DNA from: Chiloscyllium plagiosum
Lineage: Eukaryota
Reading direction: 5' to 3'
Length of the DNA: 64,000 nucleotides
Assembly (NCBI RefSeq): GCF_004010195.1
Contig: NC_057718.1
Location: forward strand, 55,212,196 to 55,276,195
Under the pieces are notes generated by a model. That model saw only the letters and a program-made list of their open reading frames with translations, was not told the DNA's origin and did not search any database. The position numbers and the translations under genes are program-made. Below are positions 1 through 64,000 of this stretch, piece after piece (the stretch's first letter is position 1; each line of letters starts with the position of its first letter).

Positions 1-3000
1 AGCTCAGTTCTTTTATAGATGGATAAACTTGGGTAATCCATGGGAAGGTTTTGGAGGATTGTGGATTCCCATTCATTTCGGTTTTGGATTTTTGTGCAGA
101 ATATTCTACATTATAGAGTTCAAAAAACTTTAAATTCAAACGTTCACGTACTTCTAAGTGCTGTGATGTTGATTCTGTGCCCACATTCTGTTTCTAACAG
201 AGAGTACAGATGAGCAGTTTCTGAAAAAATACTTCATAGTGTGTGAATTTTGCAAAAGCAAGCTCTGAACTAATATTTTAGAAAAAGCTCTTTCTCTCAT
301 TTATGTAAAATCATCATGATATGGAATTTAAAATGGAGAATCAGCAGTAAAATAAAATAAGGGTAGGTTGCTCTGCCAGCACTGCCCTGAATCACTGTAC
401 ATGTCTTGAATATACCTAGAATTAGTGACTTTGAAATCAAGGCAGGGAAATTTCTGTGTACTTGCCAAAGAATAATAAAAGATTATTTATATTCTTGGTT
501 CCAAATTCTCACCTGGTCTCTGGAAAGCACATCGTATTCCATCTGGTGTTTACAGGGCCTCTACAGGCCCTTATCTCTCACAAACCTACCCACACCCCAT
601 GCCAGCCCATGACCCCTCAGACTGTTCATGCCATTTCTGTGTTGCCCACGCACATGCACATGTCTTCCCTCGAGTCACTCACCCTGTATGCATTGTGTGT
701 AGTCCTCCAAGCAATATCAATGGAAAATATTAGATTTTCCTTGGGGGAAGAAAATTAATGTATCATCTACTGAGCACTTGCATGCCTTTGAGACTAAAAG
801 AAATGCATGCTGCTATTTTTCTTTGGCAGGAGTAGTTGGGGGAAGGAATAAGACTTCTAATACGTATGATCCTGTTAGCTTCGTCGGCAAACCAGAAACT
901 ACATCAAAGCGGCAATCTGTTGTTATAATGTCTTGAAACTGCCATTCATTCTTTGAATGAGATACCTACTGTGCTGAAATTTATTAGTACATAAACCTCA
1001 GTCATTGTTTGGACAGATCTGGCTATTATCAATGCTAGATTGATAATCTAGGAAGTGAGAACAGGTGTGTTTTTTCCCCAACAATATTATGTCAAATCCA
1101 AAATGAAATTCCAGTTTTTCTGTCCAAGTTGAAAATATTTTTCTTCATCTTGTGTCAGTTATATAACGCCATTAAAATATGGGACATTTTGTAATATTTT
1201 TCACTACTTTATGGTGCTTTCTCTATTCTATTGGTTAATGTAGCATTTAACTTGTATTTACAATACAGTTGTCAATGATTGGTCTGCATTAAACTTACCC
1301 TATATCACATTAGAACACCATATAGTGACAGTTGAGTGTGTGCAAACACTTCACATTTACCTGTGAGTGCTCCAGACATGATCATGATTTTGATTTTCTT
1401 TATGAACCATCAAACCGTGTGTGTTTTTAATAGGCTTCCAAAATTCTGATTTTTGTCTCTCATTCCAAATGAGAAACCTGACCTCAGTGGGGGCAGGAAT
1501 ATATTTTGCACATGAGGTATTTCCAACATGCAAAAATGAAGGGGAATGTGGGGAAAAAAATTAAATTTTTTCCAGAGAAAGTTGAAGTATGGCAATTAGC
1601 GTCCAACCACACTCCTCTAAACAAAAGGCAAAAATTTAGACCCCAATTCGGGAAGATTCTGTGAACATCCATTAAGTTTATAAGTAAAGTATTCCAGAAA
1701 TGCTTGTTGTCTTAATACTTTACATTTTTGTGAAAGGCAAAAATCTCTTTGGTTGACATGTTTTAATGTAGATATCTTTGCTGAAGCTATTTGTTGTATG
1801 GTGAATTATATAATTCAAATTGCTTGCACTGCTGTTTGGTTACCACGTATCATTAATGTCACATACTTTGAAGGAAAAATTCAATAGATAATATTTTAAC
1901 TTTTAAAGTGTTTAAATCTGGAACTTGATTATGTCAATGTGAACTGCATTTGAAATAAATGGAAATGTAGAACTGCTATGAACTAGCTTTGCTAAGTTTG
2001 TCTTTGGAAAGATTTGACTTATGAACTTGAAAGTGGTCAATAGTAGAGTTTTCAATTTCAGGTACCTAATGTCAGGGCTCAACTCTTGGAAGTTAGATGA
2101 AAAGTGTTCTCATATGCTTTCATTGCAGTCCTCACTTCAGAAAAGCACCCTTTGTCACCAGTGTGATATTTTTACAGGTTGACACTTTCTGGTGCGAGTA
2201 GAATTGTCAATTTTGCATAAATCATTGCTAGTGTTGGGAAAAACTGAAATGAATTTGAAATCTTTACAGCAAGGATGAAAGCATCTAATCTAGTGCACCT
2301 CCAAATGCTTATTTTTTTTTAAAATCTAGTATAAATTAATACTTCACAGGACTTAAATCTATAAGTGGGAAGATTGAATGAAAAATGAGCATTCAATAGA
2401 ATTGAAGATTTTTTTGCAGCTCTTCGAATTGTTGAGATTATAAATTCATTCTTGGGTTGAACACACTGAACAGTTATATAAACATGAGATGACCCTAAAA
2501 GCGTTATCGATCTCACACTGCAGTAGAATGCAAGAATATCCATGTACTCATTCTGAAAATAAAGCAGCTGTTGTTAAGAGGAGTATTCATTGAAAAGCAG
2601 AATGTGAGGTTAGGCAAAGAGCCATTTTGATCTGTGAAATGCGGCAGTATTCAGTGGTAGTATGAAATGGGTTTCAGTTCCCAGGGAAGAATGCATTTGT
2701 ATTTCTATAAAGTGTTCTGCATTGCACTTTCATCAACTGGAAGTAACCCACTTGCTGTGTCAAAGACTAAATCGGTTAAATCTGCCCTTGGTTGAACAAA
2801 GGACAATGTAACGTGATAGGATTCTGATTGTGGAATACACTGCATTGATAGCATCCTCATTAATATTTTCATCTCTACAAATATAAGAAATAAAGAGATT
2901 GAATTTTTTTAAAACAAAGTGGTGAGTTTGGAGGATTTAATATAATTGATGGATGATCATATGCTTACTAAGGTTTGCTTGCTCCAACAACAGAATGCAA

Positions 3001-3124
3001 AAATACAATGCATGTGCGGGAGCAGGAAAACCCAGGCTGTGTACACACAAGATGGCTGATCAAGTTGCAAAGGCCTTTTTAAAAGAAGAAAAAGTACATG
3101 TGGGATCCTTGGCTTTTTTAGTAA

Positions 3125-3325
3125 ACATACAAAGCAGGAGTAGGACACTCAGTCCCTTGCACCTGCTTTGCTCAATAAATTGGCCTACCCCCCCGATAAC
3201 CCTTCAATTGTTTGCTTATCAAGTATCTACCTAATTCTCCTTAAAAATATTCAAGGATTCTTCTTCCACCATTTGTTAAGGGAGAGAAGACTGAACTCTC
3301 TGGGAGAGAAAAAAAATCACCTAAT
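3125..3325 (-). mobile_element. Decayed CR1 LINE 3' end
   Basis: acatacaaagcaggagtaggacactcagtccc resembles the CR1 tail also seen at 16711 and 18745. Confidence 0.55.
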
Positions 3326-3974
3326 CTTTGTTCAGTTGAGAAAGTAGCAGTTTTTCAGCAGAAGCAAAATATTTGTGCCTTTGTCATTTTTGAATGAATG
3401 CTCCTTCCTCAACTGAGATAACAAAGTTTTGATGATGTTTCCAAAACACTGCAGCAATTTGTGTGTTTTTCTTAATTGCCTCAAAAACGTTCCTTGGCTT
3501 TCTTTTGGGTTATTTTCATATGTGCAGGAACAAAAATTGGAATTATATGTTTGAGCTGTTGAAGTTTACTCTGAAGCACAGTGTTGAAAAGGATTTGACT
3601 TTTGCCATCTCAGACAGTGTACTAAACTACGCGTTCAATATTGGAAAGCTTCTTACTATTTCTCGTGTAGAAAATTGTGCGTAATCGCATTTTGTGATAC
3701 TTGGCATTCCAAATATGCATTAGATCATGGGTGTATATGTTGGCTAGATTAGAACTAGTGATCGGAATGTGTCCAAGGAGTGATGATGGATGACAATTTC
3801 ATATTTTTTTTGGCATTATAGTGACAGAATACAACTGCCAAATCTGTACCATAAACTGAATGCCTTGAATTCTTTGTATACTTGATTGTTTTTACACAGG
3901 GATGAAGTAATTTACAGCTGTTAGTTTCACCTCACTGTGACCTACAAAAAATAGTGCATCTTCAAAATCTTTCT

Positions 3975-4790
3975 CACATAAGAAAATGTGAATTATGAGC
4001 AAGAGTAATCCACTTGACCCTTCATGCCCGTCTGCCATTTATTAAGGTCATGGATTTTCTGATTGGTCCACTTACCCTCCTATTCTCCAGTAGCCCTCTG
4101 CTGCCTTGCTTATCTCCTTTTTCCTTAAAAATGTTCGAAGAATCTGCTTTCACTGTCTTTTGAGGAAAAGGGTCCAAAGATTCATAACATTCTGAGAAAA
4201 AAATTCTCTTCATCTCTGTCTTAAATGGGGCGATCCCTTACTTTTAAACTGTTCTCCCATAAGAGGAAACCGCCTTTCCACACCTACTCTGTCAAGGCTA
4301 TCACAGAGTCTTGTGTTTAAATCAAGTCACTTCTTACTTTCCTAAACTGCATCGCATACAAACCTAGCCTGCCTGACTATTCCTCATAAGAAAACACATC
4401 TGTTTCCAGGAATTAGTCTCGTAAACCTTCGCTGATCTGCTTCCAATGCATTTACATCCATCGTCAAATAAGTCGATCATTACTGTATCCATTATCTCAG
4501 ATAAGGTCTCACCAATGCCCTGTATAAATGAAACATAACCTCCATACTTTTGTATTCACTACCCTTCACAATAAATAATAAGATTCTTATTCTAATTATT
4601 TGTTGTATTGGCAAACTAGACTTTGTGAGTCATGAGCTAGGACATTTAGATCCCTCTGTATCTGAGTTCTGCAGTCTCGTCTTTTAAATGATATGCCTTC
4701 TTTTATTATTTCTGCATTTTGATCTCACTTTTTCCCACATTACTGCATTTGCCAGGCTTTCCCAATTCACTTGATCTATATTCTTCTTCA
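3975..4790 (-). mobile_element. CR1 LINE 3' fragment (ORF2 C-terminus and tail)
   Basis: ORF 4022..4213 (RIFFSECYESLDPFPQKTVKADSSNIFK) resembles the CR1 ORF2 C-terminal FFSQRVVNLWNSLP..VEA....FK motif; same tail as other copies. Confidence 0.75.
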
Positions 4791-4847
4791 ATTTGTTGTG
4801 AGGATTTTTTTGAAAAGTAATAAATGAACGTTCTTGCCCAGTACTTT

Positions 4848-5163
4848 GGGCGGCACGGTGGCTCAGTAGTTAGCACTGCTGCCTCACAGCGCTGGGGACC
4901 CGGGTTCAATTCCTGCCTCCGGCAACTGTCTGTGTAGAGTTTGCACATTCTCCCCGTGTCTGCGTGGGTTTCCTCCAGGTGCTCCGGTTTCCTCCCACAG
5001 TTCAAAGATGCTCAGGTTAGGTGAATTGGCCATGCTACATTACCCATAGTGTTAGGTGCAGGGGTAAATGTAGGGAATGGGTCTGGGTGGGTTGCTATTC
5101 GGAGTGTCAGTGTGGACTTGTTGGGCCTTAGGGCCTGTTTCCACACTGTAGGGAATCTAATAG
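4848..5163 (+). mobile_element. HE1-type V-SINE
   Basis: tRNA-like head (box A tggctcagtagtt, box B gggttcaattcc), V-domain gagtttgcacattctccccgtgtctgcgtgggtttcc, CR1-like tail gggcctgtttccacactgta. Confidence 0.93.
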
Positions 5164-5165
5164 AA

Positions 5166-5450
5166 TGAGCAAATCTCCCTGCTAAGATATTGGTCCCTTT
5201 CTAGTTTACGTTAGACCCGTCCCTTTTGAACAGATCTGTTCTATCCCAAAAGACATTCCGATTGTCCAAAAACTTGAATCCCTGAACAATACATCAGCTC
5301 TTCAGCCATTTATTTTTCTCCTTTAGCTTTTGTTCCTTCCTTCATTTGATTTTGGCATTGGGAATAAACCAAAAATTACTACTTTTAACGTTCTACTTTT
5401 TTAATCTTCTACCTAACCTCTTAAATTTCCCTAAGAATGTCATTCCTACC
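5166..5450 (-). mobile_element. Decayed CR1 ORF1 (SGNH-esterase-like) fragment
   Basis: Reverse complement aligns with the CR1 ORF1 region at 41760-41900 (tggctga.gagct...gcagggagatttgct). Confidence 0.65.
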
Positions 5451-5460
5451 AATGTTTCTT

Positions 5461-5753
5461 TAGATTAGATTACTTAGTGTGGAAACAGGCCCTTCGGCCC
5501 AACAAGTCTACACCGACCCACAACCCACCCAGATCCATTCCCCTATATTTATCCCTTCACCTAACACTATGGGCAATTTAGCGTGGCCAATTTACCTAAC
5601 CTGCACATTTTTGGACTTTGGGAAGAAACTGGAGCACCCGAAGGAAACCCACGCAGACACTGGGAGAATGTGCAAACTCTTGGGGCGGGAATTGAACCCG
5701 GGTCTCTGGCGTTGTGAGGCAGCAGTGCTAACCACTGTGCCACCGTGCCGCCC
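5461..5753 (-). mobile_element. HE1-type V-SINE with short internal deletion
   Basis: Reverse complement of the HE1 pattern, (tagat)n tail; lacks the cacagacagtcgcc segment. Confidence 0.92.
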
Positions 5754-6774
5754 ACACTGTACAATAATTTCTCGCTTCTCAATCTTGCCTTTGACAATAT
5801 GCTTGAAACGTTTAGCAACATCCTTAATTCTTGCATCAAGAAAGGTACAAACCATCCTAAATTTACGCTCATTACCCCGACAGGAGAGTCCTCTATAACA
5901 ATAATTCTATTAAATCTTGTCAAACTCTGCCTAACATAAGAGTCATTCCAAGTGTCCGATAACTAACCGGCCCTTCCATTTTCCTCGGGGAGACTATTTC
6001 CTTCAACAGTTCCAAAAACTGAAAGTCATCTCAGCTATTTGCTGTAGACCCTTAAAAGCTCATTTTTAAAAAAAAAAAATCAGTTTTAAAAAAAAGTTTT
6101 TTTTTAATGTTGATGAAACAGAATGGAAACAAATCCTATTTGTAAAATATAATGACTGCAATAACTGTTTTAAAAAAAAGTAATAAATCTTTAACTAAGT
6201 CTGCAATCTCAGGAGCAGCTGCAAGATCCATGAGAGACAGGAGAAATGAAAATGACTACTGAACTAAACGTTGTCATTTCATCTTTCATGCATTAGCAAG
6301 AAATATTACTAGGATCAGCCAGTGTGTACTTTTACTCCTAAATCCCACAAATCCTAAACATGACAGGTGCACTTTGTTGCCACGTATCTGTGTGCTAAGT
6401 TCAAAATCGATGCATTATACTGTACTAAAAGATAGAATCCAAAATTGGATCTTTGTTCAGTCTCTGAATGCAAGATACATTTTACTGGAATTTTAAAATG
6501 CACATAGGTGGTGACAATCCTAATTGATTTTTTCCTAAAATTAATTTGTTTGATGTGAAATGACTGTAGTATCTTAAACAATTGAAAAGGATAACCTATG
6601 GATGTCCATGTTTGACGATTTGGAATGTATTGTGGTAGTGACATATGACTGTCACAAAAAATGAACATTCCAGCCTTCTCATAACTGGGTATCTAGCTTT
6701 TCATTTGAAGTAACCTGAAATGAATTGTTGCAATATTTGGTCTGGAAAATTTGCGTATGTGGTCTGAACTTGCC

Positions 6775-7045
6775 CTTTGTGTAATGCCATGCACTCTTGA
6801 ACTGTGGAAGATGAGGAGGCCCAAACTAATGTTCTGACAACATGAATTCAAATTCTACCAGGGCAGCTGATGGAACTTCTGATCCAGATTTGTTTTCATT
6901 TAAAACTATTCTTAGTAATGGCGACTGTGAAACAGTTTTTTGATTGTTGTAAAAGTCCATCTAGTACATAATGTCCTTCAGAAGAGGAAATCTACCATTC
7001 TTACCTGGTCTGGTCTACATGAGACTACATACTGACAGCAATGCC
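6775..7045 (+). mobile_element. tRNA-headed SINE, here called family B (decayed)
   Basis: Shares ggaaatct.cc.ttcttacctggtctggtctacatg.gact with copies at 27410, 12690, 39225 and 52880. Confidence 0.65.
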
Positions 7046-8284
7046 CAAACCCAAGAAGGAATTTTAAAAAGTAGTGATAACTCCTCTTCGGGGTAAGTTT
7101 CGGAAGTATTGTTCAGGATTTATCATTGTGCATTACTGGCATCTGTGTAATAACAATTGGCTAAAATGCATTTTGCATTCATTGCTTTTTAGAAATCATC
7201 GTATTGGCAATAAGTCTCAGCTCCTGCTTGAACATAAAAACAGCAATACTTGCTTTACTTGTTACCAGTGGTAAGTGAAAATATCAAATTTGAAATGAAG
7301 TTTTAATTCAATTAATCGTTTAATCCAAAGAAGCCTTTTTCAGTTTTTCATGTACTTTATAACATATACTCACAAGTGCAATGCACACTGTTAATGATCA
7401 TGCCATATTTGGATCCAGGGCAAGGTGATGGAAACGTTTTTCACCAAATGGGTCTTGGTGTTAAAATTTTGCAAGGCAATTGTATCTTACTAGGAATAAC
7501 CTAACTGTCATGAGAAGGAAGAACAAAGGCATGTAATTTTTTAAAATTAAAAGACGTTTTTTCTTCTCTCCCCATATTTTCATATTGTGTCTTTATCTAA
7601 CGTCTGCATTTAAAGTGAGCCATTCAACATGATTGCTGTTGAAGTCCTAACTATTTGGCATTCATGCATTAGGCATGTGGAGATTACATTCTTGGTGTGT
7701 CATATATCCATTCAATAAATGTGTAATCATAATCTATATCTGTCACTCAATACAAAATAGCTGCATAGCACTTCAGGCAGGATTTGAAAATTTATTTGCC
7801 AGTCTTCCTGTTGTACATTCCCATATATTCTAATTACAGGGTTAATACTTTTATTCTCATAATTTTATATATAATGACTGATCCTTGTCAAACTGGATAA
7901 CTAAGACTAAGAATGAATGTAATTCATTAGGTTTCAGGAATTGCTTGTCTATAATTTATCAAATCCATTTCCATTCCATAAATTACTCAAAGTGCTTTTG
8001 TTAAACGTCAGCAACTTTATAGCAATGGTAAAATGTTTGAAATTCATTACTCTGATCCTGGGATTACTTTCTCTAGTTTATTTCATACTAGAAACTAACT
8101 GTATTTAATGAACCTCTGGACTTTTGCTGGCCTGAATACTGGCTAATATGAAGTTACTTTTAAAGTTTGAGTGCTAAGGTCAGTCTGATCTATTTCACAA
8201 TTGGACATTTTCTCTTGCCAGACAAAGGGTATCAGTTATAAATGAAATAGCTGCCTATCTCTCCATACTCTGTCCATACTTCGG

Positions 8285-9040
8285 AAAATCAGATTACAGT
8301 TCTATGATTCTCCTCACAGTAGAAGCTGAAATGGAAGGATCCTCCTCAGAAAGCAGTACCATGCTGATCTGAGGCAGCAAAAGAGCTTCACTGGGACTGC
8401 TTGGAATCACTGGACTGGGCCATATTCAAGAACTCAACAGACAACCTATATGACAACCTTGTACGCCACCATTGTCACAGACTTCATTAGCAAGTGTGTG
8501 GGGGACTGCATGCCAAAGAAGTCAAGTTATGTGTTCCTCAACCAGAAACCTTGGATGAACTGGGAAATCCACTGGCTACTGAAGACCAGGCTTGCACCAT
8601 TCAAGTTAGATGACCCGGACCTATTTAGAAAAGCCAAGTTATCAGAGATGTCCAGAGGCAGTACTGGACCAAGTTAGAGACCCAAACCAATCGTACAGAC
8701 TCCCGCTGCCTTTGGCAAGGCCTGTACAACATAACGGGATACAGAACGAAGCAGAGCAAGGTTGTAGACAAAAACCCAACCCTCCCTGATGCGCTCAATG
8801 TTTCTATACTCAGGTTGAGCAGAATGCCAGTGGTGCGACATCACCTGCTCTGACAGTCGCGGATGCACATGTTCTGTCTGTCTGCGGATGACAGATCAAT
8901 CTTCTGAGAGTCAACCCAAGGAAAGCAGTAGAGTCCCCCGGCCATGCACTTATATCTGGTGTGGACCAGCTAGCAAAGGTATTCATGATATTTTCAATTT
9001 CTCCCTGCTCCAAGCAAAAATCCCCACCTGCTTCAAGAAG
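8285..9040 (+). mobile_element. Rex1/Babar-like LINE, 5' part
   Basis: ORF 8450..8677 has YATIVTDFISKCVGDCMPKK..VFLNQKPWMN, typical of Rex1/Babar ORF2; frameshifted. Confidence 0.8.
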
Positions 9041-9171
9041 ATACAAAGCTAGGCTATAAAAGGTGCTGTTGTGATAAAGTGGTAGAACCCCTTCCATTTG
9101 GGCCAGAAAGCCTGGGTTGAAGTCTCATCTACTTTAGATGTGTGTCATAACATATCATAACACACATCATG

Positions 9172-10255
9172 TTGAGGTTTTACAGTATGTTGGTGAGGCC
9201 TGTTCTGGAATACAGTGTGCAATTCTGGTTGCCCTTTTATAAGAAGAATACTATTAAATCAGAGAGGATTTAGAAAGGATTTACCAGGATATTTCTGGGA
9301 ATGGAATGGTTTGAGATGTTTGAGATATAAAAATAGATTAAATTGACAATTTGCTTAATCTATTAAGCAAATTGACAATTCTGCTTAAAACTGCATAAAA
9401 CGCTTTTAACCTTGCTAAAGCTGCATAATTGACTTTTCCACAGTCTGTTTCAACAAAGATTAGCAGATAATGCTTCCTTTACAGCACAGAAATAACTAGA
9501 ATAGGTAAGACACTATTGGCCATCCTAACTGACCTTCAAGTGCCGGTGCAAAAACTTGGTTCGTGAGATAAGAATGGCTTAAGTTTTGGAAAACAAAGTT
9601 GGTTCCCAGGAAATATCATGGGACTGAGTTGCTGTCAATAAAACCATTCCGTTAATTAATTGGTACAATTTTGGCCTGTACCTCTCTTTAAGAAAAGTAT
9701 CAAAATGTCTTTATTTTAAGCCATGTGCCTCTGAGGAACACGCAAGTGTTTAACCTCTGTGTTTCTGGATGATGTGTGCCTGGCCGTGTAAGAAATAAAG
9801 TGTAAAGTCTTAAAGAACCAGACGGATTGCGAGTGTTTATTGACCGATCTCGGAACAGAGAGAGACCCCCGGGGTCCAGATCTTCAGAGCGTTGGAGGTT
9901 GACTGGGTGACCTTGTTGAGTTTTATCAAATCATTAGTAACATAGATAAGGTGAATGACAAAGGTATTTTCCCTAAGGTGTGGTAATTCAAAACGAAGGG
10001 ACATATTTTTAAGGTGAGAGGAAAAAGATCAAAAAAAGGACATGATGCAACTTTTATACACCAAGAGGGTTAGTGTATGGAATAAACTGCCAGAGGAAGT
10101 GGTGGATGTAGGTACAGTTACAATGTTTAAAAGGCATCTGGATAAGTATGTGAACAGGAAAGTTTTGGAGGGATATGGGCCAAACGCAGGGACTAGTTTA
10201 GCTTGGAAACATGGTTGACATGGACTAGTTAGACTGAAGGGTCTGTTTCCATGCT
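9172..10255 (+). mobile_element. CR1/HER1 3' fragment nested in Rex1, itself interrupted at ~9340-9886
   Basis: ttggtgaggcc...ctggaatacagtgtgcaattctgg (LVRP.LEY.VQFW) and HER1 tail actgaagggtctgtttccatgct. Confidence 0.8.
9340..9886 (+). mobile_element. Unclassified insertion, candidate solo LTR
   Basis: Interrupts CR1, which resumes at gagcgttggagg (9887). Has an AT-rich TATA-like stretch near 9690, AATAAA near 9794, and ends in ttca. Confidence 0.4.
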
Positions 10256-11355
10256 TCGATCTCCTGCAATTTGCCTAATGGTGAAACAGGTCCACAGTGG
10301 ATGCCATTTCCCTCTCCCTGCATTTATCCCTGGAACATCTGGATAATAGGTACACCTGTCAGGCTCTTACTCACTGACTACAGCTCTTCCTTCAACACCA
10401 TAATCCTTTCCAGACTAATCTCAAAATTCCGAGATCTAGGTCAGCTCCGCCCTCTACAACTGGACTCACTGATTCCTGACCCACAGACTGCAATCAGTGG
10501 AGCTAAACAACAGCACCTCTTCCACAATAATCCTCAACATTGGTACCCTGCAAGGATGTGTTCCCAGTTCCCTACTGTACGCCCTATACTTCAATGACTT
10601 GTAGCCAAGTTTCAAATGAATGCCATCTACAAGTTTGTTACCACCATGGTAGGATAGAGATCAACAACGATGAGTCAGAATACAGGAAGGAGATAGAGGG
10701 CTTGGTGTCATAGTGCAATGATAACAACTCTCAAAGTCAGCAAAACAAAAGAACTGGTCATTGACTTCTGGAAGAAAGAAGGAGGACATGCCCCTTTCTA
10801 CATTTGTGGAGCTGGGATGGGGAAGGTCCTCGAAGTGATGATAACCGACCATCTGTCCTGCCTCCCACATCAATACGACAGTCAAGACAGCATAATAACG
10901 CCTCTTCTTCCTCAGGTGGCTTAGGAAATTCAGCATGTCCATAAGGACCCTTACCAACATTTACAGCTGCACCATACAAAGTATTCTATCCAGGTGCATA
11001 ACAGCCTGATACGGCAACTGCTCTGCCCAGGACTGTAAGAAACTAAAGAAAGTTGTAAGCTCAGCCCAGGTGAGCTAACTGAAGCTAACCTCCCATCCAT
11101 GGACTCCATTTACACTTCTTGTTGCTTTGGAAAGGCTGCCAAGATCGTCAAAGACCCATCCCACCCCAGCAATGCTCTCTTCCAACCTCTTCCATCAGGC
11201 AGAAGATACAGAAGCTTGAACATACACACCAACAGGTTCAAGAACAGCCTCTTCCCTGGCATTATTAAACTGCTGAATGGGCCTCTCTAACTTCAAATAA
11301 TATTGATCTTGCTTTGTGCCTTGTATGACTTGTTCTGCTCTAAGTACCCTATGAT
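10256..11355 (+). mobile_element. Rex1/Babar-like LINE, RT and C-terminus
   Basis: Translations VRLLLTDYSSSFNTII, KTKELVIDF, and LFQPLPSGRRYRSLNIHTNRFKNSLFP are characteristic Rex1/Babar motifs. Confidence 0.87.
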
Positions 11356-11356
11356 C

Positions 11357-12345
11357 CTAGTGGTGTGCCACAAGGATCTGTTTTGGGATCACTGCTGTTT
11401 GTCATTTTTATAAATAACTTAGGACGCAGGCATAGGTGGATGGATTAGTAAAGTTGCAGATGACAAAGTCAGTGGAGTAGTGGACAGTTTGGAAGAATGT
11501 TACAGGTTGCAGGGGGACTTGGATAAACTGCAAAATTGGGCTGAGAGGTGGCAAATGGAGTTCAATGCAGCTAAATGTGAGGTGATGCACTTTGGGAAGA
11601 ATAACAGGAAGGCAGAGTACTGGGTCAATGGAAAGATTCTTGGTAGTGTGGATATGCAGAGGGATCTTGGAATCCATGTACATAGATTCCTGAAAGTTGC
11701 CACCTACGTTGATAGTGCTGTTAAGAAGGCATATGGTGTGTTAGATTTCATTTGTAAAGGGATTGAGTTCCGGGGCCACAATTTCATCCTGCAACTATAC
11801 AAAACGCTGGTGCGACCACACTTGGAATATTGTGTACAGTTTTGGTTGCCATATTTCAGGAAGGATGTGGAAGCATTGCAAAAGATGCAGAAGAGATTTA
11901 CCAGGATGTTGCCTGGTCTGGAGGGAAGGTCTTATGAGGAAAGACTGAGAGACTTGGGTTTATTCTCATTGGAAAGAAGAAGGATAAGAGGGGATTTAAT
12001 TGAGACATACAAGATAATAGAGGATTAGATAGGGTCGACCGTGAAAGTCTTTTTTTCCTAGGATGATGACATCAGCTTGTATGAGGGGGCATAACTACAA
12101 ATTGAGGGGTGATAGATTTAAGACAGATGTCAGAGGCAAGTTCTTTACTCAGAGTGGTAAGGGCATGGAATGCCCTACCTGTCAATGTAGTCAACTCAGC
12201 CACATTAGGGAGATTTAAACAATCCTTAGATAAGCACATGGATGATGATGAGTTAGTGTGGGGGGGAGCTGAGAATAGCTCACAGGTTGGCGCAACATCG
12301 AGGGCCGAAGGGCCTGTTCTGCGCTGTATTGTTCTATATTCTATG
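11357..12345 (+). mobile_element. 5'-truncated CR1 LINE inserted in the Rex1 3'UTR
   Basis: GVPQGSVLG and ADD motifs; ORF 11480..12028 (LQGDLDKLQNWAERWQMEFNAAKC...LVRPHLEYCVQFW); ctatgatc on both sides. Confidence 0.92.
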
Positions 12346-12446
12346 ATCAGTATATCCTTGTGTGCTATGATCTGCCTGTACTGCTCATAAAACAAAGCTT
12401 TTCACTGTACTTAGATATTTGTGATTACAAAACATCAAATCAAATC
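12346..12446 (+). mobile_element. Remainder of Rex1/Babar 3'UTR
   Basis: aacaaagcttttcactgtact...catcaaatcaaatc tail; similar to 57700-57795. Confidence 0.6.
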
Positions 12447-12689
12447 TAGAAAGCAATGATTCCCTTTTCTCAACCTCAAGACTTTTATACCTATCTGGGT
12501 AGGAAATTATTGAAGTATAGAAGGTCATAACTTGGCCTGACTCTTCAAACCGAAAATAGTAACCAGAAATCAACCTGGCTGAAATAACAAGATTATCCTT
12601 TGATCAGTGTTTAAATTTGTTTCCTTAATGTAAAATAAGCTATTCAGTGAATTGTTCAATTTTGATACATGTATTAATTTTCAATTCAA

Positions 12690-13055
12690 CGTCAATGTTG
12701 TGGGCATCTTTGAGGCTGATGTGCATTATCGATTGCTAGTTACTTACTTGAGTGAGTAGTGATAGGAGGCTTGCTTGGTCGTTTTGGAGAAATGTTAAGC
12801 TTTGACTGTGTTGGTGTGGGATGAGGGTCCTGTTTAGGATAGACTGGGTAAGAATAATTGATTTCTTTCTCTAAAGGCAGTTGGTTATGATCATTATAAC
12901 ATTTTGATCACTTCATTGTCACTTTTACTGACACCATCTTTGATTTCTAGATTTTTAACATGAATTAAAATTCTTAACCTCTGTTTTTATCTCAAAATCA
13001 CTGGATTGTCAGTTGAAGCCTCTAGGTTCCACATCTCATAACATTCCCTTGTACC
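12690..13055 (-). mobile_element. SINE family B (decayed)
   Basis: Reverse-complement similarity to 27410-27745. Confidence 0.6.
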
Positions 13056-13711
13056 TGTTAACTTGTTAAGATATTCTTAATTTCACCATAAGTTAACATT
13101 CTCTCTTGATGGCGATGGCCATTGCCTTGCATTTAAGTGATGTGAATATTCCTTGCCGTGTTTAAGCCCAAGCCTTGATGTTGTCCAGGTCTTGCTGCAT
13201 TTGTACATGGACTGATTTCGTATCTGAGAGTCATTAATTATAGTGGACATAGTGCAATTGTCATCAAATATGCCTATTACCAATCTTATGATGGAGGGAC
13301 AGACATTAATGAAGCAGCTGAAGGTGGTTGGCATAGGACATTTCCCTGAGGAACTCCTGAGGGGTGTCCTGCAACTGAGATGACTGGCCTCCAACAGCCA
13401 CAGCCATCTTCCTTTGTGCCAGATATTGACTCCAACCAGCTGTGAGAGTATTCCATCTGATTCCCTTTGATTCCAGTTTTACTAGCTCCTCGATATCAAG
13501 GTCAGTCACTATCACCTCACCTCTAGGATTCAACTCTTTTGGCCATGTTTGAACCAAGACAGGAATGAGGTTGGGAACTGAGTGGTCCTGATAGAACCCA
13601 GTCAGAATATCAGTGAGCAGATTTTTGCTGAGTGAGTGCTGCTTGATAGTAGTATTGCTAACACCTTCCATCACTTGACTGATAATCAAGAGCAGACTGA
13701 GAGCAGTAATT

Positions 13712-13840
13712 TTATCTCTCCACCCTGCAGGCACTCTGCTTCTATTCCTGATGAAGGGCTTTTGCCGGAAACATCAATTTTCCTGCTCCTCGGATGCTGC
13801 CTGACCTGCTGTGCTTTTCCAGCACCACTCTGATCTAGAC
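13712..13840 (+). mobile_element. Penelope-like terminal fragment (family P1)
   Basis: Same sequence as the P1 arms at 16801-17078; flanked by the exact 16-bp direct repeat actgagagcagtaatt (13696-13711, 13841-13856). Confidence 0.8.
13745..13778 (+). ncRNA. Minimal hammerhead ribozyme motif (PLE-type)
   Basis: CTGATGA, stem ggc-tttt-gcc, GAAAC, ATC. Confidence 0.55.
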
Positions 13841-15213
13841 ACTGAGAGCAGTAATTGGCTGAGATGCATTTGTCTTGCTTTTTGTGTCCAGGATGTATCT
13901 GGAAAATGTTCAATTTTGTCTGGTAGATGCCAGTGTTCTAACTATGCTGGCTAGGGAATGTGGCTAATTCTGGAGGACGTCTTCAATATTATTAACACAA
14001 TGTTATCAGAGCCTTTGCAGTAAGTATCCAGTGCCTCCATCCATTTCTTGCCATCACATGAAATGAATTGAATTGGCTGAAGGTCGGCACCTATGATGGT
14101 GGAGACTGTGGAGGAAGCCAAGATGAATCATCCACTTGATGCTTCTGGCTGAAGATTGTTGTGGTATCTTTGGTATATTTGCATGGCTTTTCCCTTTGTT
14201 TATGATTAAATGTTGGAAAAGAATGTATGAAAGGGTTTGTTTTAATATTTTAACTATGTAAAGCTATCATTAATTTCAAACTGGAGTTGAATGACAAATT
14301 TGCAAGCAATAATTCTGTTATTAATGTTGCAATTTTTAAAATAAACTGTTAAATTAGGTAAATCCCAAATTAACCCTTTAGGTTTAGGCTCTGAAAAAAC
14401 CTATTTCTTCCAGGCTTTGGGCATCACCACTAAAATCTTTGGAGGTCCATTGAAATTTTGAGTAATGTACAACTCATCAAGGTCAGTGACAAAATGGGAG
14501 CAAGTGAAGCAACATGGCTGAACATATGGAACATCTCTCCCTTCTTCAGTGGCTTGGTGATCATGCAAGTTTATGACAATGGCAGTGTGTACAACCCTGA
14601 GGTCCTAGTTATCACTGAAGAAACTCAGCAGAACGGTTTTCCGAATGGAGTTTGCAATATGGCCATCATGTGCCTGCAAATTGGTTATCCAAACATTATC
14701 TCTGTACCACATTCCATCATCAACAGCTGCAGGTGGGGGCAGCCTGAATTTGCAGAACGTGTCATGAGTCTGCTGATGTCACTGTATATTTTACTGTATG
14801 TGATTTGTTTTTTTGTAGATCAAAGCCAAAATATTATCTTTTGGTTTCTAACCTTGCTAATTGTTAATCTTTTGTTTCTGGTCATGTGATTTTTTTTTTT
14901 GGAGAAAATATTAACAATTTAGCAGGAAGCTGGTTGGATCAGCTCAGTGCAGTTAATGTCATTATTGGCCACCTTCTGTGTTGACTTGAAATGCCTGTGT
15001 CTGTTGATCAATTTTAGTATTTACATGGCAAAATAAATCTGCTTTTTAGCTAAAAGAAATCACTGGCTCCCTATGGATTTCCATTAAGTTGTAGAATAGT
15101 CCTTCCAGAGGTTCAACACAGTGTGTTTAATAGTAATAACAGAGTTCTGTTTCAACAATCCCTTACATGTAATTTTGCAACAGAATTAGGTTCTTCATTC
15201 CACACCTTAACTG

Positions 15214-15410
15214 AGTTAAAAATCACACAATACCAGGTTATAGTCCAAACAGGTTTATTTGAAAGCACTAGCTTCTTCATCATGTGGTTCACAGGAACGG
15301 CGCTTCAAAAGCTAGTGCTTCCAAATAAACCTGTTGGACTATAACCTGGTGTTGTGTGATATTTAACTTTGTAAACCCCAGTCCAACATTGGTACCTCCA
15401 AATCATGATA
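15214..15410. mobile_element. Penelope-like inverted terminal fragment (family P2)
   Basis: gttaaaaatcacacaataccaggttatagtcc...aagcactagct followed by its reverse complement; same terminus as 20052 and 46990-47100. Confidence 0.8.
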
Positions 15411-15629
15411 TCTTAAGTAATTATCCCATCTCTAAACTGCTTTAATCTGATTTATTCTGCTGAGCAGAATACGCTCAGAGATCAAACATTGCACAGTTCT
15501 GCTCCACATGATTTGTTGAAACATCTGGTAATGCATTTGACAGAGAAAGAGGTAGATCTTACAAAAAAAACTTGCATACATTTTAATTCCTATCAACAAT
15601 TAATTGCATTTCAAGTTGAGAGCCTTGAC

Positions 15630-15880
15630 TCATTAATAGCATTTCACCTCTGACCCCAGGGCATATATGTTCAAGTTCCTTTCCATTGACCATATAATCT
15701 AGGCTGAGATTTCAGTGGAGCATTGCACAAGTACTTATCGGCAAAGTTGAGGCCCTTAAGGCGAAATGTGACTGTGGCAGCCTGTTTTCAAAAATGACAA
15801 GAAACACTGAATAATGGTTAACAGTTACTTTTCGTATTGAAAGACGATATACAGCCATATTTCCAGGGGTAATTTCAGAA
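15630..15880 (+). mobile_element. Possible Deu-domain SINE remnant (SacSINE1/AmnSINE-like)
   Basis: cacctctga...gttcaagt...ataatctaggctga...cagtg resembles the recalled head of DeuSINEs; very decayed. Confidence 0.3.
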
Positions 15881-16124
15881 CCACTTTTTTTAAATGACTT
15901 GGGCTTTAGTAATGTAGCACGCAATTCCACAATTTGTAGGTGACAGTTTGAAAGTGCTGTGAACTGTCACAGAAATAGTGACGGACTTAAGAGAACTTAG
16001 ACTGGTGGAGTGGTTAGATAAGTGATAGTTAAAATGTAACCAGCAAAATGTGGCGTGATACATTTTAGTAGGAAAAGAAAGGAGCAGAAATATAAACTGG
16101 AGAGAACATTTCTGAAAGGAATAG

Positions 16125-16590
16125 AAGTTTGAGTCTATTCTCCATGAAGAAATAGCAAGGCATCTAGATAGAAATGGTCCTATTGGGAAGACGCAACATG
16201 GGTTCATGAAGGGCAGGTCATACTTAACTAATGTACTGAAATTCAATGAAGATATGAGCACGGTGGGCAGTGGGGACCCAGTAGGTGTAGTGTATCTAGA
16301 TTTACAAAAGGCATTTGACCAAGTGCCGCACAAAAGGCTGCTGCATAAGATTAAGATGCAAGGTGTTACGAGCAATGTATTAGCATGGGTAGAGGATTAC
16401 TTAACTAACAGGAAGCAAAGACTGGGATAAATGACTGCTTCTCTGGTTGGCAATCCGTGACAAGTAGTATGCCTCGGATCAATATTAGGACCACAATTAT
16501 TCATAATTTTCATAGATGATTTGTAGTTCGGCACCACACGTAGTGTGTCAAAGTTTGCGGATAACACCAAGATAAGTGGTACAGCAACGT
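16125..16590 (+). mobile_element. CR1 RT fragment
   Basis: ORF 16206..16430 (GRSYLTNVLKF...VVYLDLQKAFDQVPHKRLL) followed by FADNTK. Confidence 0.88.
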
Positions 16591-16800
16591 TTCAATATAC
16601 TTTAATTGCTGTTTAACTGTGTGCATCTATAAAGCCTAAGATCCCACCTGCCCTTTAAACACCTTTCTCAATCTGGCTTCAATGATTAGTGCACATGTAC
16701 CCCAGACTTTTAGAACATAAGAACTAGGAGCAGGAGTAGGCCATCTGGCCCTTTGAGCCTGCTTCTCCATTCAATAAGATCATGGCTGATCTTTTTGTGG

Positions 16801-17078
16801 AGAAAGTGAGGACTGCAGATGCTGGAGATCAGAGCTGAAAATGTGTTGCTGGAAAAGCGCAGCAGGTCAGGCAGCATCCAAGGTACAGGAGAATCGACGT
16901 TTCGGGCATAAGCCCTTCTTCAGGAATCAGAGGAGGACTTAAGCATAATGTAAAGCATAATGGAAGCTGTTAAGCTTAATCATTCCTGAAGAAGGGCTTA
17001 TGCCCAAAACGTTGATTCTCCTGTTCCTTGGATGCTGCCTGACCTGCTGCGCTTTTCCAGCAACACATTTTCAGCTCA
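16801..17078. mobile_element. Penelope-like inverted structure (family P1)
   Basis: ~100-bp near-perfect inverted arms (about 16827-16927 and 16982-17078); 13-bp direct repeat gatctttttgtgg at 16788-16800 and 17079-17091. Confidence 0.85.
16891..16927 (-). ncRNA. Minimal hammerhead ribozyme motif with intact core
   Basis: Minus strand attcCTGAAGAagggc-ttat-gcccGAAAcGTCgattc: CUGANGA, stem II, GAAA, GUC triplet. Confidence 0.65.
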
Positions 17079-18744
17079 GATCTTTTTGTGGCCTCAGCTC
17101 CACTTACCCGCCCTCTCACCAAAACCCTTAATTGCTTTACTGTTCGAAGCATTATCCATCTTAGCTTTAAAAACTTATTGAGGTAGCCTCAACTGCTCCA
17201 CTGGGCAGGAAATTCCATGGATTCACAACCCTCTGGATGAAGAAGTTCCTTCTAGATTCAGTCTCAAATCAGCTTCCCCTAATTTTGAGGCTATGCCCTC
17301 TTGTCCTAGTTTCATCTGCCAGTAGAAGTATCCTCTCTACTTCTAACTTATCTATTCCCTTCATAATTTTATATGTTTCTCTGAGATACCCTGTCATTCT
17401 TCTAAGTTCCCATGTATATAGTCTACTAAGTCTCTCCTCATATGCCAATCTCTTCAACTCCGGAATCAATCCTCCTCTGCATCCCCTCCAGTGCCAGTAC
17501 ATCCTTGCTCATGTAAGGGGACCAGAACTGCATGCAGCACTCTAGGTGTAGCCTCACCAGCACCTTGTTCAGCTGCAACATAGCCTCCCTGCTTTTGAAC
17601 TCAAACCCTTTACCAATGAAGGACAAAATTCCATTTGCCTTCCTAATTACCTATTGCACCTGCAGACCAACCTTCTGTGATTTATGCACAAGGATGCACA
17701 TGTCCTTCTACAGAGCTGAATTTTTTTTTACCATTCAAGTAATAGTCCTTTTTACTGTTATTCCTACCATATTTATTAACATGGTACTCCATTGGCCAGA
17801 TCTTTGCCCACTAACTCAAACTATCTATGACCCTTTGCAAAGTTTCACAGTCCTCTGCACACTTCAACTATGAGGGTAGATTGGAGAAATTAGAATAGTT
17901 TACTTAGAGAAGAGGTTGAAATGTAATTTGTGAGAGGTGCTTAAAATAATGAAGGGTCCACACAGAGCGTTTGAGAGGCAGAGGCTATGTATTTAAAACG
18001 AGCAACTAGAATCTGGGATGCATTGCTTAAGAGTGTTTTGGAGGAAGATTCAATTGTAGCTTTTGAAAGGGAATTAGTTATGTATTTATTAAAATTTAAT
18101 ATTAAAAGAAAATGTGCAAAGGAAGGGAGTGATCTAGTTGAATTAGTCTTGTAGACATCAGTGTTTTGAATTATTTCTTTTTATACTGCAACTATTCTGT
18201 GATTCCTTTCTTTCTCCTTTGCATTGTTTCATTTGAGAGGTGGCGCTTTCACTGCATTTCCTGGATGGAATCTGCCCATAGTTACTGGCATACTCTGGGG
18301 TGGCTTCTCAGCCACAAATGATATGTGGATGGATTCAACCAATGTTAAATGGGAAGTAAGCTTCAACCAGAGCATAGTGTGGTGAAAGTAATGTGAAAAT
18401 AGAATATGCAAGTTGATTTCTTACATTAAGTGCTCTTTAGTTATTCATTGGATGTCGATTGCTTGCAATGTCCTAAGAAATATGCTTTGATGTAGTTTGA
18501 TTTAAATTATTCCAATTTCTTGCTTGCTTGGTTTCCAGTGGTAGCATGGAAAAAATAACTTTAGTATATTTGTAAAAGTAAGGTTAGTTAAATTCTAGTA
18601 TGTTGTATGATCCTTTATTGCATTATGTAAGCATTTTAATGTCAACATCCATGAGAAAAAGTTGTAAGAAATAGGAGTACATTTTGAAACCTTGTGCTTT
18701 ACTTATCATGCTTACTTCATATCCTGGATTCTTATAAAGATAGA

Positions 18745-19190
18745 AAGGAACATAGGAATTGGGAGCAGGAGTAAGCAATTCAGCACTTCGAGCCACTCTG
18801 CCAGTTGACATGATCATGGATGATCTTATCCTGGTCTCAGTTCCACTTCCTGCCTGTTCTACATATCCCTTTATCCCCTTTTCAACAGAAACATTTTTTT
18901 TTCTTGAATCTGTTGATTGATTCTGCCTCCACTGCATTCTGGGGCAGTGAGTTCCACAGACACTCAATCGTCTTAGAGAAATAGTTTCTCCTCATGTCAG
19001 TTTTGAACTTAAGTCCTCATCCTATATCTATGACCTCTTGTTTGAGACTGTACCAACGTCCACTGACATTTTATATACCTCAATCACATCCCCCCCACCT
19101 CATTCTTCTGAATGGCAGCAAGTACAAGCCCAAGCAGTTCAACCTTGCCTTGTATGACAGCCCTTTCATCCCTGAAATCAGGAACTATGG
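18745..19190 (-). mobile_element. CR1 3' fragment
   Basis: Tail gaacataggaattgggagcaggagta; gagttccacaga...cactgcattctggggc is the reverse of the WNSLP...AVEA region. Confidence 0.75.
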
Positions 19191-20090
19191 CCAAGCACTT
19201 GCCAAATTGAATATTCTTGCTTTGGCTTAACATTCCAAACGTGAAGAAAATCCTTTGTTAACAAACAAAAATAAAACTCATTCCATGAGATTTACAAATA
19301 AGTAAAATATATAAAATTTGTGTGGAATACATGTTGTGATGAGTTTTGACCTTCGTCCTCAAAGGTGAGTGCATTAGATGATAGTATGTGCTGAATGAAT
19401 TAGTATTATTAACGTTGTGTGTGGTCAGAATAATATGTAAAGCATAATGGAAGCTGTTAAGCTTACATCATCAACACTCAATTGAGAGAAGGAAACTGGG
19501 TTAATGATTAACTTTTACAAAGAATACATTGTCCTGATTTTTTAAGGAATTGAAATTTAATAGAACTACGAGTGTTATAAATGATAATTAAACATGTCTA
19601 AATTATGAGACAAGTTCAGATGTGTAATGGTTCCCTCTGCACCAACTAGCTGTTTAAAGGAATCAGCATTGGATTTTCAGGTGAGGTGCTTTTAACTACT
19701 TTTGCTGCTGCAGAGTGAGTGAAGGTAATGTTTCACTGTTGTTGGAGGACTTCAGAAAAGTTTCTGGAGTCAGGGAGTATTACTGAATTTTCTTTGGGAA
19801 TTTAGGAGACCTGGCAGTAGAAAGCCTGTGTTCAGTAATGGGAGTTATACTTGCAGCATCTCTTGGGCTGTGTGAAAGGGACAAGGAGCATAGGCAGCAG
19901 AACTGGAAAGCTGTGAGCAAATTTGAGAGCAGTAGGATTATTTTTAAAAAAGTCCATGAACCATTTTCTCCATGTCAATATTAGCCAAGTGTTCTAAGAA
20001 ATTACGATGTGAGGAGGTGACTAGGTCTGTAGATGAGGATAGTGCAGTTGGCACAAAGTTAAAAATCACACAGCACACAGGTTTATTTGG

Positions 20091-20130
20091 AAGCACTAGC
20101 TTTCGGTACACTGCTCCTTCATCAGGTGGT
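20091..20130 (-). ncRNA. Minimal hammerhead motif (P2)
   Basis: Minus strand cacCTGATGAaggagc-agt-gtaccGAAAgCTAgtg; stem II partly mutated; cac/gtg can close stem I. Confidence 0.55.
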
Positions 20131-21167
20131 TGTGGAGTATAAGCTAATAAGACACAGAATTTATAGCTAAAGTTTACAGTATGATGCAACTGAAATTATA
20201 TATTGAAAAAGACCTGGATTGTTAGTTAAGACTCATCTTTTAGAATGACCATGTTGGTTTCAGTTCTTTCATATGTAAATCCCAGAACTTTATTTCAAAG
20301 TTACATTCTCAAGTGAACTTTAGCAGTTGGTGCCATGTCAGCCCAGATAATGCTTTGAAGGTGTAAGGTGCCTGTGTGTGCCCCAATGTTCAGACTGATT
20401 CTATTTCTAAAAAAGGGATTTACAGAATCTTACATGAATTCATGCAGTTTTTGAGCAAAGTAAAGTGTAATTCTGCAAGTACAAATTCACCCCACAAACT
20501 TGGGGGGGTGGTTTGAGTGTCTGTGAGAGAGTGTGTATGAGTGAGTGTAAAGGGGTATAAAACTGAGAGGGTGCGTGTGTGGGCGTGAGTGGGACTATAC
20601 ATGTAAGCATATGAGTGAGAGCTTGTGTAGTCTGTAGGTGTGTGTGTCTCTCCTGTAGTGTAACATGAATCCAAGGTCCATAGATTCAGGACAACACCAT
20701 ACAACCTTGTCGTGGCAGACGCTGCAAGATGTGTCAGATTGTCAACACGGATACCGCCATTACACGTGGGGACACCACCCACCATGTATGCGGCAGGTAC
20801 TCGGGTGACTCAGCCAACGTTGCCTATCTCATACGCTGCAGGAAAAATGCCCGTGGCATGGGACATTGGTGAGACCGAGCAGCGGCTTTGGCAACAGATG
20901 AATGGACGCCGCACAACAATCAACCAATAGGAGTGTTCTCTCCCAGTCGGAGAACACTCAGCAGTCTTGGACCTTCGGCTGACCATCCTCCAAGGCGGAC
21001 TTTGGGACAGGCAACAACGCAGAGTGACCAAGCGAAGGCTGATAGCCATGTTCGGTACCCATGGGGATGGCCTCAACCAGGTGACTCCATGCCAATCTTA
21101 GCCTAGTGTTCTAAGGAATTACAATTTGAGGAGGTCACACTACAGGTGACCCTACTGTATTACATAC

Positions 21168-21185
21168 ACTCTCTCTCTCTCACTC

Positions 21186-21235
<50 letters not shown>
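21168..21235. repeat. (CT)n(CA)n microsatellite in the PLE UTR
   Basis: Directly visible. Confidence 0.95.
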
Positions 21236-21238
<3 letters not shown>

Positions 21239-21452
21239 ACCCATACACTCATGCAGACCCTCTCTTATACACAAGTTCTCTCTGATACGCTCACACATGC
21301 ACACCCACACCCACACTTACACCCACACATGCGAATGATGCACCCCCATCATGAACAAAATGTGTGCCTACAGCAAGAACTATAGTGCCACCAGTTGGTG
21401 CAGACTTGTGCACGTCTAAAATAATGGTGCGGCTGCCGGGACTGGTTGGGGG

Positions 21453-21953
21453 TATAGTGGTTGTGATGAACTCAGCTAGGTGGACCTCATTTACAACCTC
21501 ATTGGGGTTGTTAACCTGGTCCAATCAGGGAGCCTGGCTGACAGATATAGACAGGACTGTCTTGCCCTTTGATGTGAAGGGCAGTGCCTATCACTGGCTA
21601 CTCAGGTGTTTTCCTGTCTTCCTGGTGGTGGAAACTGAATAAAGATTTGTGCACCTTGTGTCTTTCACTGTGTATCACTGTTGCGCACATACACACCATG
21701 AGTGCTGGGGAAAAAATAAGCACTACTGCAGTTAGGCGGTAGTGTGGGGAAAAAAGGAAAAAAAAAAGGAGATTCACACAGCATTAGAAAGAAAAAAAAT
21801 AAATAGGAGATTCACACAGCGGAAAAAAAAATAAACAGGAGTGTCAGAGGTTCTGTTCACTGTGAGAGCCGGCTTTGAAAAGCCAGACCAGTATCAAATA
21901 TTATGCCCGTGTAAATAAAGGGTGACTTGGTGATGACCTTTGGAGTTATTTCA
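21453..21953 (+). repeat. Gypsy 5' LTR, containing a 274-bp insertion
   Basis: Starts tatagtggttgtgatga, ends atttca directly before the PBS; aligns with 25491-25669. Confidence 0.8.
21557..21830 (+). mobile_element. Short non-LTR 3' end (possibly L1/Tx1-like) inserted in the 5' LTR
   Basis: AATAAA, A-rich tail with repeated aggagattcacacagc, near-TSD atagacagga (21547-21556) and ataaacagga (21831-21840); absent from the 3' LTR. Confidence 0.6.
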
Positions 21954-22608
21954 GTGGCGACAAGAGAAAAAAATACGGTCCTGAAGAAATTCATTCGCAG
22001 CAGTCGTCTTTGAGCGAGCGTAAGCATTTCTGGCATCATGCTGTTATTTGGGAAGCTTGACTCCTTTGATCCTGCCATTGAAGACTGGTGTCATTATGCA
22101 GAAAGAATGCATTTCTTTTCCAGGAAGTTGACATTGGGGCAGATGAAAACCAATGAGTAACTCTCCTGACATCTTGTTTGTTTGGAACGGTTAAATTGCT
22201 CAGCAATATCCAAATCAGAACCAATCAAAGTAAACATCTAGTTAAATGGTCACCTGATGCTAATGGAGGTTGATACTGATGCAGTTGAATCAGTGATCGC
22301 AGAACCAGTCTTTAACAAAATTCGGTCTGGTCTCCAACTCTTAAATTTGCTTAAGACCTTGGCTACACTGACAACCTATGCCAGGGAACCTTTACGATTA
22401 AGGGAACAGCTTCTGTTCTGGCCTAGTATGAGAAGCACCTGGTTCAGTTACCAATGGTTGCAGTAAAAGGCTCAGGCCCAAGCTTGTTGGGGCAAAATTG
22501 GTTGAGAAAGATTCATATTGATTGGCTCAATATTTTTCAATTAGAAAATTGCTGCCTGAGAGAAGTCCTAATTAAATATCTGTATGTCTTTCAGGAAGGT
22601 CCAGAGAC

Positions 22609-23417
22609 TGTTATAAGGATGTTGCCAGGGTTGGAGGGTTTGAGCCGTAGTGGGAGGCTGAATAGACTGGGACTATTTTCCCTGGAGTGTCAGAGGCTAA
22701 CCGTTATAGAGGTTTATAATATCATGAGGTGCGTAGATAGTCAAAGCCTTTTCCCAAGGTAAGGAAGTACAAAACTAGAAGACGTAGGTTTAAGGTGAGA
22801 GGGAAAGATTTAAAAAGGACACGTTTTTCACACAGGTGGCAGTGTGAGTATGGAATGACCTGGCAGAAGTCATGGAGGCTGATCCAATTACAACATTTAA
22901 AAGGCATCTGGATGGTTACATGATGAGGAAGCATTTAGAGGAATATGGGCCAAATGTTGACCTTATAAAATGATGAGGGGCATGGATAGGCAAGGTCTTT
23001 TCCCAGGGGTGTGGGGAGTCCAAAACTAGAGGGCATAGGTTTAGGGTGCGAGGGGGAAAGATTTAAAAGTAACCTAAGAAGCAACTTTTTCTTCCAGAGG
23101 ATGGTGCATGTATGGAACGAGCTGCCAGAGGAAGTGGTGGAGGCTGGTACAATTAGTGTTTAAAAGGCATCTGAATGGGTATGTGAATAAGAAGGGTTTA
23201 GAGGGATATGGGCCAAGTGCTGGCAAATGGGACTAGATTAGTTTAGGATACCTGGTTGACATGGATGAATTGGACCAAAGGATCTGTTTCCGTGCTGTAC
23301 ACCTGTGACTGTATAATTCTAAATGGGACTAGGTTAATTTAGGATATCTGGATAGTGTGGACGAGTTAGTGTGAAGGGTCTGTTTACGTGCTGTACATCT
23401 CTATGATTCTATGACTA
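22609..23417 (+). mobile_element. Stacked CR1/HER1 3' fragments inside the Gypsy pol region
   Basis: RMLPGLEGLS..RLNRLGLFSLE; two TRG.RF.V..WN.LP segments and duplicated tails ending ctctatgattctatgact. Confidence 0.87.
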
Positions 23418-24094
23418 TCAAAGGAGCCAAGGCCATCTTGCATGTTGACCAGGAAGCAATTCCATGATCTTTGCAAGACCAGCCCAGTACCATTTGTCTT
23501 GTGTGCAATAGTAGAGGCAGAAAGGAAGAGGGAGGAGAGTGAAGGAATCATCAAACCAGTCCAGTTTGCAGAATGGGCAGCACCAGTCATATGAAATTGT
23601 GAAGCTTGATGAGTTGATTTGCCTTTGTGGCGAATTTAAATAAACAATAAACTGCTTATTACAGATGGATATATACCCAATCCCTTGCATAAAGGACTAA
23701 AATGCACAGCTGGTAAGGGAGCTGTCCTTCATGAAGCTGGACATGAGCCATGCGTATCTACAATTGCGGTTAGATGACCATTCCCAGAAGCATGCTACAA
23801 ATAATACCCATGAGGGTTTGTATCAATATACAAGACTGCCATTTGGGGTATCGTCCTCCTGTAAAATTTTCATTGGGCAATGGAGATCATTTTACAAGAT
23901 CTACCCCAGATTGCCATTTATCTGAATGATGTACTAATAACAGGGAAGACCAATAAAGAACAACTAGAGAACTTGGATGTAGTCCTTCGACATTTCTCCA
24001 AGAAGGGTGTATGCCTTATAAGGGAAAAATATGTGCTTCAAACACCATGTGACCTACTTAGGCTGCAGAGTTGATAAGATTAGATGCAGACCAT

Positions 24095-24418
24095 GGGTGG
24101 CACGGTGGCACAGTGGTTAGCACTGCTGCCTCACAGTACCAGAGACCCGGGTTCAATTCGCGCCTCAGGCGACTGACTGTGTGGAGTTTGCACATTCTCC
24201 CCGTGTCTGCGTGGGTTTCCTCCGGGTGCTCCGGTTTCCTCCCACAGTCCAAAAATGTGCAGGTTAGGTGAATTGACCACGCTAAATTGCCCTTAGTGTT
24301 AGGGGCAGGGTAAATGTAGGGGAACGGGTCTGGGTGGGTTGCGCTTCGGCGGGTCAGTGTGGACTTGTCGGGCCGAAGGGCCTGTTTCCACACTGTAAGT
24401 AATCTAATCTAAATCTAA
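24095..24418 (+). mobile_element. HE1-type V-SINE inside Gypsy
   Basis: Near-consensus copy with (aatct)n tail. Confidence 0.95.
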
Positions 24419-25490
24419 ACATTGCTGAGTTGGTGGCTCAGTGACTAGAATGTCAACAAGGACAAACATTATCACCAGAAGCCTCTCCCATGTTCATGGG
24501 AATTGCTGGATAAATCCTGGACAGTGGGCCTTTCTTGGGCTCAGTGTTCTTAGCTATTATGGATGCCCATTCCAAACTGGTTGTACATGCATAGAGTTCA
24601 TTCGTCAAACACATGGACAGTGATTGAAAAGCTGCAAGCATCTTTGTGATGCACGGGTTCCCGAAATTGTTGGTCACAGACAACAGGCCATCATTTACCA
24701 GCAGGAAATTCGAGTATCTCCTAAAGGTGAAGGGCAGTTGGCGGAAAAGAATAGCTCCATATCGTCCATCATCCAGTGGTCTAGCAGAAAGAGCAGTCTA
24801 AACTTTGCTGGCAGGCTTAAAGAAACAGCTTACAGCTTCACTTGATACCAAACTGTCCCAGTTCCTATTTTATTACTGGACCACTCATGCAGCTATAGGG
24901 ATAGCTCCAGCAAAGTTGCTAATGAGGAGAAGACTCTGCATCAGATTAAGTCTTATCTTCCTGGACCTGGGGGAGGGGGTGAAATGGCATCATGAATGCC
25001 CTCTAAGCAAGAGAGACAGTTTATTTCAGGGGGTAAAGTTTGGTGCCAAAACCATCAAAATGGCCTGAGATGGGTAAGAGGTCAGGTACCGTGATATATA
25101 AAGTTTGGGTCAATGAGTTGATATTTAACAAGAACGTGGACCACATGAAAGCTGCAAACTCACAAATGGGGCAGGAGCAAAACATTCCCACACCCTCAGA
25201 ACAGCTGGAAAGACTCTGGAAAGCCGTGGGTTCTCCCTTTCTGTCTAGCATCTAAGAAGCCTCGGAATCTGAGATGGACATGGTGGATGTCACAGCCTTG
25301 ACACCTTTACCATTTGAAAAAGAGGATGAATTTCTTCCAGGATGCCCCGTTCACAAGAGGTGGGCTATAGTCCGATACATGCTACATATGTCTGAGACAG
25401 AGTTGGAGGAGCCAGAGTCAGTGTGAAAACACCCCAAGAGAGGCTACAAGAGAAAGAACAGGCCTTTGCCTCCAGATTAAGGGGGAGGAA

Positions 25491-25669
25491 TGTAGTGATT
25501 GAAATGAGGGCAGTAAGGTGGACCTTATATAATATGAGTTCCATGATTGGACTATTGTCAGAGGTTTTGTTTACTCTGAGAGCTGGCTGTGAAGAAGTAG
25601 ACCAGTGTCAAGCATTATGCATGAAGGGTGAGTTGGGGATGTGAGGTTCTGACTCTGTAGAGGATTTCA
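25491..25669 (+). repeat. Gypsy 3' LTR
   Basis: TG...CA ends, follows the PPT, shares aggtggacct, tgtcagaggtt and aagggtga.ttgg with the 5' LTR. Confidence 0.82.
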
Positions 25670-26169
25670 GGGGATACCTTCCAATACTGTTTTGAACATG
25701 TCTCCAAAGTTGTGATGACCTGCAGTTTCCTTGAACTTAACGCGATGTTTGCAATTAGGTCTTTTGACTTGGATTTTGGGAAGAGAAGAATATGAAGAAA
25801 GGTGGAAGCAGCTGAGATATAGCTGTTCTAAATTAGCTAGCCTGAGTAATTTATCATATTACAGTTCCTCTGAAATTTCATCTCCACGTCACCACTGTTC
25901 CATAGTTCCTTACCAGGACATGACAAAATATCAACAACAAGTTGATGTTATATTGCAGTTGCAATGTACAGATACATCCCAAGGCAATTCATATGAGTGA
26001 TTATCAAACTAAGCTTGACACCAAGCTGTGTGGTGGAACATTAGGTTAGATGGCCCAAAGTTTAATCAATATGTATTATAGCGTAGATTCCAGACCCCAA
26101 AGACACTGTGTATCTGTAAAACATTTCCATGACATCTTAACCTGTGGTCTAAAGGTAGAAATTTCATCT

Positions 26170-26780
26170 TCAATCACCCTGTCTTTTTCACAGACGGTGC
26201 AGTCAGTCAAGTATGTGTATGTGACATCACTAATCAGAGAATTTAGTCTTTTGAGTAAATCAAGAATAATGAAGGCAGTATATTAATCATGGATGACTTC
26301 AATCTTCATATAGACTGGGAAACTCAGAATGGAAAAGAAAGCCATGAGAGTGTATTTGGGACAGTTTTCTTGAACAATATGTTTACGATCCAAACAGGAA
26401 TCAGCATATTTCAAATGTGGTTATGTGTAATGAGGCAGGATTAATAAACTATGCCATAGTAAAAGATTCCCTCGGAAACAATATCCATAACATGGTAGAA
26501 TTCTAACATTCAGATGGGAAGGGAAGAACTTGGGTCAGAAAAAAACATGCTAAACTTAAATAAGGATAATTATGTGGGAATGAGCCAAAGTGAGCTACAA
26601 TGGACTGGGAAAGGGGTTTAGCAGAAAACACAATTAAGGAACAATAGCAGATATTTAAGAAATAGTTCATGGCTCATACCAAAGATGTATCCTAGTGAGA
26701 AAGAACAATTCTAGGAAGGGTAGAAGTCAGCCATGGTTAAATAGGGAGATTGTGGTTAGTATCAAATTGAAAGAGTTATC
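26170..26780 (+). mobile_element. Decayed CR1 endonuclease-region fragment
   Basis: atcatggatgacttcaatcttcatatagactggga (IM.DFNLHIDW) and cagccatggttaaatagggag (QPWLNRE). Confidence 0.65.
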
Positions 26781-27409
26781 AGAGCATTATTTTTGCCAAA
26801 GTCTTAAAATTAGATACATCATGAAAAAAATACCTGCCAGTACAGTTTCTAGCAGCAATACTTCAAACAATACACACACAACTGAGCTATTCACTTATGT
26901 TCACTCCCTGGTGCCTGTTCTAAAAGTTCCTTTGGTCTAGTATTCCTGCACAATGCTGTCTTTGCAGAACGTCATTTGGCAATTGGCTGTATTTCATCCA
27001 GGGATTTTAGGAGATGCAGGTAGCCTGAAAATTGGATTGAAACTGCAAAATGTGAGTGAAAGGCATGAAGCATGGCTAATTGAGTGAGTTAGAACATCTA
27101 AATGTTATGCATGAGCACTGATTGCTGAGTGATGAGCCTGTGATGTATTGAATAGCATTAGAGGTTGATGATATGGAGGATGGAAAATATCAATAGTAAA
27201 TACATTTACTGAGCTTGACCATTCATGTTATTTCAGGCGCAGACTCCTGAAATTCACCTTTCTAACCATCTTTGCCCAGAGGACCTCTGATCTCCTGCAG
27301 AAACGTGGCCTTTCCTCTCCTTTCAATCTCCTAAACTCTGGCCCCTAACACTCTGTCAGAAAATCTTTCAACTCGATCTGATATTAAAGAGTAATACAAT
27401 TTGGATAGG

Positions 27410-27745
27410 TTGACATAGTAGTAATGAGTTAGAAATCCAGACTCCAGCTTAATTCTCCAGGAACACTGGTTCAAAACCCACTATGGCAGCTGGTGAAATT
27501 TAAATTCAGTGAATAAGTCTACAGGAAAGTAGTAGTCTCAGTAATGATAACTACCAAACCATTGTTAATATCCTTTAGGGAAAGAAATCTGTTATCTTTA
27601 CCCAGTCTGACCTACATGTGACTCCAGACCCACAACATTATGGCTGACTTGTATCTGCTCTCTGAAATGGTATAACAAGCCAATCAGTTCAAGGGCAGTT
27701 AAGGATTGTAATGCCAGCCACATTCTCTGAAAGAATAAGAAAACA
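27410..27745 (+). mobile_element. SINE family B
   Basis: Box A/B-like head (tgacatagtagt; ggttcaaaaccc), core cctttagggaaagaaatctg...ctacatgtgactccagaccc, A-rich end. Confidence 0.72.
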
Positions 27746-29802
27746 TTGGAAACATATATCATGGAAAACTTTAAATTTAGTATAAAGTGTAGGTGAAAAC
27801 CTATTTAGAGGGCATGATTGACGTACCGTCATTGCCAGAAATGCTCCATTCATGAAAAAGTCACAAGTTATTACCTGTTAATTGCTACATGCTGATTATC
27901 TTGGGAAATTACTACCTCCTCCTCCTTAACATTCTCGGTTAATTGGCTAACTGGTTAATTTATCGTCAGTGAAATATAATTGATATGTAGATACTGTTAT
28001 GCCAAAGCTACAACATTTCTGCATAAGCACAATATTTTGTGGAAGATATATGAAGAAATATAATTCCCATGCATTAAAATAATTTTATAAAGAACATCCT
28101 GACTTGGATAATACAGCGGTGTAAAGCACACCTGTGTCAGTGATTTTCAGTACATTGAGTTGTAACTTTGGCTTGCACATGATGCAGTGTATCAGGGCTC
28201 CCACCTCTTACCTCCAAAACAAAATGGAAAGTGGGATGACCAATTATCCTCGTTTGTCCTTGTACACTCTGGTACCCAGCCAGAGAGCAGAAAAGGCCAA
28301 ATCTGGAACTCTAAAAGAGCAAACGGCATAAATCAAATAAATTTTCAAAAAAAGTTGTAAATTCTGTTTGATTGAAGTTTACTTTAAGTTATTTGTACTT
28401 ATCTTAATATATTACCTGCATCTTTCAGCAGTGATTATCTCTTCAAAATGCTAGCCAGTTGCATTACTTGAATCTCAATGTTATCAAAGTAGGAAATTGA
28501 AATTTGTAAAATTAGTATTTGAAAAAATTACAATCAGATACAGAAACAATCCTTTTTTTTCAAAAGGCAGGTTAGCTATGTTGTTTGACCAAGAAGTGAT
28601 TACTGTGAAGTGGTGAATGAAGCCAGCTTTATGCAGCCAATCATGAAACCTTTGGACCCAAGAGTAGTACTGACGTGTGAGTGAGGAATGCAATCACAAT
28701 GGAAAAAGTAAGATGTCACGCTTTCCAGGACCTTCTATTCTGCAGTACAATAAAAATATTTTCAACCAATAAGCCTCAGTATTGAATTCTATTTGAAAAA
28801 ATGTTTGCAGTGTCCATTAAGTGAAATTATTTTAAATCTGCCAGTGCATTTATATTAGTAATCTTGTACAGAAAATCAATAGAGGGAGCAACAATTTTAG
28901 AGTGTGGAGAGCAGGGGATTGGTTTCTTTCTGAACACAATGCCAAATGATGAGGCAACAAGTTTACAAAGCACAGAAAGCAGGAATGGCTTCATTCTATA
29001 CAGAGTACCAAGAATGGAGGCAGCATGTTTTAATAAGAGCACAGAGCTTGGGGAGATTAAGTTCAGAGCAGTCTTAAGAAGGTAAATGCACATTTGGGTT
29101 GCAGGGTAATTTTATAAAGTGGATTCAGATTGGCTCAGTTGTAGAAGTCAGAGGAGAATGATCAGTGAAGGTCACAATAAATGGCTGAACAAGCTCAATA
29201 AGCGAAATGACTCACTCCTGCTCCTATGTTCCTTCAAAGCAATTTTCTGACTTTCAAGTAGAAAGCACTCAAGTAACTTCACAATTAAGTTGAATTGTTT
29301 TTGGCATTTTTCTATTTTCCAAATTTTGAAGCTGCTGTTTGAGGTGTCTTGATATGACTCCAGAACCACAGCTATGTGGTCAACTCTTAAATGCCCTCTG
29401 AATTGGCCCAACAAGCTAATCAGTTGACTAACAGGTAGTTCTCCTATAATGTTCATTTATTAAAATTGATTTGACTGTAACACAACTAGTGAATTTCCAA
29501 CCATGCTTTTTTTATGAAGCAAATTCCTGTTTGCTGTTATGCAATTCTCATCCCTGGCACTGGCTGTCAAGGTGCGTGGAGGAATGACATCAGCATCAGA
29601 TGATCAGTAGACTCATGTACTTTCTCATGAAGAGTTTCTCATGAAAGATATTGTGAAATGTTCATTAGTGGACTTAGAAAAGTGTTGTGAAAATGTCTCT
29701 ACAGCCTGAGGACAAGACGCTGGGAGCTATCTGTTAATTTAAAAACTTAAGGAGTTGAGATACGAGTGAAATTTCACTGGAATTGTCTATCAGTAAAAGG
29801 AC

Positions 29803-30688
29803 ATCATTTATATAAATGATTTGGATATGAACATAGGAGGTATAGTTAATAAGTTTGCAGATGACACCAAAATTGGAGGTGCAGTGGACAGCGAAGAAGG
29901 TTACCTCAGATTACAACTGGACCTTGATCAGATGGGCCAATGGGCTGAGGAGTGGCAGATGGAGTTTAAATTGGATAAATGCGAGGTGCTACATTTTGGG
30001 AAAGTAAATCTTAGCAGGACTTATACACTTAATGATAAGGTCCTAGGGAGTGTTGCTGAACAAAGAGACCTTGGAGTGCAGGTTCATAGCTCCTTGAAAG
30101 TAGAGTCGCAGGTAGATAGAACAGTGAAGAAGGCGTTTGGTATACTTTTCTTTATTGGTCAGAGCTTTGAGTATAGGAGTTGGGAGGTCATGTTGCAGCT
30201 GTACAGGACACTACATTAGGCCACTTTTGGAATATTGTGTGCAATTCCGGTCTCCTTTCTATTGGAAGAATGTTGTGAAACTTAAAAGGGTTCAGCAAAG
30301 ATTTACAAGGTTTTTGCCAGGTTGGAGGATTTGAGCTATAGGGAGAGGCTGAATAGGCTAGGGCTGTTTTTCCTGGAGTGTCGGAGGCTGAGGGGAGATC
30401 CATAAAATCATCAAGGTAATGGAGAGATTAAATAGACAAAGTGTTTTCCCTGGGGTGGGCGAGTCCAGAACTAGAGGCATAGTTTAGGGTGAGCGGGGAA
30501 AGTTATAAAAGGGGCAACTTTTTCACGCAGAGGCTGATGCGTGTATGGAATGAGGCTGCCAGAGGAAGTGGTGGAGGCTGGTACAATTGTATTATTTAAA
30601 AGGCATTTGGATAGGTATGTGAATAGGAAGCGTTTAGAAGGGCATAGGACTAGATTAGGTTGGGATATCTGGTCGGCATGGACTGACT
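29803..30688 (+). mobile_element. 5'-truncated CR1/HER1 LINE
   Basis: ORF 29821..30219 (KFADDTKIGG...LQLDLDQMGQWAEEWQMEF). Confidence 0.92.
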
Positions 30689-31382
30689 ATTTTGTTTGTA
30701 TTTTCCTTTTCTTTAAGAAAAATGTATCGATGTTAAAGAATATCTGTAGATTCATGGGAATCTGTTTCAATGACTAATCACTATGGCAACCAACTGTAAA
30801 AGAAAATCCAGTATAGGGGTTTGGACATGGCCAGAACCAGGAAACTCTGCACATAGTGGGTTAGGAGGAGAAAGGTGGGTGGCACAGTATCACTTTTGGT
30901 GCATGTGTGGAGATGTCCTGAGGGGGGTGAGTAGGCTGTGCAGAAGAGATTCAGGGTTAGATGTTAGTGAGGATGAGTAAGAGTGGGGACGATGTTGGCA
31001 GGAAATGGTGGGTACAGCAGCAGAAATAATGAATGTGAGAAGCTGGTCCTTTCACTGGCAGAGTGGTGAATGTCATTGATATTCTTCTTACATTCCTCAG
31101 ATGTTTGAGACTGCACTAGCCTGGATGATAACCCTGGTCCAGGTTGGTGTGTTTCCTGTAGGTTGGCCTGGGAGAAAAGGATGTCCTGCCTCTGCATCAC
31201 CCCATCCCCATCAGCAGCATCTCCATGTTCCTGCCCACAATGAGAGGTACCAGTTTTCCATTGTCCTGTCTAGAGCCAATGTCAGAGACCATGCAGGGCA
31301 ACTCTGGACCGACCGCTCTTGGTCTGGGTGCATAAGGTCTTAAAGATAATGCTGCTTCATGGATGTTGGTCAATTCTGGGAT

Positions 31383-31925
31383 AAAGTGAAGACTGCAGAT
31401 GCTGGAGATCAGAGTCGAAGAGTGTGGCACTAGAAAGGCATAACTGGTCAGGCAACATCCGAGGAGCAAAAGATTTGAAGTTTCGAGCATAAGCTCTTTA
31501 TCAGGAACATCAGGGTGGCCCAAAAGGGCTGAGAGATAAGTGGGAGGGGAATGGGGCTGAGGGGAAGGTAGCTGGGATTGCGATAGGTAGATGAAAGTAG
31601 GGGGTGATGCTGATAGTTTGGAAAGGAGGGTGGAGTGGATAGATGGGAAGGAAGATGGACAGGCAGGACAGTTCAGGAGGGCATTGCCGAGTTGGAAGGT
31701 TGAATCTGGTATATGATGGAGGGAGGGGATATGAGGAAACTGATGAAATCCACATTGATGTCTTGTGGTTGGAGGGTCCCAAGATGGAAGATGAGGTGTT
31801 CTTCCTTCAGGCGTTGGGTGACTAGAGTTTGGTGAGGATAAGGCCCAGGAATTGCATGTCCTTGGCGGAATGGGAGGGGGAGTTAAAGTGTTCGGCCACA
31901 GGGCGGTGGGGTTGTTTAGTGCATT
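31383..31925 (-). mobile_element. Penelope-like element (family P1): GIY-YIG C-terminus and terminal repeat
   Basis: Minus strand reads PVAEHFNSPSHSAKDMQFLGL (PLE endonuclease C-terminal region), continuing into the P1 terminus. This ties the short P1 repeats to a PLE. Confidence 0.82.
31471..31508 (-). ncRNA. Hammerhead-like motif variant (P1)
   Basis: Minus strand CTGATAAagagc-ttat-gctcGAAAcTTC; stem II has a compensatory pair change relative to gggc/gccc copies; core mutated. Confidence 0.45.
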
Positions 31926-33509
31926 TAAACTAATGAGGCTGGAATCGCATTATAGCCAATACATGCTTTCAAACTTCATGCTTTAGAAACGGTGTCCTCA
32001 ATTCGTCAATTGCATTATAGCGAATCCGCCCTAACGGAACGTGCATTATGACAGAACGATATGTATCCTATATTTTGTTCGTTGGCCAATGGAGAGCTGA
32101 AAGAAGAAACTTTGAAGCAGGCCCATTTGGAGTTGGTCTTCAGAAGCAGGTCTTCAATCCTGGTAGACACCTTGATGATGGACACCTTGGGTTGGTCTGT
32201 CAATCCTGCTGTTTGGATCTCCATGATTTAACATTAGCACTGCTGGTGAGATCCTTGAGAGGTTCCGATGTGGTGTTTATAGATAGTCCAAATTCTGCTA
32301 CGCAGAGGAGGGTGGTTAAACAGCAGCCTTCTAGACCTGACCTTTGTTGACGTTATTGCAGCTTGATGAAGGTAACACTGGTAGAGTGAACCAGCTTTGT
32401 TTCAAAGTGGCTGTAGGTTTTAAATCCTTAAATTAAAAGTGAAAATGACTTAAGGAAATAATGATTTTGATTGATACTGTTATCCACAATTTCATTTTTA
32501 AAGTCATTATAACTAGACCTGCCTCAGGATTGCCCCCAACTTGCTGCCTACGATGTCACATTTCATGGCGCAACAGTCTGTTGAATACTGACTGAAGCCT
32601 CCTTGAAAGCTCATCTTAATTCCTGGCAGTTTATACCTCTACCTTGTTGACTGTTACTTACCCCCAATAGTGAGCAACACCTGTGAAGTGAAAATGGGAT
32701 AACCCAAATTAAGGGGTGTGTTTTCTTATGAATAGGAATATTTAGCTACACAAAATTTACAAGAATGTTAAAAATAACCAATTGACATGTAATTCACAAT
32801 GACCAGAAACTGCTGCTCATTGTGATCCGACAGAAAGCTGTACAATAAAAAATAGTCTAAACCCAGCTTATTCATACTGGGTAAAGGTTTTAATTAAGTT
32901 CTCTCTGGTTTCTCTGCTCAATGATGGTTTGGTCTATAATGCTCTTTTAGATGTCCCTGATCTATGTTCTCACCTTCATCTCAGAAGATTAATGTCAGTC
33001 CCCTATTTCTTGTGCCAGCAAGATAACCAGTGACACCTGGAATGCACTTGTTGGGTCAGAATTGAGAGATGCTGCACAAGTCCCCCAGCTTTATGTAATA
33101 GCCTAATGGCTTGTTAATCCAAGGTAACTGAGATTTTTATGGCCTCCAGGATGAGATGGCCACCCGTTCCTTCTGAGCACGTCCTCCTCCAATGGACAGC
33201 ACAGTTTGCTGATGATGGCTTACGACATCCGTAATCTGCGCTTGCAGTGTGTTTCTGAGAGCTCAAGAAAATGACAGTGAAAAATGTAGATTTGTGACTT
33301 GTCATTCTCCTCGACTTCCTTGATAGATCTTCACTTGTTGCTTCTCCCTCTGGAGGCTATGCAACCCCTCCTGGAAGTTGCAGGTTTTGTTGACAAAGGA
33401 ATTTCTCTCTCCTCCAATGTTGTTTCCCTGTGAAGCAAGGAATCCGCGAGTGGAGTGTTCTTATCAGATGTGTGAACTCATGATCGATGATGAATGAATC
33501 AAGTGGAAT

Positions 33510-36500
33510 GCCAATAATGTAGTACAGCTAATGTGGTTCTACTTTTCAAGGGGGTTGGTAGGGATAATCCAGGGAATTACAGATCAATTAGAGTCTCACA
33601 ATAGTGGCAGGAAAACTGTTGAAGAAAATTCTGAAGGAGAGAATTAATTTCCACTTGGAGAGGCAAGGTTTGATTGGGATAGTCAGCATAGCTTTGTCAG
33701 AGGGAGATCATGTCAAATAAACTTGAATTTTTCAAGGAGGTGATCAGTGTATAGATGAGGCTAATACAGCTAATACCATTTGTATGGTTTTCAGCAAGGC
33801 CTTTGACATGGTCCCACAATGGAGCCTAATGAAGAAGATAAAAGCACATGGGATCCAGCGTAACTTGACAAGATGGATCCAAAATTGGCTGAATGGCAGA
33901 AGACACAGTGATGGTAGAAGGCTATTTGTGTGACTGGAATTGAATATTCAGTGGCATACGATAAGGATCTGAGCTGCACAATACAGATGAAAATGTGGAG
34001 CAACGATAAGTAAATTTGTGGATGGCACAAAGTTTACCCACAGTTAATAGTGAGGAAGAAGGTCTTGGATTACTGGAAGATTAGAAGAGTTGGTCAGATG
34101 GACAAATTAGTGGCAGATGGAATTTACCTGATAAATGTGAGGTGATGCACTTTGGAAGAAGTAGTAAGATAAAGAGGTTCTCAATGATTGGCAGGGCACT
34201 AGGAAATGCAAAGGACCTGAGGGATGAAGATGCTTGACTACACATTGCTGAAGGTGGCAGGACAGGTTAATTGCCTGGTTACGAAGGCGTACACGACATT
34301 TGCTATTATCAGTTGTGGTTCAGGTTATAAGACCAGAGAGTTTTAACTTGAGAGAGTGCAACAAGGATTTTCAAGGATGTTGCCATGACTGGAGAGTTTG
34401 AGTTAAAGGGAGAGGCTAAATGGCTGGGGCTTTTTTTCCCCAGGAGTGTTGGACACTGAGGGGTGACCTTGTAGAGGTTTACAAAATCACGAAGGGCATG
34501 GTTAGGATGAATAGCCAAGGACGATTTCTTATAGTTGGGGAGTCCAAAACTAGAGGATACAGGTTTAAGGTGAGAGGGGAAAGATTTAAAAAGGACCTGA
34601 GGGGTAACTTCTTCACACAAAGGCTGGTACATGCATGGAATAAACTGCAACAGGAAGTGGTGGAGGCTGGTACAATTACAACATGTAAAAGGCATCTGGA
34701 TGGTTATATGAATATGAAGGGCTTAGAAGGATATGGGCCGAATGCTGGCCCTGAGGGATAGGATTTACATGTATTTGGAAAGGCAAGGAATGATTGAGGA
34801 TAGTCAATGTGGCTTTGTGCATCAGAAATCATGTCTCACTAGCTTCATTGAGTGCAGAGCAGAGGATATGGTCTTTATGGACTTCAATAACGTGTTCACC
34901 AAGGTTCCTCGTGGTAGACTGGTTAGCAAGATTAGATCACATGGAATACAGAGAGAACTAGCTATTTGGATACGGAACTGGCTCGAAGGTAGAAGACAGA
35001 GGGTGGTGATGGAGGGTTGCTTTTCAGACTGGTGACCTGTGACTAACGATGTGCCACAAGGATCCATTGCTTTTTGTCATTTATATAAATGATTTGGATG
35101 TGAACATAGGGAACATATGATTAGTAAAATTGCAGATGACACCAAAATTGGAGGTATAGTGGACAGTGAAGAAGGTTACCTCAGAATACAACAAATCTTA
35201 ATCAGATGGGCCAATAAGTGCGGAGCTGCAGTTGGAGTTTTATTTAGATAAATGTGAGGTGTTGCATTTTGGAAAGACAAGTCAGAGTAGAACTTATACA
35301 CTTAATGGTAAGGTCCTGGGAAGTGTTGATGAAAAAAGATATCTTGGAATGCAAGTTCATAGTTCCTTGAAAGTGGAGTCGCAGGTGAATAGGATAGTGA
35401 AGAAGGCATTTGGTAAGGTTTCCTTTATTGATCAGAGCATTGAGTAGAGGAGTTGAGAGGTATTGTTGCGGCTGTACAGGAAATTGGTTTGGACACTATT
35501 GGAATACTGTGTTCACATCTGGTCTCCCTGCTATAGGAAGGAAGTTGTGAAACTTGACATGGTTCAGAAAAGCTTTATAAGGATGTTGCCAAGGTTGGAG
35601 GGTTTGAGCTATAGGGAGAGGCTGAATAGCCTGGGCTATTTTCCCTGGAACTTCGGAGGCTAAGAAAGGACATGGATAGAGTGAATAGTTGAGGTCTTTT
35701 CCCTGGGTTGAGGAGTCAAATGGTAGAGGACATAGGTTCAAGGTGAGAGGGAAAAGACTTAAAAGGGACCCAAGGGGCAACTTTTTTCACACAGAGGGTG
35801 GTACGTGTACAGAATGAGCTACCAGAGGAAGTGGTGGAGGCTGGTACAATTACAATATTTAAAAGGCAATTGGATGGGTAAATGAATAAGGAGGAATTAG
35901 ATGGATATGGGCTCAATGCTGGCAAATGGGACTAGATTATTTTAGGATATCAGGTCAGCATGGACGAGTTGGACCGAAGGGTCTGTTTCCTTGCTGTACA
36001 TCTCTATGACATCTGTGACTCTAAATGGGACTAGGCCAGATCGGAATGTCTGGTCAACGTGGACGAGTTGGACTGAAGGATCTGTTTCTCTGCTGTATGA
36101 CTCTATAACTTATGTTGACGCTATATAAAACTTTGGTTAAGCTGCAGCTGGAGCACCGTGCATAGTTTTGGTCATCTATAGGGAGAATGTGACTACAATG
36201 GAGGATGTGCATAGGTGATTTTTAAGGTCATAGCATTTTAATTGTGAAGAAGGGTTGTGAAACTGGAAAGGCCCGGGTTGTTTTCTTTAGAACCGAGGAA
36301 GCTGAGGGGGGACCTGATTGTCGTTTGTAAGATTAAGCTGCATTGACAGGCTGAATATGAAGCAGCTGTACCTTTTGGTTGAAGGGTCAATAAAAGGGGG
36401 CCTAATTTTAATTTGAGTGCAAAGGGCTTGGAGGAAAAATGTTTTCATCTAGAGTGTTGGAATCAGGAATAGCCTTGCACTTTTTAAAGTGTAATAACAT

Positions 36501-36595
36501 TCAAGAATATGGGCTATACCTGGAAAGTGGAATTACTGTACTTAGGATAGGTTGGTGCAGATTGGAAGAGCCTCTTCTGTGCTATATGACTACAT
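33510..36595 (+). mobile_element. Nested CR1 cluster: older CR1 (33510-34330, 36110-36595) interrupted by HER1-like copies (34370-36110)
   Basis: RT motifs DF..AFD.VP, KIADDTK, MEFYLDKCEVLHFG, NFFTQRLVHAWNKL; duplicated HER1 tails at 35930-36110. Confidence 0.88.
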
Positions 36596-37555
36596 GAATG
36601 TTAGAAAGAGAACAGCATTTCAATAACTGAGTCTTCACATCAGTCACAATGAACTATCACTGTGTAATGGAGGCTTCACATGGAGGGCAATGGCATGGAT
36701 TGATAAAGAGCGCTGAGTTATGTGACCATATCCAGATATGTGTTTAGAGCCAAAAGCTTCACACTATATTGGGGAATGAAATTCTGGCAAACAAACTCAG
36801 CAAAATAGCTCTCCATTTCAAAAATTGTCATCCTTAAACGGTCTGTGTACTTGCAAACACGTTGTTCAGTGTGCAAAATGGCAGCTCTAAACTTGTGACT
36901 TCTAATATCAGGTATGAAATCTGATTTTAAAATAACAAACCCAGGTGAGACCTTTCAATTTAGCATCTGATTAGATTTGCTTATCTGACATGACATTTGA
37001 TGCAAATTGTAGTGATTGCTTGGGGCCTTAATGTTTAATCTTGGAAAAAGAATGATCAATCAATCACAATTTGATGCCAGATTGGTGCCATTCCTGAATT
37101 AGTGGAGGCATGATTAACGTAGATGCCTCTGTCAGAGACTCCAATTCAAAGAATAACGCTGCACTCCCGAAAAATAAGCCAGGAACTTAAACATGTCTCA
37201 TTATTATGCACTTGATTTTGGGTCAAAGATGGCACGCATGTCCTCGTAGTGATTTGCAGGCTCCACCTGAGACACTGCATGATGCCCTCCATCCTTCATT
37301 GTCCCTTTGGTGTTGCTGTCCTTGTGTTCCAGTATCTCTTCACCCGTTTTGTTTATCCCCTTTGCATAACCATTAATGTCCCCAATTTATTCCAGAGCCC
37401 ATGGCTTTGTGAATTGTTTTGTCCTTGTTGGTTGCACTCTCCTCATGTAATATCAAAGTGATCATGACATGTGAAAACTTACTCTACTGGAGGTTCATGC
37501 ACCTTTTGTGCTTTGAGATACCACCTTTCTATCTTGAATTTCCCTCTTTCATATA

Positions 37556-38246
37556 CAGAGGAAACCCGATTATCCAAACGAGATGGGCAGGCACTATTTC
37601 GTTCAGTTAATCGATTAAATGCCTTTCCTCTGGGGCTCAGAGTTTTTTCAGTCTGCTCCCTGTTCAGCATATGAGGCAGCAGTACACCGCGTGCAAGCCC
37701 TTGCTGCCAACCCCGTCCAACACCACCCCACATCTGCCCCCAACCCCGTCCAACACCACCCCCACAAGCCCCCAATATTGCCCCCTCCGCCTCTCTCCCC
37801 CCTGTGTGCTCCCCCCACCATCCATGCCCCCTTTCCAGGGCAGCCTGACTGGAAACCAACAAGACTACTGCCGCTGCTACTGCCTTTTGGGTGGTGAGTC
37901 TCCAAATAGCACACGCACAGTCTCTCACACCCAAAACTTTTTACTGCAACTTTTTGACAGGTTCTACTTTTGCCCTGTACAAGACAATATTGGAGAGATT
38001 ATCTGGGGAAGGGGGGTTTAGGGTAAACCTCTCTGTAGAACTCCAGGGAAAGTGTAGGGAGAGAGAGAGAGAGGGAGGGAGGGCGGGAGGTCAGTCATTT
38101 GGAGACGGTGTCTGTTAATCACTAAACAAAAGACACGGTCAGTGTTGGAAACGCATCTTTGATGTAATGTTTCTATTGGGACCTCGAGATCTCCTTCGCA
38201 TAATCCGATATTCGGATAATTGATATTCGGATAATCGAGGTTCCTC
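37556..38246. mobile_element. Tigger/pogo-like (Tc1-mariner) non-autonomous DNA element
   Basis: ta|cagaggaaacccgattatcc ... ggataatcgaggttcctc terminal inverted repeats with TA on the left; second copy at 44803. Confidence 0.75.
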
Positions 38247-38393
38247 GATCATCATCTGCTGGCAATTCGATGCAGTGGATGCCATCTCCAGATTTGAGCT
38301 TCTTAGGTTCCCCAGGACTCCATGCTCTGGATCCTGATAAAACCCCTAATTTTTAATTTCAAATTCTCACAGTTTGGTACATTGCTTGACTGA

Positions 38394-38590
38394 GTCAAAA
38401 AGTGTGGCCTTAGAAAAGTATAGCAGGTCAGGCAGCAACCGAGAAGCAGAAGAGTTGAAGTTTCGGACATAAGCCCCTCAGCAGGAATTCCTGCTCCTCA
38501 GATGATTCCTGACCCGCTTTTTTTTTTCGAGTGCCACACTTTTTGAAACTGATCTCCAGCATCTGCAGTCCTCACTTTCTCGTGGTCTCC
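38394..38590. mobile_element. Penelope-like inverted fragment (P1)
   Basis: Opposed P1 arms; flanking acattgcttgactga (38379-38393) and acattgctggactga (38591-38605). Confidence 0.78.
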
Positions 38591-39224
38591 ACATTGCTGG
38601 ACTGACTTGGTAGGAATACACTGACTGACAAAATCCAGCCTCCTGAACTTTGTCTCTACAGTACCCCAGCTGACCAAACTGTAATCACTGGTTGCAACTG
38701 ACCTACAAAACTGACAGTAGCAACCCCTCTGTATTGGAATTGAATCTTGAAAAAGTTGGTAACATCCACTGACAGACTGATTGTAATCTTCCTTGACCAC
38801 ACTAAAGACTGCTCCCTTCTGATTCAGGCATGTCCATTTATAGGAAGCACATTTTCCACTTTAGCTGCTCGTATGTGCTGTAGGTGTAGCATTTACATAG
38901 CACAGTGCCCTACAGCAATATGTCCATCCCCTTTCCGGTTCAGTAACTCTGAAACATGACAAGCTGTGCCCACCTCTCTCTCTGCATTAAAAAGCAATGC
39001 AAGCCCCAGAAACTAGCAGTTTCCACGTCAGTGCAAAGTGAATACACCATCAAAAGTTAAGCGAAGAGCCATAAAATGTATCCTTCATAGATGTGCGAGA
39101 TGCATGTGGGTCCCTGCGCACAACAGGAACTTGTGAAATCATGTAAGTTATGAGTGTCACTGAGTTCCAAAGTGAAGTCCTGAAGAGGTCTGTCTTCATT
39201 CCTGCGATGTGCATGCACTAGCTA

Positions 39225-39522
39225 GGAAATCATTTGTTTCCTGTCCCTAATTGCCCTAGGGCAGTTTGTCATCTACATTGTTGTGGGCTATATGTCGTCC
39301 AGCTCAGGAGAGGATGGCAGATTTCCTTCTCTGAAGGACACAAGTGAAGCAGATAGGCTTTTATGGTGATCCGCACAGTTACATGGTTGTCATTGGCTAG
39401 AGTTTTATTTAAATTAAATTTTCACTTCCTGCTATGGTGGGATTTGAACTCGTGAGCCAAGAGCATTAACTTGAGATTTTGCATTATTAGTTCAGTGACA
39501 TTACCACTATGCTACTGCCTCT
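39225..39522 (-). mobile_element. SINE family B
   Basis: Minus-strand box A tagcatagtggt and box B gagttcaaatccc; core gatggcagatttccttc on the + strand. Confidence 0.68.
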
Positions 39523-39884
39523 GCATGACACATAGGCAGGAGAGAAACTAAGAATGTAGGCAGCACACCCACAGTAAAAATATCACAGTATTTTATGTGG
39601 AGTTAGCCATTCGGTTTTCTTGAGTTTGCTTCCCTCATGCTAGTGCTAATAATCATGCAATACCAGTACCGAAGCTGGTGACCACTTAATGGTAACAAAT
39701 ATTCAACTGATAGCAAAGGAACAAATGGAAATGCCATCTTAATGGTTTTAAACAATTATCTGCCAACACCAGAACTTGGAAGCTGTCTTTCTTAAAAAGA
39801 AAAGTGGCAGTTTTGAGTCAAATATTTGTATTATTGCTAGTTGTAATGCCCACTGTTGGGTTTGAAAGTATGCAGTACTAATAT

Positions 39885-40345
39885 TTAAAACAAAAACAAA
39901 GTGCTGGCAAAACTCAGCAGGTCTGGCCACATCTTTAGGGAGAAAAAAGTTAACGTTTCAAGTCTGGTGTCTTTTCATCAGAACTGATAACAGCTAGGAA
40001 AAAGTGGTATTTATTCTGAAGAAGTAGTTGATGGGGAGTTGAGCAGATAAGTGGAGATGGAACTCTGAGATAGAGAGAGAGAGAGAGAGAGAAGTAAGGA
40101 CTAGGCAGATGAGATTATGGCCAGGACAGAAAAGAAACTAAGTAAGTGGTCATGAGAGCTAAGACTAGGAGAGAATAGGTAGACTGTGCTGAAAGCATAA
40201 TTTCTGGATGCTATCAGTTCTGATGAAGAGTCACTGGACTTAAAACATTAACTCAACTGTATCCCCACTGATGCTGCCAGACCTACTGAGTTTTGCAAGC
40301 AATTTCTGTTTTGTTTCAGATCTCCAGCATCTGCAGTCCTTTTGT
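39885..40345. mobile_element. Penelope-like inverted structure (family P3)
   Basis: tgctggcaaaactcagcaggtctggc...tcatcagaactgata opposed by tatcagttctgatgaagag...gccagacctactgagttttgc; each arm has a CTGATGA core. Confidence 0.7.
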
Positions 40346-40574
40346 TTTGTTTTATATCAGTATTTTTTTCCAGTATTCTTAGTTAAACCTCAGTGAAGTA
40401 TTCCAGAGCTGGTTTCTGTCTCTACTGCACAGCTTGATACTGACCATGTGGAAGGAATTAAACATCCACACAACTCTTGCATCATATTTGGAATAGATGT
40501 TCTGGAGATGTCAGCAGATGTTTCTGGTAAGATGTATCATGCAATGTAAAAAAGTGTGGTCAGTAACTTGTATC

Positions 40575-40902
40575 AGAATCGTAGAGTCCTTACAGTGCAG
40601 ATAGAAGCAGTTTGGCCTATTCAGTCTGCACAGACCCTCTAAAAGAGCATCCCACCCAGACCATGACCCCCCACCCTTACCCTGTAACCCTACAGGCTAA
40701 CCACTGAACATTACGGGTCAATTCAGCATGGCCAATCCACCTAATCTGCAGATCCTCGGATGGTGGGAGGAAATTGGAACATCCAGAGGAAATCCACGCT
40801 GACACAGGGAGAACATGCAGGCAATCGCCTGAGGCTACAGTTGAACCCGGGTCCCTGGCACTGTGAGGCAGCAGTGATAACCACTGAGCCACCATACCAC
40901 CT
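40575..40902 (-). mobile_element. HE1-type V-SINE (older variant)
   Basis: gaacccgggtccctggcactgtgaggcagcagtg...accactgagccacc head; diverged V-domain. Confidence 0.85.
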
Positions 40903-41649
40903 GTGAAATTGGTAATAAAAATAGAGCTGGAGAAACTCAACAAATCTGTAAGTATCTGTGGACAGAGAAATAGGGTTAACATTTTAGTTTCATTATGGCT
41001 GTTCAGAACATAAGATTTTAAGATTTCCAGCATCCAACTAATAGTAAAGTTCCTTGATATTCTATATGGCTGGTTTGATATCCTTATAAAACGTTTATTG
41101 CTATAAAACCAAAGCAAACCAAACTAGAGAGAATCTGATATTGGAGAACTGGCCACTTCCCTTTCATTGTACTAGTTTTTTTTAAACTGGAAAGCCTTTT
41201 GCGAACAGATTATATCTGTTAGCTATAATCAAATTGACCCTAAAACTCATCCAAACCAGATATATTGGAATATCTGTATTTACAATCCCTCTCAAAAAAA
41301 TCAAGGGCATCATAATCTTGTCAAAGGAGCAGCATCATTATATTACAGAGTTAAATATAGTGAATGCAAATACATGTTTTAATGCGGGAACAAAGTTCCT
41401 TGTAAGTGCAATTATTTGTTGTGCAGTATTCAGCATTCATAACTAGGAAAGCAAAATCGTTCTTAAACTGCAACTGAATGTAACCTCCCAGGTTTAGCTT
41501 TTTTTAATCTGATTAAATCCTAGTGGTAAGAACATCCCTAAATTTGATAGGGTCCTTATTCCACCGTACTTTGTAGTTCTATCAAAGTTGACATTGTTTT
41601 GCTTATTATGCAGATTGTGAATTCCTGTTGTTATTTTCTGGAACAGGAA

Positions 41650-44410
41650 GGAGGTCCTCGAAAGTAAAAGGAGGTCCTCGAGAGTAATAATATCTGGATT
41701 ACTACCGGTGCTATGAGCTAGTGAGGGCAGGAATAGGAGGATAGAGCAGATGAATACATGGCTGAGGAGCTGGTGTATGGGAGAAGGATTCACATTTTTG
41801 GATTATTGGAATCTCTTTTGGGGTAGAAGTGACCTGTAGAAGAAGGATGGATTGCACCTGAATTGGAAGGGCACTAATATACTGGCAGGGAGATTTGCTA
41901 GAGCTGCTCAGGAGGATTTAAACGAGTAAGTTGGAGTGGGACCCAGGGAGGTAGTGAGGAAAGAAATCAATCTGAGACTGGTACAGTTGAGAAAGGAAGC
42001 GAGTTAAACAGTCAGGGCAGGCAGGGACAAGGTAGAGAACAAGGTAGGACTGATAAATTTAACAGGGAAGGCAGATGAACTCAGGGCACAGTTAGCAACA
42101 TGGGACTGGGATATCATAGCAATTTCAGAAACATGGCTCAGGGATGGACAGGACTGGCAGCTTAATCTTCCAGGATACAAGTGCTACACAAAGGATAGAA
42201 AAGGAGGCAAGAGAGGGGGGGGATGGGGGTGGTGTTTTTGATAAGGGATAGCATTGCAGCTGGGGAATACATCCAGGGAAGTTATTTGGGTGGAACTGAG
42301 AAATAAGAAAGGGATGACCACCTTATTGAGATTGTATTATAGACCCCCTAAGAGTCAGAGGGAAATTGAGAAATAAACTTGTAAGGAGATCTCAGCTATC
42401 TGTAAGAATCATAGGGTGGTTATGGTAGGGGGTTTTAACTTTCCAAACATAGACTGGGACTGCCATAGTATTAAGGGTTTTGATGGAGAGTATTTGTTAA
42501 GTGTGTACAAGACACTTTTCTGATTCAATATGTGGATGTACCTACGAGAGAAGGTGCAAAACTTGACCTACTCTTGGGAAATAAGGCAGGGCAGGTGATT
42601 GAGGTGTCAGTGGGGGAGCACTTTGGGGCCAGCGACCATAATTCTATTCGTTTTAAAATAGTGATGGAAAAGGATAGACCAGATCTAAAAGTTGAAGTTC
42701 TAAATTGGAGAAAGGCCAATTTTGACGGTATGAGGCAAGAAAGTATATTCCTGTTAGGGTGAAATGAAAGGCTGGTAGGTGTAAGGAATGCCGGATGACA
42801 AGAGAAATTGAGGGTTTGCTTAAGAAAAAGAAGGAAGCATATGTCAGGTATAGACAGGATAGATCCAGTGAATTCTTAGAGTATAAAGGCAGTAGGAATA
42901 TACTTAAGTGGCAAATCAGGAGGGCAAAAAGGGGACATGAGATAGCTTTGGCAAATAGAATTAAGGAGAATCCAAAGGGTTTTAAAAATACATTAAGGAC
43001 AAAAGGGTGACTAGGGCCCCTGAAAGATCAGCTGTGTGGAGCTGCAGAAAATGGGGGAGATACTAAACGAGTATTTTGCATTAGTATTTACTGTGGAAAA
43101 GGACATGGAAGATATAGAATGTAGGGAAATAGATGGTGACATCTTGAAAAATGTCCATATTTCAGAGGAGGAAGTGCTGGATATCTTGAAATGCATAAAA
43201 GTGGATGAATCCCCAGGACCTGATCAGGTGTATCCTAGAACTCTGTGGGAAGCTGGGGAAGTGATTGCTGGGCCTCTTGCTGAGATATTTGTATCATTGA
43301 TAGTCAGAGAAGAGGTGCTAGAAGGCTGGAGATTGGCTAACGTGGTGCCACTGTTTAAGAAAGATGGGAAGGGAGTGTTGCTGAACAAACAGATTGTGGA
43401 GTGCAGGTTCATAGCTCCTTGAAAGTGGAGTCGCAGGTAGATAGGATAGTGAAGAAGGCGTTTGGTATGCTTTCCTTTATTGGTCAGAGTATTGAGTACA
43501 GGAGTAGGGAGGTTATGTTGCGGCTGTACAGGAAATTGGTTAGGCCACTACTGGAATACTCTGTGCAACTCTGGTATCCCTTCTCTTGGGAGTATGTTGT
43601 GAAACTTGAAAGGATTCAGAAAAGATTTACAAGGATGTTGCCATGGTTAGAGGATTTGAGCTATAGGGGGAGGCTGAACAGGCTGGGGCATTTTTCCCTG
43701 GAGCGTCAGAAGTTGAGGGGTGACCTTATAGAGGTTTATAAAATTATAAGGGGCATGGATAGGATACATAGACAATGTCTCCCTGGGGTGGGGGAGTCCA
43801 GAACTAGAGGTCGTATGTTTAGGGTGAGAGGATGAGTGGGCGGCACGGTGGCACAGTGGTTAGCACTGCTGCCTCACAGCGCCAGAGACGGGGTTCAATT
43901 CCCGACTCAGGCGACTGACTGTGTGGAGTTTGCACATTCTCCCCGTGTCTGCGTAGGTTTCCTCCGGGTGCTCTGGTTTCCTCCCACAGTCCAAAGATGT
44001 GCGGGGCAGGTGAATTGGCCATGCTAAATTGCCCGTAGTGTTAGGTTAAAGGGGTATGGGTGGGTTGCGCTTCGGCGGATCGGCGTGGACTTGTTGGGCC
44101 GAAGGGCCTGTTTCCACACTGTAAGTAATCTAATCTAATCTAATCTATATAAATGAGACCTACGGGGCAACCTTTTCATGCAGAGGGTGGTACATGTATG
44201 GAATGAACTGCCAGAGGGAGTGGTGGAGGCTAGTATAATTGCAACATTTAAAAGGCATCTGGATGGGTATATGAATAGGAAGGGTTTGGAGGGATATGGG
44301 CTGGGTGCTGGCAGGTGGGACTAGATTGGGTTGGGATATCTGGTCAGCATGGACGGGTTAGACTGAAGGGTCCGTTTCCGTGCTGTACATCTCTATGAAT
44401 CTATGACTGT
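41650..44410 (+). mobile_element. Long, internally deleted CR1/HER1 LINE (ORF1 end, endonuclease, ORF2 C-terminus, tail)
   Basis: ORF1 esterase-like 41680-41920; APE motifs IAISETW, YYRPP, PTREGAKLDLLL..HFGASDHNSI; SPGPDQVYPR..WRLANVVPLFKK; then jumps to the C-terminus at ~43370, so the RT core is deleted. Confidence 0.92.
43838..44147 (+). mobile_element. HE1-type V-SINE inserted in HER1
   Basis: Near-consensus, CpG-retaining, (taatc)n tail. Confidence 0.95.
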
Positions 44411-44802
44411 ATGATATAAAGGTTTAATGAACACCAAATTTGTATTTCACTTATTTTTATTTAGTTAATTTCACTTTATTGAATAGGTGAAAATTTTCTC
44501 AAGTGATTACAATGATCCAAGCCCCGAATACAAGGGTTTTGCTAATATAACTGCATTATCAAATGGTCTGAATTTAGTCATCATATACCATTATTTACAA
44601 AATGGTATCGTGATATACCATTTTGTTGATGGTTTGAAAACTAGCAATGGCTATCAATGAATGTGCTGAGACAATAGCACATATGAAACATGTGGATGAA
44701 TGAAAGCAGTTCGCTCCAGGCCAATGAATCCACTGCAAAGATTTAATCAAAGTACTCTTAAGTAATACTGAAACAAGATTACACATCGCTGTCATCAATG
44801 TA

Positions 44803-45349
44803 CAGAGGAATCTCGATTATCCGAATATCAAATTATCTGAAGGAGGTCTCGAGGTCCCGATAGAAATATTACATCAAAGAGGTGTTTCCAAAACTGATCA
44901 TACCTTTTGTTTACAATGATTAAAAACGAACTTGGCTTACTGAAATGCTGCCGAGAACAGCCCTGGACATCGATGGGAGCCCAGGCACCATCTCCAAATG
45001 ACTGACCTCCCGCCCTCTCTCTCTCCCCGCACTTTCCCTGGAGTTCTATACAGGGGTGTACCCTGAACCCTATTTTCCCAGATACTCTCTCTAACATTGT
45101 CCTGTACAGGGCAAATGTGGAACTTGGCAAAAAGTTGCAGTAAAAAGTTGTGTCTGCGTGTGTGCTATTTGGAGACTCACTTGAGATTTGGCAAAGGCAG
45201 TAGCAGTCTTACTGTTGGTGTCCAATCTGGCTCTCCTGGGGGTGGGCAGTGCAGTCGGGTTGGACGGGGAGCGAAGGCACGGACGGATGGGGGGAGCGGA
45301 ATATGGACTCGGGCGGGGTTGGACAGGGTTGGGGGGCAGACGGTGGAGG
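44803..45349. mobile_element. Second, inverted copy of the Tigger/pogo-like element, running into the gap
   Basis: ta|cagaggaatctcgattatccg; interior is the reverse complement of 37700-38246. Confidence 0.8.
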
Positions 45350-46190
45350 NNNNNNNNNNNNNNNNNNNNNNNNNNNNNNNNNNNNNNNNNNNNNNNNNNN
45401 NNNNNNNNNNNNNNNNNNNNNNNNNNNNNNNNNNNNNNNNNNNNNNNNNNNNNNNNNNNNNNNNNNNNNNNNNNNNNNNNNNNNNNNNNNNNNNNNNNNN
45501 NNNNNNNNNNNNNNNNNNNNNNNNNNNNNNNNNNNNNNNNNNNNNNNNNNNNNNNNNNNNNNNNNNNNNNNNNNNNNNNNNNNNNNNNNNNNNNNNNNNN
45601 NNNNNNNNNNNNNNNNNNNNNNNNNNNNNNNNNNNNNNNNNNNNNNNNNNNNNNNNNNNNNNNNNNNNNNNNNNNNNNNNNNNNNNNNNNNNNNNNNNNN
45701 NNNNNNNNNNNNNNNNNNNNNNNNNNNNNNNNNNNNNNNNNNNNNNNNNNNNNNNNNNNNNNNNNNNNNNNNNNNNNNNNNNNNNNNNNNNNNNNNNNNN
45801 NNNNNNNNNNNNNNNNNNNNNNNNNNNNNNNNNNNNNNNNNNNNNNNNNNNNNNNNNNNNNNNNNNNNNNNNNNNNNNNNNNNNNNNNNNNNNNNNNNNN
45901 NNNNNNNNNNNNNNNNNNNNNNNNNNNNNNNNNNNNNNNNNNNNNNNNNNNNNNNNNNNNNNNNNNNNNNNNNNNNNNNNNNNNNNNNNNNNNNNNNNNN
46001 NNNNNNNNNNNNNNNNNNNNNNNNNNNNNNNNNNNNNNNNNNNNNNNNNNNNNNNNNNNNNNNNNNNNNNNNNNNNNNNNNNNNNNNNNNNNNNNNNNNN
46101 NNNNNNNNNNNNNNNNNNNNNNNNNNNNNNNNNNNNNNNNNNNNNNNNNNNNNNNNNNNNNNNNNNNNNNNNNNNNNNNNNNNNNNNNNN
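45350..46190. other. Assembly gap (841 N)
   Basis: Run of n. Confidence 0.99.
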
Positions 46191-46235
46191 TGTGCATGTG
46201 GGTCTTTGTCTGTCTATATGTATCTGTCTGTCTGG

Positions 46236-46273
<38 letters not shown>

Positions 46274-46459
46274 TGAGTGCAGAGTGTCTTAAGTCTGTGA
46301 GGGGGTGAGTGTGGGAGTGTGTGTCTGTAAGGGTGTGTATGGGTGTCTGTATGCGTGTATGTGTGTATAGGAGTGCCTGTGTGTGTGTAGAAGTACCTTT
46401 GTGTGTGTGTATAGTGCAACGGTGGTCACTTATGACACTCTGCACTCACTATACACGCG

Positions 46460-46498
<39 letters not shown>

Positions 46499-47100
46499 TT
46501 TCTCACACTCCCAACCCCCAACCCAGACAGACAGACACACACACACAGACAAAGACCCACATGCACACATATATTTTGTGGGGTGAATTTGTACTTGCAG
46601 GGTTACATTGAAATTTGCTCAAAAACTGCATGCATTCATGTAGAACTCTGAGCTCAAAAATTGCAAGAATTTATGTAAAACTTCATTATTTCACTTTTTA
46701 GATTAGAATCAATCTAAATATCATGGCATAGACAGAGAACACAGGGGGCCAACACCTTCAACATATTGTCTAGCTATCACCATTGTTAACAGCTAACCCG
46801 AGAATGCTACTTTTTAAAAAAAGATTTTGTGATTTACACATGAAAGAAGTGAAACTATCACTGTATTCTAACAGATGAAAGGCTTAACAGACAATTTTTC
46901 AATGTATAGTTTCAGTTACATCACACTGTAAATTTTTGCTGTAAATTCTGTGTGTTAGGATTGTGCCCTCCACTACCACCTGATGAAGGAGCATCGCTCC
47001 AAAAGCTAGTGTGCTTCCAATTAAACCTGTTGGACTATAACCTGGTGTTGTGTGATTTTTAACTTTGTATACCCCAGTCCAACACCGACATCTCCAAATC
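46191..47100. mobile_element. Penelope-like element (P2): inverted GT/CA-rich UTR arms plus full terminus
   Basis: 46191-46415 is the reverse complement of 46445-46570; 46570-47100 matches 20052-20500 in reverse. Confidence 0.85.
46976..47011 (+). ncRNA. Hammerhead-like motif (P2) with GAAA mutated
   Basis: cacCTGATGAaggagc-atc-gctcc-aAAAgCTAgtg: perfect stem II, G>A change in the core. Confidence 0.5.
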
Positions 47101-48019
47101 AAAATTAAGATAGATACGCCTTGGCTATTTCTGTGAATGGATTAAAAATTTCTGTAATAATGTCTAAATCCATAATTTTGTCAAAAAGCAGGTGACTGCA
47201 GACCCCTGTGGTGTTAATGGAAAGATGTTTAGACTGCTGTGTTTTTGTAAGGTAGGGTAAGGTCTCGCCATTAACTTTGTTTTCAATTCAGAAGAATCTA
47301 GGATTAAGCAAGTTTTGAATTGAGTTCAGAAAGCACCATTGTTGGGTGGGAAGTAACTTTAGTTTCTCTCATAGAGGAGTTCAGGGGTATGAAGGGTTTA
47401 GTTTGTAAAACTTCCAAACCAGGAGAATTTGGATAGAAATTTGCAGGTTATTAGAACTGAGAAAGTTTAGGTTCCCAGATAGTAGAAAAGTTCATGTCAG
47501 CAGAATTGGAAAGGACTTGAAAAAATTGTCTTCATAATTCACAACAAAGACACTGTTCAGAATCAGTAAGTAGAATCATGAAGGGTTAAAATAATGTGCA
47601 GTTCATTTGAACTTAAATTTCTATATGGGAAACAGAACAAAATTTTGTTTTGCTATGTGTCTTAGATTTTTCTAACTGCTTCCTATATTTAAATAACTTC
47701 CATTTAAAAAAAACAAATATTGTGTATAATTAATGACAAACAGAAGTTTAATAAAATCTGCAGCCTCATTTAAATGTGTTAGCAACTAACTACTATGTTA
47801 ACTGACTATATAAAAGAAAATAATCTGTCGAGCTAGATTTCATTCAGGGATCTGACTTATCCAATTCTACTATCAGCTGGTACCATCCTAACATTATTCA
47901 CAATTAATACATCAGATTGATTGTATATTCTTTAACAGATTGCTCTTTCTGAAGCTTGGAAACAATACCTATTTGTCTCATTTTTAATGTAATAAAACAA
48001 AAGTATTTGACAGCTGTAC

Positions 48020-49300
48020 ATTGAGATATTAAGGCAGTTGGCCAATGGTTTGGTCAATGAGGTATATTTTAAGGGTCACTATAAAGGAAAAAAAAGAGAG
48101 GTGGAGAGATTTAAGGCAGGAATTTCAGAGCTTAGGACATTGACAGCTGAAAATACAACCATCAATCTGTAATACTTTTAGAAAAGAAGATGAAACTGGA
48201 AGAGCATGGCTATCTTGGAGGATGTAGGGCTGGTAAAATTACAGACCGGAGGCATGAGGCTGTGAAGTGTTTTGAGGACAAATGAGAATTTTAACAATGA
48301 ATAATTTCTAATCAGGATCCAATACAGTCATTGCATACAGAATGATTTGTAAATGGATGTCTAAGTGGTTTTGAATAGAGTTTTGGATTACTTCAAGTTT
48401 AGAGAGAGTAAAATGTGGTCCAGGTCATGACAAAGTGCAAACAATGGAAGAAGCATACAGAAACCTGAGTATCTCACTTACCTGTAGCGGATATAGCGTT
48501 GGGCTGTTTAGTCACCTTAGGACCCACAAAACGGGAGTGGAATAAATCCATTTTGTCTTGTAAGGGACTGCCTGAAAAGACAAAGCTAATATAAGCTTAC
48601 GTATGCATAAGTTAATCTTGGAATCAAGTATGACACAAATTGGTTTAGACTCAGATTGTTGTCACAGGAAGGGATGGAGTTCATAGCTAGGGATCAGAGT
48701 TTTTGGTGAGAACTGAAGATCATGGTTACTGTCTTCCTAATACTTAGTTGTTGGAGATTTCTGGGTATCAGACAAACAGTCTGATCAAGAGATAGTGAAG
48801 GGATCAAGAAGTGTGGAGGGTGGAGCTGGATGGTGTTAGTGTACACATGGAAACCAATGTTTTCGGATAATACTGTTGGGGGGAGCATACAGCTCAGAAA
48901 TAGGGGCTAAGGACAGATCATTGGGGGTATACTAAACATCATGCTGAGACACTAAGGAAAACATGCTATTGTGAGTGATTTTCTGACTAAAGGTGAAGAG
49001 ACAGGAATATAAACATGTGAATGCAATTCTACCCATCTGAGAGATGGTGGAGCAGATTTGAAGGAGGACAGAATGGTCAACCATGTAAAACATTGCGAAC
49101 AGGTCATGAAGGATAATGAGGAAAAGTTGACCTTTTCATGGTCACGTGGAATATTATTTATGACTTTGATAAGAACTACTTCAATACTATAACAGGGCAG
49201 AAACCAGATTGGAGGGATTCAAGAGCTATGGGAACAGTGGGCAATGGGTAGAGACAAATGTTCAAGGATTTAATGAGGAAGGGGGGGTTAGGAATGAGAC
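48020..49300 (-). mobile_element. Decayed L2-like LINE
   Basis: Minus-strand remnants of PQ.SVL.P.LF and GFHVY; 3' segment similar to 54480-54900. Confidence 0.55.
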
Positions 49301-49509
49301 AATGTTTTAGCTAGTCTATTTTTATGAACTAACGGAATAGTTAATTACTTCCATTACATTCAAAATCCTTTAGTGATTTCAACATTGAGTTTTGTGGAAC
49401 ACCAACTTAGTGCCAAAAATTCCTGGGTATTTTTTAATATCCCATGTATTTGGAAGGCTGAAGTTGTATAGTTGCCAAGGACCTTGATAGTGGGGAATTC
49501 AACAATTGT

Positions 49510-51010
49510 AATAACCAGTGAATGACAATTGTGATAGTCAGATTATCTCTCATTGGAGATTGTCTCACACCTGTGTGGCACAAATATTATTTGCTATGTC
49601 ATTTCAACACTGACTGTTGTCCAAGTTTAGCTGCAGCTGGACATGGACTACTGCAGTATTTGACAAGTCATGAATGGCTCTGAACATTCTGCAATCGTAA
49701 GAGAAATATTTCCACTTCTGACTTTTATGACAGAGGGAAGGTCGTTGAAGCAATAAAAAATGGCTTGTAATGGACACTAGCCTGAGGAATTCCTGCAGTC
49801 ATGTCCCGGAACTGAGGTGACTGACTTATAACAAGCACAGTGATCTTCTTTTGTGCTAGTTATGGTTCCATTCAGCAGAGGGGTTTCCACATTGTTCCCA
49901 TTTTTCACCAAGATTGTACTGAGGTCATGAGCTGAGTGGGCATGATCCATCAGTGAGCAATTGATTGTTAAGCAAGTGCTGCTTGATAATATCTTGCATC
50001 ACTTTACTGATGATCAAAAGTTAATAGATAGGGTGGCAGTTGGCTGGTTTGGATTTGTTCTGCTTTGTGTGTACAGTTTGTAATTTTGGAGCTCAATGTT
50101 TTTGGCCAGAATATTGTCAGGACCCATAACAGTATACAGAGTCTTTGGTGCCTCTTGATATTATGAAGAGTAAATCAAATCGACTGAAGACTGACATCTA
50201 TAATGCTGGAAACCTTGGGAGGAGGCTGGGATGAATCGTCCACTTGGCATTTATAGCTGAAGATGTTGCAAATGTTTCTGCCTTATGTTTTGCACTGATG
50301 TTTTGGGCTCTTCCATTGTTGAGGATGCTGATATTTGTGGAATTGCTATAAGTTGTTTAATTGCCCACCACCAATCACAACTAGATGTGACTGGGCTGCA
50401 GAGCTGAGATCAGACATGCTGGTTGTGGGATTATTTAATTCCATTTATCAGTTGCTGCCTATTCTGTTTAGGGTGCAATGAATTCTGAGTTGTAGCTTTA
50501 CCAGATTGACACCTCTTCTTTAGGTATGCCTGGTGCTGTCTCTGGCATGCTGTTCTGCGCTCTTGATTTGAACCAGGGTTAATCCCCTGAGCATTGGAAG
50601 AGTAACGGATATGCCAGATGTGAGGTTGCAAATTGTGGTTGAATACAATTGTGTTGTTGCTAATGGTCCATAACACCTTATGTAGTGCACAGTTGCTATA
50701 TCTGTTCGAAACTTATCACACTTAGCGCAGTGATAATGTCGTACAGCATGATGAGGGTATCCCTGATGTGAAGATGGGACTTTGTCTTCACAAGAACTGT
50801 GCAGTGATCATTTGTATGGCTATCATTTCAAACAGTTGCATCTGTGGACTTGATAGTGTGACCTATTAACATGAGACTTACGGGGTCTGGAGTCAATGTT
50901 GAGGACTTTTAGGGCAGTTCCTTCCCTGTTCCACCGTGTCATCACCTCTGTTGGATCTGTGTTTCTCGTGTTGCAGAATATACTCTGGGACATTGCCAAA
51001 TACTGTTCCC
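49510..51010 (-). mobile_element. LINE-X, RT to endonuclease remnant
   Basis: Aligns with 13084-14170 over the RT region; 50890-51010 reads VPEYILQHEKHRSNRGDDTV, like the APE PGY..R.DR..RGGG motif. Confidence 0.75.
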
Positions 51011-51013
51011 AGT

Positions 51014-51510
51014 ATCATAGAGATGTACAGCATAAAAACAGACCCTTCGGTCCAACTCATCCATGCCGACCAGATATCCGAAATTAATCTAGTCCTATTT
51101 GCCAGCATTTGGCCTGTATCCCTCTAACCCTTCATATTCAAGTACCCATATGCTTTTTAAATGTTGTTATTGTACCAGCCTTCACCACTTCCTTTGGCAG
51201 CTCATTCCATACACAGACCATCCTCTATTCATGCCCCTCATGATTTTATAAACTTCTATGAAGTCACCCCTCAACCTCTGATGCGCCAGGGAAAACAGCA
51301 CCAGCCTATTCAGCCTCTCCCTGTAAGTCAAACCCTCCAAGCATGGTAACATGCTTGTAAATCTTTTCTGAATCCTTTCAAGTTTCACAACATACTTCCT
51401 ATAGAAGGGAAACCAGAGTTGCACATAGTATTCCAGTAGTGGCCTAACCAAAGTCCTGTACAGTTGCAACATAACCTCCCAACTCTTATACTCAATGCAC
51501 TGACCAATAC
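51014..51510 (-). mobile_element. CR1/HER1 3' fragment
   Basis: ORF 51182..51472 (LQLYRTLVRPLLEYYVQLW...RLRGDFIEVYKIMRG) plus tail. Confidence 0.9.
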
Positions 51511-51680
51511 TGTTCTGCTGTATGGGTTATGAAGAGTTAATTATAAAACAAAGTACAGTGAGCAAGCCCAGGATGTTGCATAAGTCCATCCCTACTTCAG
51601 TTAAAGAGAAGCCAGTTTCTCAACATCAAATTATTTTAATTATTTCAATCACAGTAGATTAGAACGTAAAAATTCTAATT

Positions 51681-51750
51681 GGAGCTTTTCTAGGTTCCCC
51701 TGAGTCAAAGGCTATGTGGAGCTTTTCTAGGTTGCCCTGAGTCAAAGGCT
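51681..51750. repeat. 37-bp tandem duplication
   Basis: ggagcttttctaggtt(c/g)ccctgagtcaaaggct twice. Confidence 0.9.
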
Positions 51751-51839
51751 TTTGGATTTAACAAAACAAGCCCTTACTAGCTGTGGCAATCAAACAATTA
51801 TCTCAATTATTTTACACAATGGCGAACTTCTATTCCCAC

Positions 51840-52610
51840 ACAACTAACACACACTAGCCATGAGGTTTTGTTTACAAACAACAATAAAGTGGGAACACTC
51901 ATCCTTCGGCAGCTCCTGTAGATTGAAAATATGTTTCTTCCATTCTAGTTCACTTGGTTCTTGGACTGATAAGCCCTTCTTCAGGAAGGGCTTATGCCCG
52001 AAACGTCGATTCTCCTGTTCCTTGGGTGCTGCCTGACCTGTTGCGCTTTTCCAGTAACACATTTTCAGCTCTGATCTCCAGCATCTGCAGTCCTCACTTT
52101 CTCCTCTTGGACTGATAAGTCCAGTGTACAACCTGCCACATGCTGGGTAGGCAGTGTTAGAAGGGTTGGGTAGATCATTCATTTAGAAGTTTGTGCACTC
52201 ACTCCAAGGCCTGGACTTCAACTCAGAGTGTTCCTGACAAAGTCTGTCAATGTGTCTGATGCATTCCTGAGTGAAGCTTTTCCATTTTAGTTGGTCACAA
52301 GGCTGAAAGTCCCCTGCATTGTCAGGGGTATTTGCCTTCCTAGAAATTTTCCACAGTGACCAAAGTCTGGGTGGAACAGATGCTTCTGTCATGTGGTGTC
52401 AGGCATATGAAAGACATGTGGAGCTTGTTTAGTGTGTTTAGCATCTCAATGCTGGCTTGGTAGAGCATTCTGCTATTGGATCACCTTTCTTGCCACCACA
52501 TTTACAGGATCATGCAAAGGCACTGTTGGTAGATCTCCAATGCTTTAAGCTGTAGTTTGTCTGTTTTTCTGAAACATATAGGGAGCTCAGAGACCACGAT
52601 TATCCAGTAA
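51840..52610 (-). mobile_element. Decayed RTE-clade LINE 3' part
   Basis: Minus ORF ...QLKALEIYQQCLCMIL resembles RTE ORF2 C-terminal LK.LE.YHQRCLR.IL. Confidence 0.5.
51974..52104 (+). mobile_element. Penelope-like P1 fragment with small fold-back
   Basis: Near-identical to the 16801 arms; exact 15-bp repeat tcttggactgataag at 51959-51973 and 52105-52119. Confidence 0.85.
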
Positions 52611-52709
52611 ACAAAGTCATGAGGCAGGGTCAATTGACCTGAAACCTTAACTCTGATTTCACTCCACAGATGATTTTCCAGCAATTTCTATTTTTGTCTA
52701 TGGCTATTT

Positions 52710-53180
52710 TATGTAAGAGACTAGTGATTCTAAGCTGTCCCAAATCTGGTACTCGCCTCCAGATGTTAGTGAGGAGAATTTTGCAGGATTGAGTGAACTG
52801 AGTTTGCTGTCATCACTTCTGGTGTCTAGGCTGATGCTAGGTTGTCCAGTTCCCAGTTTCATTTTAGTGGTCTGATATAACTCAGTAGCGTGCTGGGTCA
52901 TTTCAGAGGGCTGTTAAGGGACAACCGTGTTGTGGGTCTGGAGTCGCATGCAAGACAGGCTAGATAAAGACAGCAGAATTCCTTCCTAAAAGGGCATTGA
53001 TAAGTCCCAGATGGGTAATGGTTTCATGGTCATTATTAGACTTTAACTTCCAGGTTTTCTCTTATTGAGATCAAATTTCATTCTCTATCGTGTTAAGATT
53101 TGAATCCTGTCCTTAAAGCATTTACCTGGGTCTCTGGATTGCTAGTCCAGCAATTGTACCACAATGTCATCACCTCCCAT
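52710..53180 (-). mobile_element. SINE-B-type head fused to the start of a LINE endonuclease (probable LINE-X 5' end)
   Basis: 53180 to 52880 matches SINE B; minus strand then reads CKILLTNIWRRVPDLGQL, like an APE N-terminus. Confidence 0.62.
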
Positions 53181-54469
53181 TTAAAGCAGAGTGATAATCA
53201 ATGAAGAGATGCAGTGATTTTTTTTAAACTTTGCACTTTTTATTTTAGCAGCGCACTCAACCAATTGAAATCATATGCTGACAATCTTTTTTTTACATTT
53301 TGAACAAATTCTGATGCATTTTTGCCATGTAGTGGTGATTCACAATACAACGTTATTTTAATTTCGTAACTTGGGTTCTAAATTGGACAGAACCATGTAT
53401 GGATGTAAGTTTGATTTGTATTTCTATATTGTAAATTTGAAAGGCAAGTATGTAGTTTTAATTTCATTCTTGGGTTCTGAGTGATGATGAATTGGCTGGA
53501 AATGTATTTCTGTGTATTTAAATAAGGCTTTTTATACCCTTAAGGTGAATAGTTCAATGCCTTAAAAGCAAGGGTAAGAAAGAGAGTAAACTTGAGCTGT
53601 TGCACTACAACAAAGTGTACTAACAATAAATCCCGAATGATGCATTTGGATTACCTGCATGTTTAAGTTTTGCAAAAGCCGGACCTGGAGACAGAGACAG
53701 AAACAAGTTATTTTAGAAAGACAAAGTCATGCAGAAGATCTGTTATTTCTGATACTTGTAATAAAATTGTTTCAATTAATTATGTCATGTAAAATAGTTT
53801 CTTTTTGTTTCTTTTGTGATAATTTTTGGTGTTTTGTGGTTTACACCACATTGTTAGCCTTTTGTGGATATGAGTTAGCACCATAGTAAATAAATTGCAA
53901 AAATAAAACTGCCTTTTGGGCCAGGTTTCATTCTGCAGTCTGAATTGTCCAGTATTATTATGATCTGGGATATTAAATGCTTAATAAATCTTACATAATG
54001 GTGGTCAATGTGAGGATCGATTTACCTTTGCAAGACAGATTGTTATGATGAATCACTGCATTACATCACAAATAAGTATCTAATATTTGACCTTTGAGAC
54101 TGGCAAAACATTTTACATTTACCTTTCAGAATATTTGACACTTCTGATCAGACTTCACCCAACGGTCACTCATGTTTCAAAGCCCTAATTGTTTTAGGGC
54201 TTCCAAATGGTACACCATCTCTCAACCACCATGTATGGGAGGAAATAAAATCTTCTTGTGGGGAGCCTACAAGGTCTTTTGAAAGGCCACATGAAAATGC
54301 TATGGAGTTGGGAAGGCAAAAGAGGATTGTTCCTTTTTCTTCAAAAAAGCCAAGCTTAGCATTTTATGACCTGATTAACACCTCCATCTGGAGAGGAAAA
54401 TCTGGCCCAGTGTAATCTTAAAACACTTGTTTCATTACAGTTAATGACAAGAATGTCTATTAAGTATTC

Positions 54470-55680
54470 CTTTTAAGTGAACAACCCAGGGCGTTTCACA
54501 TGAGCATTATCAAGCATAATATGATATGCAGCTTGGTAGAGACATTAGGATAACTGATCAAAAGCTTGGTCAAAGACATAGGTTAATGTCTGCTCTAATT
54601 AATTAATATTAATGTTCCCTATAAATGTTTTGTTAGCTGTGAGGACCTCTGATGTTCATGTGCAGCAGTGACTTTCAGTGACATGCGCGGAACCTCGAAG
54701 CGTGCATGCATCTGTGCAGCTTGGAGGAAATGTTGGTTAAGGTGTGCCATAAAGGGGAAGAAAGAGGTGAAGAATTATGGGAGAGAACTCCAGAGTGTAG
54801 TATCTAAGCATTTGGCTGTTAATCATTGAGCAATGAAAATGATGATGAGGGTGAGCTCAGATTTGGAAGAACACAGATTTCAGGAATGTGGGAGACTGAT
54901 AGTAGATTTGAAGGAAGAAGCAAGATCATGTAGATTTATATGTTGGGATATGATTTTTACTATTTGAGGTGTTGTTGGGCAGACATTTATTATAGGAACA
55001 AAAGATGATGGCTTTAACCATCTTTATATTGGAGAAATTTTCTGCTGATCTAGTACAGGCTGCTGCACCCCCAAAATATTGAACATAACAGCCCAGTACA
55101 GGCCCTTCATGTTGTGCTGACATGTGGAAACAATCTGAATTTAGATTAGTTTAGATTAGATTATCTACAGTGTGGAAACAGGCCCTTCAGCCCAACAAGT
55201 CCACACCGCCCCTCCGAAGAGAAACCCACCCAAACCCATTCCCCTACCCTTTATTTACCCTGACTAACGCATCTAACACTGTGGGCAATTTAGCATGGCC
55301 AATTCACCTGATCTGCACATCTTTGGATTGTGGGAGGAAACCGGAGCACCCGGAGGAAACCCACGCAGACACCAGGAGAATGTGCAAACTCCACACAGAC
55401 AGGCGGGAATCGAACCCAGGACCCTGGTGCGGTGAGGCAGCAGTGCTAACTGCTGAGCCACCGTGCTGCCCATCTGAGTGAGGGGTTGAGATAAGTGGTG
55501 ATGAGGGAGGTAGAACTAGTGTCTTCAGGATATCGAGGACTGGAAATTACGATTTTGGTTCATATTGTTCAGGCATAGCATGTAGGTGAGGAAAAAGAGG
55601 AGGCCAAGGATTGATCCTTGGGGGGAGTCCAGGTGTAACAGTACTGGATTAGACAGGAAAACCCTTTTGTGGTTTCTCCC
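54470..55680 (-). mobile_element. Decayed L2-like LINE with insertions
   Basis: ORF 55525..55785 has SPQGSILGLLFFLTYML (L2 RT motif); HE1 inserted. Confidence 0.6.
55141..55472 (-). mobile_element. HE1-type V-SINE
   Basis: Full-length reverse copy with (ttaga)n tail. Confidence 0.93.
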
Positions 55681-57559
55681 TTTCAATGTATTAAGTATGA
55701 AAATTACTATTTTGGAAACTTGTTCAGCATATATTGGTGAACATGCATATCTGTGCAGTTGTAGCACAATACTGTGCAGAATCAAATTTGCAGTATTTTT
55801 AATACTGTGACAATTCCAGCAATAAATACTTAGTGTTTAAACGTTTTCCAAAATTCTATTCATGCAAAAGTCTTGGAATACCATCAACTTCTGATAGTTA
55901 AGGAGCTCCTTTGTTTGTATGAGATTCCGAAACTCTTGTTTAATCGTCAAGTAATGATGTTTAAATAAAAACCTGCAGCTCGTTGAGCCAGTGGAAATGT
56001 AGGTTGATGCCATTGAGAGTGTAGATATGCACTGGAAAATTGAAAAGCGGGTTTAAGATATTGCACTTTTCCTGTATTTATCCACAAATTGATCCAGTTG
56101 TACAGTTTGCACATTGATGGATCTGAGAGAGACATTGAAGGAGAGTTGAAGAACAAAGGATTATTGAATAGAATAGAATTGAGTATTGCTGAAAAAGGAG
56201 ACAGTACGTCAAACCTTTTTCATTTGTGCTCTTCAGTAAAGATACAAGAATGTCCAAATTTAAAGGGAGCAATAATTTAAACTGCACAAAAAAGTGCTTG
56301 AGTATAATTTTAATTGAATGTAAATGTACAGTTGTACAAAAAATTTCTTCCATTTTCAGACTAAAAAACAAAACCAATTGATTGGAAAACTGAAGCATTG
56401 AGTTACAACAAAATATTCTATTAAGATTGAAGACTCTAGGTTTTTACTTGTAAGAATCGTGATTTAAAAACAATTTAAAGTTCTATGCCCCCAAAATCTA
56501 ATTTATTTTGATTTTGCAATACACTATAATGAGCTATTTACATAACCAGTTTCTTTCAATTAAATGTTCTGTTGGATTTTTTCATATTTCTGTCTTGAAA
56601 TCCACAGTTGCATGCTTCAGTCAGATATCAAAGTTTGGAGCAGTGACTGCACCAACTATTACCAACATATGTAGTTGTACTGCCACTTAGTGGTTGAAAC
56701 TGAAAAATTACAACAGATTATTTGCCAAAAAGCAAACTACATGTGAAAATCAAGGCATTAACAGCAACAGAAAATACAGGTGAACAATGAACTAAAGCAG
56801 CAATTTGAAAAAATAATCAGACTGTCTCTTCATGGTTCACTTTACTCATAGTCTCTTACATTATATTCACATCAATCTAATAAAATATTTTTGGTATGTT
56901 GAGAACTTGTATATTTCCAGCATGGATTAGGAGTACAATTTCCCAATGTGTTCCCTGCATGCGTGGGAACGGAAGAGAAAAATAGTTTAGATGCTATTCT
57001 TAAAAATATGCGTAAGTGCACTTCCTGTACATTGCATGCAAGATGTCATGCCTTGTTGATTAGCTCAACTTTTGTGCTTGTAAGATAGAAATGCTTTAGA
57101 ATTCTAATAAAAGCCCGAGGGGCACCAGTGTTTAAAATAAAATTACTCCAGATTTTTCAAAAGAAAATACTCGTATATTTGTATCTTAGGATCAAATTAT
57201 GTTTTAATGTGCAGTGTACTTTTTATTGTTTCATGATTAAACTATAGAATTGTTTGCTAACAGTTGGTCATCACGGTTATTGTCTATCTCTCATTTTCAG
57301 CTTTCTGTCTTTCTCCTTTTTTCCCTCCTCTTGCTTCCTTCATCCAATTCTATTCTCCGTAACCTAAAGCTTAAACTTGATCTTGGCCCAATTCTACAAT
57401 TTACCATGGGGAAGTGATCAATTATATATTACTGGTTTCATGTACCAAATTTAACATACAAATGATAAATCTTATGTTATTTCTGTAGGTGGTGATCTAT
57501 TAGATACTTTCTGCATTTTGAGTTTCACATTGTGTGGGCTCGAACACTCGGTGTTACTC

Positions 57560-57795
57560 GACTATATTACCTTGATTTAAGAATAGCTTATACTCTGCTT
57601 TATATCAGACTTATGAATGACCTCTTATATATTAAATTTGATTGTTCTCTGCACCTTCTCTGTAGCTGTAACAGTATATTCTGCTTTCTGTTCTGTTCCC
57701 CTGATGTACTTACGTAAGGTATGATTTATCTGGTTAGCACGCTAAACAACACTTTTGACTTTATCTCCGTGGATGTGACAATAAGTCTTATCAAA
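57560..57795 (+). mobile_element. Rex1/Babar-like 3'UTR remnant
   Basis: Similar to 11290-11355 and 12346-12446. Confidence 0.45.
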
Positions 57796-58381
57796 GATTT
57801 TGGTTTGTTGCAATTAAAACAAAAATAGTGCTGGTCATGTTTACATGAGAGATCCGAATGTCTAATATCAATAAAACTAGGATAAAGACAGACAGCCTTT
57901 ATCTATTTTTAAAAATTTGAATTTTGAAAGCAAAGTATCTGAGGGAAATGTTAATAGGGAGATTAGGAGGGAGGTAAACTGCTAGTTTGAGGGTGAGGCT
58001 AATTGCCAACATAACGTACCCTTGGGAGTGAATTAATTGTTACTCGAGCAAGAGAAAGGACAGGATACAGGAAAGAATTAAGGAGAATGAGAGGAGTAAT
58101 TTAACAGGAAGCTAAGGGGATAGGGGAAATGATGCAGTGGGATTGGTAAAAGAAAAATACGATAGCTTGGGGTCAGGCGACACCTTCCTCAAATGTAGGT
58201 TGAATGTGTTGGTGACTCTGTTCTGTACTTAATCACCTGTCAATTCTTGTGCAAAAGACAAAGAAATCAGAAGTAGTTAATGAGAATGAAACATCAATAG
58301 AAAATGACACAGGAGGGGCAGAAAATTAGCAACACATGAAGATGAAGTCAAAGACTAACCATATTCCCTGGTCAATTAAGT

Positions 58382-58446
58382 ATTAGCAAAGTTTTTAATC
58401 TACTGGTCAATTAAGTATTGACCAGTAGATTAAAAACTTTGCTAAT
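58382..58446. repeat. Perfect 30-bp inverted repeat with 5-nt loop
   Basis: attagcaaagtttttaatctactggtcaat-taagt-attgaccagtagattaaaaactttgctaat. Confidence 0.95.
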
Positions 58447-59044
58447 TTGGAGAGACTTTCATGTCAACATTTATGATTGATAACACACACAGTGGGAATT
58501 TACTAGTGTAAGTAGCTGTCTGTTGTTGTGGAATTGCAAACTGTTTGCTACTAGGAGATGTCCTTCATTTCTAGTCTCTTGGTCAGTGAACCCACCCCAT
58601 TTATATAATTGATAATCGCAGAACTTTAATGGCAATTCACTTTCCTTTAAATGTTTTTAGGCATTCCTTGGGTTTCAAGCCTGACCACTCCAATGTGATC
58701 AGCTTTAAATGCATTGCTCACATCAGTGCAGGTTTTCCTGTTTCTTTGAGCTCTGTGGGCAAATTTTCTGACATCTCCCTGTTAACTTCAGTCTTGTGAA
58801 CCTCAGTAATTTCTTTAGCCGTGCTGTGTAGTCTTTTTGTTCAGCCTTGCTTCAGATGCAAAACAATAAAGAAATTAAGACAGCAGAAGATTAAGAAAGG
58901 AATTATGGAGTTGAGGCATATTAGGAATTTGAGGGACAGGGGCTACGATGTCGGTTGGTTTCCAAATAGAAAGAGCAAAGGTGAGAACACACAGGTGGGC
59001 ACATGCATGCAAGTCTTGAGGCAGTCTGGCTGCTTCAGTGGATC

Positions 59045-59385
59045 GAATCAGAATCCCAATAGTGTGGAAGCAGGCCATTCGGCCCATTGAGTCCACATGG
59101 ACCCTCCATAGAACATCTCAACAAGGACCAACCTCTACCCTGTAACCCAGCATTTCCCATCGTTAACCTAGCTTGCACATCTCTGGACTCTATGGGCAAC
59201 TTAGCATAGCCATTCCATCCAACATGTGCATCTTTGGACTGTGGGAGGCAACTGGACCACCTGGAGGAAAACGACTTAGACATGGAACATGCAAACTTCA
59301 CACAGAAAGTCATCTAAGGGTGAAATCGAGCAGGTCCCTGGGGCTGTGAGGCAGCAGTGTTGACCACTGACCAAGATGCCACCCC
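59045..59385 (-). mobile_element. HE1-type V-SINE (older)
   Basis: Diverged reverse copy. Confidence 0.82.
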
Positions 59386-59429
59386 TTTACTTCTTCAGAA
59401 CCTCATGCCCATTGTATTCTTAAACAATA

Positions 59430-60330
59430 GCTTTTCGTAATTTACATAAATGATTCAGATGTGAGCATGGGGGTGTAGTTAATAAGTTTGCAGATGACAC
59501 CAAACTTGGAGGTGTAGTGGACAGCGAAGAAGGTTGCCTCTCAGAGTACAATGGGATCTTGATCAGATGGGCCAATAGGCTGAGGAGTGACAGATGGAGT
59601 TTAATTTAGATTAATGTGAGAGACTGAATTTTGGAAAGGTAAATCAGAGCAGGACTTATACACTTAATGGTAAGGTCCTGGGAAGTGTTGCTGAACAAAG
59701 AGATCTTGGAGTGCATGTTCATAGTTCCTTGAAAGTGGAGTCGCAGGTAGATAGGATAGTGAAGAAGGTGTTTAGAGCATGCTTTCCTTTTTTGGAGAGA
59801 GCATTGAGTATGGGAGTTGGGAGGTCATGTTGCAGCTGTACAGGATGGTGCAGTTCTGGTCTCCCTCCTCTCAGAAAGAACACTTGAAAGTGTTTAGAAA
59901 AGCTTCACAAGGATGTTGCCAGGATTGAAGGATTTCAGCTGCAGGGAGAGGCTGGGGCTGTTTTCCCTGGAGAGTTGGAGGCTGAGGGGTGAGCTTAGAG
60001 ATTTTATAAAATCATGAGGGGCATAGATAGGGTAAATCGACAGGAGTTGGGGGGTGGGGGAGTCCAGTACTAGAGGGCATAGGTTTAGGGTGAGACCTAA
60101 GCGGCAATGTTTTCACGCAGAGGGTGGTACGTGTATGAATGAGCTGCCAGAGAAAGTGGTGGAGGCTCGTACAATTACAAAATTTAAAAAGCATCTGGAT
60201 GGATATATGAATAGGAAGGATTTAGAGGGATATGGACCAAGTGCTGGCAAATGGGACTAGATTTATTTAGGATATCTGGTCGGCATGGACGAGTTGGAAT
60301 GAAGGGTCTGTTTCCAAGCTGTGAGTGTAT
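59430..60330 (+). mobile_element. 5'-truncated CR1/HER1 LINE
   Basis: aagtttgcagatgacaccaaa (KFADDTK) through the tail; colinear with 29803-30688. Confidence 0.9.
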
Positions 60331-60579
60331 GATTAGATACTTCAGGCCTCATTCCCCCCCCACCCCCAACACATCTCAGGTCAAACATGCCAAACCGTAC
60401 TGCTCAGCCACACCCATACTCCTTGGAGCCCTGCTGCCAGCTTAGAGCCAACCTATGTCTGTTCCCCACACAATCTGTCAAGTTTTCAAAAATAGAAAAA
60501 ATACTGCCTATCTGTGTCTGAGAGTTGAAAACAAATTGTTGCCAGAAAATTCAATGACAGGTTTATGTCAATAAACAAT

Positions 60580-60765
60580 GTTAAAGTGGCCAAAGGCTGC
60601 AATCTCATTTGGGAGAAATGACTCGTGGTGAGTTCAACTTCACTATGCCTCAAGTGAAGGTGAGATTGAGAAGACAGGATCTTCATGGTAACCTCAACTG
60701 CTGCAGGCATTGAACTCACTCTGCTTTGTAAACCAGCTGTCCAGCCAGTGGAGCTAACTGACCTC
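60580..60765 (-). mobile_element. tRNA-headed SINE, here called family C
   Basis: Reverse complement resembles 62590-62712 plus 63025-63110 (ctgaggttaccatgaa shared). Confidence 0.55.
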
Positions 60766-62149
60766 CAAACACCATATTATCACTGTAGCATTGACATAGA
60801 TTTCACAAGGTAGTCAAGCAAGCAATATCACAGCAAGTAAGGATTTGTAAATTTAGTTTGATGACAGCTCAAAAAAGTTATTTAGACATTAGCTTGCCTT
60901 TGTGGGCAGCTAATGTCTAAATATCAATATAAATTTGTTTTTCCTCACAAAACACCTCCCCAAAGAGAATGAAAATCTATCTTTGAGGCATTTTCATTAC
61001 TTATCAAAAATTACTGTAATATTATTGCTATGTCACCTGAACAGTAAGTAATAATATTGACAGACATATAGTGAATTACACAGCAACCATGTTTTACATA
61101 CATCAATGGGCATCACCTCATCAATGTTGTTTATATTGCTGACGATAAAGCACCCTCAATAATATTTTCTTTGGGAACATAATTTTCAAATTATTCGCTT
61201 GGAGAATTTATTCCACGGCAATAATCATAAATATTATTCTGAAAATTTTCCAAGAAAATCAAAGGACTGTGGCCTGTAAAAGTAATACCTTCTTCTATGA
61301 TGCTCATGTAAATTTTAAAATGATGTAAAAGCATCACAAAATTCAAAGTCTCCTTTTCCACTGCAGAATGTTGATGTAATCAATTTCTTTAAATTATAAT
61401 TGACAGGCCATCCAATCCCCAACTATTCATTTTGCAGTAAAACAGCCCCAATACCAATGACCTTGGCATTAACAGTTAGTTTGAATGGCTTTGCATAATT
61501 CAGTGCAGCTAAAATTAATGTGGTTTCTCAGCACAGCTTTCAAGTTTTCAAAGGCACTTTGACACTGGCATCCATTTAAATTTTCTGCCTTTCTGTAACA
61601 AATTCATTAAAGCTGCAACAACAGTGCTGAAATACAGAACAAACCTGTGATAGAATCCAGTCATGCCAGTCTAATGGAAAATTTCACCGTTTGTCCTAGG
61701 CACAGGGAAGAATCCATGTTTTCATTTCTCTAAGTGCTGTTTGGCCTTGTCCCAAAGTGTGGCCTAACTAAGCCACCTTTGTCTTGGTAACTTTGCTCTT
61801 TACCAAATTTATAACTTAATTGACTTTTTGTAGTTGAATAAACAGTCAGATGGTATTAATGTTCTTCCCTAGTTTCACTAAAAACAACTAAATCTCAATT
61901 GAAATAACAGTTATATCTTTCTTCCTACCTTATTAGTTAATATATTAAAACATTGGTGTATTTTTTGACTGTTGTGGACGCTCCCAAATAGGGAAAAATC
62001 TTCCTACCATCCACCCTATAAAATCCCCTCAGAATCTTATATTTTAATCTGATCACCTATCATTCTTTTAAAATCCAACTGGTATATGGTAAATCCAATC
62101 TGATAATCTCTCATTAGAAAATAATCCTTTCATTCCAGGACCCTTTGTA

Positions 62150-62468
62150 TCCCTAGTGTGGAGGCAGGCCATTCAGCCCAAAAAGTCCACACTGACCCTC
62201 TGAAGAGCATTCCACTCCCCTAACCTATCCCTGTAACCTTGCATTTCCCATGGCTAATCTACCTAGCCTGTACATCCCTGGGCACTATGGGCAATTTAGC
62301 ATGGCCAGTCCACCAAACCATTACATCTTTAGATTGTGGGAGGAAACTGGAGCACCGGAAGGAAACCCATGCAGAATGTGAAAATGCCACACAGACAGTT
62401 GCCCAAGGCTGGAATCAAACCCAGGTTCCTGGCTTTATGAAGCTACAGTGCTAACCACTGAGCCACCA
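62150..62468 (-). mobile_element. HE1-type V-SINE (older), inside a CR1 remnant
   Basis: gtgtggaggcaggccattcagccc...cagtgctaaccactgagccacc. Confidence 0.85.
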
Positions 62469-62589
62469 TTAGTTAAGTGAACCTTCACTGAACAGCATCA
62501 TTTTCAGTTATTTATTTTCTTAAGCAAGAAGACTAAATCTTTATATGGTACTCCAGATGTGTTCTGACTAAGGCCTGTTACAACTGTGT

Positions 62590-63110
62590 GATGGTCACTT
62601 AGGTCAGCTGGCTGGATGGTTAGTTTGCGAATGCAGAGAAATGTTAACAAAGTGGGTTAAATTCCTGTACCCGCTGAGGTTACCATGAATCTCAACCTTA
62701 TCCCTTGCATGAGGGCGGCATGGTGGCACAGTGGTTAGCACTGCTGCCTCACAGCGTCAGAGACCCGGGTTCAATTCCCGACTCAGGCGACTGACTGCGT
62801 GGAGTTTGCACATTCTCCCCGTGTCTGCGTGGGTTTCCTCCGGGTGCTCCGGTTTCCTCCCACAGTCCAAAGATGTGCAGGTCAGGTGAATTGGCCATGC
62901 TAAATTGCCCGTAGTGTTAGGTAAGGGGTAGATGTAGGGGTATGGGTGGGTTGCGCTTTGGTGGGGCGATGTGGACTTGTTGGGCCGAAGGGCCTGTTTC
63001 CACACTGTAAGTAATCTAATCTAATGAGAGTGGCGACCTTCAAGGTAAACCACTACCAGTTGTTTTTAATGAGAAAGCAACCCTATAGGACTGTGGTGAT
63101 TTGCCACAGC
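62590..63110 (+). mobile_element. SINE family C interrupted by HE1
   Basis: Box B-like gggttaaattcc; continues after HE1, with atgag on both sides of the insert. Confidence 0.55.
62713..63024 (+). mobile_element. HE1-type V-SINE (young)
   Basis: Near-identical to the 24095 and 43838 copies. Confidence 0.95.
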
Positions 63111-63144
63111 ACATCTGTACATTTATACTGTATTTCCCTTGTAA

Positions 63145-63348
63145 TAAATACCATCAGAGAGCTGTGGGGGCAGAGTCATTGTATATATTTAAGACTGAGA
63201 TAGATTCTTGCTCATTAGGGGAATTGAGGGTCGTGGGGAAAGGGCAGGCGGGTGGTTATGAGGAATCAGCCAGGATCCTATTAAATAGTGGAGCAGACTC
63301 ATGGGGCTGAACAGCCTATTTCTGTTTCTATTTCTTATGGTCTTATTC
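63145..63348 (+). mobile_element. CR1 3' tail fragment
   Basis: QRAVGAESLYIFKTEID and tail gggctgaacagcctatttctgtttctatttcttatg. Confidence 0.75.
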
Positions 63349-63859
63349 CATTTGCCTTCCTAATCGTTCATTGTGCCTGTGTACCAAATTTTGTGATTCT
63401 TTTACTAGGACATCTAATTACTCTGTATGTAACACTTGCAATCTCTCTCCATTAAAATATAATACAGTTTTTTTTATTCCTGCTACTTGAACAAATGTGT
63501 TGTACAAGAGACAGCCTAATCACAAATAATAATTTAAATTTTATGACATTGGATACTTAGCAAATGTTATTCAGTGTGGCCTTTCTCCTTTTATTGAACA
63601 GTTTAAAAAAACTTAATTAATTTAGCAATTTAAAATTGTTTTCTGTGGTATTTAGTTTCTCATTTGTGATACTTTAGGCAAAATATTTTGTCATTGGGAA
63701 ATTTATTCCATTCTTTTGCTGCATTGTATTGATGCACCTTTCTTATAGACCAGTTTACTTGTGCTGTCTATGACAGTTCTATTTACGTGCTGATCTGCCT
63801 TTGAGCAAGACAGAAATTTAAGATCTGCAATTTCAGATGTGCATTTACAACTTATGATC

Positions 63860-63940
63860 CTTTGTGTTCTGAAGTGCTGTTCTGATGTGTTTTCAGAATA
63901 TTTTATGAAAGGCAGCTCATGACGAGGGACATCTAAGAAG
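63860..63940 (+). promoter_or_regulatory. sptbn1: 3' splice acceptor (tgtgttttcag|AATA) plus 44-nt 5'UTR part of the sptbn1 start exon
   Basis: T-rich tract ending tttcag at 63891-63896, so the exon would begin at 63897. Mammalian SPTBN1 also has its ATG in an internal exon after a short UTR segment. Confidence 0.75.
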
Positions 63941-64000
63941 ATGACAGCAATAGCAACAGACTACGACAACATTGATATTCAACAGCAATATAGTGATGTC
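63941..64000 (+). CDS. sptbn1: Spectrin beta chain, non-erythrocytic 1 (beta-II spectrin); first coding exon, runs off the window end
   Basis: ATG at 63941 reads MTAIATDYDNIDIQQQYSDV, closely matching my recollection of the vertebrate SPTBN1 N-terminus (MTTTVATDYDNIEIQQQYSDV) and less like SPTB or SPTBN2. Kozak context aagATG has A at -3. Not in the ORF track because it is truncated. Confidence 0.93.
   Translation, partial: MTAIATDYDNIDIQQQYSDV

Follow-up and report, generated by a model that had tools for sequence, protein, structure and literature searches.

In the window, by which we mean the whole 64,000-nucleotide stretch that was analysed, the two inverted arms of a P1 insertion are joined by a filler whose longest part is identical to single-copy host DNA lying downstream. 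The data support the conclusion that this filler was copied from host sequence nearby, and that it is neither P1 consensus nor a common repeat. The two identical 31-mers, 16948-16978 and 19435-19465, stand in direct orientation and 2487 bp apart, and the copying ran from the downstream donor into the spacer of the insertion.

The P1 insertion comprises 278 bp, from 16801 to 17078, and is enclosed by a 13-bp TSD that surrounds the arms and the filler as a single unit (Table 1). Over 102 nt (16826-16927 and 16982-17083) the inverted arms are 96% complementary, and two of their four mismatches correspond to CpG decay. A tail is found on the left arm only, so that this arm extends ~25-35 nt past the end of the right arm, and a like pattern is seen at 38397-38581. 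The left arm differs from 51985-52102 at 4 of 118 positions and has further matches at 31379-31507 and 38489-38581. The right arm stops where the family has CTGATCT, which is also the start of the TSD and constitutes microhomology with the target. At their inner ends the two arms stop within 2 nt of one another in element coordinates, and no arm sequence is missing at the centre; the family's TC is retained in the right arm, and the GAGGA past the left arm matches the family continuation observed in loose contig ends. The insertion interrupts an older LINE-like fragment, presumably of CR1 type, for which the read depth over 17142-17890 reaches tens of thousands.

Table 1. Coordinates of the P1 insertion, its filler and the donor sequences within the window.
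Feature	Position	Strand	Basis
TSD, left copy	16788-16800	+	Identical to 17079-17091
Left arm: P1 pLTR end with ~25-35-nt tail	16801-16927	-	Similar to other P1 copies in the window
Five unmapped filler bases	16928-16932	+	Too short for assignment; ATCAGAG also in left arm, 16827-16833
Possible second templated piece, 11 nt	16933-16943	-	Identical to minus strand of 19008-19018
10-nt re-copy	16941-16950	+	Equals donor 19440-19449
31-nt exact donor copy	16948-16978	+	Equals 19435-19465
Right arm: P1 pLTR end without tail	16980-17078	+	Contig joints reach 16980
TSD, right copy	17079-17091	+	Identical to 16788-16800
Older multi-copy LINE-like fragment, interrupted by the P1 element	16713-17850	-	Read depth; similar to 18748 onward
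Possible second donor, within older LINE-like fragment	19008-19018	-	11-nt identity, 420 bp from main donor
Donor, single-copy host sequence	19435-19471	+	Contigs of species B and C

The insertion has the features expected of an endonuclease-bearing (EN+) Penelope-like element (PLE), namely inverted pLTRs within a TSD, a one-sided tail and a hammerhead motif, and the putative membership of P1 in this class rests on that structure together with the ribozyme motif. A minimal hammerhead-type motif is intact in the left arm (16896-16923) and consists of CUGAAGA, an unpaired A, a 4-bp helix II, GAAA, CG and UC. Its helix II is predicted to fold, and its core, unpaired base and G-C closing pair appear to fit the descriptor as given in the available part of PMC4209133; the part of 10.64898/2026.07.22.740005 that was available bears only on the link between pLTR and ribozyme. 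In the right arm, a G>A change at 17006 disrupts the GAAA core of the motif. Rfam gave no hammerhead match at the element, its eight weak matches in the window being of miRNA type and confined to 46.3-46.5 kb and 58.4 kb. The longest P1 copy, 31379-31915, contains ~60 frameshifted codons, presumed to be the end of the parent ORF, and we take these to resemble the C-terminus of a PLE endonuclease. Five candidates for this protein remnant were searched and none was significant: Pfam and homologue searches gave no usable match, the sole HMMER match was to a repetitive, apparently spurious ORF, and an Atlas search returned matches below 0.9 or none. Four P1 peptide motifs were likewise absent from the supplement of PMC8557442, and one P1 tail motif had no matches in viral, metagenome and genome contigs.

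The earlier note had reported an exact 31-nt copy in the spacer and had not recognised its source as a repeat. Direct comparison and BLASTN bore out the copy, and single-copy depth and self-BLAST bore out the character of the donor, whose one further BLAST match within the 64-kb window is the spacer itself. With BLASTN, the match grows to 37 columns (16948-16983 versus 19435-19471) with one gap and 97.3% identity (36/37). From base composition, the chance expectation of a 31-mer match is ~2e-13 per window and ~1e-8 per 4-Gb genome. There are 392 exact pairs of at least 15 nt in the window, 42 of them with unrelated flanks; 15 pairs with unrelated flanks reach 20 nt and, judged by reading, the pair at 16948 and 19435 is the sole one of these that does not consist of dispersed repeat copies. 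The spacer had been correctly placed between the arms, though at 54 nt (16928-16981) it was drawn too long: because the alignment of contigs from further P1 copies to the right arm begins at 16980, the non-element filler amounts to ~52 nt, 16928-16979.

We then turned to sequencing runs, of which 24 were listed and 18 contain the stretch, from three species coded A to C. Contigs from four runs were aligned on 16500-19700, namely X1 and X15 (species A, two studies), X5 (species B) and X9 (species C). Among the circumstances that would undo its reading, the earlier note had named a 31-mer belonging to the P1 consensus or to a common repeat, and the contigs and depths spoke against both. Depth over the donor bin (19389-19495) was 35, 14, 20 and 36 in the four runs, compared with 7-19 million over the arm, which together with self-BLAST rules out a common repeat. 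Past 16927, where the filler begins, 156-206 contigs per run depart from the reference with a common alternative continuation (agreement 0.38-0.40), and this other sequence rules out the P1 consensus. In the P1 family at least 800 contig joints have letters between their two sides (12 were viewed), which indicates that junction fillers are common in the family.

The donor is crossed unbroken by a contig of species B (18982-19700) and by a contig of species C (19425-19700, with a 3-nt deletion at 19468), coverage in which identity inside the 31-mer is not certain from the differences listed. Since the donor is present in species B and C, it arose before the species diverged, which makes the spacer the copy; the donor is thus older than the spacer copy, and it is intact. 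The local templating proposed in the earlier note holds. Species B and C diverge from species A by ~2.3-4.5% (27/972, 18/780 and 11/242), which is of the same order as the arm-to-arm difference.

In run X1 the contigs break at the donor: one runs up to 19464, and its successor begins at 19436. A simulated graph of the window with k=31, presumably the setting behind these contigs (the tool refers to 31-letter words), has the same breaks when the insertion is present and none near the donor when it is removed. As the X1 break coincides with the simulated one, the 31-mer has a second context in the reads, which speaks against an artefact of assembly. At four listed sites the sequence of X1 departs from that of the window, and this run may represent another individual or haplotype, or the assembly's own source. 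In run X15, from the same species, contig 18931-19537 is unbroken over the donor at low and patchy depth (4-14), and the discrepancy between the two runs may reflect insertion polymorphism or dropout. The unbroken contigs in X15, X5 and X9 are compatible with the presence of the insertion, since dropout may have occurred or one of the two copies may carry a substitution. The 32 pieces listed, out of ~420,700, include no contig over the spacer or over an empty site. One species C contig aligns from 17079 with seven unaligned bases before it, which fits an empty site, and a LINE paralogue would look alike.

Within the filler, the pieces listed in Table 1 overlap one another. The re-copy that had been noticed before, AAGCATAATG, is present, and it overlaps the 31-mer by ATG, which amounts to a 12-nt back-slip on ATG microhomology. 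Past the 1-nt gap, the donor match continues via ATCAT (16979-16983), of which TCAT is common to the right arm. Together with the five unmapped bases, the ATG back-slip and the TCAT exit make up a short, iterative, microhomology-primed patchwork, that is, a signature of Pol theta type. The 11-nt inverted piece overlaps the re-copy by AAG. Matches of this length arose within 500 bp of the donor in 54 of 3000 shuffles and for 0.6% of random window 16-mers (P = 0.006-0.018), the 500-bp region having been picked after the match was seen; the wider nulls gave 294 of 3000 within 3 kb of the insertion (P = 0.10) and 163 of 600 window-wide (P = 0.27). The piece is therefore suggestive only of a second templated segment. 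We also considered it as proof of a DNA template and rejected this, since a plus-strand molecule could yield both pieces. The spacer further holds a 6-nt inverted repeat (TTAAGC/GCTTAA) that lengthens the stem.

Inverted, 5'-truncated copies with a one-sided tail of 30-40 bp are standard for endonuclease-bearing PLEs, according to the available parts of PMC8557442 and PMC11167929, and the P1 insertion resembles them in its head-to-head pLTR ends, one-arm tail, TSD and hammerhead-type motif. It differs from the EN+ insertions described there in that its arms are only ~100-127 nt and in that its filler stems from host DNA 2.5 kb off, for which those parts describe no counterpart. Copied junction patches are known from other jumping genes, L1 among them. 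As far as the accessible portions of these reports go, 22 templated L1 insertions were typically <250 bp with a template within 15 bp of the site (10.1101/2024.08.27.596794), three L1 insertions carried sequence templated near the site, one of them with slippage (PMC11702581), and L1-associated RNA chimeras formed via a switch or twin priming have been catalogued (PMC13174262). Like these, the P1 spacer is short non-element sequence inside a TSD that duplicates nearby single-copy DNA, sometimes in the L1 cases in several pieces and with a slip. Unlike them, it belongs to another element class, is germline and is old enough to have collected substitutions. Its donor is also 2487 bp away, compared with the 15 bp typical of L1, a figure that is no defining limit in the excerpted source, whose supplements may contain longer-range cases.

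Inserts made by Pol theta joining are described, in the accessible text of PMC12426944, as patchwork and iterative, primed with minimal pairing, drawn from the break flanks and mostly <25 bp. The P1 filler shares the patchwork of small segments, the repeated priming on 3-4-nt microhomology and the few unmappable bases, whereas it is longer than these inserts usually are and its donor lies beyond the immediate flanks. In Adineta vaga, host DNA has been captured between Penelope pLTRs inside one TSD (PMC3846280), and non-element host sequence likewise sits between pLTRs within a single TSD in our case. The Adineta vaga captures, as covered by the available part of that paper, are spacers of 0.9-1.5 kb or a whole gene from elsewhere, between direct or solo pLTRs and with no local donor described, while the P1 filler is a junction patch of 52 nt with a nearby source. 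We found no published mapping of PLE junction fillers to local donors kilobases away in the literature searched, which lacked most subscription papers.

The explanation that we favour, with moderate confidence, is a DNA-templated filler made at integration, in which the ends of twin-primed cDNAs were sealed via local host DNA. The structure, the TSD, the donor, the direction of copying, the slip and the microhomologies are observed; the twin priming, the timing, the DNA template and the enzyme we infer. The element would have cut the two target strands at points separated by 13 bp, and reverse transcription on the element RNA would have been primed from both of the resulting 3' ends, one start lying at the tail end and the other at an inner site ~30 nt upstream, such that only one arm would receive a tail. 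For an anole PLE protein, the available part of PMC11167929 describes cleavage and extension of both target strands, with synthesis beginning at two RNA sites, one on either side of the tail; two such start sites would give two converging cDNAs, one tailed and one tailless. Both cDNAs would halt near the 5' edge of the hammerhead motif. Their 3' ends would then have the same sequence and could pair only through a central AT, the arrangement seen at 38483-38492 in the copy that lacks a spacer. During sealing, one end would prime on host DNA 2.5 kb off and copy 10 nt, slip back 12 nt on ATG, copy a further 31-36 nt, and finally anneal to the opposite arm via TCAT. A Pol theta-type host end-joining polymerase, or the element RT acting on DNA, would be the likeliest enzyme. 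If the right-hand DNA end were resected, the downstream, direct-orientation donor would become accessible to the left cDNA. The earlier note had envisaged synthesis jumping from the element to a nearby template and back; the patchwork with its microhomologies fits jumps, but a single out-and-back jump fits the tailed and tailless arms less well than converging cDNA ends do.

Several observations weigh against sealing via local DNA. The distance of 2.5 kb requires a long resection (2.4 kb) or a loop, and simple one-sided resection cannot yield both pieces if the 11-nt inverted piece is real. The TC and TCAT could derive from the donor alone and so do not date the filler, contig 18931-19537 of X15 is unbroken at the donor, and the P1-linked protein remnant was tied to PLEs by none of the searches. 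A template of host RNA at integration, with the element RT jumping from its own RNA to a nascent transcript of the locus, would remove the need for a 2.4-kb resection, and we regard it as rather unlikely. If each cDNA end made one jump, the direct and the inverted 11-nt pieces would both derive from a plus-strand molecule, at points separated by 420 nt, and the strand logic of a direct piece by the right arm and an inverted piece by the left arm would agree with this; the family continuation of the left arm also has ATGAGGA in common with the second donor. L1 junctions do acquire other RNAs via template switching or twin priming, as reported in the available parts of PMC13174262 and PMC11702581. 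The second piece on which this logic draws is weak, however, with P between 0.006 and 0.27 depending on a region picked post hoc, and TTAAGC or GAGGACT could also be read from the palindromic donor or from the element tail. A displaced DNA strand predicts the same orientation, and no host exon was found in 281 frames, although a long intron would be compatible.

Later repair, in which a perfect palindrome was inserted first, its centre broke and templated end joining added the filler, would give no retroelement role in the copying, and we consider it unlikely, though a serious rival. Palindrome centres are known to break, the copy at 38397-38581 is a spacerless palindrome and that at 51969-52104 a filler-free microhomology join, and a local templated inversion unrelated to PLEs (58368-58446) indicates that such repair occurs in the window. 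Against this, no arm bases are gone at the centre, the arms run to or beyond the point of shared bases in the palindromic join, and both continue with bases matching the family continuation. The arms have diverged at 4 of 102 sites and the filler is still identical to its donor, which fits either timing. Self-priming is very unlikely in our estimation: a single cDNA would leave its RNA, copy local sequence, fold back on TTAAGC/GCTTAA and copy its own arm, which corresponds to the out-and-back jump of the earlier note. It has been suggested for palindromic head-to-head Penelope junctions (PMC3846280, in the part available), and the inverted repeat in the spacer would lengthen the stem, but a fold-back on TTAAGC would mirror on the right the 11 filler bases next to the left arm, which are absent there, and the stop of the right arm at the tail boundary with target microhomology is left unexplained. 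It appears highly improbable that the match reflects chance, an artefact of assembly or gap filling, or copying from a third locus that was not seen. The 841-base N gap in the window, the difficulty of assembling hairpins, the unbroken X15 contig and the lack of a spacer-spanning contig among the 32 pieces listed would suit an artefact; the X1 contig ends fall exactly at the simulated break, chance accounts for ~1e-8 matches per genome, and a slip followed by a 1-nt gap is unlike what a gap-filler would paste. The possibility of an artefact raised in the earlier note is thus most likely not realised.

One junction does not establish when the filler was made, by which enzyme, or on which type of template. 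The completion of PLE integration and the formation of inverted ends are stated as open in the available parts of PMC8557442 and PMC11167929. When its donor can be mapped, a junction filler is a record of what the cDNA ends touched, and a single case settles nothing; the very large copy number of the P1 family and its many fillers mean that mapping them would give distributions of distance, side and strand, from which one could tell whether resected DNA, looped DNA or nascent RNA served as template. It is doubtful that borrowing a template at least a kilobase away is a regular sealing step of PLEs, in which the two RTs of a dimer, left with identical cDNA ends, would jump onto nascent host RNA (in the P1 case both onto one plus-strand molecule, at a spacing of 420 nt) and bridge the gap. 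If it were, thousands of shark fold-backs would record the loci transcribed when the elements landed. The P1 filler also represents a small route by which PLEs may duplicate local host sequence.

Five PLE-type fold-backs in the window were compared (15207, 16801, 38397, 39887 and 51969; the comparison left out 46191-46574, beside the N gap), and only in that at 16801 could a filler be traced to non-element DNA of the window. The 200-nt middle of the 39887 fold-back had no window match of at least 14 nt except a GA run. An older P1 fold-back at 38397-38581 is a spacerless palindrome joined at 38483-38492. A young one at 51959-52119 has a 15-bp TSD and an inverted arm of only ~19 nt whose first bases overlap the TSD, and its halves (51969-52104) are joined by microhomology. 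At 13696-13856, a single non-inverted P1 end without a tail lies between 16-bp direct repeats. Pieces of a second Penelope-like family occupy 15207-15375, which forms a fold-back, 20053-21140 and 46191-47100; an ORF remnant of this family near 20664-20927 presumably resembles a GIY-YIG region, and it had no Pfam match.

No host exon was found in the 281 translated frames searched, which came mostly from 371 non-repeat frames of at least 45 aa with ~90, chiefly the shortest, left out, so that a long intron is still compatible; at E<=0.001, the search gave RVT_1 in four frames and Exo_endo_phos in one. Exons guessed at 14.4-14.9 kb and 18.2-18.4 kb were dropped for want of Pfam support, and the latter has many differences in species B. 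At 58368-58446, a 30-nt inverted repeat without mismatches, its loop 5 nt long, overlaps a 17-nt direct repeat (58368 and 58403); it has the appearance of an inversion made by local template switching, with no connection to a PLE, and yields spurious Rfam miRNA matches. The 841-base N gap (45350-46190) adjoins a microsatellite-rich inverted repeat. Opposite-orientation copies of an element of several hundred bases, ~7 kb apart at 37894-38240 and 44812-45160, have exact stretches of 20-27 nt in common and are possibly DNA transposon ends. Inverted pairs of SINE-like copies, 250-330 nt apart, are found at 5106-5517 and 62373-62816.
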